From contig OX597831.1 of assembly GCA_951406725.2 (NCBI GenBank), forward strand, positions 35,030,001 to 35,094,000: a DNA stretch of 64,000 nucleotides, in the 5' to 3' direction. Below the pieces are notes generated by a model. That model searched no databases, was not told the DNA's origin, and was given only the letters and a program-made list of their open reading frames with translations. How positions within the stretch are numbered: position 1 is the first letter of the stretch; every line of letters begins with the position of its first letter. This document shows positions 1-64,000 of the stretch, piece by piece. Source of the DNA: Octopus vulgaris. Taxonomy: Eukaryota. Made by a program: the position numbers and the translations under genes.

Positions 1-190
1 TGGCACGTAAAAAGCACCCACTTCACTCACGGAGTGGTTGGCGTTAGAAAGGGCATCCAGCCGTAGAAACATTGCCAGATCAGACTGGGTCTGGTGCAGC
101 CTTCTGGCTTCCCAGACCCCAGTTGAACCGTCCAACCCATGCCAGCATGGAAAGCAGACGCTAAATGATGATGATGATGATGATGATGAT
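1..190 (+). mobile_element. 3' end of RTE-clade LINE (5'-truncated copy)
   Basis: GTGGTTGGCGTTAGGAAGGGCATCCAG...CATGGAAAGCRGACGTTAAA(TGA)n unit. The same unit follows RTE ORF remnants at 4215-5235 and 43520-44430. Confidence 0.75.
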
Positions 191-310
191 GGATTCTATA
201 TGTTCTGTTCACTGGTATTTGCAGGAGTACTAACTGCAGTAATTGCCTGGATTCTTGATCTCATTTCATTTGAGTACGAATATAAATACACACACAATGT
301 GCTTTTACAT

Positions 311-388
311 TTAACTGAAGATGTTACTGGCAAAGCAGAAGGTAGAGAGATAGGGTGAGAAAGATAGATTAAAGGCGGATGAAGCAAA
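311..388 (-). CDS. Possible terminal coding exon of downstream exon set (FASSAFNLSFSPYLSTFCFASNIFS*)
   Basis: Strong polypyrimidine acceptor tctatcttttctttctctctcAG, phase 0, compatible with exon 553-633. An alternative acceptor near 328 is also possible. Confidence 0.3.
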   Translation of the reverse strand, partial: FASSAFNLSFSPYLSTFCFASNIFS

Positions 389-552
389 CTGAGAGAGAAA
401 GAAAAGATAGAGACAAACTATAAGGTGAGGAAATTTAAAAAAAGAACGTTTGAAACAGCTGTAAAGCACTATCTTCGCCTTGTAACATGACCTATCTATG
501 TATAACTATATAACATTTCATATGAATAAAGAACATTGAATGTAAAACTTAC

Positions 553-633
553 TGTCTTTGAGGAACCAAGGGAAATTATTTTGGTAACTTTCGGTGGAAC
601 AACAACAAACTGGAAAAAATCAACATCTTTTGG
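553..633 (-). CDS. Internal exon, 81 bp, phase 0 (PKDVDFFQFVVVPPKVTKIISLGSSKT), uncharacterised protein
   Basis: Acceptor ttttcattcatttcgcAG, donor GTAAGT, open frame, unique non-repeat sequence. Confidence 0.65.
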
Positions 634-989
634 CTGCGAAATGAATGAAAACAAAAGAAATATTTTTAGCAAGGAAACAAAATTGCATGTTTGTAAAGGT
701 GGACTTTGGACTCATGGGAGGTTCTTCATTTTCATATTATCTTCAGAGTTTGGTGACCTTTTACTCATAAGTCATTAATCATTAAACTTTGCTGAGTGAT
801 GTAGTCTTCAACAGGAACAGATTTAGAATTTACAACTTCTTTTATCTTTTACTTGTTTCAATCATTAGACTGTGGCTATGCTGGGGCACCTCCTTGAAAA
901 AGTTTCAGTCAAATGTATTGAATACCAGTATCTATTTTAGCCTGGCACTTATTGTATCAGTCTCTTTTGCTGAACTTCTAAGTTATGCT

Positions 990-1530
990 TGCTTCTCCTT
1001 CATTGGACACTAAACGCTGCTTGCAAAGACCTGTTGAGGCAAGTGAAATCGAAATCAAATTCGATGACTGGCATCCGTGCTAGTGGAGTACTAAGAGTAC
1101 TATATGAGTGAAATCGTTGCCAGAGCAACAAGCTGGCCTCCGTGCCGATGGCACGTTAAGCACACCATTCGAGTGTGATTGTTACCTGTGTCACCTTACT
1201 AGCACTTGTGCTGGTGGCACATGAAAAAACATTCGAGCGAGGTCATTGTTGTTGCCAGTGCCGCTGGACTGGCTCCTGTGCAGGTGGCACATAAAAAGCA
1301 CCATTTGAGTGTGATTGTTGCCAGTACTGTCTGACTGGCCCTCGTGCCGGTGGCACGTAAAAGCAGCCACTACACTCTCAGAGTGGTTGGCGTTAGGAAG
1401 GGCATCCAGCTGTAGAAACTCTGCCAGATCAGATTGGAGTCTGGTGCAGCCATCTGGTTTGCCAGTCCTCAGTCAAATCGTCCAACCCATGCTAGCATGG
1501 AAGGCGGACGTTAAACGATGATGATGATTA
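990..1530 (+). mobile_element. RTE LINE 3' UTR with internal tandem subrepeats
   Basis: Repeated GTGGCACGTAAAAAGCACC-like units followed by the family tail and (GAT)n. Confidence 0.7.
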
Positions 1531-2014
1531 TTATTATGGTGGTGAACTGGCAGTATCATTACAGCACCAGACAAAATATGTAGTGGCATTTTTTTTTTAG
1601 CTCTTTACATTCTGAGTTCTGAGTTATAGGTGCCCTACCCACCTATAAATCTTTGGTCTTGTACCAATGCTTGTAATTATCCCACTCAAAAACATGCCAA
1701 AACTATTATCTAATTAAGCCTTTTACTCATTCTGTGTATGAAAACAATCAATCAATCAAATTTTCCTTCTTCACAAAAAGCAATTAATAAAAAGTTATGG
1801 CACTAAGTGCTCTGCAAAGGTTGACAATATCATTAACTGTTAAGCAACTGGATTACAGGGTAAATTCCAGATTGCATTCAGTAAAGTGGCCCTCCCACTG
1901 AATAGTAAGAAGCTTTAACTAGCCACTTATCACAAGACCAGTAATGTATTGTGACCATCCCTCCAGACCTCTTTTACCATTACCACAACTGGTAAACTGT
2001 GTACCATCACAGTT

Positions 2015-2230
2015 GGTACACATAAGAGTTGCTGAAGCATAAGAGCAACACACACACAAATAAGAGCAACACATAAGAGTAGCTGAAACATGGAACAAAC
2101 TGCCGGCATCAGTTGTTAGTTGTCGGAGCACTGCAGCCTTCAAAACTTCCATGCTTCTTGAGATTTGCCAACACTACACCTGATTTTCTCCCCTCGATAC
2201 ACATGCAAGCATGTATCTGACTCATACTCT
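2015..2230 (+). mobile_element. CR1/L2-like LINE ORF2 C-terminal fragment
   Basis: Translates HIRVAETWNKLPASVVSCRSTAAFK, matching the RV..WN.LP..VV...S...FK motif of CR1-group C-termini. Confidence 0.5.
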
Positions 2231-3107
2231 GTTTGCTTTCCAGTAGCATGGTGTAGTCTTCTACCTGGTCAGCTCCTGTCAAACCGTCCAACCCATGGCA
2301 GCATGGAAGGCAGACATTAAATGATGATTAGGATTTCATAGTGGATTATCCCTTCCTAATCCCACCAAATGCAAACGAGTCTTGTGTGGGTGTGGCCCTG
2401 GTTTGGCTCAAAGTGTTGCTAGCTTGTCAAGACTCAGCCAATCTTTTACTCTGTTTCATAAGGATGTAAAGACAGCATTTTTTTTTTATTCCTGATGATA
2501 ATGTTGTAAAGAAATCCATGTGTCCATGAGTGATTTGGTGTCAAGCGAGAAAATAGCAGTGACAGAGGAGCATTGGAGTTTGCTTCTTTAGTTTAGTTCA
2601 GAGTGTATTCAACCATGTACAAAATCTGTGGACCTTACCCAATGTAATGGGGCTGACTCATTCGACTAAATATTCTTCAAAACAGTGCCCCAGCATGGCT
2701 GCAGTCTAATGACTGAAACAAGTAAAACTCAAAGGGTGTATGTGTGTTTGTGTGTGTGTGTGTGTGTATTTTTGAATTTGGCCAATGTATAAGAAACAGC
2801 ACAAATGCTAAATCTATTCAGTTCTTGAAGACCTTGAAATATTAAATATGAATTTAGGGACCAACTGTAAAAAAAAACCAAAAAACACAAAAATTCTAAG
2901 ATATGAAATAAAATGTACAAGAACACATTCATTTAAAGGAATGCATATAAAAAAAATGTTGTTCCCCATATATACAAATATATATTTAGATATAATTAAA
3001 GGATAAAATCATTAAAATTAATGAATTTTATCAATGGCCAGCATATAAAAAATAACCTTTTAGGTGAAATTTATCTATAGAGATATATAATTTTATAGAA
3101 AACAACT

Positions 3108-3330
3108 ACAATGAGAGCACTTAGAAAGCACAAACCTCTGCCAAGGCAACACCAATGTCTTCTCAATGATTAGCTAGAGATGGGTTTTAAAATGAGAATA
3201 TCTGAAATAAACTCCACTGCTCTCACAAACGAGAATACTAAAGATGAACCTGATTGCTCTCAAAAATTAAATAAAAAGAACAGGAAAAATAATCCAGAAT
3301 CCTCATCCAGTACTTGATCAATCCCAATAG
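3108..3330 (-). mobile_element. Helentron-associated non-autonomous element (HINE/DINE-like), truncated
   Basis: Homologous to 27740-28104, including the CTTGGCAGAGGTTTGTGCTTTCTAAGTGCTC end. Confidence 0.55.
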
Positions 3331-3709
3331 TAGTTCAGGAATGTGAAGGTGAGAGTGCAGGTCATAATTGTAATGCTGTAAGTTGTCTGCAATGGGAACA
3401 GGAACAGTTTTCTCTACGAAGGCCTTTTTAGGCTATCCACTCATATAGTATCTTTATGACCATTAAGGTCTATAGTGAAAAATTTATCCATGCGTGAACA
3501 GAAATGGAAAAGACCTACATATGGTGCTGTTAACAGAGGTTTAACAACATCGTTGCACACAAAAATATGAGTCCAAGAAGTAAAGCTTCCTTCAAGGCAG
3601 AGCTAGAAATGCAATTGTCAAGTAGGTAAGAGGTTTTAAACAGGAGTGATATATTCAAAATTGATAGAACTAAAAATTGTCGAGGATAAATTAAATTTAT
3701 TGTTGTTAC

Positions 3710-3790
3710 TAAATATGCTAGTATTATTTCATTTCCAAACAGTTTTGCTGCCATTTGTTTATGTAGTTTGATTTCTTTATCCGTTAGTTC
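3710..3790 (-). CDS. Internal exon, 81 bp, phase 0 (ELTDKEIKLHKQMAAKLFGNEIILAYL)
   Basis: Acceptor ttttactcacgtctctatcttagtAG, weaker donor GTAACA. Joins in frame to 15339-15554 and 553-633. Confidence 0.5.
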
Positions 3791-4214
3791 CTACTAAGAT
3801 AGAGACGTGAGTAAAATTAATAATAGAGAAACGAAAATAAAACTTTGGAAACAGCAATGCTGCTATAACTTATGTGGAAACCATGGTTTGTATTCTGCTT
3901 TAAGTACTATCATAGTGACCTTCCATCTGACTGCAACCTTGCATCAGTCACAGGTCATCTGATTTACAGCTCTCAGTAAGTTCTCTTGCAAGTGTGTAAA
4001 CCTTTTGGGGTTCCATGCATAGCACTTCTCACTGTGTTTATGTGTGTGTGTGTAAAAAGCATTTTAGTCATTCAGCTAGTAGCACTAAACTACTGATTGT
4101 TACAGTAGCTTTGTTTACTGACCCTAAGTGCAAATAAAAAGCAGTAAGCAATATTTTTCTCTTCTATGTTGGTTTTTACACTGTCCCACAGAGTTTGAAC
4201 AACTTGACCATTCC

Positions 4215-5235
4215 ATACCATCATCATCATTATCTGTTGTCCATGCTGGCATGGGCCAAATGGTTTGACCAGGGCTGGTAAGCTGAGGAGTTGCACCAGA
4301 CTCCAGTCTAATTTGGCATGGTTTCTATGGCTGGATGCCCTTCCAAATGCCAGTTACTTTACAGAGTGTAATGGGTGATTTTACATGCTACTGGCACTTG
4401 TGCCAACTGCATGACATCAATATCTGCCACATCTATGATTTCACTTGCCTTGATGGGTCTTCTACTCAAGCAGGGCATATTGCCAAAAGTCTCAGTCATT
4501 TGTCATTGCCTCCATGAGGCCCAGTGCTTGAAAGGTGCTTTTTACATGCCACTGGCATGGGTGCTACTTATATGACACTGGCATTGGCCACATTGCCTCT
4601 GTGTGGCCCAACACTCAAAAGGAGCTTTTTAGATGTCACTGGCACAGGTGCCAGATATGTAACACCAGCATTGACCACGACTACAATTTCACTTGGCTTG
4701 ATGGTTTTTCACCAAAGGTCTCAGTCACTAGTCATTGCCTCAATGAGGCCCAACATTTAAAGATCATGCTTCATCACCTCATCCCATGTCATCCTGAGTC
4801 TACCTCTTCCACAGGTTCCTCCACAGTTAGAGATCAGCACTTATTTACACAGCTGTCCTTGTCCATACACACCACATGACCATACCAGCACAGCTGTCTC
4901 TCTTGCACACTATATCTGATGCCTCTTACACCCAACTTTTCTCTCAAGATACTTACACTCTGTCACACATGCACACTGACATTGCACATCTAGCAGAGCG
5001 TGCTAACTTCATTTCTTTCAAGCCTACACGTGTCTGTGGTGGTCTCAGCCCATGTTTCACTGCCATGTATCACAGCTGTTCACATACAGGAATCATACAG
5101 TCTGCTTTCACTCTGAAGAAGAGGCTCTTTGTGGCCAACAGAAGTAGGAGCTTTCTGAATTTTGCCCAGCCTATTCTTATTCTCATAACCATATTCTTGG
5201 AGCATCCACCTCCACTACTAACTTGGTCACCTAGA
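4215..5235 (-). mobile_element. RTE-clade LINE 3' portion (ORF C-terminus plus 3' UTR), degraded
   Basis: YLGDQVSSGGGCSKNMVMRIRIGWAKFRKLL matches the RTE post-RT region; it is followed by the UTR and (GAT)n tail. Confidence 0.8.
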
Positions 5236-5404
5236 TAGCAGAAGCTATCATGTACGTATATACACATATACACACCCACAAATTATTATTTTTATAAGGT
5301 GTTGTTCCAGCATGTCCACAGTCAAATGACTGAAACAAATAAAAGAAAAAAAAAATATATATATATATACACACAAACACACATACACATAGACACACAC
5401 ACAA

Positions 5405-5765
5405 ATATAGGGGTGCAGGCATGGCTGTGTTTTAAGAAGTTTGTTTCTCAACCCAATGGTTCTGAGTTTAGTTCCACTTCATGGAACTTTTGGAGTGTGA
5501 CTTCGACTATAGTCTCGAGCTGACCAAAGCCTTGCAAGTAGATTTGGTAGGACGAAACTGGAAGAAGCCCATTGCATATGTGCATGTGTGCATCCTTGTG
5601 TATACGTTTGCCTCCCCCGCCCTCCTCTGGCTGACAAGTGGTGTTGGTGTGTTCACATCACCGTAACAAAAGATACTGATAGAATAAGTACCAGGCTTTA
5701 CAGAATACAATAAGAACTGAGGTTGATTGGTGCGACTATATTTCTTCAAGGTGGTGCCCTAGCAC
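5405..5765 (+). mobile_element. tRNA-derived SINE family 1, degraded
   Basis: Homologous to the full copies at 42686-43090 and 46993-47420. Confidence 0.7.
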
Positions 5766-5816
5766 ACACACATGTATGTATTTACAGAAACATATTTATG
5801 TATGTATGTGTATATG

Positions 5817-5865
<49 letters not shown>

Positions 5866-6011
5866 ATATGTATTTACAGAAACATACTTATGTATGTATG
5901 TATGTATGTATGTATATATATATCATCATCATCATCATCATCATCGTTTAACGTCCGCTTTCCATGCTAGCATATATATGCATACATACATATATACATA
6001 TATATATATAT

Positions 6012-6094
<83 letters not shown>

Positions 6095-6953
6095 AGTGTG
6101 TGTGTGTGTGGATATGAGTGGATGAGTGTGAGATTATCCCCCATGGCAAGCCAACTCACACTTTCCTAGGTTACCGACTGATTTATTATCACCCTGTGAG
6201 GTCGGCTAAACCAATCTGTTTGGTATTATACCCTCCAACTATGTATTATATACTTGCTGATTGTTTTAATGCTAACTTGTGAGTGCTTACAGTACCCTAA
6301 ACACTTATGACAACAACAACAACAATGACAATAACAACAGCAATAATAATAACAACAGAATATTACACTAAATTATTGATTTATTGGTTGGACTTGTTTG
6401 GAATTTACCATTTCTAAGAAAATTGACAGGAGGAAATAAATTTAAATTTATCACCCTGACCACCCCGATCAATTGCAGTCCATTAATTGGCAGTCACGGA
6501 TGTGTGGTTTAACAATTTCTCTTCTCAATGTGCATGCATGTGTGTGTTTGTGTGTGCATGTGTAAGAGATTATGTTCTTTTATTCTTTTACCTGTTTCAG
6601 CCATTTGACTGTGGCCATGCTGGAGCACCGCCTTTTAGTTGAACAAATCGACCTCCCAGGGACTTATTCTTTGTAAGCTCGGTACTTATTCCATCGATCT
6701 CTTTACCGAATTGCTAAGTTACGTGGACATATCAAGCGATGGTTGGGGAATAACCACAAACACAAAAACACACACATAAATACATGTCATCATCATCATC
6801 GTTTAACGTCCGTTCTCCATCATCATCATCATCATTTAACGTCTGTTCTCCATGCTAGGATGGGTTGGACCGTTCGACCGGGGATCTGGGAAGCCAGAAG
6901 GCTGCACCAGGCTCCGGTCTTATCAGGCAATGTTTCTACAGCTGGATGCCCTT

Positions 6954-7725
<772 letters not shown>

Positions 7726-7770
7726 GTATATATGTATATATATATATGTATGTATATATATATATATAGG

Positions 7771-7887
<117 letters not shown>

Positions 7888-8044
7888 ATGACAGGCTTCT
7901 TTCAGTTTCCATCTACTAAATCCACTCACAAGGCTTTGATCATCCCAAGGTGCTACACAGTAGGAGTGAACCCAGAACCATGTGTTTGGGAAGCAAGCTT
8001 CTTACCACACAGCCAGCCTGTGCCTATATATATATATATATATA

Positions 8045-8455
8045 TCTTTTACATGTTTCAGTCATTTGACTGTGGCCATGCTGGAGCACCGCCATTTTTA
8101 GTCGAGCAAATCAACCCCAGGACTTAATCTTTGTAAGCCTAGTACTTATTCTATCAGTCTCTTTTGCCGAACCACTAAGTTACAAGGACATAAACACACC
8201 AGCTTCGGTTGTCAAGCAATGCTGGGGGCATAAACACAGACACACAAACATATACACACACACATAAAATATATATATATATATATACATATATATGATG
8301 GGCTTCTTTCAGTTTCCACCTACTAAATCCTCTCACAGGGCTTTGGTCGGCCAGAGGCTGTAGAAGACACTTGCCCAAGGTGCCACGCAGTGGGACTGAA
8401 CCCAGAACCATGTGGTTGGTAAGCAAGCTACTTACCACACAGCCACTCCTAAGCC
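8045..8455 (-). mobile_element. tRNA-derived SINE family 1, full length
   Basis: A box TGGCTGTGTGG, B box GGTTCAGTCCC, central (TA/CA)n, tail GGCGGTGCTCCAGCATGGCCACAGTCAAATGACTGAAAC. Confidence 0.85.
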
Positions 8456-8844
8456 TATGTATATATATGTTACAAGGGAACAAAAAGTTAGGTAATGAAC
8501 TTCCATTAGCTTACAGCTGTTTCTGCAATGAGATGCAATACACTCATAGCTGAATGCTTGTGTATCACCTTATAGTTTCATCTGAGCTTCAGAAATTACA
8601 CTTCACTATTGAAGCTCTGATGAAGTTACAAGGTGATGCACAAGCACTCAACTATGAGTGCATTGCCTCATATAACAAAAACAGCTGTAAGCTAATGGAA
8701 GTTCATTTCATAATTTTTTTGTTCCCTAGTCATTTATATAATCTTTTCACATGCTCTGTACTTGACTAATTCTTTTCTCTGAAGCTTATGTATATTGAGC
8801 TCTAACACAAGGTTATTAGTACCATTATGCCTAAGCAAAATATT

Positions 8845-8884
<40 letters not shown>

Positions 8885-9589
8885 TGAGCTTCTTTCAGTT
8901 TCTCAGAAAAGATTAGAAATGGATGCAGCTTCTTTAAAACTATTATGCGATATTAAGACAAGGACATACACACACACATATCTATGTATATATAAAGAGC
9001 TTCATTCAGTTTCCATCAAATAAATCCACTCAGAAGGCTTTTGGCTGAATAAGGACTATAGTAAAAGACACTTTCCTAAGGTGCCTAAGAGTGGGACTGA
9101 ACCCAAAACCACATGGTCGGGGAAGCAAGCTTCTTAACATGACAACCATACCTGTAATTATACACAGCCATGGAAATAAGAACAATTTTTTTGCCCCACC
9201 TCAAGTAGAATGTTGAGTTACAGCTAAATAATTTTGCCTTTATGTTACAAGTCAAGAACAAATTGAAACAAAGTGAAGAATTTGGCTTGCTTTACTCAAA
9301 AAGCACTTAGACATGATAGAGTTGAGTGTAAGTAAATCATTTAACGAACAATTCGTTTATTGTTGTTTATGATGTTGATCTGTAGATTCAAGTCAGATCA
9401 GACCAAATAGACTTTTAGATCAACTACAAATGTGCCACTTGTAGTTGATCATAAAGAGCATCTGCAAAGCAAACAAGTCTCTTTGAGATAACATTAACTG
9501 CTAGGAATACTAGTCAAATCTCCTTCAAACCTCACCTGACTGCAGTGGTTCATAAACACTGCCCCACAAAGTGCATCTAGGGGTATTCT

Positions 9590-9800
9590 CTCTTTTAATT
9601 GTTTCAGTCATTTGACTGTGGCCATGCTGGAGCACCGCCTTTAGTCAAGCAAATTGACCCCAGGACTTATTCTTTGTAAGCCTAGTACTTATTTTATCGG
9701 TTTCTTTTGGAGAACTGCTAAGTTACGGGGACATAAACACACCACCATTGGTTGTCATTTAATGTTGGTGGGACAAACATGGACACACAAACATATGCAA

Positions 9801-9836
<36 letters not shown>

Positions 9837-10000
9837 GACAGGCTTCTTTCAGTTTCTGTCTACCAAATCCACTCACAAGGCTTTGGTCGACCCGAGGTTA
9901 TAGTAGAAGACACTTGCCCAAGGTGCCACGCAGTGGGAATGAACCCGGAACCATATGGTTGGTAAGCAAGCTACTTACCACACAGCTACTCCTGCACCTA
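9590..10000 (-). mobile_element. tRNA-derived SINE family 1, full length
   Basis: Same structure as 8045-8455. Confidence 0.85.
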
Positions 10001-10914
10001 TTGTGAATTTTTAAAAATGTAACTTAAGGCTTTACAAAATTTATATCAATGCTTGATCACCTTGAAAAACAGTTTACACCTTACTTTTGTTTTGCACAGG
10101 TATCATTAATAAAAAAATCACCATTAAATCATCATTTAATGTCCGCTTTTCATGCTAGCATGGGTTAGATGATTTGACTGGAACTGGTAAACCAGAGAGC
10201 TGCCCCGAGTTCCAGTCTGATTTGGCATGGTTTCTATGGCTGGATGCCCTTCCTAATGCCAACCACTCCAAGAGTATAATGGGTGGTTTTTTAATGTACC
10301 ACCAGCACAAATGCTTTCATGTGCAACTATCATGTGTGCCATTTATATGACACCAGCATCAGCCATGACTGACTTCCCTTGGCTTGACGAGTCTTCCCAT
10401 GCACAGCATATTGATAAAAAAAAGTAAAGCAATTTATTTATATATATATATCTTTGGCTGGGCTAAAAAGTCACATTTGATCACACCACCAGTAACAGTT
10501 AAGCTTCGTGCAATGGCCATACTCAATAACGAGGGGGCAGCCAAAATAATAATAATAATAATATATATATATATATATATACATGTATATGTTGTTTTCT
10601 AAATTTTAAAACTTCAAAATGTTCGTTTTTTTTAACTTTCCATTTTATTTGTTTCAGTCATCTGACTGTGGCAATGCTGGAGCACCACCTATAGTCGAAC
10701 AAATCGACCCTAGGACTTATTCTTTATAAGCCTAGTACTTACCCTACCGGTCACTTTTGCCAAACCACTAAGTTATGGGGACATAAATACACCAATATTG
10801 GTTGTCAAGTGATGATGGGGGGGGGACAAACACAGACACACAAGCATATACACACATACCATTGACGATTTTCTTTCTCCGTCTTCCTTTCCTTGGATCT
10901 TTCCTTTTTCTATG

Positions 10915-10947
10915 TTTCTGACGAAGAGCTCCGCTCAAAACGTTAGA
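10915..10947 (+). ncRNA. Degenerate minimal hammerhead motif (G12A)
   Basis: CTGACGA-A-GAGC-tcc-GCTC-AAAA-CGTT. GAAA has decayed to AAAA at a CpG. Confidence 0.55.
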
Positions 10948-11042
10948 TCCCCCTTCTTTCTTTCCTTTCCTGAGCGTCCAATAACACTATACTTGTTCTA
11001 CATCCTCACATTGTTGTGTTTTCTCTTTGTTCATGTTTGGAG

Positions 11043-11080
<38 letters not shown>

Positions 11081-11178
11081 TTCAGCAAAAATTTAGATTC
11101 AAATGAATACGGTACTTAAGTTGAGGCACCAGAATTTAGTACGGTATTATCCATACAATTTCAAAATAGGGTGATTAG

Positions 11179-11407
11179 AATCAAAATAAGCAACAAGGAT
11201 ATCCAGGGGTAATGCAGTATGATCACTTCACGCAACTCCATTTAATTGAACAATGCAACCATTACCTCATAGAATTTCTGTCTTTGTGCAGCTGAGGATT
11301 GCTCTACATTTTAAATTGTTGTAATGGTTGCAGTGTTCAATTAAATGGAGTTGCAAGAAGTGATCTTACTGCATTACCCTTGGATATCCTTGTTACTTAT
11401 TTTGATT
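11179..11407. repeat. ~87-bp inverted repeat with 55-bp spacer
   Basis: 11179-11265 is the reverse complement of 11321-11407 with a few mismatches. Confidence 0.85.
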
Positions 11408-11430
11408 ATATATATATATATATATATATA

Positions 11431-13025
11431 TACAAAATAAGAAAATGGAGAAATACATCTAAATTATTTATCAACTACCAGATAATACCCAATCACATAC
11501 TTTATTAAACCACTACATAAAAATATATAACAAAACAGCATCAAACATGTATTTTGTATTTTATAATTTAGTAAATATTTGAATAGAAACATAGTGGAAA
11601 TGTAAAGATATAGAAATTTTTTTTAGTGATAGGATAGTTTGTTTACGAAAAATACGGTGTTATTTTAATTATGTACCTTATGATAATTTACTTTCTTCAT
11701 CTGGGTATAAATGTATGTATGATTGCATATACAAATTTTTTAATATATGTGAGTGGATCTGTTTGTAAGCATGTATGTGTGTGTAAGTGTGGGCTAGTAT
11801 CTCTTATGTTATGTTGTGATTTGGCTGTGTATGTGCGCACGTTTGCAAGTGTGCGCGTGTGGATGTTTCTCAACTACCAACCGAAAATAAAACAATTGTA
11901 ATTTAAATTTAAAAGTATAAGCCAATCAAATTCCGGCGTTCGTTTCATAACTATTTCGGAAATTAATAATATATTAGTGTCACAATAGAAATTATTAATT
12001 TACATGCATCTGTGGAAATTAACACCATGTAAACTGATTGACTTGACTGCTTTTTGTATGTATGTGGAAATATTTAATGCCTTGCATAATACTGTGGTAT
12101 TATGTTGGTCCCTAGTTTTGCTACTATATTGCTAATTATGTGATGTATGTATTGATTTATTAGTATTAATGTTATTAGAAATAAGAACAATGATATTGGT
12201 AGCATTAATGATATTGATAACAGTATTGATGCTAACATTAATGACTTTTTGTAAATTAATATAAGGTAATACTGACTCTATATATCTGCATTGAAGTATG
12301 AATATGTCTATGTTCTCTACGTTGTAATATATTAATATTAAGTTGAAAAACATTGAATATGGAATATATATATATTTATTGATTTGTATTATTATGTATA
12401 TGTATATGTGTATGTATAAGAGTATGAGTATATGCACTCATATATATATATGTAAATGATTTATTATGGGTATGTACCCACACTTATATGAGTATATATG
12501 TAATTTGGTTTATACTTTAGAATCTCCGAAGAGGCCTTAAGATATCTTTGTAAATGTCTCATTTTTAACTTCATATTGACATACTATACATGGCTAATAT
12601 AAGTAAAATGAGGCATATTTATCTGCATGGCCGAAACAGCTGTAAGATATAGTGTATATTTATATTTATATCTATTTATATTTATTTATTTATATCCTCT
12701 TATAATGATTATATTATTGTATTGTATTACTCATTCATGTACGCTGTTTTGTTATATATTTTTATGTAGTGGTTTAATAAAGTATGTGATTGGGTATTAT
12801 CTGGTAGTTGATGAATGATTTAGATGTATTTCTCCATTTTCTTATTTTGTATTATTAATTTATGGTAAAAATAATTTTACCTTTGCCCATGTAATATAGT
12901 AAATGAATTAATTGCATCGTAATTCTTAACATTTATGTATTAACTTTGTTGGGTACTTCACTAGCAGTATATTGGATATATGTTATCCCATGGAGAGTTG
13001 AATTTGAAACCCCTATCTCAATTTG
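11431..13025 (+). mobile_element. Non-autonomous Penelope-like element with inverted terminal repeat and hammerhead
   Basis: 109-bp near-perfect inverted repeat 11431-11539 / 12743-12851; HHR at 12522-12648; flanked by (TA)n. Confidence 0.7.
12522..12648 (+). ncRNA. Type I hammerhead ribozyme motif, U4C core variant, long stem II
   Basis: Stem I ATCT/AGAT; core CCGAAGA; stem II GGCC...GGCC enclosing a long hairpin; GAAA; stem III C-AGCT-G; GUA cleavage triplet. Confidence 0.75.
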
Positions 13026-13286
13026 TATATATATATATATATATATATTTGACAAGCTTCTTTCAGTTTCTGTCTAGCAAATCCACTCACAAGGCTTTAG
13101 TCAGCCAGAGGCTATAGTAGAAGACACTTGCCCAAGGTGCCACACAGTGGGACTGAACCCGGAACCATGTGGCTGGTAAGCAAGCTACTTACCACACAGC
13201 CACTCTTGCACCTATAAAGCCACCATATTTTTGTTTGATCTCTGGCATACTGAAAATCAAACAATTTAGAACCATGGTATTTCAGT

Positions 13287-13632
13287 CTTAACCTTTTGAT
13301 ACCAAACCACACAAGACCGTTCCTGGTTCAATGATAGAAACATCCTGTAATAAAGTGTTCTAAATTAAAACCTTTCATCTTAACATATGCTTCAAACATC
13401 AGCTTAATTATGACAAAATTTTCTTTTCAAGCAGTTAACTGGTTAACTAATTAACAAATAAAAATAAAGAAGTGAAACAGAACCAGTGTGTGTGTGTTAT
13501 TGGTATAACGACCTTCCCAAAACAGAACAAAATTATTTTACTAAATTATTTATCATTTTAAAAAGTTATTTTCAAAATTAATAGAAGCAAAGACACAATA
13601 TCTCAACAGAAATATGGTAATAAAAGGGTTCA
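13287..13632. mobile_element. piggyBac-like MITE remnant
   Basis: TTAACCTTTTGATACC...AAAGGGTTCAA ends; related copies at about 56490-57370 and 58310-58400. Confidence 0.45.
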
Positions 13633-13661
13633 AAGGACTGAATACATTAGATAATGTAATG

Positions 13662-14021
13662 CAGTGGTTTTCATCTGGGGTCCAGATGGCCACTGGGGGT
13701 CCATATAAGATGGGGGCTGGGTTGGGGGGGGGGTGCAGCAAAATAGTAAATTGGGGATCCACAATAGTATCTTAAGGGTCCCCTGAAAAATGTTGCATTA
13801 GATGTGTGTATTGGTAAATATTGCAAGAAGTGACTAGGTTTCTTTCTCTAATATTTTGCATCGTTCAACACACACAAGTTAATGTGTGAAAAACAAAATA
13901 GGAATTTTGAAAGGAGTTTGTATAAAACTAGCTTTTAAACATCAAATGGCTATAGTGGGGTCCACCAGAATAAAATAGTAATCAAAGGGGTCCATAGATG
14001 AAAGATGGTTGAGAACCCCTA
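13662..14021. mobile_element. hAT-like MITE
   Basis: CAGTGGTTTTCA...GGTTGAGAACCCCT termini and repeated GGGGTCC subterminal motifs. No TSD recognised. Confidence 0.5.
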
Positions 14022-14034
14022 AACCTAAATATGC

Positions 14035-14425
14035 ATGGCACTCTATCAGTTGAGAACCCAAAAATCTAAATATGCATGACACTCCATTGGTTGTGACAAC
14101 AAGGGAACAGCCTGCTTGTGAAATTAATGTGCAAGTGGCTGAGCACTCCACAGACACGGGTATCCTTAATGTAGTTCTCAGAGGGATTCAGTGTGACACG
14201 GTTGGCCCTTTGAAATACAGGTACAACAGAAACCAGGAAGAAAGAGTGAGAGAAAGTTGTGGTGAAAGTGTACAGCAGGGTTTGCCACCACCCACTGCTG
14301 GCACTTCATGGAGCTTTTAGGTGTTTTCACTCAATAAACACTCACAACAGCCGGTCTGGAAATCAAAACACGATCCTACGACCACGAGTCCACTGCCCTA
14401 ACCACTGAGCCATTGTGCTTCCACA
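14035..14425 (-). mobile_element. tRNA-derived SINE, third family
   Basis: Head GGAAGCACAATGGCTCAGTGGTTAGGGCAGTGGACTC with A box and a degenerate B box. Confidence 0.6.
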
Positions 14426-15338
14426 AACCTAAGTATATAATGCTAGAAAATGAACTCATGCCAGGAACACCCTCTGAATGATGAAAACTTAATAGAGACA
14501 TAGAACAAACTGCTAGACTGACAATACATGTGTTCACTAAAAAAAGATATCAAATGTTTGGTTTATTGGACAGACTGTTACATTAAAAAGACTTGTGTTC
14601 ATATTTTCAACCACTAAACATTTGGTTCACAATATTACATGTTAGGTTAGGCGAGGTGTTCATGCTTGTATTTTTAATGAATCTAAACTGAGCAAATTTT
14701 ATGCTATTTAACTCTTTGCCTGCCTTGTGTGTTACATGTGATATGTGTCACATGTAATAACAGCACATACATCCCTGGCATCCATGCATCATATATAATA
14801 CATATTCCTGATTATGTTTCAGCTATCAGTATAACTTGTCACTTATGAAAGGAAAGCTTTCTATTGCTTAGAACATTTGAAACCAGGGCTAACTAAAAGT
14901 CTGAAAACAAGCACGGCTGTTTAATCCTGAAGTATTCATATTACTCTGTCTAATGTAATGTTTCTCCATTCATATCGTTTTGAATTAATCATGCATTAAG
15001 TTGCAGCTTTGAGATTTCAATGATGTGATTGTTTATGATTTGAATGACATTGTAGAGTCTGTGTGAGAGGCCTGATATAACCAGTTTGAGTATAAAACAG
15101 GTAAAACATTCTGGGACAGATATGACTAGTTTAAATGATAAAGAGTTAAGGCAAGCTTATGAAAATTCTTTTAGTGGGAAAAAATTAAAATTAAAATTAA
15201 AATTTTTTTTCGCCTTAGCAATACAGAAATACTACAAAGACAATTTAGAGTGCTGCTAACTGGAAGAAAGACAAAAGCTGTTACAAGACAAAGGAAAATA
15301 AATGACTGGGAAAATCAAAAGATAGAGCCATTGCTAAC

Positions 15339-15554
15339 CTGTGGCGAACTATGGTGATTTTCAGCATGGAATAATTTCTTTGTTTGTTTTGGGTTAGTTG
15401 TAATATCAGATTGCAGGTCTTTAGTAGTCTTCATTTTGGTTCCCATTACTGCAACAAGACTGAGGGGAGTGTATTCCGTAGAATAAACTGTCTTGTTTAA
15501 TCTTTGTAATCCTGGCTGGAAATGCCACTTTCTCTGAATGCTGGGAGAATTCAT
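15339..15554 (-). CDS. Coding exon (MNSPSIQRKWHFQPGLQRLNKTVYSTEYTP...HHSSPQ), uncharacterised protein
   Basis: 72 open codons ending at CAG|GTTAGC, phase 0. Acceptor at 15587; an in-frame TAA sits directly before the ATG. Confidence 0.55.
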
Positions 15555-16113
15555 TTATGCTAAAATATTATTTTGAAAATCTCTCTTCTTGAAAGTAAGC
15601 AGAAAAAAAAAAATAAATAAATAAGCTGTAAGTAGGTTGGCTAACAATGCCCAAATCCAGAATATTTGCTTGATGATTCATCTAATTGCGTTATTTCTCC
15701 TTATTTTGATTTTTAGAAATAATCTGATATGTAAGATTTCAGAATTAAAAACTGATTGAAAAGTGTCATTTAGGTGACGCCAATGAATATACGGTAAGTA
15801 AAAAGTAAATTGGTACTATTTGCAGACAATGAAAATCAATATTAATGGTGGAGACAAAAGTACTAGAATTTTCTTGTTATCACAAGAAACAATGTAATTC
15901 AGTACATTTACCTCAGTAGACAAGGCAGGAGAAATATTTCTCTGAAGGGGTCGGTAGATATTTTCTTTCAAAGTAGGCTCTCATTGACTATCACCAAGGC
16001 AGTGAGATATGAGAATGGTAAAAACTCAAATGAAAAACTGACATCATGAAAAGCAGGATTAGTCAAAAGATTAGAAAGATTTCTAAATATTATCTGCAAA
16101 ACAAGTTTTGCTT

Positions 16114-16223
16114 TTACTTTTCTTTTTTGATTTTATTTATTTTTCTTTTTTTGTAAATATGACTGTTTTGAATTTGAGTAGGTGACTTCATAGTTTTGCA
16201 ATCGGTAATCCTGCTTGACAACA
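16114..16223 (-). CDS. Putative last coding exon of upstream exon set (..LSSRITDCKTMKSPTQIQNSHIYKKRKINKIKKEK*)
   Basis: Acceptor ttttcattcatttgctctatAG; phase 1 matches exon 22511-22661; TAA at 16114-16116. Confidence 0.5.
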
Positions 16224-16340
16224 CTATAGAGCAAATGAATGAAAATGAACTCAGACCACAAGGTGAGGTGGGATTAGAAGATACAGAACAATTCTCTGAG
16301 TGTATGTGTGTGTGTATATATATCCATGAGTGTGTCTATG

Positions 16341-16385
<45 letters not shown>

Positions 16386-16534
16386 TTTAAAAAATGTATA
16401 CAATATTGTTTCCTTTTATTTAAATGTACCCCAGTTCATCAGTACATTATGTTCTTACCTACACACATATGCACAATACTTACCTGTGTACACATACATA
16501 TATACATGCGTGTGTGTGTGTGTGTGTGTGTGTG

Positions 16535-16706
16535 TAACATAGGAGAGAAAGAAAATAGAATTCACAAGATTCTTTTTTAATTCCTGATCGTTTCAAGCCA
16601 TCGTGAATCGGTCTGTCGCAGGGGACCAATGCACGATGCATCAAAACAATTGTAATGTTTAATAAAGAATCTTGTGAATTCTGTTTTCTCTTTGTCTCAT
16701 ATGTTA
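16535..16706. repeat. Fold-back remnant with HHR 3'-half motif
   Basis: Arms 16535-16575 / 16664-16706; internal AAAAC-AATT-GTA resembles GAAAC-NNNN-GTA. Confidence 0.55.
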
Positions 16707-16823
16707 TATACACAACAGACACAAAGGAATTCCTGGAGTAAATCCAGTGGCACCTATATCCAAACTATTGATGACATCAGATAACTGAAGACAGTGGACA
16801 TCCTTTAAACAGCATACTACCAG

Positions 16824-16858
<35 letters not shown>

Positions 16859-16904
16859 CCAAACTATCATTATCTAATTCTATGTTTGCTTATATATATA
16901 TATA

Positions 16905-17105
16905 TAAAATACAAAATGGGACAAGAACGCAAAACATCCAGACAGTTAGGTGATATAAAAAGGGGACAACAAAACATCCAGATAGATGATACAAAGAAAA
17001 CAAGGACGGGTCATTAGGAGTTTTCTTTCTTCAGTCGAGTTCCAGATTATCTTTGCAATTTCGGCTGGTTATACTTGAGATTGCTCCAATCTGGCCAGCC
17101 CCAAG
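16905..17105 (-). mobile_element. Unclassified retroposon fragment
   Basis: Homologous copy in the opposite orientation at about 27400-27625. Confidence 0.6.
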
Positions 17106-17257
17106 CTAACATGGCAGTCCAGGAAAATAGAACAAAAGCTGCCATTGATTAGCTCCAAGAGGCCATCGCCTTTAGCTAGCTATGTGACACACAAACCTGT
17201 GTCCATTATAACCTTCAAACAAGGGAGGTCAGCAGCTTCCCCTTACTGGTTCAACAT

Positions 17258-17298
17258 CCACAGACTAGTTTCGGGGTGATTGCCCCTTCTCAATGTGG
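17258..17298 (-). ncRNA. Minimal type I hammerhead ribozyme, U3-A8 covariant
   Basis: CCACA-TTGAGAA-GGGG-caatca-CCCC-GAAA-C-TA-G-TC-TGTGG, with perfect stems I and II and a GUC triplet. Confidence 0.8.
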
Positions 17299-17789
17299 AG
17301 TAGCTGAACCCAGCAGGCATTGCTGCTGACCATCTGTTCGAAGGTTTCTTTACCTATTTTCAGTGGAACACATCCACTGGTTTTAAGAAGAAGAAGAAGA
17401 ATTCCCTGATGCAGTACCAGGTAGTGGCTATCATGACCTCTGATTTTAACTGATTGGAAATGTTATCATGTACATTGTTTTGTCTTCATATAAAAGATGG
17501 GCTACAGCAAATATTCTGCTCAATACCACAGATTTGCTTGTCAGTTGTTTGACCTTAACCAGTTGAGCATGTCTCTTAGTGGCTGACGATATGTGCATCT
17601 CTAATCTTTTTAAAGAAACTCACAATTACAACAGATGTTCATTCTCTTTGATTTCCAATACTTTATGTTGTGATATGTGTTCTTCCATTGCATACTTTGT
17701 CTTGATGGGAAAAGTATATATTTCTTTGGTTTTGCATTTTTTTCTTTCATCAGGGAAAGGGTGCTATGCACACTAAGATAATTATTGAT

Positions 17790-18870
17790 TTACAATCTTG
17801 ATAAGGAGAGTTTGTTTCAGAGGATTTAGTTGACTATTTCCTGGTGGTCAAGGTATCTCGGGAGGTATGTCTATAACGAACACAACATTTTGGAGCGATA
17901 GCATCGATGTTATACCTTGTGATCTGTTGTATGACATGTGCTCATCATTCTTGGTGACCGGGCAGCTGCTGGCTTCTTCTGCAGCTGCCCGGTCACCTAC
18001 CCTATTTTGCAATTCAGCTCAAGTGAGATCTTGCTTGATAGTCACCTTCAAGACAGAATGCACCATTTCTCTACAATTAAGAAATGGTGAGTAGGGAGGT
18101 AAGAGTTTCAGACTAACCCATGGGTCAGTGTCAGCTGGGAGCTTGGCACGAACATGTAGTAGATCAAGCAGATAGATTCATCCATTGGGACATTCCGGCA
18201 CATGCTCAAACAGTTTCTGCCAAGAACTCCTCAAAAGAGTTTTATGTAACATTATCGTTCGCAATGGAGTGGTGAACCAGGCTGATTTCTCCCGACACTG
18301 TGAAAGTGATGTATCAGTTTTTCCCATGCTGACAGTTGAAAACTAGGCAAACAGGAACACCTCAAGGTGCTTATCCAAAAGACTGGCTGGTCCAAATGTT
18401 GTACTAACATTCATCAATGAATATGCAATGGCCAACGACTTCCTCTTCCATGAACCAATGCTTTTCCAGACTTCTTGGAGTGTTTCTTGTTGTAATCTGA
18501 GGCGTCTTCGACCAACTTCATAGTTATCAACATCTCATCTAGAGCTCGTGAGATTGCAGACACAGAAACAGGTGACTTTCCATGCTTTGCTGCCTTTAAG
18601 TCCCTCTTCCTCTTTTGAAGGATTGCAAGTGGGTTGGTATCAATAATCACCTGAAGCCTGGCTCGCATTTCCTTACCAAGCTTAACTTTTCTGGGTAACT
18701 TGTGGCGCCTCCCAGACAGTAGGTAGGTCACTACTGTGGATCAAGCAGTACTCCTTTGAATGCCAAGTGTGTCTGCCAATTGCAGGTAATTGGTTTGATG
18801 CCACTCAAAGGTGGCAACCAGCCTTGCCCTATCTTCATTCAATATATGCATGTACCTTACACGTGGCTCC
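17790..18870 (-). pseudogene. Degraded IS630/Tc1-like DDE transposase
   Basis: HTH-like LADTLGIQRST; CIFIDE and LLPPYSPFLN motifs; multiple stops and frameshifts. Confidence 0.75.
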
Positions 18871-19619
18871 TTGATTACAACTTGATGTCAAAGAAAGGAA
18901 TATAGAATGCAACTGATAGCAATTGGTCACGAATGTTGCAATGAAAAAGACTTTTGTGAACAGAAGAATCGCATAATTTATTCCTTCTTTGTAGGTTTAA
19001 TAACGTAATAAAATTTGCATGACAAAACATGTCATTCAAATTTGTCATTTTTAACATCCACTTCTTAGAATGTGAGTAAAAATACAAATGTAAAATTAGT
19101 GCTAAATTGAATAAACTTATTCTGAACACAAATGCTCACATGTGAATTTTAATGCTCGAAAAAAATGCTTCCTCGCATTCCAACTAATTTGAATGCTCTC
19201 AACTGGCATTTCAATTTCAATGATGTAAATGTTAAATTCTTTGACCAAAGTGCAAAACTGAATGATTGAAAAGCGAAATTGAATGACTAATTTCATGGCG
19301 TTAATTTTTTTGCAGCTTTGAGTGACCCAATTATCAAACTGAATGACAAACATACAAAAACGACAGTAAAAACCTTTAATAATAATAATAATAATAATAA
19401 TTCTTTCTTCTTTAGGCACAAGTGGTACTTATTTTATCAACTTCTGAATAATAAAAATAATCATCATCCTCATCATTTAATATCCATTTTCCATGCTGGC
19501 ATTTTCCAAATCCACTCACAAGGCTTTTGTTGACTCAGGACTGTAGTAGAAGACACCTGCCCAAGGTGCTCTGCAGTGGGATTGAACCTGGAACCATATG
19601 GTTGGGAAGCAAACTTCTT

Positions 19620-22487
19620 TATTTCACATATAATTTGCCATTAAGGCATTTACAAAGAGGGGACAAACAAGGACAGAAAAACACAAAGGGTGAAGAAGCT
19701 TCTAACGATTAAAAATTACAAATGAAATAACGAATGAAATTACGAACAATGAATTATACAAAAAGAATTAACAAGTTTAAAATTTTTCATATAAATCATG
19801 TCGAAAGCAAGGCACCCAGCCATTTGGGTAGAATCTTTACTTTTCAACCTGGCCCCCACCTACCTGGTGCCACTCATACCCAGCTTACACACCACAGTCT
19901 CCCATCTTTCCACAAACATATCTCATGACAGATACCTCCTTCCCAGCCTGATCTTACTACTGAGGTGGAAACTAAAGAAGTTGACCAACCCCTGGACAGA
20001 GATGAAGGTGCCTGTCACTATACCTTTCATACGTGTCTTCCATACTGTTTCTTTCAGTATGGCTACTACGCAGAAAAAACAAGTCTTCTTTTCCCCGTTG
20101 AGGAAAAGAAGCGGCAGAATCTCGATGATAGACTCAGCTGATAGCTGTACTCTTCCTGATAACAGTTGTTTGGCAAAAGCTACTAGTCCCGATAACTCCA
20201 GACACTCCACGAATGTGTGCAAGATGGTTTTCTTATCTTACCCACATCTCAGGCATGTTGGCGAGACAGCACTTCCATACCTTGGCAGCTTATCATGAAC
20301 AGTTAACGCCAAACCAGACTCCTAGCAACTTAACAGAACGTTCCGTCCAATGTCCCACGACATTACTGGACGCCATCGGCTTGCCCCTCTAGGTACCGAG
20401 TTGCAAACCGACAGACTTGTCCTTGTTAACTTTTGCTCCAGTCACCGCTTCGTAAACTTTGATGGGCTCTTCCATGATGGGAAGTTGAGCCTCATCAGCC
20501 ATGATGATGGAGATGTCATCCACATACACTGTATTCCTCTTCCCCACCATAGATCATGCAGCACGTTCCCTAGTGCCTCCAACTTCTGCAGCAATGGTTC
20601 AAGAGCCAACACATACAAAAGCGGAGACAGAGGACACCTTGACGGACTGAATACTCAATCTCGAACAGCTTTGAAAGAAACCGTTCACTTTGACGACAGA
20701 AGGTTGGGCCCAGGCCAGCTTTTTTGAGGACTGCCACCAAGTACTGATGGTCAATCCTACCAAATACCTTAGACTGGTCTAAATGCACCAGTGCTCCCCC
20801 TGTGCCAGAAAGTTTCCTAACCCTTTCTAAGGCGTAACGTATAAGGTGGATTGTCGTGGATTGACCTGCCAAGGATAATGCAAGTCTGTGCTTCCCTGAC
20901 AAGTCAGTCCACGACCCTTGCCAACATTTTTGCTAGCACCTTGGCCAAAATCCTGTTTAAATGAGTTATGGGCCTAAAGTTACCTATCTCACCCCCCTTG
21001 CTCGGGTCCATTCTGATCAGTGCCACCATCCCCCGGCTTACAGACTCGGGAATTCTCCCATTCTGCTGCCAGTTGGCATAAACACTAGCCAGTAGGTGCC
21101 CGAACAAGTCTGGCATACTTTTATAAAATTCATAAAGTAGAACATCAAGACCTGGCGACTTCTCCCCGGGGCACTCGTCCAGCGCCTTGATTATCTCCTC
21201 GACTGTGATTGGCCCTTCATAGCACTCAGCCTCTCATGCCGAGAGACACGGGTCACCAGACTGGAAGTCCCTAAGGGCCTCACTATGATCCAGCACCCTC
21301 CCCCCCACCGGCTGAACAACTTGGCAAAGTGCTTGTAAAGCACCTCACACATCTCGTCCCGTCCTTCAACAAAACATCCATTTTCATTGATAAGATACCT
21401 AATTGTGGCATCGATGCCATGCTGGGTTTCTATCATACGGGCTGATCTGGCAACATTAATTCCCTCATGGCCCAATGCTTGCACTTTAGCCCGAACACTG
21501 CACCCCTCATGTGTGGCTTTGAGGTGACAGTCCAATGCTGTTCTCACTGCCAAAATGTGCAATGCAGAGCCCAACCTCAATGCCTCCTCTAAGTCCTTAA
21601 CTAATTGCCCTTCTATTCTAGCTCTATCTAGTCTTAGCTGCTTGCTAAACCTAATGGACTCAAATCGAGTGGCTCTTTTGAAGGTGAACCACCACTGGTT
21701 ATTAACCACAGTGCTAGTTGAAGCCCTCTGCACTAACTCCTTAATGCGGCTACGGTACGCCTCACAAGTCAAAATAGATTTGTTAAGCTTACAGTAGCCG
21801 GAAGTCTACACTTAACCATTCTATGGTCAGAGTAGAACATCTGAACAAGCTGAAGACAACTAAAGCTAGCCTTATCTTTTGCTCTTATAACTATCTTATC
21901 TAAGTAAGACTTGAACCTTTTGTCGTCATTAATCCAGGTCCACTTTGGGACATCTGGATGGTCAAGCCTATAACAATCTGCTAGCTGAAAATGCTTAAGC
22001 AAATTTATGAGATGTGAGTTCACTTTCCTCTCAGTCGAGCCAACACTTTTAATGCGTGCATCAACAATAGTGTTAAAGTCCCCTAAGACCACTAATGTCT
22101 TCAACATCACAAGAAAGTTCTCTAGGTGCCGATAAAAATCAGTTTGGAAACCTCTAGCACAAGGTGCATAGAGTCCGATCAGCCTGAAGGCCTTACGGCT
22201 GTATGTCACATCAATGACGACCAGCCCACCCTCAGGGTCCACGTAGATTGTACTTGTCTGCAGAGCCAAGCATTTACGGATCAGTACCACCACACCTCCT
22301 CGTGGCCAGGAGACATGATTTTCTCATAGCCATTCGAGAGAGGTGAGAAAGCCTGTAGACTGTCCAGCTTGGTCTCTGTAGCAACCATCACATGTATATC
22401 ATGTGATCTGGGGTCATCGAGGAAACAAGCCTGCTTCAAACTTCAGACCAGGTACATTCAAACAACCAAGGTTGAGGAAGGCCATTG
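19620..22487 (-). mobile_element. L1/Tx1-clade LINE ORF2 plus 3' UTR, degraded
   Basis: MAFLNLGCLNV start; APE endonuclease motifs (LGDFN, YLD, SDH); RT motifs (NFRPITHLN, LDQSKVFGRIDH, SVRQG); C-terminal C-x2-C..H..C. Confidence 0.85.
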
Positions 22488-22510
22488 TGAAAAGTAAAGG
22501 TTCTACTTAC

Positions 22511-22661
22511 TTTTCATTGGAGAAGTTGGGGCCGACTTCACCACACATGAATCAGCCCCTTCCTTTTCTTCTTTCTTCAAATAATTAGGTAAATTGATGA
22601 TTTTCCAGACTTCTTGAATTCTTTTATATATTTCCTCATTTTTTTTTACAGTATTTCTTAT
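22511..22661 (-). CDS. Internal exon, 151 bp (IRNTVKKNEEIYKRIQEVWKIINLPNYLKKEEKEGADSCVVKSAPTSPMK)
   Basis: Open in phase 0 following exon 23023-23292; donor GTAAGT; the acceptor is weak. Confidence 0.6.
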
Positions 22662-22707
22662 CTATGTGCTTCAACTATTATTATCACTTTTATTATCATT
22701 ATTATTA

Positions 22708-22930
22708 AGGCAGTGGGCTGGGCAAATTACCGCTAAGTATTTCACTGGATGAAATGCTTAGTGGTATTTCACCTGTCACTACATCATGAGTTCAAATACC
22801 ACCAAGGTCAACTTTGCCTTTCATCCTTTCGAGGTCAATAAAATAAGTACCAGTTGAATACTGGGGTCAATGTAATTGACTCAAACCCTACCCCCACCAA
22901 ATTGCTGCCCTTGAAGCAAAATTTGAAACC
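22708..22930 (+). mobile_element. tRNA-derived SINE family 2 (Meta-domain-like core)
   Basis: GCCTTTCATCCTTTCGAGGTCAATAAAATAAGTACCAG core and (TTA)n tail. Other copies at 24245-24460, 26540-26750, 27065-27245, 38050-38160, 48390-48780 and 57375-57570. Confidence 0.75.
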
Positions 22931-22938
22931 ATTATTAC

Positions 22939-22984
<46 letters not shown>

Positions 22985-23022
22985 TTTATTTTTATTCAAT
23001 ATTTTTTTTCTTGAGTTCTCAC

Positions 23023-23292
23023 CTTGTGAAGTGGGATCCAACGTTTCAAATGCGGAATCCATATCAACTTTGGTTTGAATTTTATTCCATCATTTTGTGT
23101 CCAATATTTTGGTTTAGGTTCACATCTGAAATTGTGTTGGGCGTGATGTGATCCCCCAGTCTTGCTACAACTTCTCCAATAGTGACATTTTCTTTGAGCA
23201 TGAGGAATCACTGGTCTATCATTCCATTTATCATTTATATAGTATGGACCTTTAATAAAAGGTTCCAAACACCCAGTCGCCATGTTGAAAGC
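23023..23292 (-). CDS. Coding exon, 270 bp, phase 0 (AFNMATGCLEPFIKGPYYINDKWNDRP...KRWIPLHK), uncharacterised basic protein
   Basis: Acceptor ttgttctatttctAG, donor AAG|GTGAGA, 90 open codons in AT-rich unique DNA. Confidence 0.75.
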
Positions 23293-23379
23293 CTAGAAAT
23301 AGAACAATTATATTGGTTTCAGTTGAAATTTATTGCTATTTTGTAAACTGTTATCATCTATCGATTTTTGTATATATAT

Positions 23380-23800
23380 ATCATCATCATCATCATCATC
23401 ATTTAGCGTCCGTTTTCCATGCTAGCATGGGTTGGACGGTTCAACTGGGGTCTGTGAAGCCAGAAGGCTGCATCAGGCCTAGTCTGATCTGGCAGTGTTT
23501 CTATGGCTGGATGCCCTTCCTAACGCCAACCACTCCACGAGTGTAGTGGGTGCTTTTTACGTGCCACCCGCACAGGTGCCAGACGGAGCTGGCAAACAGC
23601 CACAAACGGATGGTGCTTTTACGTGCCACTGGCACGGGGGCCAGGCGAGGCTGGCAATGGACACGAACGGATGGTGCTTTTACATGCCACCGGCACGGGG
23701 GCCAGGCGAGGCTGGCAATGGCCATGAACGGATGGTGCTTTTTACGTGCCACCGGCACGGGGGCCAGGTGAGACTGGTAACGGCCACAAACAGATGGTGC
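23380..23800 (-). mobile_element. RTE LINE 3' end with ~61-bp tandem array
   Basis: About 4 units of GGTGCTTTTACGTGCCACCGGCACGGGGGCCAGGCGAGGCTGG next to the family tail. Confidence 0.75.
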
Positions 23801-23803
23801 TTT

Positions 23804-23836
<33 letters not shown>

Positions 23837-24529
23837 AAGAACGGAGAATGTGTGTGTCTGTATGAGTACATCACTTCACTAAAACTTGAAAACTACCTAA
23901 CTGATTTCATTCAAATTTTATACTTGCATTACTTAGGTTTCATGGAGTGTCATGGGCCAAAAGAATTTCCAACTTCTCACCTAATGTGAGCCCAGAGCAA
24001 TCTTATCTCTTACACTGTTGACCAGAAGAAAATTCTAACTGGGCCCCACCTGCAAAGTCATGCGCTGTTTATCTTGATATGAGGTCACCACGTCACGCAC
24101 ATATGGTTGTGATGCATGTGCCTGGTGTACCCTTATCAGACAGGTAGTCATGATGGGTATACTGGGCTTCGTATATTTTACCCCAGTGTCACTTTGATGG
24201 CATGCACTGCTCTCTCACTCAATAATAATAATAATAATAATAATGGTTTCAAATTTTGCTACTAGGGTAGCAATTTTGGTGGGGAGGGGATGAATCAATT
24301 ACATTGACCCCAGTGTTCAACTGGCACTTATTTTATCAACCCCAAATGGATGAAAGGCAAAGCTAACCTCAGTGGGATTTGAACTTTGAACGTAAAGATA
24401 GGCAAAATACCACTCAGCATTTCGTCCTTTGCTAACGGTTCTGCCGGATTGCTGACTTAATAATAATAATAATAATGATGATGATGATGATGATGATGAC
24501 AATAATAATGATAACAACAACAACAACAA

Positions 24530-25250
24530 TAATAATGAAGGATATAAGTATTTAGGAATGTTGCATGTGAATAAGGTTATTGAAGGAGGAATGAAAGAGA
24601 ATGTCTCCAAAGAGTACAAGTGAAGGATTAGGAAGGTGCTTAGAAACAAAATTAAATTAATGGAATGTTATCAAGACAATCAATATGTGGGCCACACCAA
24701 AGTTGAGATGCTCTACTCGTATTCTAAAAGGGACAAAGACAGAGCTGCAGGAATTAGAGGAAAAAAAACTAGAAATTTGCTCACAATGCACACTGTGTAT
24801 CACCCTAAAAATAATATTTACTTACCAAGGCGGGAAGGAGGCAGGGGTTCTATTTTTAAATGCAGAAGATACCAGTAGGGCTGCGATATTGGGGTTGAAT
24901 AAGGCGGCAAGCTGGCAGAGTCGTTAGCACGCTGGGCGAAATGCTTAGCGGTATTTCGTCTGCCGTTGCGTTGTGAGTTCAAATTCCGCCGAGGTCAACT
25001 TTGCCTTTCATCCTTTCGGGGTCGATTAAATAAGTACCAGTTACGCACTGGGGTCAATATAATCGACTTAATCCGTTTGTCTGTCCTTGTTTGTCCCCTC
25101 TGTGTTTAGCCCCTTGTGGGTAGTAAAGAAATAGATATTGGGGTTGAAAAACTATACTGTATGCAATGAAGTATGGATACAATCTGCAACCAGAAATGTC
25201 CAAAAAGTCTCAAAAGTAAATCAAGAACAGATGGGAGCATGACAGAACAA
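24530..25250 (+). mobile_element. R4/Dong-clade LINE fragment, interrupted by a SINE
   Basis: YKYLG...KEYK*RIRKVL...LLTMHTVYHPK...YLPRREGGRG; embedded in (AAT)n/(GAT)n. Confidence 0.7.
24900..25133 (+). mobile_element. Young SINE family 2 copy with 15-bp TSD
   Basis: GATATTGGGGTTGAA at 24885-24899 and 25134-25148; CpG-rich; A and B boxes present. Confidence 0.9.
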
Positions 25251-25297
25251 ATGATGATGATGATGATGATGATTTCTTAAAATTATATTATACTTAC

Positions 25298-25436
25298 TTT
25301 GAATGTTGAAAGTTTATTTGACCCTTCATGACATGAGATAGAATCTCTGAGTACCCTATTTCTACTTGACAGGTATAAATAGCCGAAATCCATTTGGGTT
25401 GTCTGAGAGCAGCAGAAAGTCTGTCCTGTTGCAAGA
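25298..25436 (-). CDS. Exon, 139 bp (5' UTR or coding ..MDFGYLYLSSRNRVLRDSISCHEGSNKLSTFK)
   Basis: Strong acceptor ttgtttcctgcttacAG and donor GTAAGT; one open frame ends in phase 0, in frame with 23023-23292. Confidence 0.65.
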
Positions 25437-25877
25437 CTGTAAGCAGGAAACAATTGGAAGTGTGAAAACACACACTGCATACATTAATATATGGACACAG
25501 ATATAAATACAAACACACACACTCTCACTCACATACACATATGCACACATAAACACAGATATCACTCATACATACACAATAAGTACTATGGAATAGTTTT
25601 TACCAAATATAGCAAACAACATAATAAAGTTTAATGGTAATTGTGATTATGATAATGATGATGATGATGAGTTTTTTTATTACAGAATGGTATATTATGA
25701 GGACAAATTACAAAATATAAAAAATATATAAATAAACAAATAAACCACTGCTGGACTTGGGTGGTGGTTTGGAAACCAAGAAATGAAAATCACAAATAAA
25801 CAAATAAATTGTTTGTTACATTGATAAAAGCCATAAATTTTATACACAGAGAGGTCTACTATAAGATAGTGCTGAGG

Positions 25878-26535
<658 letters not shown>

Positions 26536-26772
26536 TCCTTTATACTATAAGCACCACGCCTGAAATTTTGGGGGAGGGGACTGGTCGATTACATCAACCC
26601 CAATGTTTTACTGGCACTTATTTTATTGACACTGGAAGGATGAAAGGCAAAGCTGACCTTGGCAGAATTTGAACTCGGAAAATAAGGATGAATGAAATGC
26701 TATTAAGCATTTTGCCCAATGTGCTAATGATTCTGCCAGCTCACTGTCTTTATTATAATAATAATAATGATG

Positions 26773-26809
<37 letters not shown>

Positions 26810-26864
26810 TAATAATAACAACAACAATAATAACAATAGTAATAACAACAACAACAACAATAAT

Positions 26865-27055
26865 CTTGAGAAGTACATAGAACAAATAGGGACTGCAACA
26901 AGGGTGGAACACTTGCAGATAACAGCACTGCTTGTAACTGCTCGAATACTCCAGAAGGTGCTTGAAAAATAAAGGGTGTTACCTGAGTTCACTGATAGTG
27001 AACAGCTGACACCATAGTACATCTCTAATGGTAGAAGCTGTGCGAAGGCAATGAA
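26865..27055 (+). mobile_element. R4/Dong-clade LINE 3' end
   Basis: LQITALLVTARILQKVL* resembles the LQKTALLGTARILRKVL C-terminus; flanked by (AAT/AAC)n. Confidence 0.7.
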
Positions 27056-27739
27056 ATAATAATTCTTTTTACTGTAGGCATAAGGCCTGAAATTTGGTGG
27101 GCGGGGATAGTTGATGACATCAACCCCAGTTTTCAAATGGTACTTATTTTATTAACACTGAAAGGATGAAGGCAAAGTTGACCTTGGAAGAATTTGAACT
27201 CAGAATGTAAAAATGGACAGAATACAAATAAGCATTTTGTCTGGCAAGCCGTAAGGCTTAATTCCTAACACGCCAGCTGAATTCAATTCGTCTCCAGTCG
27301 GAAGATGCCTGTTGTGATGTCCTGCTCTTATTATTATTGTTGTTTTTTTTGTATTATTTTTGTATTTATATTCGTGTAATATCGTCCATTTTTCCATCCT
27401 TGTTTCGTATACATTCGAAGCTTTTTTTCCAAAGAATCTAATGCTCTTAGCTTAGGTTTTCCTTGGGGCTGGCCAGATTGGAGCAATCTCAAGATTAATC
27501 AGCCGAAATTGCGAGGATGATCCAGTTCTTGACTGAAGATTAAAGGCTTCAAATTACCCATCCATGTTTTTTGTATCATCTTCTGGATGTTTTACGTTCT
27601 TGTCCCATTTTGTATTTTTTTATATATAATGATAATATACTATTGCCAACAGGGTTGAGGAAAAAAAAATTAGGACAACACAAAGACAACATTCAGCAGA
27701 GGTTTACATAAACATGTATAGACAATAAAAACCAACAAC

Positions 27740-28104
27740 AACAAGAGCATTCAGAGAGCGCAAATCTCTACCAAGGCAACACCAATGACCTCTCAACAAT
27801 TAAATGATTTTTAAAATGAGAATATCTGAAATAAACTCGACTGTTCTCACAAATGAGAATACTAAAAATGAACCTGACTGTTCTCAAAAATTAAGTAAAA
27901 AAAAGAATGTAAAATAATCCAGAATCCTTGTTTGGTACTGAATTGATCTCAAAATTTGATCAGTTTGTGCCAGTCACGAGGCCAAACATCCCTGAAAGTT
28001 TCACCCGAATCCATCCAGGAGTTCTTGAGATATCTTGTCCATGGACAAACAAACAAACATGACTGAAAACAATACCTTCGCCTTCACTAAGGCAGAGGTA
28101 ATAA
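27740..28104 (-). mobile_element. Helentron-associated non-autonomous element (HINE/DINE-like)
   Basis: 5' TTATTACCTCTGCC, (GTTT)n microsatellite, subterminal inverted repeat and 3' hairpin GCGCTCTCTGAATGCTC. Confidence 0.65.
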
Positions 28105-30436
28105 ACAAGAAAATTGCCAGCAGCAACCAAGGAACACCAAAGATCCTTGGTCACTCTGATCACCAGTCACCTTGCTCATTCATTTCCTTCATTCTACAGG
28201 TGCCAGCTAAGAGTTGGCCCACTCACTCAAGCCATTCTTGTCATATTCACCTACCTATCAATAAATTCACTAGGAGGCACACCTCCCTCTCAACCCTTTT
28301 TCAAATGGAATTTTAAAAAGTTGACGAGGGCATAGCTGAAGAGGAAAGTATCTCTCTTTATTTCTTTCATTCTCATCCTCCACATGACCTCTTTCACCAT
28401 AGCCAGCAGACAGAGGAAAACTGCTGGCTTCCTAGCCAAAAGAGGATGGTATCATAATCATTTCACAATGAAGTTGACCAATAGCTGGATCTATTCTAAC
28501 TTGTGAAAGCAGCTTTACATCATAACTCCACAAGTCAACAATGCTCAAGCTCTGTACAAGCACATGCAGGACAGGTTTGCCATTCAGCATGCATGTCAGC
28601 TTATGCCACTGCCATATCTGAAGAGTTTATCCCAAACTGGCAACGCTCACTGGTGGCACTGCCAGGCTAGAGATTTCTCGAAATTATCTAATGTCCTGCA
28701 AAAAAAAAAAAAAAAATGTCTATTATCGTCAATGCTAAGAGTTTCATTAAGGATGCCATAACTCTTGACCACCAGTAATCCTTACAGATGTCTTTGTGGA
28801 ACATGAAGCAACTGCATTGCCTGACAAACGGAGGTATATGAGCATCTGATAACACCCCAGATGCTAGATAAACAGTTTTGACATATGCTTGAACCAGGAC
28901 TGCAGCTCTGTAAAAGAGACAAGCTTCAGAAAGTGTGTCTATCTAGGAGGGACACATCTGTTCAGTGAAGGGATTGCTGGAGATGTTGTAGCCTCAGTGG
29001 ATGTCTGTGCTATCACTAACCATGGCATGCCCAGTATTCCGTGCAATGGATGTTGATAGCAAATGAACCACCTTGCTAGCAGAACATGTTCTTTCCAGAG
29101 TAAGTAAAAAAGCAAGTGCTCCAGTCTGGTCAGCCATAGAGCAGAGCAAAGCATGTTAGTCAAGCAGTTGTAAATAATGGAAGTGATTTAGGCATTCACT
29201 ACATCTGACAATCATTCAGGGACAGCTTCCTTTCAGTCTATTTCTGGGTGAGTCTGGCTGCTCATCACCTCACCCCAATTCTTGTCCACCTGGAAAACAG
29301 GTGAAATCAGACTCCCAACAATTTAACTGGTCCACTCAACCAAATATCCATGATACTATCAAGCTGTATGAATCTGTCTCTCCAGATGCCAGGCTGCGGG
29401 ATCACCAACTTTTCCTGATTATGATTCTTGTGCAAATCAACTTCATTGTTATCATCATCATCATCATCATCAATATTCCCACCACTACCATCACCACCCT
29501 CAATACCTTCACCAACATCAATACCACCACCAATCATCACCATCACAAACAACAGCACTCACCAAACACAAATGTAAACAGCGTCACTATCACCATCATC
29601 ATCACCAACACAAAGATCTCACCACCATTGACAACACCATATCATCATTATCATTGTCGTCATCATCATCACCACTATCATCACTGCGCTTACCATTATC
29701 AAGACTATGAATATCATCCCCCAACACTACCATTACAACCAGTGCCCACCACCACCACCATCTATAACACCATCATGACTTTGACAACATTCCATTTGAC
29801 GTATTAACAAAAGAAAGTTCGTGCCTTGAAGCCAACATATTGTTATTTATATTTCATAAAATAGACATGCGTGTTGTTGCATGTCTAAGAGTCATGACAA
29901 AACTTTAAGAAAATTTAAATACAAACTAACATACATACATATATGCCAACTTACATACATACATACATACATATATGTGTGTGTATACACAGATATACAT
30001 ATCATCATTATCGTTTAACCTCTGTTTTCCATGCTAGCATGGGTTGGACGGTTCGACCAGGGTCTGGGAAGCCAAGAGGCTGCACCAGGCTCCAGTTTGA
30101 TCTGGCAGTGTTTCTACAGCTGGATGCCTTTCCTATTGCCAACCACTCCGTGAGTGTAGTGGGTGCTTTTTATGTGCCACCGGCACAGGTGCCAGGGTAG
30201 GCTAGCAACAGCCACGATTGGTTGGTGCTAAAGAGAATTATAGTTATGTACACACACATATTTTAAAATATATATACTTATATCTAAATAGATCATTTAC
30301 ACACACATATTTTTTTTTTTTTTTTTTTTTTGTACTTGTTTCAGTCATTTGAGTGCGGCCATGCTGGAGCACCGCCTTATATAATATATATGTTAATATA
30401 TTTTCTTATAACATCTAAGTTATATATATAGACATA

Positions 30437-31391
<955 letters not shown>

Positions 31392-31489
31392 GTGTGTGTG
31401 TGTGCATGTGTGTATGTGTGTGTGTGTGTGTGTGTGTATGTGTGTGTGCATGCATGCATGTGTGTGTGAACTCTTGTGGGATGAAAGAC

Positions 31490-31690
31490 AATTTCTTGTA
31501 TTTGCCCTTCAACTTCTTCCAAAGTTTTATACAGTAAACTTGTTCCTTTAACCTATGCCAAAGAAAAAAGTTACAGGATGTTAAGTTGGGACTCCTGGCT
31601 GGCCACTCATGTGGACCACGACAACTTATCCATTTCTCAAGGAACTGGACATTCAGCCATTCATGAACAAGCACAATACGGTTAGAAGCT
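31490..31690 (-). pseudogene. Tc1/mariner (DD41D-like) transposase fragment
   Basis: WISCRGPHEWPARSPNLTSCNFFLW..LKEQVY motif. Confidence 0.7.
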
Positions 31691-31699
31691 CCAATACAA

Positions 31700-32345
31700 A
31701 CATTTCAGTGTTTCAGGGTCAATCTGAGGACATGTACTGAGAATGGTAAAAATCAAACATCCAGTCAACCTCATGGTGTTTGGAGTAATCACTAGTGATG
31801 GCGATGTTATGCCTCCATTCATCTTCCCACATGGCCTCAGACTCAACAGAGTGGCTTATATCAAGTGCCTGGAGGTGGTGGTGTTGCCCTGGATCAAGAG
31901 TGTGGCTGCTGGAAGACCCTATATCTGGTAACAGGACTGCACTATGCCACTCAAGCAGGAGAACCCAGTCATGGCTGTCAGACAATTTCTGTGACCACAT
32001 CACCCCTAATATCTGGCCACGTAACTCCCCAGACTGCAACCCCCTTGATTATTGTGTGGGACACAGTTGAGCAAGAGACCAACAAAACTCCATGTAACAC
32101 CAAAGATGAACTGAAGGCAAGGATTATAGCAGTGTTCACAGACTTAAACAAGGACACCATCCAGAAGAGTTGCAGGAGATGCTGAAGTCATCTGGAAGCT
32201 GTGGTTGAAGCCAATGGCAATTTTATTGAATAAATTTACTCTTTAATATTTCAAGATATTTTTATATAATTTTGGTTAATATATCTGTTAAAATGAGATG
32301 TCAGTGTTATTTTGATTCTTGCTTAATTTAGACGACAATATATTC
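31700..32345 (+). pseudogene. maT/DD37D transposase 3' fragment
   Basis: MVFGVITSDG...QD-x37-D (WPRNSPDCNPLD), with frameshifts and a stop. Confidence 0.8.
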
Positions 32346-32349
32346 ACCT

Positions 32350-32385
<36 letters not shown>

Positions 32386-32458
32386 AGTGTGTGTGTGTGT
32401 GTATACAAAACGTATACTTATACATATATATTATATATATATACATATATATATATAC

Positions 32459-32525
<67 letters not shown>

Positions 32526-32595
32526 GAAATTCGGGGTGAGTACTTGATAATTATAAGCACCTGTGTATACCGTTTGGTGGTGTAGGTGGTGGAGT

Positions 32596-32984
32596 AAATC
32601 CTCTCATTCACGTACGACATAATGCGGCAGCAGCATAGAATTGAAGCGTCCATCTCTTTCTTCTCTCAATGTAGAATGATGAAACTTGACACACACATAG
32701 CCCAATGTCATAATTCAAAACTAACGCAGCGAAAATTTTGAACAGTTCCCCCAGTTCTGAAAAAAATCGATAAATTCGACATTGGCTCGAGAATCTAAGC
32801 TTTTTATATGCAACACATTTTCTGTCTAGGGGACACAACTCGACCATTTTATCGCCCAAAGGGACAGCTAGGAACATCGTATACACAGAAGTATTCGTGC
32901 TCATTCTACATTGAGAGAAGAAAGAGATGGACGCTTCAATTCTATGCTGCTGCCGCATTATGTCGTACGTGAATGAGAGGATTT
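32596..32984. mobile_element. Young MITE with perfect 84-bp inverted arms
   Basis: 32596-32679 is the exact reverse complement of 32901-32984. Confidence 0.9.
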
Positions 32985-33040
32985 GCATCCCCAACCAAGA
33001 ATTTTTTATGTAACACATGTCCTTGTGGAAGCTGTTGTGC

Positions 33041-33118
33041 GCGGCTGAAGAAGGCCACAGACATACATTATGCATTGTTATAAATCTGTCTAATAAAGGC
33101 CCGAAACATATGTACCGC
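33041..33118 (+). ncRNA. Type I hammerhead ribozyme motif, canonical core
   Basis: GCGG-CTGAAGA-aGGCC...GGCCc-GAAA-C-ATAT-G-TA-CCGC. Confidence 0.8.
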
Positions 33119-33160
33119 TGAATCCTTCGCATCATGTTTTTATTTTATTTTGATCAATTT

Positions 33161-33290
<130 letters not shown>

Positions 33291-33307
33291 TATACATATA
33301 TATATAC

Positions 33308-33387
<80 letters not shown>

Positions 33388-34283
33388 TTACATCAACAAA
33401 TACTTTAACATATATATATATATATACATACATATCTTAACACACACGTACACACGTGTATATGTTAATATAGTAGATGGAGCCTGGAGAAGGAGGAGAT
33501 GCAAGAAGACATGGAATGAGGTTGTGAAGGCTGATTTAAGTTGAGCCTCACAGAAATAACGAAGAACCCAGATGTTTGGTAACATGCAGTGCTAGAAAAG
33601 TCTGAAGTCTTGAAAGCATAATATGTATGCATACAGCTGAATTAGTGGAAATATCTCTCTGCATATAACTAGGGCCTTCATCCAGTGTCCCTTTCAAGTC
33701 TACAACTGCTGCTTCACTCTCATTTAATCTTTTCTTTTCACTTCCTCCCCACCCACACAACTATGTCCCTCTTTCAAGCACCTTCTATTGACATTCATCA
33801 TGCTTTCTTACCATCATCCCCAACACTCCTTATATTTACAATCATTTTACCATTGTCTGCCCTTGCCCTTGTTTTATCCATCTCGCTCACTCCCCACACT
33901 CTAGCAACCTTTAATCCCACCTCCCACTATCACCCATCCTTCCATCACTCTCCACACTACTGTTATTATTCTACTGATGTAAATATTTAAATGGGAACCT
34001 GTTACTACAAACCATACCACATCCCAATTTCTGTACTGCTAAACTTCACTTTCTCTTCTCTGAGCAATTCCTAACTGACATCTGTCTATCATTCCTATCA
34101 TCTTCTCCTCCCACACCCACCCATTTACCTGTGACCACCACCACCACCCTTTGTTTAGGTCCATCTCTCACTCATCCTCCACGTTTTTGGGAAATTACGC
34201 ACCCACCTGCTGCCATGCTCTCATCTATTCACCTTCAAGGACATGTTACCTTGAGGATATGTTCTGGCACTGCATCACCACCA

Positions 34284-34350
<67 letters not shown>

Positions 34351-35199
34351 GTCTTATACCCCTCCAACCACTCCCACTCAGCCATATAAAATGTGAGGTT
34401 GTCCTGATCCCCTCTTAAAACAAACTTTTTTTTTTACTTCTGTCAATATGCTTTAATTTCTCAACACCTTGTATAAAGCGACCACTCCATCTCCTATTCC
34501 TCCTCTCAAGTGGGGCAGCTGTTTAGTAATATAAGGAAACCTCACTTCTACTGGTGCCACAAGAAAAAAACATCCCAATATACAGAGTAAAGTGGTTGGC
34601 AATAGAAAGGATATTCAGCTTTAAAAACCACGACGAAATTGAGACTCTGGAACAAAGATGTGGCCCTCCAACGTATTATCATCCACTGACAAGATCCAGC
34701 CCACACCAGCATAGAAAGAAGACATAGAAATGATGAGGATGATGAATATACATATGCATATATTATATATACATATGTATAAACCATTACACACACACAC
34801 ACGCACATATATATATGTAAGTATACGAACATATATCCTATGTGTACACATACACACACATTTACAGATGTCTACATAAATACACACACACGTATGGGCG
34901 TGAAACGTAGGGTAACCCCATAGACCAGCCATAACTATATTTTCCTAAATAACAAAGGAAAAAAGTCAAATTATATTTACTCCATTTAATTAAAGCTTTA
35001 ATAATTTCTTTATAGTTTTAAGTAATAAAACCTTTACATAGAATTTTCTTGTATGGAATTTACAAATTTCAAATGTTAAAAATATACAGAATGGTTAAAT
35101 ATACATAATTAAATGTTCATCATTATATACATATATTACTTTTTATGTCCAATTAAGGTAAAAACAATTTAATATTAAGCTGAAGAACTACTCATTACA

Positions 35200-36300
35200 T
35201 TTTGTCGAGAACATATTATAAGGGAGGTGACAGTGGCTTCGAAGTTTCGGTCTGCTAGCCTACATCGAGCAGTCTGACACAGACTAGCAAGCCGAAACTT
35301 GGAAGTCACTGGCACACCTCTGTTGGTAAAAGAATGAAAAAGTATTGATATGTTCCTCTGAAAATTAAATTACCTTTGAAACTGAGAAATGATGCATCTT
35401 AGGCGAATTAAACCCTAATTATAAGAGAAAACATCAAACCCCATAATTCTGCAAAATGGCCAAACATTACTCTTGCAGGTTAATTGATTCCCAAATAATT
35501 TTCGGCCTTGCTTCTAGGGGAGGTCACTCTTATTTCTTAGTTGTCTTTCCATAAATTACTTTTGTTACCTCCCTTTGTTATAAAATTTATATCGCGATTT
35601 TCGGAGGAGCAAGCAATTTTTCTTGAAATAGGTTCCAAAGAATTCTTATATTCCGCGAAGAAAAATTTTTGTATTTCGGATTCGATAATGTGACTTTCAA
35701 GAGAATTTAATAAATATCTTTTTATGGCACAAATATTATTTTAAAAATAGTAATTAGGATCAAATTACTTAACTTTAAGTTGCTTATAAAGTCTTTATTG
35801 TTAATTTCTAGAATAATTGAATGCGTTTTTCGCCATCAGCATACAAAACTACCACAGAACTACATTTTGGGGAAATAATTGAGTGAGAAGTTGAAAACTT
35901 CAACTGGTCGGATGAAATTTAACAAGATCCGTTATATATATATATATATGTTGTTATATGTTTAATTTTTTTTCTTGCTGCAATAATTCTTGTTTTCATT
36001 TAATGTTTTACAAAAATTAAGGTGGAAGGCGTCGTACCTAAAATATAGGCATGGATGCTGTGATATTCGGAAAATAGTATGATAGGATTCGTGCTTGTAC
36101 AGCTTTAAGAACCGCTACCGAAAGGTAATATGTTCGTGTCTCATGGTTACCACCGCTGGTTTATCTGTAGGAAAAGGAACATAATTTTCATTTTCTTTTT
36201 CTCTTACCGTTAAACGCATGCTAAGCTTGTCATTGTATCTTATGAAGAGAAAGAAATATACTGAATGTGAAATTTCGGTGGAGAAATTATGTTTGCTTAT
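35200..36300. promoter_or_regulatory. CpG-enriched unique region, candidate (bidirectional) promoter
   Basis: CpG visibly more frequent than in the flanks; divergent candidate donors at 35374 (-) and 36124 (+); lies upstream of the minus-strand exons. Confidence 0.4.
35224..35320. repeat. Head-to-head palindrome of two degenerate HHR-like motifs
   Basis: GTTTCGGTCTGCTAGCCT / AGACTAGCAAGCCGAAAC arms; homologous to 39874-39920. Confidence 0.55.
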
Positions 36301-36832
36301 AACTTTTTTTCATTTTATAATCATATTTCTTCTACAATCCATTTTAATTATTCCTGTTATGTATTCTTTTGGTTCGTGTTGGGATAATAAACAACTCGCT
36401 GAAGGCATTGTTATGATTCTACCTGTTTATTTATTTGGCATGTTTACAAACTGTATTTGTATAGTGGAGTGATACACACAGTGCGTATCCGCCTTAGACA
36501 CAGTTCATACTGTTTGCTAGATGCGCTTAACAAAATGGTACTAATAGTGGGGATGTATTCATATATACGTATACCTACGTATACACATAGTTATGAACGT
36601 GTAACATCTCTTCTTGAAAAAAAAAAGGATCTTTTTGCAATGAAAAAATTAGAAGTAATCTCCCTTGCACTAATGGATTGTGAGCGCAAGGGTGGCAATC
36701 CTGCAGCAGAAACAGTGAGATTATTCTGCCCACACACGTGATTATCTGCTTTCTAATCTAGCAGAAATAGTTATATTTTTTTCTTTTTCTTTTTTTTCTT
36801 TAACGGTATCGAATCGGTGGTAAAATGTTCGA

Positions 36833-37186
36833 TCGGAAATTTCCAGGAAGTCCATATTCTCGGAACTTTCTCCACCCGCGGAACTTTCCAGGATGTCCCC
36901 ATCCTTGGAACTTTCCAGAAAGTCTTCATACTCGGAAATTTCCAAGGAGTCCTATCCTCGGAAATTTCCGGGAAGTCTTCGGAACTTTCCAGGAAAGCCC
37001 ATCCACCGAACTTTCCAGGAAGTTATCGGAACTTTCCAGGAAGTTCCCACCCCCGTAACGTTCCCTGAAGTCATCGGAACTTTCCAGGAAGTTTCCATCC
37101 TCGGAACATTCCAAGAAGTCCATATCCTCGGAATTTTCCATTAAGTCCCCATCGTTGGAACTTTCCAAGAAATCCTCGGAACTATT
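36833..37186 (+). repeat. Array of ~14 TCGGAACTTTCCAGGAA motifs (~26-bp period)
   Basis: Direct inspection. Confidence 0.9.
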
Positions 37187-37680
37187 CATACGTGATGAAT
37201 ATCCAATACCAAACTATTTTAATCTACGTATTGAAACTGCATTAAACTTTGGCAAGCTTACCTTTACCTATTCTGAGTTACTTGAAAGGCGATGTCTCCT
37301 TCTCTCTCTGTTTGTTGATACCTTTTTTTTTTACCTTTAATACCGTTTTTTTCATTTTAAGGATGATTCTTTACCCATCCATTATGATATTTCGACTGCT
37401 GTCCATTTGCTTCAAATAGGTTTTAGCATTGTCATTCTAGCCTTTTTTTAAACACTCACATATGATTCATCCCAAAGAATCAACCTTTAAATAAGAGTTT
37501 TGCTTCCACTAGTGAAAGCTATACGTATCTTTCATGAAGCTCCATACCAATTTAACTTTATGCAGCATTTGCTGTTTGTTTAAGTGCACGCTATGTGGGA
37601 AGATAGAATAAAGGGGCTTTTGTTAGTTTTTCTCTCCGAAAAAGTAACTCCCTTTGCTGTTGAAAAAAATAAACTCACAG

Positions 37681-38045
37681 AGGGGAAGTTTCCTGGAAAG
37701 TTCCGAAGAGGGGGACGTAACGGGTTGGAGCGGGTCTTCCTGGAAAGTTCCGATGAGGGGGAATTCCTGGAAACTTCAGAGGAGTTGAGGCAAAGGGTAG
37801 GAGGGTACTTTCTGGAAAGTTCCGAGGAGTGGAGATGAAGGTGAAGAAGGGGACTTCCTGGAAAATTCCAGCGAGGTGGAGGTAAAGTGTAGGAGGGGAC
37901 TACCTAGAAATTTCCGAAGAGGGGAGGTGAAGGAGAGTAAGAGGAGAGGGAATTCTTGGAAAGGTCCGAGGAGGGGAAGTGAAGGGTAGGAAGGAGATGT
38001 GAGGGATTTCCTGGAAAGTTCCGAGGAGGGGGAGGTGAAGGGGAG
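37681..38045 (-). repeat. Array of ~8 inverted TCGGAACTTTCCAGGAA motifs with purine-rich spacers
   Basis: Repeated TTCCTGGAAAGTTCCGA on the + strand. Confidence 0.9.
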
Positions 38046-38989
38046 GCAGGCCAGTTATTTAGATCGACCCCAGTACATAACTGATATTTATTTGTCGACC
38101 CCGAAGATATGAAAGACAAAGTTGACCTGAGCAGAACTTGATCTCAGAACGTAAAGACAGAAGGTCATAATATACAAACGTTTCTGATGGCAGCAGTTTA
38201 CAGATACTTAGATTTTTTAATATTTCCATGAAGTTTTCATGGGTCTGACTAGTTTTTATTATTATGTTTGTGTTGCTTTTGTGATATTTTCCTTAGATCT
38301 TTGCAATTGTTAGCATTTCAACATTGCTGCTACTGCTACTGCTACTGCTGCTGCTGCTGCTGCCACTGCTTCTACTATTTCTACTATTGCAACATAAAAA
38401 TGTACATATATACATACTTTAATGAGTGTATAAAGAGCAAAAGTGTATTTACAATACTTATTATATTAAGGATGGGTTTACAACCGCACCCTCTAACTTT
38501 AATATTATATCCATATTTTTCAAACAGTTTTGAGATTTTTCTTTTAAGCATCAGAAGATCAGAATCTCAACAAAAAACAAACAACAAAAAACATAAAGAA
38601 ATTTTCTTTTTAAATCTGAAATTGATTTATGGTAAAGGGATTAGAGTTAATCTGCATTTTGTTATTATTTTTCTTTTTAATATGTGTGCGTTTACGAATA
38701 TGAAAAATACTTTTTTTTTTTTGCTTTTCTAAATAAATATAATTTGTTTCTATTCCAAATGTATAAAATATCTTTTATTTATTATCTTTTACTTGCTTCT
38801 GTCATTAGGCTGTGGCCATGCTGGAACACTGCCTTGAAGAATTTATATTTTTTTTAGTCGGATAAATCGACTCCGGTACTTTTTTTTTTCTTTAACCTGC
38901 TAATTATTCTTTCGGGTTCTTTTGCCGAAGGTTACAGGAATGTAAACTCACCAACACCGGGTATCAAGGAATCATGGAGAATAAACACA

Positions 38990-39083
<94 letters not shown>

Positions 39084-39087
39084 CACA

Positions 39088-39172
<85 letters not shown>

Positions 39173-39544
39173 TATTTTTTGCATTTATTATTACATTTTC
39201 AGCTTTAATAAATTGAAACATCAGCATTTTCAATTTTCAGAAAGTTAAATAGTATGTATGCATATATATATATATGTTTGTGTGAGTGTGTGTGTGTGTG
39301 TGTGTGTATTTAAGGTTAACTGAATTAGAGGTTAAAATAACTGTCTAAGGGATAGAAGTATCCGTTATACTACTGGTATATTACATATGTTTAACCATGG
39401 GCATATATATGCAAGAATATTATGCTCATAAATTATAGGTAAAGACAAGGATATACATGGGTTTATGAAGAATCAAAATTTAAAGAAGACAAATATTTCT
39501 CCCTTGTCTGTCTTCTTTACATTTATATATATATTTGTTTTTAT

Positions 39545-39775
39545 TTACATTATTTACATTTGATGGATATTTGTCCTCATCTTGTTTGTTGTTAACACAA
39601 CGTTTTGGCTGAGATACCCTCCAGCCTTCATCAGTGCCTTGGGGAAATTTTGAACTTGGCTTCTCATCCCTAAGGTATATCAGCCGCAATGTATTAACAA
39701 CAAAGAAGATGAGGACAAATATCTGTCAAATGTAAATAATGTACATAATTCCTCATCTCTTAAATATAGAACTGT
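39545..39775 (-). mobile_element. Penelope-like terminal fragment with inverted repeat and degenerate HHR
   Basis: Inverted arms about 39546-39598 / 39690-39743; CTGATGA-A-GGCTG...CAGCC-AAAA-CGTT at 39599-39637 (-). Confidence 0.65.
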
Positions 39776-40717
39776 AATATTTGTTTTTATTTTCAGTTAC
39801 AATAAAAACAATTTCACATTAATCTGAAGGGTTAGTAAAGCACAAATTTATTATTTTTTAACAAGAATAAAACTGACAGTGTCTTCAAAGTTTTGATCAG
39901 CTAACCCATCATCAGACTGTGATGCCTTTCAGTTAATCTTGTCTTTATATAGTCTATGTTGGGATAAAACTTTTATTGCATATGCAGGGTTTCAGTTGAA
40001 TGGTAATTAGGTTGTAAGGTTATGATAGAGAGGGGCTGTGGAGAAATTTTGATTTATTAAATTAGGAGTCATGTTATCTTTCAGAATTTATTCATGCATG
40101 TAGAATTTTGTAAACAGTTGTGTATATTTAGGTGTGACAGTTTCAGGTCATGGGATTGTTTTTTGGTGATTCACAAAAAATAATAAAATAAAGGGATTGT
40201 TTTTGTTCAACGGATGTGTCACAAGTTGTATTCATTTTTGGTTTTATTAGATTTAATCTTTTGACAAAATAAAGGTCAAAAGTTCAAAGTATGGTCCAGC
40301 ATTTAAAAATTTGTAAGTAATTAATGTAAGTTTTTGTAATGGAATTTTTAAGGGTTCACCAAAAAATGTAAGTAGCTGGTATGTTTTAGCTGAACAGTAA
40401 GTCACTTTACTTGTTAATAATGTTATTTAGGGTGAAATATTTGTATTTGAAGGGTGAAGGCTATTAGTGGAGTGCATCATTGTGCTGTTATCATAGAAAT
40501 GTGTTTATCTTGTACTTTTGATGTTCACAAAATGATGTAGGTTGGTGTTAAGGTTGTTGGTCAGCATATTTCTCTCTACAGAACCATTGTTTCAAAAGCA
40601 ATTTAATAAATATGTAAAAATTTTAACTTCTGTGTTTTATGGAGGCCCAAGTTTGTGGACTATGTGTTCATAAATATTTCCTCAATTCTGTTTCAAAAGT
40701 AGGTATTTTATAATATA

Positions 40718-41856
40718 CGAAGTCTGATCAATAGGTATCTGGACTGGTGCTATAAAAACAAAGCTACAACATGTACCAATTTAGCATATAATCTCCCCTT
40801 CAGAAGCCACACACTTAATCTAGTGCTGTTTCCATTGATGGAAGCATTCTTGGAACTTGTTTTCAGGGATAATCAGCAGCTGTCCCATCAAATTTACTTT
40901 GATTTCCTCAACGTCTTGAAATCTTCTTTCAAGTGGAATTTGATTTTTGGAAATAGGAAAAAGTTGCAAGGGCCAAGCTGTGGGAAATGCTGTGATTAGC
41001 CAAAAACTGCGGCACAAGCTGCACTGAATGGACAGGTGCATTGTCATGGTACAGTTGCCACTCGCCGGATGCATGCAATTGTGGCTTTTTCCAATGAATA
41101 GCATACCACAAACGCTGCAAAATGTCACTGTAGTACTCCTTGTTTACTGTCTGACCAGCTGGAGCATACTCATGATGAACAATCTCCTCATAACCTTTGT
41201 TTCGGGGTCATAGCCATAGACCCATGATTCATCACCCATTATGACCATATTCTTGACATAATCAAGGAGATCTTGTGCAACTGAAACCCCAAGTATCTCT
41301 TTGGTCAGCTAAAAGCAGACACATGTCTCATACCCAAATCTTCAGTGATAATGGACTGAACTGTAACTAATCTGCACATCCTCTGATAATTCATGGATGG
41401 TGATTCAATGATTTCCCCTCACAACTGCGCTTACATCTGCAATGTTTTTCTCAGTTCTTCTGGTTGCAGGTCTCCCAGAACGATCGTCACTATTGACATT
41501 TTTTCAACCATCTTGGAAACTCCTGAATCACTCATACACTAGTGTGTGGCTCATACACCCATTTCCATACACTTTCTGCAACTTTGTGTAGGCCTCTGAG
41601 CAGGCACTACCAAGCTTTTAACAAAATTTGATGCAGATTCTTTGCTCAACTTTCTCTGTCATGGTCATTGCGGTGATCACACACTACACACGTTCCTTCC
41701 AAACACTGCTGTAAACACCACAAGTGAGTTAGAGTGTTGAAACTTAGTGTGCAAGCACAACAGAGTTCATGGTCAATGTGTGCCAAGTGGCTTCACTCTG
41801 TGTGCTTTAGCTTTGTTACTATGGCAACAGTCCTGATACTTATTGATCAGACCACG
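40718..41856 (-). mobile_element. Full-length degraded mariner with TIRs
   Basis: TIRs CG(AA/TG)GTCTGATCAATARGTATCWGGACTG, TA on the left flank; WQLYHDNAPVH and RRFQDVEEIK motifs. Confidence 0.85.
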
Positions 41857-41934
41857 TGTTATATTAGGGCCTATGGACATATGTGAAAGTGGGGCATTGT
41901 AACACGTGTATATATTCGTGTATATACATTCTAT

Positions 41935-42625
41935 ATATATCCAACTTAACATGGATGTCATGTTAGAACACCAAAGTATGCATTATCAGGTAGATCATAG
42001 AAGATGAGAATGATCTGTCATGGGTGCCAGAATTCCCATATCACATTATTTTATTCTATTGGAAATCATCAATAGGAGGAACCCAACCACCAAATTCCAG
42101 TTAAATTCTACTGCTATGATGTATAGAATATTAGCATCTTTTCAGACACTGTTGCAAATAGCCAGCAGGCTTATCTACTATAATAATACTTGTGTATTTT
42201 TTCCATCACAATATTTGAATGAGAAAGGAAGGGGTGATTGATAAATAAGGAAGGCAACCTGGTGGATGGTGAACATTCAACGCTGAAAAGAAAAATCAAA
42301 CAATGTTTCAACTCTGTGTGAGTATATGTATGTCTGTACAAGGGAAGTATGTGAATGTATGTATGTGAATATTGTCAAGTGTCTTAATTTTATTTCCCAT
42401 CCATCTTTATATATAAAATGCTACAATCAGCCGTCATTTTTTATGGCACAGGTCAACTAGTTATATATTAATTCTCAACAACAGAAGCAGTACTACCACT
42501 GAAAGGTAATCCTTATATCCAACTTAATGTGGATGCACCAGGTACTGCTATGAGAGATTCTCTCACTGTTAATAATGTAGTACTTAGTGTTCTTACAAGA
42601 CATCCACATTAAGTTGGATATATAT
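41935..42625. mobile_element. Unclassified element with ~55-bp inverted termini and an internal direct copy
   Basis: TATCCAACTTAAYRTGGATG at 41936 and 42515, inverted copy ending near 42621. Confidence 0.55.
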
Positions 42626-42685
42626 ATATATTACCTTTTGCTAGTAATACTGTTTCTGTTGCTGATAATTAATATACGTATATAT

Positions 42686-43090
42686 AGGCGCAGAAGTGGC
42701 TGTGTGGTAAGTAGCTTGTTTACCAACCACATGGTTCCGGGTTCAGTCCCACTACTTGGCACCTTGGGCAAGTGTCTTCTACTATAGCCTCAGGCCGACC
42801 AAAGCTTTGTGGGTGGATTTGGTAGACGGAAACTGAAAGAAGTCTGTCGTATATATGTATATATATATATATGCGTGTGTGTGTTTGTGTGTCTGTGTTT
42901 GTCCCCCTAGTTTTGCTTGACAACCAATGCTGGTGTGTTTAGGTCCCCGTTACTTAGCGGTTCGGCAAAAGAGACCAATAGAATAAGTACTGGGCTTACA
43001 AAAGAATAAGTCCCGGGGTCAAGTTGTTCGATTAAAGGCGGTGCTCCAGCATGGCCGCAGTCAAATGACTGAAACAAGTAAAAGAGAAAA
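42686..43090 (+). mobile_element. tRNA-derived SINE family 1, full length
   Basis: Intact head, core and tail. Confidence 0.9.
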
Positions 43091-43149
43091 AAAGTATATC
43101 TGTCTGTATGTATGTTTGTCTGTTTGTATGTATGTTTGTATAAATGTAT

Positions 43150-43400
43150 AATGTCCTTGCAATCCCCACAACCTGATTTGGCTCCTTTGTCTTTGTAGAG
43201 AATAACTATAGTGGCATCTTGGAAGTCTACTGGCGTACACTCTCCCTCCTAAAAGGACACAAGGATGTCATGGAATGTACTGAAAGCTGTGGTACCCAGG
43301 GCCTTGTACAGTTCTGCAGGAATTCCATCTGCTCCCAGAGTTTTGCCACAGTTCATTTCTTTTATGGCAGTCTTGACCGATAACCAGCTGGAAAAGATGT
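43150..43400 (-). mobile_element. RTE/BovB-like RT N-terminal fragment
   Basis: AIKEMNCGKTLGADGIPAELYKA...DFQDATIVILYKDKG. Confidence 0.7.
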
Positions 43401-43519
43401 TTTCCCGGGACTAAAAGACAGTAACATTGTCCTTGTATTGGATTGCTACATTATGTTGCAAATAAACTTTACAATTTGTTGCTGCTACTGCATACCTCTT
43501 GCTCAAAGATTTAAAATGA

Positions 43520-44430
43520 TATATCATCATCATCATCATCATCATCGTTTAATGTCCGTTTTCCATGCTAGCACGGATTGGACAGTTCAACCGGGGTCTG
43601 GGAAGCCAGGAGGCAGCACCAGGCTCCAGTCTGATTTGGCATTGTTTCTAAGGCTGGATGCCCTTCCTAACGCCAACCACTCCATGAGTGTAGTGGGTGC
43701 TTTTTACATGCCACCAGCACAGAAGCCAGTTATTTTGATGTTGATGTACTTGACTAAATAGGTCTCCTCAAGCACAGCAGATTACCCTACGATCCAAGGT
43801 AAGCATAGCAGGTCATTCTGCAATCCAAGGTACTTTGGAAGGGCTGGGGCTATGCGAAACTGATGCAGGAAACAGCCATGAACTTACATTATTTGTCAGG
43901 TCTTTGCAGTCACAGCATATCTCCAGAGATCTTGGTCTTTCGTCATTGCCTCTGTGAGGCCCAACGTTCAGAGGTCATGCTTGACCACCTCATCCCATGT
44001 CTTCCTGGGTCTACCTCTCCCAGAATACCTTCAACTGTTTGGGAGTGGTACTTCTTCACACATCTCTCCTCATCCATCTGTAGTACATGACCATACCAGC
44101 ACAAACGTCTCTCTTGCACACCACATCCGATGCTTCTTATGTCCAGCATTTCCTTCAGGGCACTTACACTCTGTCGTGAGTGCACACTGACATTACACAT
44201 CCAGTGGATCATCCTAGCTTCATTTCTTTCAAGCCTACGCATATCCTCTGCAGTCATAGCCCATGTTTCACTACTGTGAGGCATGGCAGTTCGCACACAT
44301 GCATAGTACAATCTACCTTTCACTCTGAGCGAGAGATCCTTTGTCACCAGTAGGGGTAAAAGCTTTCTAAACTTTGCCCAGGTTATTCGTATTCTAGTGG
44401 TGACACTCTCTGAGCATCCACCTCTACTAC
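43520..44430 (-). mobile_element. RTE-clade LINE 3' portion
   Basis: ORF 43943-44440: RIRITWAKFRKLLPLL...SETW...RRLCWYGHV; followed by the UTR and (GAT)n tail. Confidence 0.85.
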
Positions 44431-45227
44431 ACACACACACACATATAGTGAAACAAGTAAAAGTGAAGCAACTAAAAGGAAAAACGGTATAAGTGTATTA
44501 CAGACTACGTTGTCAAATATGTCCTTCATTTATGATGTTGTATGGGGAAGATTTAACTGCTATCTCCTGTAGATCAAACAACCATTTAGAGATACTGGCT
44601 GCCTTCTGTCAGAAATTGTGATTGAAAAGTGGTTTTCTTAGACTCATTAAATAAGTGGCAAGGTAGGTGTGGTGGAAGAAGCAGTGGCTGTTGTGGTGAT
44701 GGTAGTGATGACTGTGGTGGTGGTTGTGTTGGTGGTTGTGGTAGTGGTGGTTGTGGTAGTGGTGGTTGTGGTAGTGGTGGTTGTGGTGGTGGTGGTGGTG
44801 GTGGTAGTGGTGGTGGTGGTTGTGGTCGTGGTGGTGATGGTGACTGAGTGATTGTGGTGGGGCTGGTGGTGCTAGTGACGGTTGTGGTGGTTGTGGTGAT
44901 GGTTGTCATGGTGGTGGTGGTTGTGGCTGTGTTGGTGATGGTGGTGATTAGTTGGTTGTTTAACCACAGGTCATCTCCGGTCATGCTGATATGCAATCGA
45001 ATGCAGTCCAGCTGTGATCATACTATTGTTTTTTTTTAAGGTTATGGAGGACAACATTATCTGATATGTCTTGCCCTGGTTTTAAGATAGTAGAAAGTGA
45101 TTTATAAGAGATTTGACTGCTATTTCTAGCTGATTGAGTAATAGCATTAAGGTTGTCCTAGTTGGTTTGTGTGTGTGTATGTGTTTGTCAATGTGTGTGT
45201 CTTTGTCTCTGCATCTTTATTTGCTAG

Positions 45228-45296
<69 letters not shown>

Positions 45297-45415
45297 ATGT
45301 GTTTGGCAGAGTGTAAGTGTGTGTTTATGTCAGGGTCTTTTTATGCTGTTGTGACTTTGTATATATGTACATGAATGTGTGCATATTTGTGTGCATGTGT
45401 GACTGCTCGCATCTT

Positions 45416-45446
<31 letters not shown>

Positions 45447-45583
45447 TTATGTCATTTTGTGTTTGTATCAATTTATGGATATGTTTGCATGTTTGTGTGT
45501 GTTTATGTGTGTGTGTGTGTGTGTGTTTATGTCATTTTGTGTCTGTATTTATGTATGCATATGTTTGCATGTTTGTGTGTGAT

Positions 45584-45628
<45 letters not shown>

Positions 45629-45976
45629 ATGTCATTTTGCATCTGTATCTATGTATGCATATGTTTGCATGTTTGTGTGTGTTTGTGTCCTTATGTTTCT
45701 GTCTCTTGTGTCTGTACATGCACTTGTGTGTTCGTGTACACATAGACATATAAACTCTTAAAGACAAGAGGAGAAATAAGCTGATTGTGAATCGTATTAG
45801 CTTGTATAAAAACTGGAAAGACAAGATTAACAGTCTGGGGAAACTTATAAACTTTATAACCATACGAAAGCAATCTTAAAACTATAAATCATGTTGTTTA
45901 CTCAGGGATGCCATCCACACGAAAATAGTTAAGTTACTCTTTGTATAGTGAGTATCGAAAATTTAATTAAAATAAC

Positions 45977-46396
45977 GGATCTTTTCGGTTTGAACGGCAG
46001 TTTTTAACATAATTTCTAGGTGACTAAAAAATTTTAAACTTCGTATACTGGTAGAATGTGTTTATAAAACATCTTTTTCTCTTGGCTTTATTGAAAAAAA
46101 ATTCTATAGTTTGTAAGATATTTGTTGTTGTTTTTCTTCAATTTCTGCAATTTCAACCAATCAATGACGTCCATTGAGGTAAAAAAACATTCTGTGCCGT
46201 ATGAATATGTCCCTCGTTTAAGAAACAGATTGGGTTTATTTACATTTGTGAAGAAAAAAAGATACCCTTCCCCCCACGCCTAACCCTAACCCTAAAACAG
46301 ATTGAAATGCAATAGATCGATACTAGGGTTATAATTGTGGGTGACAATTTCATATGACACCGCTAGAAAAAACTGCCGTTCAAACCGAAAAGATCC
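45977..46396. mobile_element. MITE with 29-bp perfect TIRs and 8-bp TSD (Merlin- or hAT-like)
   Basis: GGATCTTTTCGGTTTGAACGGCAGTTTTT termini; AAAATAAC at 45969-45976 and 46397-46404. Confidence 0.9.
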
Positions 46397-46529
46397 AAAA
46401 TAACTTGTGAACTGAAGTAAAAGATAATATCAATTGTAAAGATATTATTAATTCATTAATGACTTGTAGGGCCACCTTACTTCGTTATGCTACCATAATG
46501 TAATACTATGGCATATACATCCATTACCC

Positions 46530-46800
46530 AGGGTGAGATCCACAGCTTCTGTGGCCGAGCGGAACAAAATCCTGAAATACCGCGATGTGTCAGCCAACTA
46601 CATTTTCCATCCTGTCAGACCACTAACAGCTAGATTCCTGTCTTCATTGGCAAGTCGCCTTGCAGAGGTAACTGGTGGGGCTCGCGAGGGTGCTTGGCTG
46701 TTCAAGTGCATGGTAAAGCTGCAAGCGTGTCGGTGTGCCTCAAAGGCATTAGAGAGGTTTTCCAGCGCCCCCAACTTCTCAACCCAAGGTGGTGAATTGT
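46530..46800 (+). mobile_element. CRE-like (restriction-like endonuclease) LINE C-terminal fragment
   Basis: AERNKILKY...YIFHPV...RFLSSLASRLAEVTG..REGAWLF. Confidence 0.6.
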
Positions 46801-46992
46801 TTTCTTCTTTTCTTTTCTTTTCTCTTTCTCTTTTTAACTTTTTCAATTGTGTCCTTTGTTTTTAACTTTATCTTTTATCTTTTACTTGTTTCAGTCATTT
46901 GACTGTGGCTCAATCAGTAAAATGTTATTTTAACCATGTCAGCAAATATGAGAGATAACTCAGGACATGTTTCAGTCTTATTAAATCTTCCT

Positions 46993-47155
46993 CGGCGCAG
47001 GAGTGGCTGTGTGGTAAGTAGCTTGCTTGCCAACCACATGGTTCCAGGTTCAGTCCCACTGCATGGCACCTTGGGCAAGTGTCTTCTACTATAGCCTTGG
47101 GCCAATCAAAGCCTTGTGAGTGGATTTGGTAGACAGAAACTGAAAGAAGCCCATC

Positions 47156-47197
<42 letters not shown>

Positions 47198-47420
47198 GTG
47201 TGTATATGTTTGTGTGTGTGTGTATGTGTGTGTGTGTCCAACATCGCTTGACAACCGATGCTGGTGTGTTTACATCCCCGTAAATTAGCGGTTTGGCAAA
47301 AGAGACCGATAGAATAAGTATTAGGCTTACAAAGAATAAGTCCTGGGGTCGTTTTGCTTGACTAAAGGCAGTGCTCCGGCATGGCTGCAGTCAAAATGAC
47401 TGAAACAAGTAAAAGAGAGT
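46993..47420 (+). mobile_element. tRNA-derived SINE family 1, full length
   Basis: Intact head, core and tail; the head plus 5' flank is duplicated at about 47487-47565. Confidence 0.9.
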
Positions 47421-48054
47421 AAATTGTAAAAAGAGTAAGGTGTAGAGCTTACTGTTCTAGCTAAAGCAGCGATGTTAGGAAGGGCATCTTATTAAATCTT
47501 CCTCGGTGCAGGAGTGGCTGTGTGGTAAGTAGCTTGCTTGCCAACCACATGATTCAGTCCCACTTGTATATAAGGAGATGTTGAAAATTAGTAGTGTTGT
47601 AGATAACATGATTGCTTCATCATCATCATCATCGTTTAACGTCTGCCTTCCATGCTAGCATGGGTTGGACGATTTGACTGAGGACTGGCAAACCAGAAGG
47701 CTGATCTGGCAGAGTTTCTACAGCTGGATGCCCTTCCTAATGCTTAACAGGCTGAAGTGGAAAGTTCAAAACTTGCAGAACTTGTACTGGTTGTTTATAG
47801 GCGATGGCATGGCTATGTGGTTAAGAAGCTTGCTTCACAACCAAGTGGTTTCAGGTTCAGTCCTATTACCGGGCACTTTGGGCAAGTTTGTTCTGCTATT
47901 GTCCTGGGTTAATCATGGCCATGTGAGTGAACTTGGTAGACTGAAACTGTGTGTGGAAACCCACCACATCTAACAATCTCTCAGTCTGTCTGTTTGTCTG
48001 TCTGTGTGTATGTGTCTGCCTGTCTGCCTGCCTGCCTGCCTGCCTGCCTGTCTG

Positions 48055-48102
<48 letters not shown>

Positions 48103-49422
48103 CTTACACACACATTAGCTGAGTTAGTATGGGTGTCCTCTCGAACACTTCATCATCATCATCACCATCATCATCATCATTTAGTGTCTGCTTTCCACGC
48201 TGGCATGGGATGGACAGTTTGACTGGAACTGGTGAGCCAGAGAGCAGCACCAGGCTGCAGTCTGTTTTGGCTAGGTTTCTACAGCTGGATGCCCTTCCTA
48301 GCAACAATATATATACAAAGAAAAACACAAGTATGACTCAAAATTCACAAATTCACAACAGCTGTTTCAGCAGCATTTTATTCTTTTCTACTCTCAGTAT
48401 AAGGCTCGAAATTTTGGGGGAGAAGGCCAGTCGATTAAATCGACCCCAGTATGCAACTGGTACTTAATTTATTGACCCCGAAAGGATGAAAGGCAAAGTC
48501 AACCTCGGCAAAACTTGAACTCAGAACGTAAAGACAGACAAAATACCAATTTCTTTATTACCCACAAGGGTCTAAACATAGAGAGGACAAACAAGGACAG
48601 ACATAGGTATTAAGTCGATTACATCGACCCCAGTGCGTAACTGGTACTTAATTTATCGACCCTGAATGGATGAAAGGCAAAGTCAACCTCGGCAGAACTT
48701 GAGCTCAGAATGTAAAGACAGACGAAATACCACTAAGCATTTTGCACGGTGTGCTAATGTTTCAACCATCTTGCCACCTTCACCAGCTTTTTATTGATGT
48801 ATTCTTAGGTTACATCGTGGCAAAAATTCACCAAGTTAAGGTAAATATTAAACAAACAAACAAACAGGTAAGACAGAAACAGAGGCTGACTAGAACATCA
48901 AAGAACATGACAGACCAAGCGAAAATTTTTAGAATACTAAAATTTATGAAGGCAAAACAGTTATGAGTGTTCTTGTAAATATATGTATAAACATATATGT
49001 ACTTGTTTCTATATGGGTATGAGAATGTATGTGTACACATATATCTATGAGTATATTCATATATTTATGTGTGTTTATATACGTGTGTGTGTGTGTGTCT
49101 GGCACCTGTCCGGTGGCACGTAAAAAGCACCCACTACACTCATGGAGTGGTTGGCGTTAGGAAGGGCATCCAGCCGTAGAAACATTGCCAGATCAGACTG
49201 GACCTGGTGCAGCCTTCTGGCTTCCCAGACCCCAGTTGCACCGTCCAACACATGCCAGCATGGAAAGCGGATGCTAAACGATGATGATGATGATGATGAT
49301 ATACATATATATATATATGTATGTATGTATATCTTTGGCGCCCAGCCAGCTCTTTTGAAATTGTCCCACCCATGCTAGCATGGAAGGCAGATGTTAAACA
49401 ATGATGATAATGATGATGATGA

Positions 49423-49457
<35 letters not shown>

Positions 49458-49504
49458 TATACATATATGTATAGGGATACAGAATGCTTGTGTTGTTTAG
49501 CCAA

Positions 49505-49911
49505 CTAGAAACAGTGTTTCTTGGGGCTAGATAACAGTAACATTCTTCCCTTTCCTGGGACTGCTACATAAAATTTGCAACAAGTCATCTCTTTATCGTG
49601 CTGTTACTGCATAACTCTCTCTGAGAGGTTTAGAAATGTAATATTTCTATTTTTGTAGATCATTAAATGTATTTCACTCAGAATTCTATAAGTTTTCAAC
49701 AGTAGCTTGGCAGTGACACCTAGCAGACTGATGAAGAGCAATAACACTGAAACTAGTCTCTGGATGCTGGTTTTGCTGGGTGGAGGTGCTTATCTTCCCT
49801 GTTTGAAAACTCAAGGACACAGAACACTACAAACAGTGTTTCTTGGGGCTAGATAACAGTAACATTCTTCCCTTTCTTGGGACTGCAACATTAAGTTGAC
49901 AACAAGCCATC

Positions 49912-49918
<7 letters not shown>
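49505..49918 (+). mobile_element. Retrozyme-like element: 322-bp unit with ~90-bp terminal direct repeat and HHR
   Basis: 49509-49596 is repeated at 49831-49918; HHR at 49724-49762. Confidence 0.75.
49724..49762 (+). ncRNA. Minimal type I hammerhead ribozyme, canonical core
   Basis: CAGA-CTGATGA-AGAG-caataa-CACT-GAAA-C-TA-G-TC-TCTG. Confidence 0.8.
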
Positions 49919-49961
<43 letters not shown>

Positions 49962-50127
49962 AGATGCAGGCAACAGGTTGCTTAGCCACATACCGAAAAG
50001 ATTAGAAATAGCAGTCAAAGACTGTTTATTTCTATTTTCTACAAATGAGACTCTACATACGACATATCCCTGTAATTCACATATGCAAAACAGAAGGAAG
50101 ACATAACGATAACAAAGTCTAATGGTC

Positions 50128-50196
50128 ATTTACGAACGCGTTTCTAGATTAGGAATATAATAAAATATAAATTCCGTGTCTTTCATCAGCGTAAAT
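50128..50196 (-). ncRNA. Type I hammerhead ribozyme motif
   Basis: 7-bp stem I ATTTACG/CGTAAAT; CTGATGA; stem II AGA..GGAAT/ATTCC..TCT; GAAA-C-GC-G-TT. Confidence 0.7.
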
Positions 50197-50258
50197 CTAC
50201 CAGTAAATAATTGTTGGTTTTTTTAAAAACCATTAAAGATATTATTTACTCTTATTTC

Positions 50259-50291
<33 letters not shown>

Positions 50292-50337
50292 ATTAATGAT
50301 AGAGATGGAAGATGGAAGATACAAGAATCTTTATTGA

Positions 50338-50443
50338 TCACTACAAACGTTTTTCAACCCATCTAGCATCAATCTTTTGCGGGTGGGATATAGTACAACT
50401 GTTTTGGATGGATCCCTCAAAGTAGATGTGTCTCCTTAGGTGA
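50338..50443 (-). ncRNA. Degenerate hammerhead motif with long stem II
   Basis: TCAC-CTAAGGA-GAC...AAAAC-GTTT-GTA-GTGA, carrying core mutations. Confidence 0.4.
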
Positions 50444-51231
50444 GTGCAGTAATAAGTTGTATGAAACAGAATTTATTTTAACGAGACACTGCTTGAAATC
50501 ACGTGAGGAGACACATCATGTAAGTGGCTCTGGGGAAACAGAATCTTACTTAGAAAAAGGTGAGGGCTGGCAACAGGATGGGCATCCAGCCAGAGAAAAA
50601 ATCTGCCTCAATGAATTCCATCTGATCCATGCAAGCTCGGAGAAATGGACATTAAAACGACAGCAACAATGACGATGGTAACGACGTGATGATGATAATG
50701 ATAATGATGATGATGATGATTATGACAATGACGATGGTAATGATGACGTGATGATGATGAAGATGATGATGATGATGACAATGACAATGACGATGGTAAT
50801 GACGACGTGATGATGATGATTATGGTGATGACAATGATGATGACAATGATGACGATGATGATGACAGACATGGAGCTCTCCATACTGTGGAATCATAGAA
50901 CCAAAATTAAGCTCTGCTCTGTGACTCAAGGATCTCATAAGATCTAAGAAGCATTTGAAACCATGTAGATGTAATAAGCAGCAGCAAAATATTAATTCAA
51001 TTTCACAGAAACAGTCAGCCCATTTAAATCATTTTGCTTAACCTTCGAAGGCTTGAACTCACATATTAAAGTTTATGCTATCTTTGCTAATTTTCCCTCT
51101 TCACAAAGAATATATGCACAATAAATGAAAAAAAAAATAATTAAATCCAACAAAGCAACATATGTTGAGATTAAGTAGGATAATTCTTATAAATAATAAT
51201 TAATCAATAGATTTGACATTTCTTTTACAGT

Positions 51232-51266
<35 letters not shown>

Positions 51267-51311
51267 ATATATATATATATATACATGATATACATGATAT
51301 ATACATATGTG

Positions 51312-51352
<41 letters not shown>

Positions 51353-51452
51353 ATATATATATGATATATACATATGTGATATATATATATATATATATAT
51401 ATCATCATCATCATCATTTAACGTCCGTTCTCCATGCTAGCATGGGTTGGAC

Positions 51453-51506
<54 letters not shown>

Positions 51507-51515
51507 GTGTATGTG

Positions 51516-51546
<31 letters not shown>

Positions 51547-51619
51547 GAATATATATAAATATATATATATATATGTATGTATGTATGTATATATAAATAT
51601 ATATATATATATGTATGTA

Positions 51620-51650
<31 letters not shown>

Positions 51651-51719
51651 GATATATACATATGTGATATGATATATATATATATATATATATATATGAT
51701 AAGGAATTAAGGAATTAAT

Positions 51720-52700
51720 TGACTTTTTACATGTCAGGAATACGGAACTAATTATATTGGCTTTAGCATTTATCAACTTAATTTTGAAACAATGAGGTAG
51801 CCTCTAAATGATTGATTATTCTGCTAGAAATATCAAACAAATTTGCCTCAAATTATGTTTTGTTATTTAAAAAAAAAATGATAAAATGGTTTTAAACTAG
51901 AAAATAAATAGATTTTTTACATGTCAAAAATACAGAACTAATGATATTTGCCTTGGCATATATCAGCTTCATTTTGAGACAGTAAGGGAGCCTCTATTAG
52001 ACTGATCAATCTGCTAGAAATAGCAGACAAATTTGCCTCAAATCATATCGTGCTCTTCATGAATCTTGTGGGTTTGTGAGTGCTGGTGCCACATAAAAAG
52101 CACCCATGCCAGTGTCACATAGATGCAACCCATGGCGGTGCTGCATAAAAGCACCCACCAGACTCTGTAAAGTGGCTGGCATTAGGAATGGCATCCAGCC
52201 ATAGAAACCGTACCCAAAACAGACATGGAAGCTGGGGAGCTCTTTAACTGGCCAGCTCCTGTCAAACTGTCCAACCCATGCCAGCATGGAAAACACATCT
52301 GATGACGATGACGATGACGATGATGATGATGACGATGATGATATAAAACCAAGAGAGAATTAATGAATTTTCCTACATGCCAAGAATGCAAAACTAATGA
52401 TATTTACTTAATCTTATATCAATTTAATTTTGAAATAACGAGGAAGCTAGAAATAGTAGAGAAATCTGCTTCGTTACATACTTCGCTATTAAAACAAAAT
52501 ATCAATTGTGACTAAATGGATATTTTTCGTGGCAAAAATACAGAGCTAAAGATATTTACCTTAGCACACATCAACAATTTTGAGGCCATAAGAGAATTTC
52601 TGTGACTGATCAATTTGCTAAAAATAGAAGGCAAATCTAACTCAAATTGTGCTTTACAATTTTAAGATAGAAAAGGTGCTAATCTAGTTTTCTATACACT
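51720..52700. repeat. ~190-bp tandem repeat, 4 diverged units, interrupted by an RTE tail
   Basis: TTTTACATGTCA..AATAC.GAACTAAT.ATATT starts near 51723, 51913, 52367 and 52522. Confidence 0.75.
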
Positions 52701-52897
52701 ATGCCTACAAAAATAAAGTGATGGTCATGGCTGGAACATATTTGATTATAGGCTTGCACAGTCAGGGATGACATGTGGCTAAACATTAATAAACATGATT
52801 TGAAGAATTTGTTCTTTAACCCAAGGTCAACCATGATCCAGTAGGCTTATGATCAAACTTTTTTTTAAAGGCACCAGACCACATCGAACATAGGAGT

Positions 52898-52947
<50 letters not shown>

Positions 52948-53141
52948 TGAGTAATATAAACAGCAGGGTGCACTGCAATACCATAAAGGAAAACTTTAAT
53001 CATCACTATGAGTGACCAAGGGTGTTGAAGTACCTACATTGCTAGAAATAAGAGTTAAAAAACTCCTCTTTCAGTGTTTATATATTGCACTCTTCGTACA
53101 GCATTAAGAGCTTTTTTAATGAGTTATTATATAATATATAC

Positions 53142-53560
53142 AGACGCAGGAGTGGCAGTGTGGTAAGTAACTTGCTTGCCAACCACATGGTTCTAGGTTC
53201 AGTCCCACTGTGTGGCACCTTGAGCAAGTGTCTTCTACTATAGCCTTGAGCCAACCAAAGCCTTGTGAGTGGATTTGGTAGACAGAAACTGAAAGAAGCC
53301 TATCGCATATATATATGTGTGTGTGTGTGTGTGTGGATTTCTGTGAATATGTTTATGTGTCTGTGTTTGTGCCCCCAACATCGCTTGACAACCGATGCTG
53401 GTGCACTTAAGTCCCCGTAACTTAGCGATTCAGGAAAAAGAGACTGATAGAATAAGTACTAGGCTTACAAAGAATAACTCCAGGGTTTGATTTGCTCGAC
53501 TAAATGCAGTGCTCCAGTATGACCACAGTCAAATGACTGAAACAAGTAAAAGAATAAAAG
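53142..53560 (+). mobile_element. tRNA-derived SINE family 1, full length
   Basis: Head, core and tail present. Confidence 0.85.
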
Positions 53561-53914
53561 AAGTGTGAATGACTATTAGTTTCATATCTCTGAAATGATT
53601 GCCATGTATTTTCAGGCAATCCTTTGCAGCATCCTATAAAAATTTGTCTGACAATTGTCTTTTCGGAGGCATGAAACTTTGCAACTGCTTGTATTTAAAT
53701 CCTGTGTGTATTAAATTCTGATATTTATCTCTAACTCATTCACTGGATAGAGTATGCGCTGATCCCACCAATAATAGAACGGTACATTTTATATTATAAA
53801 TATGTATGTATGCATACATGCAATTTATGTATGTATATATATATGTATATATATATATATATATACACACACACATACATATACACACACACACACACAT
53901 ATATATATATACAT

Positions 53915-54420
53915 GCTTTAATACTTTGATAGTTTTCAGCCAGTATTGGTCCAGGCCATGTCTAACTTAATAGCACCACCTGGCAAAGTAATTCAAATCA
54001 AGAATCAGACAACATTGCCCACTCAAGGAGAGAGTTATTGTTTACGGAGACATAGCCTGGTATAGGAAATTTTATCAGTGATTTTTTGAAGGAATTTATC
54101 CAAAGACTTCTTGTGCTTTATGGGGTCAGTTTCTGCTCTGATGTGTTTTGGTGTAATGTTAAAGAGAGCAGAGCAATTTGCAGTGAAATAATTGTGCAAT
54201 TATTGTTGTTATGTGATGCGAGTATGATTTATGTATAGCGGGTTGGATAGCACGGGGTCCAAGTCATGGGTGTATCTTAAAGGCGATGCCAACATCATTT
54301 GGGCAATGCTGATGGAATTTTCCCACATCATGCAGATGATGTAACACTCATGGCAGTGTTGGATAGACTAAAGCTTCAGCTGTTCTAGTCAACCCCAATA
54401 GTCAAGGCCTGTCATGCTAT
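53915..54420 (-). mobile_element. CR1-group LINE 3' fragment (same family as 7400-7725)
   Basis: Reverse-complement homology, including the GGTGGTGCTATTAAGTTAGACATGGCCTGG tail. Confidence 0.75.
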
Positions 54421-54573
54421 CTACCCTTTTTATAATTTACCTTTGAGGTGCTTCAATTTTTATCATACTTTATATCTATCTATCTATCTATCTATCTATA
54501 TATATATATATATACATATATATGTATGCATGTACGTATGTGTGCTGTATGTAAATATCTTTATCTATCTATA

Positions 54574-54688
<115 letters not shown>

Positions 54689-54689
54689 G

Positions 54690-54736
<47 letters not shown>

Positions 54737-54814
54737 ATATAAATGAATACAAAACAGCAACACACACATGCACACACACACACACACGCACATGCACACG
54801 CACGTGCACAAACA

Positions 54815-54863
<49 letters not shown>

Positions 54864-55408
54864 ATACACACTCACACACATCCGAATCACTAATTAGGTC
54901 TCCTCAGAGGAAATTAATATATCATATTTCACACTTTTGCAGTTTTGCATTTTACTCCAGTTCATTCTTTTTTTTTTTACCAAACACACCAGCGTACAAT
55001 GCTGGTTCACTTGTCAGTGATTGCAACAGGAAAAGTAGTTTACCTATTGTTCACACTTCGGTAGTTAACAAAAGGAAAAGAAGCCAACCATTAAAAAGTA
55101 ATTGCTAACAAAAAAAAAAAAAAAAAAATACCCCCCCCCAAAAAAAAAAACAAAAAACTATGGAGCAAATAACCTATATTATGGGAATAACTGTAAGAAA
55201 TATGATATACATATATAGTTCCAAGCATGGCTGTGTGGTAAGAAACTTGCTTCCCAGCCACATGGTTCTGGGCTCAGTCCCACTGCATGGCACCATGAGT
55301 AAGTATCTTCTACTATGGCCTTGGACCAACCAATGCCTTGTGAGTGGATTTGGTAGATGGAAACTGAAAGAAGCTTGTCATATATATGTATGTGCAGCTA
55401 TATATACG

Positions 55409-55475
<67 letters not shown>

Positions 55476-55580
55476 ATATATGTGTGTGTGTATATATATA
55501 TATGTATGTATATGTGCTTATATATATATAGGTATATATATATGTATATGTACGTGTATTTACATGTTTATATGTGTGAA

Positions 55581-55648
<68 letters not shown>

Positions 55649-55655
55649 AAGAGAG

Positions 55656-55725
<70 letters not shown>

Positions 55726-56124
55726 GTTTATACTTAATTTATTTCTATTCACATGTTACATTGCAGCTAACTTCCAACAATGAAAAATAGGTCAGATGTC
55801 AGCTAATTTATTTTCAGATTTATGTTCCTCTGAGAGTTATATCTACCAAAAAGAATTTCTGACACAAATTCTTTAAATTTGATAGCAGAAATTTCAGTTT
55901 TCTGTTATAATTTTACTTTTCTGAAAATTAATGACTCTAGCACTATTTATTTATTAATGTCTTAGAATTTCTTTGTCGTTTCTAAGACATTAATTAAGTA
56001 GAATGGAAAAGTTCATCCTGATAGCTTCATCCATTTTTTTTTTATTATCATTTTTATTTTATTTTATATATTTTTTTTATGCAGAAGTTAGCAACTCGAA
56101 ACATCATTCAATTCAGTATCATTC

Positions 56125-56185
<61 letters not shown>

Positions 56186-57586
56186 TGTCATCATCGTCAC
56201 TGTCACCATCATTGATGTCATCGATGCTGTCGTCACTGTCGTCATCATCGTTGTCATCATCATCATTATCATCATCATCATCATCATCGCCATCATCATC
56301 ATCCATCATCATTGAACATCCATTTTCTATGTCAGCATGGGTTGGACATTTTGACAGGAGCTAGCAGTCTAGAAATCTGCACCGGGACCCCAATTGTCTG
56401 TTTTGGCAAGATTTCTATGGATGGGTGCCCTTTCTAACACCAACCACTTTACAGAGTGTACTGGGTGCTTTTTTACATGGCACCAGCACATATTAATTAA
56501 TAATAATTTATCTCAATTATTTTACTCATTTTTTTTTTACTATGCTTCTGCCAAAATGCACTGTATTTGCTTAATTACTTTTGAAAATAATGAATGATTT
56601 AGTAAAATAACATTTTCATTATTAAGCTAGCATTTACAGCAAATTAACATGAAAGTTTGATAAAATGTTTTAATTTATGTTAATTTACTTTAGTAAAGGA
56701 AGTTTCTGTCATAGAACTATTGAAGGTCTTGAGTGAGTTGATATCAAAAGGATTCAAGAATCACATGTCAAAGACATTCCCTTGTAACCATTCTTTAAAT
56801 TTGTGGTCTTCTGCCCAAGTTAAAAAATATCGATGATTTTACCCTTTTAATACCAACCTGCCTGAGAGCATTCACAGATTCTATGATACAAAACTCCCTA
56901 TTTTAAAGTGATCTAACTTTCTATCGAAATATATATGTAAATTTCTATCAAAATTTCATGTTTATTTCATATTCCAAACACTGACTTAATTCTTCTGCTA
57001 TAGGCACAAGGCCTGGAATTTTTGGTTGGATTGGAAGTTAGTCAATTACATTGACTCCAGGATTCAACTAGTACTTACTTTATTGACCCTAAATAGATAA
57101 AAAGCAAAGTTGACCTTGGTGAGATTTGAACTCAAAACAACAACTTGATAACAAAGTTACTTTACTAATTTCTTTGTTATTTTCAAAATTAATTGATGTC
57201 AGTGTATTGCAACAGAAATATGGTAACAAAAAGGTTGATCCTTTTCATACCAACTTGCTTGAAACTGGGTTTGGTTTAATGATATGAAAACTTCCTGTCT
57301 TAAAGAGATCTAAAGGAAAACCTACCATCAAAATTTCATGTTAGTTTATATTCAAAATGCTTGCTTAATATTGATTTCGAATATGGGCACAAGGCCAGTA
57401 ATTTTGGGGATGTGGGTAAGTTGAATACATGACCCCAGTGTTCAACTGGTACTTATTTTATCATCGTCACAAGGATGAAAAGCAAAGTCAACCTTGGTGG
57501 AATTTGAACCCAGAATGGGAAAACTGACAAAGTACCAAGAAGCCTTGTGCCTGGCATGCTAATGATTCTACTCTATCCTAGCTTTA

Positions 57587-57622
<36 letters not shown>

Positions 57623-58479
57623 TAATAATAATAATTATAATAATAATAATAATAATTAATGAAATTATTGTATACAGTACTCAGGTGCACCACAACTACT
57701 CAGGTGCACCACAACATTGATAATGTTATTTTATTAAAGATAGAATAGGCAGGACAAGAAGAGACATATGAGACAGAGAGTTGTTGAAGTGGTCACAGAA
57801 CATGTGACGAAAGAACTTTGACAGACAAATAAACCAAAAGTAATTATACTCAAGTGAAGATAAAATAATTAGTGCATGTGTTTAACTGGCTAAATTTGAC
57901 CATCCCCATATATAACTATCATCATCATCATCATCAGCATCATCATCAGCATCATCATCATCATCATCATCAACATCATCATCATCATCGTTTAATGTCT
58001 GCCTTCCATGTTAGCATGGGTGGGATGGTTTGACAAGAGCCAGCCAGGCTGAAGCCTGTGCCAGACATCTGTGATTGTTTTGGCAGGATTTTTACAGCTG
58101 GATGCTCTTCCTAACATCAACCACTCAGCAGAGTGGACTTAGTGCATTTACGTGGCACAAGCACAGGTGAGGTCAGCATTGGCAAGGTTTTTACAGCTGG
58201 ATGCCCTTTCACACACCAACCACTTTACAGTGTGGACTGGGTGCTTGTAAGTGGCACCTGTACTGACAGGGTCACCAAGTACTTGCAAGCCAAAAAAAAA
58301 AATAAAACTTTCTATATTTTATTAAATTCGTCATTATTTTTCAAATTAATTAAAACAAAGGCATTGTATTCCAACAGAACTTGTTAACACAAAGGTTAAA
58401 GAAATATATCAATTATGTGGCTGCCAGAACTTGAGACAAAGCTTAAGGTCTGGAATCGAAGGGTCTTAAGGTTAACCTA

Positions 58480-58660
58480 GCAAAAACCAAAGTCTTAGTA
58501 AGTAGGAAGGTTGATAAATCACAAACCCCTGCATGATTTGTAGAAAAGGCATGGGTAGAAACTCTGATCGATGTACCTGGTGTAAGCTATGGACACATAA
58601 GAGGTGCAGCAATATCAAAGGAAGGTTAACTAGGAAGACAGTTTTTGTGTGGCAGATGTA
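58480..58660 (+). mobile_element. RTE LINE fragment encoding a PHD-like zinc finger
   Basis: PCMICRKGMGRNSDRCTWCKLWTHKRCSNIKGRL. Confidence 0.6.
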
Positions 58661-60918
58661 CACCATCATCATCATGATCACATCATTGGTCGCAATGTGT
58701 TTTTGCATTGTTTTAGCCTTCAAATGATACCACCCCACTGGAAAGGTGAGCAGGCCAATATTATCCCCCTGATTGAAAGGGGAACTGGATCAAGGTGAAA
58801 TGAAGTATTTTGCTTGAGAATACGATGTGTTGCCCAGTCAGGGAATTGAACTTACGATCTACTGATCATAGACATGAATACAACAGCCTAACTACTAGGC
58901 TATGTACCTTCACACACATGCACACACACACACAGGTATGTATTTTTGTGTTGGTGTTTGTCCACCACCACTTTACAACCAGTGTTGGTGTGTTTTTGTC
59001 CCCGTTACTCAGCAGTTTGGCAAAAGAGACTGTTAGAGCAAGTACCAGGCTTAGATATAAGATAACTACTGCATGTTGATTTGTTCAACTGATAGCCCTT
59101 CAGGGCTGTGCCCCAGCATGGCCGCAGTCTAATATCTGAAACAAGTAAAAAATAAAAATCATCACAATGGATGAAGACCATTCAACTACAATGATGTTAT
59201 TGGTTAGGAGAGAGAGAGAGTGAGAGAGGAAGAGGAAGAGAGAGGAAGAGAGAGAGAGTGACATACACAACATGATTCCTTGTGCTGTGCGGAGAAACGT
59301 ATCTCAGCTGAGGTTGCACATTGGTGGCAGGCCTCTTCATCCTCTTCCTCAACATCAGAATGGCCATTAATCTTCAAAAGCAATACCACTGCCACCACCA
59401 TCATCACCATCACCAATAACAACAACACCAAAACCACTAAAATCTCCATCACCACCATCGTTGCTATCGCCATCACTACTTTTGTCCTCATTGCCCTTTC
59501 TAGTAGTTCTCTCCTCCTCCTCTTCCCCCTCATCATCGTCTTCCACCTCCTCATCCTCTTCTGCATTGTCATCCTTTTCCTTCTCTGCCTTCTCCTCTTC
59601 CTTCCCAATACTGTCATCATGTCATTATTCCTGTCATTGTCATCACCACCACCACCACTACCAACAACAACAACAACAATCACCACCACCACTACCATCA
59701 CCATCACCACCATCATCATCACCACCACCACCAACACAACCACCACCAACAACAGCAACAACACCATCAACATAACCACCACCATCATCATCACCACCAC
59801 CACCAACAACAACAACACCATCAACACCACCACCATCATCATCATCATCACTACCACCACCACCAACACCACCAACACAACCACCACCACCACCAACAAT
59901 CACCACCTTCATCACCAACACCACCACTACCACCATCATCATCATCATCTTCATCTGACATCAACTAAGTCATTCAAACCAGGCCCTGCCCCTTACAGAT
60001 GATTAACATTTCTCCCACCAAATTTTTCCTGCCTCCTTCCTCTCATCCTTCATTTACATTCTCTTTTTCCTCTTTCACAATCTTGCACTTCCTTCTCTGT
60101 TCCTACTTTCTCTCACATGCTCCACCACCACCACCACCACCACCACCAAAACCACCACCACCACCAGCCCATGACATCTACCCCCACCCCCGACAAATAA
60201 TCGCCAAACAGTTTACAATCTATCCTAATTACAAAACACTCTTATTCTTTCCATTCAGGATCTCCTCTCTGACCAAAAAGGCAATTAAGGAGAGCAGGAC
60301 GTAAGAACATAAGGGAATGACATTAGCATGTAAGGGCAGGATATTAGCAGTAGGGAATAAATTAAGGGTCAAAAGACATACATATCTATGTATGTATGTA
60401 TGTATGAAAGTATCTTGTTTTGTTCATCATCCTTTAAATCTCGTAGATTTTCATAGTCCAAGATATCACAATCATTTGTAGTAGATGTTTCCACCGTCTT
60501 GGCTTATCAGGCCTCATCTTTTGTTTTTACTATTTTGTTCTCATTGTTCTGACTTTTACTGTTTTTACTTTTTTATTGTGTTTACTGTTTTGTTCACAAT
60601 GTCCTGTTCTTGTTACCACTTTCACCCTCCGCAAAAAATCCCAAATTTTATTTAATTTGCTTTGCGGGAAGGACTGTTTCAACAAAGTCGCATCTTGTCC
60701 TTACCTTCGAAATGCAGAGTAGATGAAACAGGGACAACTGAAGAGGGGGAATATTCTTTATGTTGTATGTCTCGTTTCTCTGTTTTTTCGTTGTTCGAAA
60801 AAACGTTCATTTCTATGTTTTTGTTTTTATGTTTTCGTTTCTCATTGTGTTCAACATTTTTTTTGATGTCCTGTACCCATATATGCATGTATATATACAT
60901 ATATATGTAGGTATGTAC

Positions 60919-60951
<33 letters not shown>

Positions 60952-61106
60952 TGTATGAATGAATGTATGTATGTATGTATGTATGTATGTATGCATATAT
61001 TTATATATTACTTATATTGATTGATTGATTGATTGATTCTAGTTTCAACTTATGAGCTGTGGCCATGCTGGGGCACCGCCATTTGGTGTTGCTACTTGGT
61101 TTCACT

Positions 61107-63236
61107 TCATGGAGGCTTTCTAGCAACTGCTATTTGGTGCATGAGAGAGTTCGATGCAGCTGCCCTCATCTGCCCCTCCTGCCGTGAAGTTGGTTCATCT
61201 GGGACACCTGACAGGAAGAGATCCAGCTTCATTTTAAAGACATCTGTATCCGCCCCATGCAGGTCTCTCAGGTTCTTCGGGAGGATATTGAAGAGCTGTG
61301 GGCCTCGGAAGCCCAGGCTATCACAGAATCTTGTCCTACATCTTGATGGCAGGTTTGGAGTCCTAGGCACCACGCAGTGGCGCCCAGTTCTGGCATTTGC
61401 ATAACTCTCGATGCCAAAGTTCAGGACACTTCCCTCCAGGATCTTCCAGATGTATATTATGGCATATCTTTCCCGCCTACGCTCCAGGGAATATAATTTT
61501 AATCTCTTGAGTCTTTCCCAGTAGCTTACATTCTGCATAGAGGCTATCTTCTTTGTGTAGCTTCGTTGGATCGCCTCAAGTTCTGTGATCAACTTGACAC
61601 TGGATGGTGACCATAGCTGAGAGCAATAGTCAAAGTGGCTTAGGACAAGTGTCTTCCAGAGGACCGTCATGGTTTCTTGTTCTCTTGTTCTAAAGGTTCT
61701 AAGAATCCATCCAGCCAGCCGTCTACATTTCATTGTCAGTTTAGCAACATGTACATGAAAGGTCGCGTCATCACTCATGTGAATACCCAGGTCACGCACT
61801 GATTGTGCCTCTGGGATTGCAATCCCTCCGGGTCCAGTGTATTCATTGGGTATTGCATTCAGTTTTGCATGCTGATAGTATAAAGCTTGAAACTTTCCAG
61901 CATTGAACTGCATGCTATTCTTTTCAGCCCACTTGTATATTTCGTCCAGCTCACATTGCAGGTGTTTAGTGTCCTCAGGGTTCTGTATTGCCTGTGAAAC
62001 TTTTGTATCATCTGCATAACTTGTGATCGTGGATCTCTGCGTGGCTGAGGGCATGTCTGAGAGGGCCATTATGAACAGTAGTGGTCCCAAAACAGTGCCC
62101 TGTGGAACACCGCTCACTATTTGCGTGCTAATGGAAGTGGCCCCATTGGCTACTACCACCTGACTTCTATTCTTCAGAAAGTCATGAAGCCATTCTCCTA
62201 GTTTTCCAACTATGCCAAGATCACGCAGTTTGTGACATATCATTCCATGATCGACTTTATCGAAGGTCTTTGCGAAGTCGAGATATATGACTTCAACATT
62301 TGAGTGGTTGAGCAGTTGTTTCAGCACCCAGTCATAGTGCTGCAGGAGCTGAGTTAAGCAGCTTCTTCCTGGTCGGAAACCATGTTGGGTGTCAGGCAGC
62401 AAGTCATTTTCTTCAAGGAAGGTGATTAGTTTCCTTCTGACTATTCGTTCCATGACCTTGCTGATGTGTGAGGTCAGAGAGATAGGTCTGTAATTCTTGG
62501 CCTCCGCTCTGCTACCTCCTTTATGAATAGGGCATATTTTACCTTCCTTCAGTCCCCTTGGAAGTTTGCCAGCTGCAAGGAAGCTCTGAAAGAGGAACTG
62601 CAGTGGTCTTGCTAAGACTCTCTTACATACTTTTAGGAGGATTGCCGGGAATCCATCGGGGCCAATAGCTGAGTCTATTTTCATTTCATCTATAGCCTTT
62701 ATTACATCGTCTTCCTTTATATCGATGTAATTTATCGTCGCCGCCTCTGATTCTATATCTGCAGTGGTAAAGAAGTCAGTTGGATTGCTGATTTGGAAAT
62801 GCCCAAGGGGTGGAGTGAAAACACTCTTGAATTGTTCATTCAGTATTTCACTTACCCTCATTGGTTTTCCTGTGAGTGTGCCATCCTTTTCAAGGAGTGG
62901 CCCTATCCTACAGTGCACCGTAGCTGTTTCTTTGGCATACCTGTAGAAAGCTCTGGGGTTAGTTTTTATGTTGTCTATAGCCCAGGCTTCTTTGTCTGCT
63001 CTTTCCTTCTCATGGGAGAGTTGCAGACAATTTTCAATTTCCAACAGTTTTATTTTCAGGCGGGACTTTTCACTGCTTTCAATTTGTTTGTTTAGGCGAT
63101 TTGAAATTTTTGTACGCCGTCTCATTAAAATTTTCCTCTCTCTGGGGATTTTGTTCTTGTGTACAGTGGCCTTTCTCTCTGGGACACATTTGTAGCATAT
63201 GGCTTGCATTACAGACATGAATTGTTGAAGTATCAT
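61107..63236 (-). CDS. Non-LTR reverse transcriptase (ORF2 C-terminal part)
   Basis: NYRPISLTS, QHGFRPGRSC, YLDFAKTFDKV, GVPQGTVLGP and YADD motifs. Confidence 0.93.
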   Translation of the reverse strand: MILQQFMSVMQAICYKCVPERKATVHKNKIPRERKILMRRRTKISNRLNKQIESSEKSRLKIKLLEIENCLQLSHEKERADKEAWAIDNIKTNPRAFYRYAKETATVHCRIGPLLEKDGTLTGKPMRVSEILNEQFKSVFTPPLGHFQISNPTDFFTTADIESEAATINYIDIKEDDVIKAIDEMKIDSAIGPDGFPAILLKVCKRVLARPLQFLFQSFLAAGKLPRGLKEGKICPIHKGGSRAEAKNYRPISLTSHISKVMERIVRRKLITFLEENDLLPDTQHGFRPGRSCLTQLLQHYDWVLKQLLNHSNVEVIYLDFAKTFDKVDHGMICHKLRDLGIVGKLGEWLHDFLKNRSQVVVANGATSISTQIVSGVPQGTVLGPLLFIMALSDMPSATQRSTITSYADDTKVSQAIQNPEDTKHLQCELDEIYKWAEKNSMQFNAGKFQALYYQHAKLNAIPNEYTGPGGIAIPEAQSVRDLGIHMSDDATFHVHVAKLTMKCRRLAGWILRTFRTREQETMTVLWKTLVLSHFDYCSQLWSPSSVKLITELEAIQRSYTKKIASMQNVSYWERLKRLKLYSLERRRERYAIIYIWKILEGSVLNFGIESYANARTGRHCVVPRTPNLPSRCRTRFCDSLGFRGPQLFNILPKNLRDLHGADTDVFKMKLDLFLSGVPDEPTSRQEGQMRAAASNSLMHQIAVARKPP

Positions 63237-63272
63237 GTCGATGTCCGGCGAGGAGAGACATTCAGGCCAGTT

Positions 63273-63857
63273 TTATTTGAGGATCTCTTTCTCAATTTGT
63301 TTCCAGTTTGCCTTATTGAAGTTCAAGCTGGAAAGATTCTGAGGGTTTCTTGTAGGCTGCATGTCCGTGCTCTCTTTTGGCCCGTACATGGTCAGCTCTA
63401 CCATGTTGTGATCCGAGAGTAGTGTCGGTGTCACTTTCACATTATGGATGAGATCCATATTATTTGTGAAGCAGAGATCCAGTGTGTTACCTGCTCTGGT
63501 TGGTTGCAGTATTACTTGCTCCATGTACAGGGTGTTGGTGAGGTTCAGGAGGGACCTCGCCTGTCCACGTTCACATCTTGTCATTCCTGGGAGAGAAAGG
63601 CCCTCGGGCCATCTGACATTCGGTAGATTGAAGTCTCCCATGAGAAGTACACTTATGTGTTGTTCTAATGTGGTTAGAACTTCTTCTATTTTTATAAGGC
63701 AGTCCTCAAACTTGCCCATATGACTTGGGGCATCTGGAGGGCGATATGTAGCACACACAACTACATCAAGTTGCCTTATGTGTACAATTAGTGTGTCACA
63801 CACCGAGTTTGAGTATGACAAAAGGACCTGGGGTGTGAGGTCCCCACGGATGTACAT
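63273..63857 (-). CDS. APE-type endonuclease domain of LINE ORF2 (frameshifted from the RT part)
   Basis: YRPP, MGDFNLP, PTRAGNTLDLCF and SDHN motifs. Confidence 0.88.
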   Translation of the reverse strand: MYIRGDLTPQVLLSYSNSVCDTLIVHIRQLDVVVCATYRPPDAPSHMGKFEDCLIKIEEVLTTLEQHISVLLMGDFNLPNVRWPEGLSLPGMTRCERGQARSLLNLTNTLYMEQVILQPTRAGNTLDLCFTNNMDLIHNVKVTPTLLSDHNMVELTMYGPKESTDMQPTRNPQNLSSLNFNKANWKQIEKEILK

Positions 63858-64000
63858 AGCAACTCCTCCATGACTCCTTTCTTTCCTGTCGGTCCGTAGT
63901 ACAACATACTGTGGTATGTGTAATTCCGCATCTGCTATGTCCGGTTTCAGATGCGTTTCTGTGAGTGCTATGCATAAGGCTTGATTGCATGCGACAAAGT

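Follow-up and report, generated by a model that had tools for sequence, protein, structure and literature searches.

The minus strand of the 64,000-nt stretch of the Octopus vulgaris genome analysed here (the window) carries, within an intron, a hammerhead-like sequence whose core has U3 and A8 instead of C3 and G8. This locus raises the questions of whether the motif is a genuine ribozyme, what kind of element brought it there, and whether it cuts the pre-mRNA in which it lies. As developed below, the motif is quite probably the hammerhead of a dispersed, non-coding 361-nt retrozyme (family A) in which U3-A8 is fixed and which is copied by Penelope-type enzymes, with the lone copy of the window being a nearly inactive passenger that is predicted to cut as a dimer only.

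The hammerhead motif and its fold

17258..17298, minus strand: type I hammerhead with stem I, a U3-A8 core, a 4-bp stem II, a palindromic minimal helix III and a GUC site (sequence and covariation)
17264..17269, minus strand: 6-nt palindrome replacing helix III, predicted to pair between molecules (folding, and palindrome-keeping double changes in relatives)
17228..17330, minus strand: extended stem I hairpin around the ribozyme, about 30 bp, interrupted (103 nt fold with -49.3 kcal/mol; z = -4.37 over a stretch of 126 nt)

An initial annotation of this DNA had described a U3/A8 core, a 5-bp stem I, a 4-bp stem II and a GUC site, and direct reading of the minus strand recovers all of them, as well as the proposed cut, which is correctly located between 17263 and 17262. 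The 5' arm of stem I (17298-17294) forms 5 bp with the 3' arm (17262-17258), core positions 3-9 (17293-17287) read U3, U4, G5, A6, G7, A8 and A9, and stem II is a 4-bp G-C helix (17286-17283 with 17276-17273) closed by a 6-nt loop. On the 3' side of stem II are found GAA (17272-17270), the palindrome (17269-17264) and C17 (17263). The sequence thus contains the bases expected of a hammerhead core, namely positions 3-9, G12-A13-A14, A15.1-U16.1, H17 and a Watson-Crick 3-8 pair in which U3-A8 replaces C3-G8. Beyond its 5 bp, stem I extends into a helix of about 30 bp that has interruptions (17330-17299 paired with 17257-17228), and helix III, which was absent from the earlier description, is reduced to the 6-nt palindrome.

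The motif is not a chance look-alike, because its fold, its abundance and the covariation of its stems all set it apart from controls. The 126 nt at 17220-17345 fold with -54.3 kcal/mol (z = -4.37), and none of 200 shuffles was equally stable. A loose core pattern that included the palindrome of 17258-17298 had 632 matches in the genome versus 6 for the reversed control. In an alignment of 17 hand-picked rows (15 of them distinct) from family A, its sister family and a further family, B, 95.4% of the cells pair, as compared with 28-51% in slid controls. Both sides changed in 8 of 13 pairs, and the covariation score was reached by none of 500 shuffles, a result that is inflated by related rows; among the 15 distinct rows, two-sided changes affected 4 of the 5 stem I pairs and 3 of the 4 stem II pairs. 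As a point against the retrozyme reading, core positions were only weakly more conserved than random columns (3.5% vs 8.0%; 224 of 5,000 draws were as low). An Rfam scan matched no hammerhead model, either at the gathering score or at E values up to 10; its output consisted only of miRNA matches driven by microsatellites, which were set aside as noise.

Helix III and the host intron

In the fold of a single molecule, helix III (A15.1-U16.1) had a pairing probability of 0.0. When two copies were folded together, the minimum-energy structure was a double hammerhead with swapped strands, in which the palindromes of the two molecules pair with each other (-101.8 vs -98.6 kcal/mol), a gain of 3.2 kcal/mol that requires the exchange of the helix of about 30 bp. 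As judged by folding, a stable helix III forms between two copies only. The predicted double hammerhead agrees with the available text of three papers: single minimal motifs did not cleave and dimers did so at a low level (PMC4209133); axolotl motifs with a short helix III showed weak but real cleavage as monomers and efficient cleavage as dimers (PMC7229834); and a review likewise supports dimer-dependent cleavage (PMC6765202). In the accessible part of a recent preprint, 8 of 9 Xenopus dimers did not cleave (10.64898/2026.07.22.740005).

The gene around the motif was delimited by comparison with Octopus sinensis LOC115219818.

23023..23292, minus strand: upstream coding exon with AG/GT ends (98% identity to isoform X2 of LOC115219818, residues 1-87)
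553..633, minus strand: next coding exon of isoforms X1/X2 (comparison with the isoform proteins)
15333..15554, minus strand: alternative first coding exon of isoform X3, 3' end approximate (tblastn)

The intron between the first two of these exons (23022-634) is 22.4 kb long and contains the ribozyme in sense, with the next 3' splice site 16.6 kb further downstream; the coding start of isoform X3 (15554) lies 1.7 kb downstream of the predicted cut. The initial annotation had placed the motif in sense between exons 22511-22661 and 16114-16223. Its location in an intron of a real gene holds, but these two exons matched none of the five isoform proteins; open frames with AG/GT ends exist at both positions, with a sub-threshold Pfam match only, and they may be minor exons. 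A further alternative first coding exon, that of isoform X1, was located at 25474-25295 on the minus strand of the window. LOC115219818 encodes an uncharacterised protein with a weak EF-hand match, its N-terminal exons were found only in the O. sinensis isoforms among five cluster members, and the host gene ends about 27 kb beyond the start of the window. Contigs from four presumed-RNA runs were mostly repeat-derived and left most of the upstream exon uncovered, and no exon joint was seen among those listed. Pieces of the insertion were found in runs labelled organisms C and D with 53/53 and 123/124 identical letters, respectively; this identity of 99-100% exceeds that of the best own-genome paralogue (94%) and suggests that the insertion is shared with close species. 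The four further runs searched for the insertion, which supplied such near-identical pieces, yielded no contig bridging an insertion junction among the contigs listed.

Such a setting invites the reading that the intronic copy usefully cuts the X1/X2 pre-mRNA, either alone, helped by its long stem I or by proteins, or in trans with retrozyme RNA, and thereby lowers the long isoforms or favours X3. The sense orientation, the 16.6 kb that separate the motif from the next 3' splice site and the apparent sharing of the insertion with close species are consistent with it, and an intronic ribozyme acting on host mRNA has a precedent in CPEB3 (PMC10919898, as far as its available text goes). The state of the motif also fits. 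We gathered family A copies through a part of the unit away from the ribozyme, namely positions 180-361 (29 loci, not counting that of the query). Of the 27 full-span copies among them, 21 carry a lesion in the core, the stems or the palindrome and 6 carry none, and the window copy is likewise free of lesions at all of these sites. However, a reader seeking motifs would pick an intact copy, and about one copy in five is intact anyway; the decay of most family A ribozymes is as expected for passengers. Nor is the window ribozyme conserved in excess: relative to the family majority, it differs at 3 of 41 positions inside the ribozyme (position 7 and loop II) and at 18 of 244 outside (P = 1.0). 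These values, together with 1,575 candidate places for its sequence in the genome, differ from the low copy number and excess conservation of conserved intronic hammerheads. A single molecule is not predicted to form helix III, two copies would have to exchange a long helix for a small gain, and the gene offers no partner, as neither a second family A copy nor a same-sense hammerhead was found in the 264 kb that cover it. We consequently regard useful cutting of the host transcript as unlikely.

One other hammerhead-like motif was found in these 264 kb; it has C3-G8 and a palindromic helix III, and lies antisense to the host gene (L193, genome C18:35020869, plus strand).

The ready cleavage of the pre-mRNA that the initial annotation implied is thus not borne out by the folding models. 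Because cutting by the window copy is predicted to require a dimer, for which the gene holds no partner, this copy is likely to be nearly inactive, and the lone intronic copy is most likely a nearly silent passenger with little or no cutting. Some monomer activity is possible, since axolotl monomers cleave weakly in the available account (PMC7229834) and nearest-neighbour folding ignores tertiary stabilisation. A highly improbable variant is that the lone hammerhead is a conditional cutter, silent alone and activated in trans by retrozyme RNA via the palindrome. If this were true, transposon expression would truncate the long host pre-mRNA and shift output to the downstream-starting isoform, and each intact sense-intronic family A copy would be a sensor of retrozyme activity. 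A role in host-gene control would matter more than that of a passenger; it has little support, and regulation of the host gene by the window copy is unlikely.

A dispersed 361-nt repeat and its probable mode of insertion

17101..17385, minus strand: incomplete single unit of family A, covering about positions 11-295 of the 361 nt; probable non-LTR retrozyme (76-93% identity to 41 near-full copies)
16890..17105, minus strand: 3'-terminal 210 nt of family C, a second repeat, which shares 5 nt with family A at their junction (17105-17101) and ends at a TA microsatellite (40/40 scored matches; junction and 3' flanks in 20 loci)

The preferred reading, that the motif belongs to a retrozyme, begins with its copy number. 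The 131-nt ribozyme region had 1,575 candidate places in the 2.8-Gb genome, 40 of which were scored and gave 42 matches at 84-100% identity. Within the window, the family A match spans 17395-17101, with the first 10 or so bases coming from a flanking repeat; elsewhere the sequence runs 66 nt further and then restarts, which defines a head-to-tail unit of 361 nt. The unit has no long open frame of its own in the 60 loci scanned. Family A thus combines a non-coding unit within the 150-450 bp range of retrozymes, a type I hammerhead, and head-to-tail units with at least two hammerheads; two hammerhead-bearing units in tandem were found in family A (L022) and in a sister family (L103). By these testable criteria, as read from the DNA, family A is a non-LTR retrozyme, for which a circular RNA is predicted. 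The window copy itself, as a partial monomer, does not count as 'active' under the rule given in the available part of the preprint 10.64898/2026.07.22.740005.

The sister tandem (L103:199-900, plus strand) comprises two units of 365 nt, is 76% identical to family A, carries U3-A8 with a different palindrome, and stands tail to tail with a Penelope-type element. It was considered as a part of that element and rejected, as it is a separate insertion on the opposite strand.

We then collected 154 distinct family A pieces from 92 loci, some of which overlap. In this set, 35 pieces continue into a next unit, inverted pieces are common beside the 5' ends, and the 3' ends fall at unit positions 352-361 (53 ends), at 304-318 (38) or elsewhere (28). 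A simple repeat adjoins 57 of the 91 ends at the two preferred positions versus 7 of the 28 others; target-site duplications are masked by these microsatellite flanks. The cut site lies within 84 pieces, and 5' ends are rarely close to it (2 of 100); we infer from this that the template for copying was a circle or an uncut multimer rather than a cut linear monomer.

Family C had 3,284 candidates in the genome, and all 40 that were scored matched at 93-100%. The TA repeat at about 16890 terminates the family C piece of the window, as in its other copies. None of 19 other family C loci has family A upstream in the arrangement of the window; one of them contains an inverted family A piece. The simplest reading of the A/C fusion would be a template switch by one reverse transcriptase, and the fusion suggests that two unrelated non-coding repeats use one such enzyme. 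Family C copies (L110-L128) are at least 360 nt long and also show inverted 5' pieces and TA-repeat ends; a simple scan found no canonical hammerhead in them.

Family A shows three traits that the available text of PMC8557442 describes for Penelope-like elements: partial tandem units, inverted pieces with 5' truncation, and insertion at microsatellites. Penelope-type GIY-YIG elements are abundant in this genome (51,326 candidates, of which 150 scored gave 151 matches); the 3' ends of six such elements that were printed resemble family A ends, and 4 of the 6 enter TA repeats within the stretch shown. Family A is likely mobilised by Penelope-like enzymes, as far as its sequence arrangement tells. 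This partner is deduced from the shape of the insertions only, since no autonomous Penelope element with the ribozyme or the unit was found: 60 family A loci, a small part of the candidates, had no reverse transcriptase or GIY-YIG frame beside the repeat, and 30 endonuclease loci of one Penelope family, likewise a small part, contained no family A end. Hammerhead pairs 4.9 and 5.6 kb apart were examined as candidates for an autonomous partner and were discarded, as they bracket Tx1-type LINEs inserted in another retrozyme family.

The family A unit might alternatively be the solo pLTR of an autonomous Penelope-like element left after strong 5' truncation, rather than a free retrozyme. Palindromic U3-A8 hammerheads with a short helix III are known from pLTRs (PMC4209133), and Penelope elements likewise leave inverted 5' pieces and insert at microsatellites (PMC8557442), as given in the available parts of these papers. 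Upstream of the unit start, however, family A copies enter the end of another family A unit and not coding sequence, and no Penelope-like open frame was present beside the repeat in the 60 loci. These results make the pLTR origin rather improbable. The mechanism is common to both readings, which differ only in the survival of a parent element.

Under the retrozyme reading, tandem source copies of family A would be transcribed, and adjacent hammerheads would swap strands and pair via the palindrome. The resulting double hammerhead would excise unit-length RNA, which would be ligated into a circle. A Penelope-type endonuclease/reverse transcriptase may then nick a TA repeat and copy the circle or an uncut multimer; at the window, copying may have begun on family C RNA and switched to family A RNA. 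The U3-A8 pair would go back to the source element, in which the tertiary pair was maintained by selection, and all copies would have inherited it.

Fixation of the U3-A8 pair, known hammerheads and neighbouring elements

U3-A8 was present in 33 of 33 aligned family A copies, selected through ribozyme likeness, and in 37 of 39 exact pattern matches, a set also selected through the ribozyme, in which the other 2 had C3-A8. Among the 29 copies selected outside the ribozyme, 28 had U3-A8 and the pair is deleted in the remaining one. The proposal of a natural covariant is thereby upheld and extended to a whole repeat family; the sister family (76% identity) also retains U3-A8, with both middle bases of the palindrome changed. 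Separate decay at positions 3 and 8, or a chance resemblance, might be suspected, as old repeats change most often from C to T and from G to A. This reading is almost certainly wrong: U3-A8 is fixed in family A, C3-G8 occurs in none of the 39, 33 and 29 copies, the stems covary, and the pattern has 632 matches against 6 for the control.

Across the 632 genome-wide matches that share the palindrome, C3 occurs in 66 (53 C3-G8 and 13 C3-A8, by hand count), so searches with descriptors in which C3-G8 is fixed badly undercount the hammerheads of this genome. A by-eye count of the first 100 listed matches gave about 47 with U3-A8 and about 47 with U3-G8, the latter almost all from family B with a GUU site. 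Cleavage rates of U3-A8 and U3-G8 variants are reportedly covered by Przybilski and Hammann (2007) and Lunse et al. (2017).

The U3-A8 exchange as such is not new. In their available texts, Perreault et al. (2011; PMC3088659) report covariation from C3-G8 to U3-A8 in several natural ribozymes and cite earlier proof of activity in vitro, and Cervera and de la Pena (2014; PMC4209133) report about 1,300 U3-A8 motifs in Schistosoma mansoni, in Penelope-like elements. Family A shares the covariation with the former set and, unlike those scattered examples, is a high-copy animal retroelement family with relatives that have C-G and U-G at the 3-8 pair. With the Schistosoma hammerheads, as far as described, it shares type I architecture, a palindromic short helix III, G10.1-C11.1 and U3-A8, as well as mostly single motifs and opposite-strand pairs 100-700 bp apart. 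It differs in its stem II of 4 bp instead of 7-8, in that nothing is inserted between positions 9 and 10.1, and in that no Penelope open frame flanked by family A was found. The long stem I of the window copy has no equivalent in the minimal motifs that were assayed there.

Metazoan non-LTR retrozymes are the closest match in the available parts of PMC7229834 and 10.64898/2026.07.22.740005. In the preprint, Li, Clavereau and Pollet (2026) regard animal retrozymes as non-autonomous Penelope derivatives and place 42-44% of Xenopus copies in introns. The likeness comprises a type I hammerhead in a non-coding unit of retrozyme size (361 nt; range 150-450 bp), units joined head to tail, numerous scattered monomers, Penelope-like elements in the same genome, frequent intronic copies (as with that of the window) and dimer-dependent motifs as in axolotl. 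Family A is unlike them, on the same partial texts, in its U3-A8 core and its stem I extended to about 30 bp, in occurring mostly as 1-1.6 units plus inverted 5' pieces and not as long arrays, and in the fusion of the window copy to a second repeat.

The hammerheads of C10orf118 and RECK, as well as CPEB3, are conserved intronic ribozymes of amniotes or mammals. The window copy resembles conserved intronic ribozymes in lying in sense in an intron of a protein-coding gene, and it differs in being repeat-derived and without a stable helix III or excess conservation, whereas those are conserved, low-copy and active as monomers, according to the portions available of PMC3088659 and PMC6765202. It also lacks, in contrast to them, a match to an Rfam hammerhead model.

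A literature search on hammerheads and Penelope-like elements in octopus found no report of such a family among the papers listed, so family A may be undescribed so far. On the preferred reading, the known retrozymes are extended by a cephalopod family whose core has U3-A8; the related families with C-G, U-G and U-A at the 3-8 pair provide a natural series for testing how far the pair may relax without loss of an element's ability to spread. A homogeneous high-copy subfamily of family B (L063, L064, L066, L072 and L073) has a 357-nt unit with a U3-G8 wobble and a GUU site, which could represent either a step between C-G and U-A or a derivative with relaxed pairing.

Family B is also the target of a young Tx1-type LINE with a zinc-knuckle ORF1 and an APE-RT ORF2 (L061:2199-7471, L062:2014-6654 and L159-L188), whose 3' ends are 96-100% alike. 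The LINE inserts about 25 nt 5' of the family B hammerhead core, with identical junctions and a target duplication of about 17 bp in two full-length copies. Family B follows 27 of 30 Tx1 3' ends by reading of the list (14 by a stricter script count; one locus is the query's own), and the targeted sites have C-G, U-G or U-A at the 3-8 pair. A literature search by title and abstract start found no report of Tx1 targeting a family B hammerhead. The same LINE family also lies beside a different hammerhead-like repeat in which core position 4 is changed (L160:1693-1790 and L167:1693-1790).

A decayed Tx1/L1-type LINE occupies about 19700-22400 on the minus strand of the window, in sense in the host intron, and is 67% identical to the retrozyme-targeting family. 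Specificity of Tx1 for family A was considered and rejected, as neither this decayed LINE nor the LINE beside L013 is followed by family A. Further along the window, a nearly intact LINE ORF2 was found at 61107-63998 on the minus strand (241 + 721 aa with one stop between them; endonuclease- and reverse transcriptase-like by inspection). Broken frames at 18111-18887, also on the minus strand, resemble a Tc1/IS630-type transposase by inspection; the piece tested had no Pfam match.
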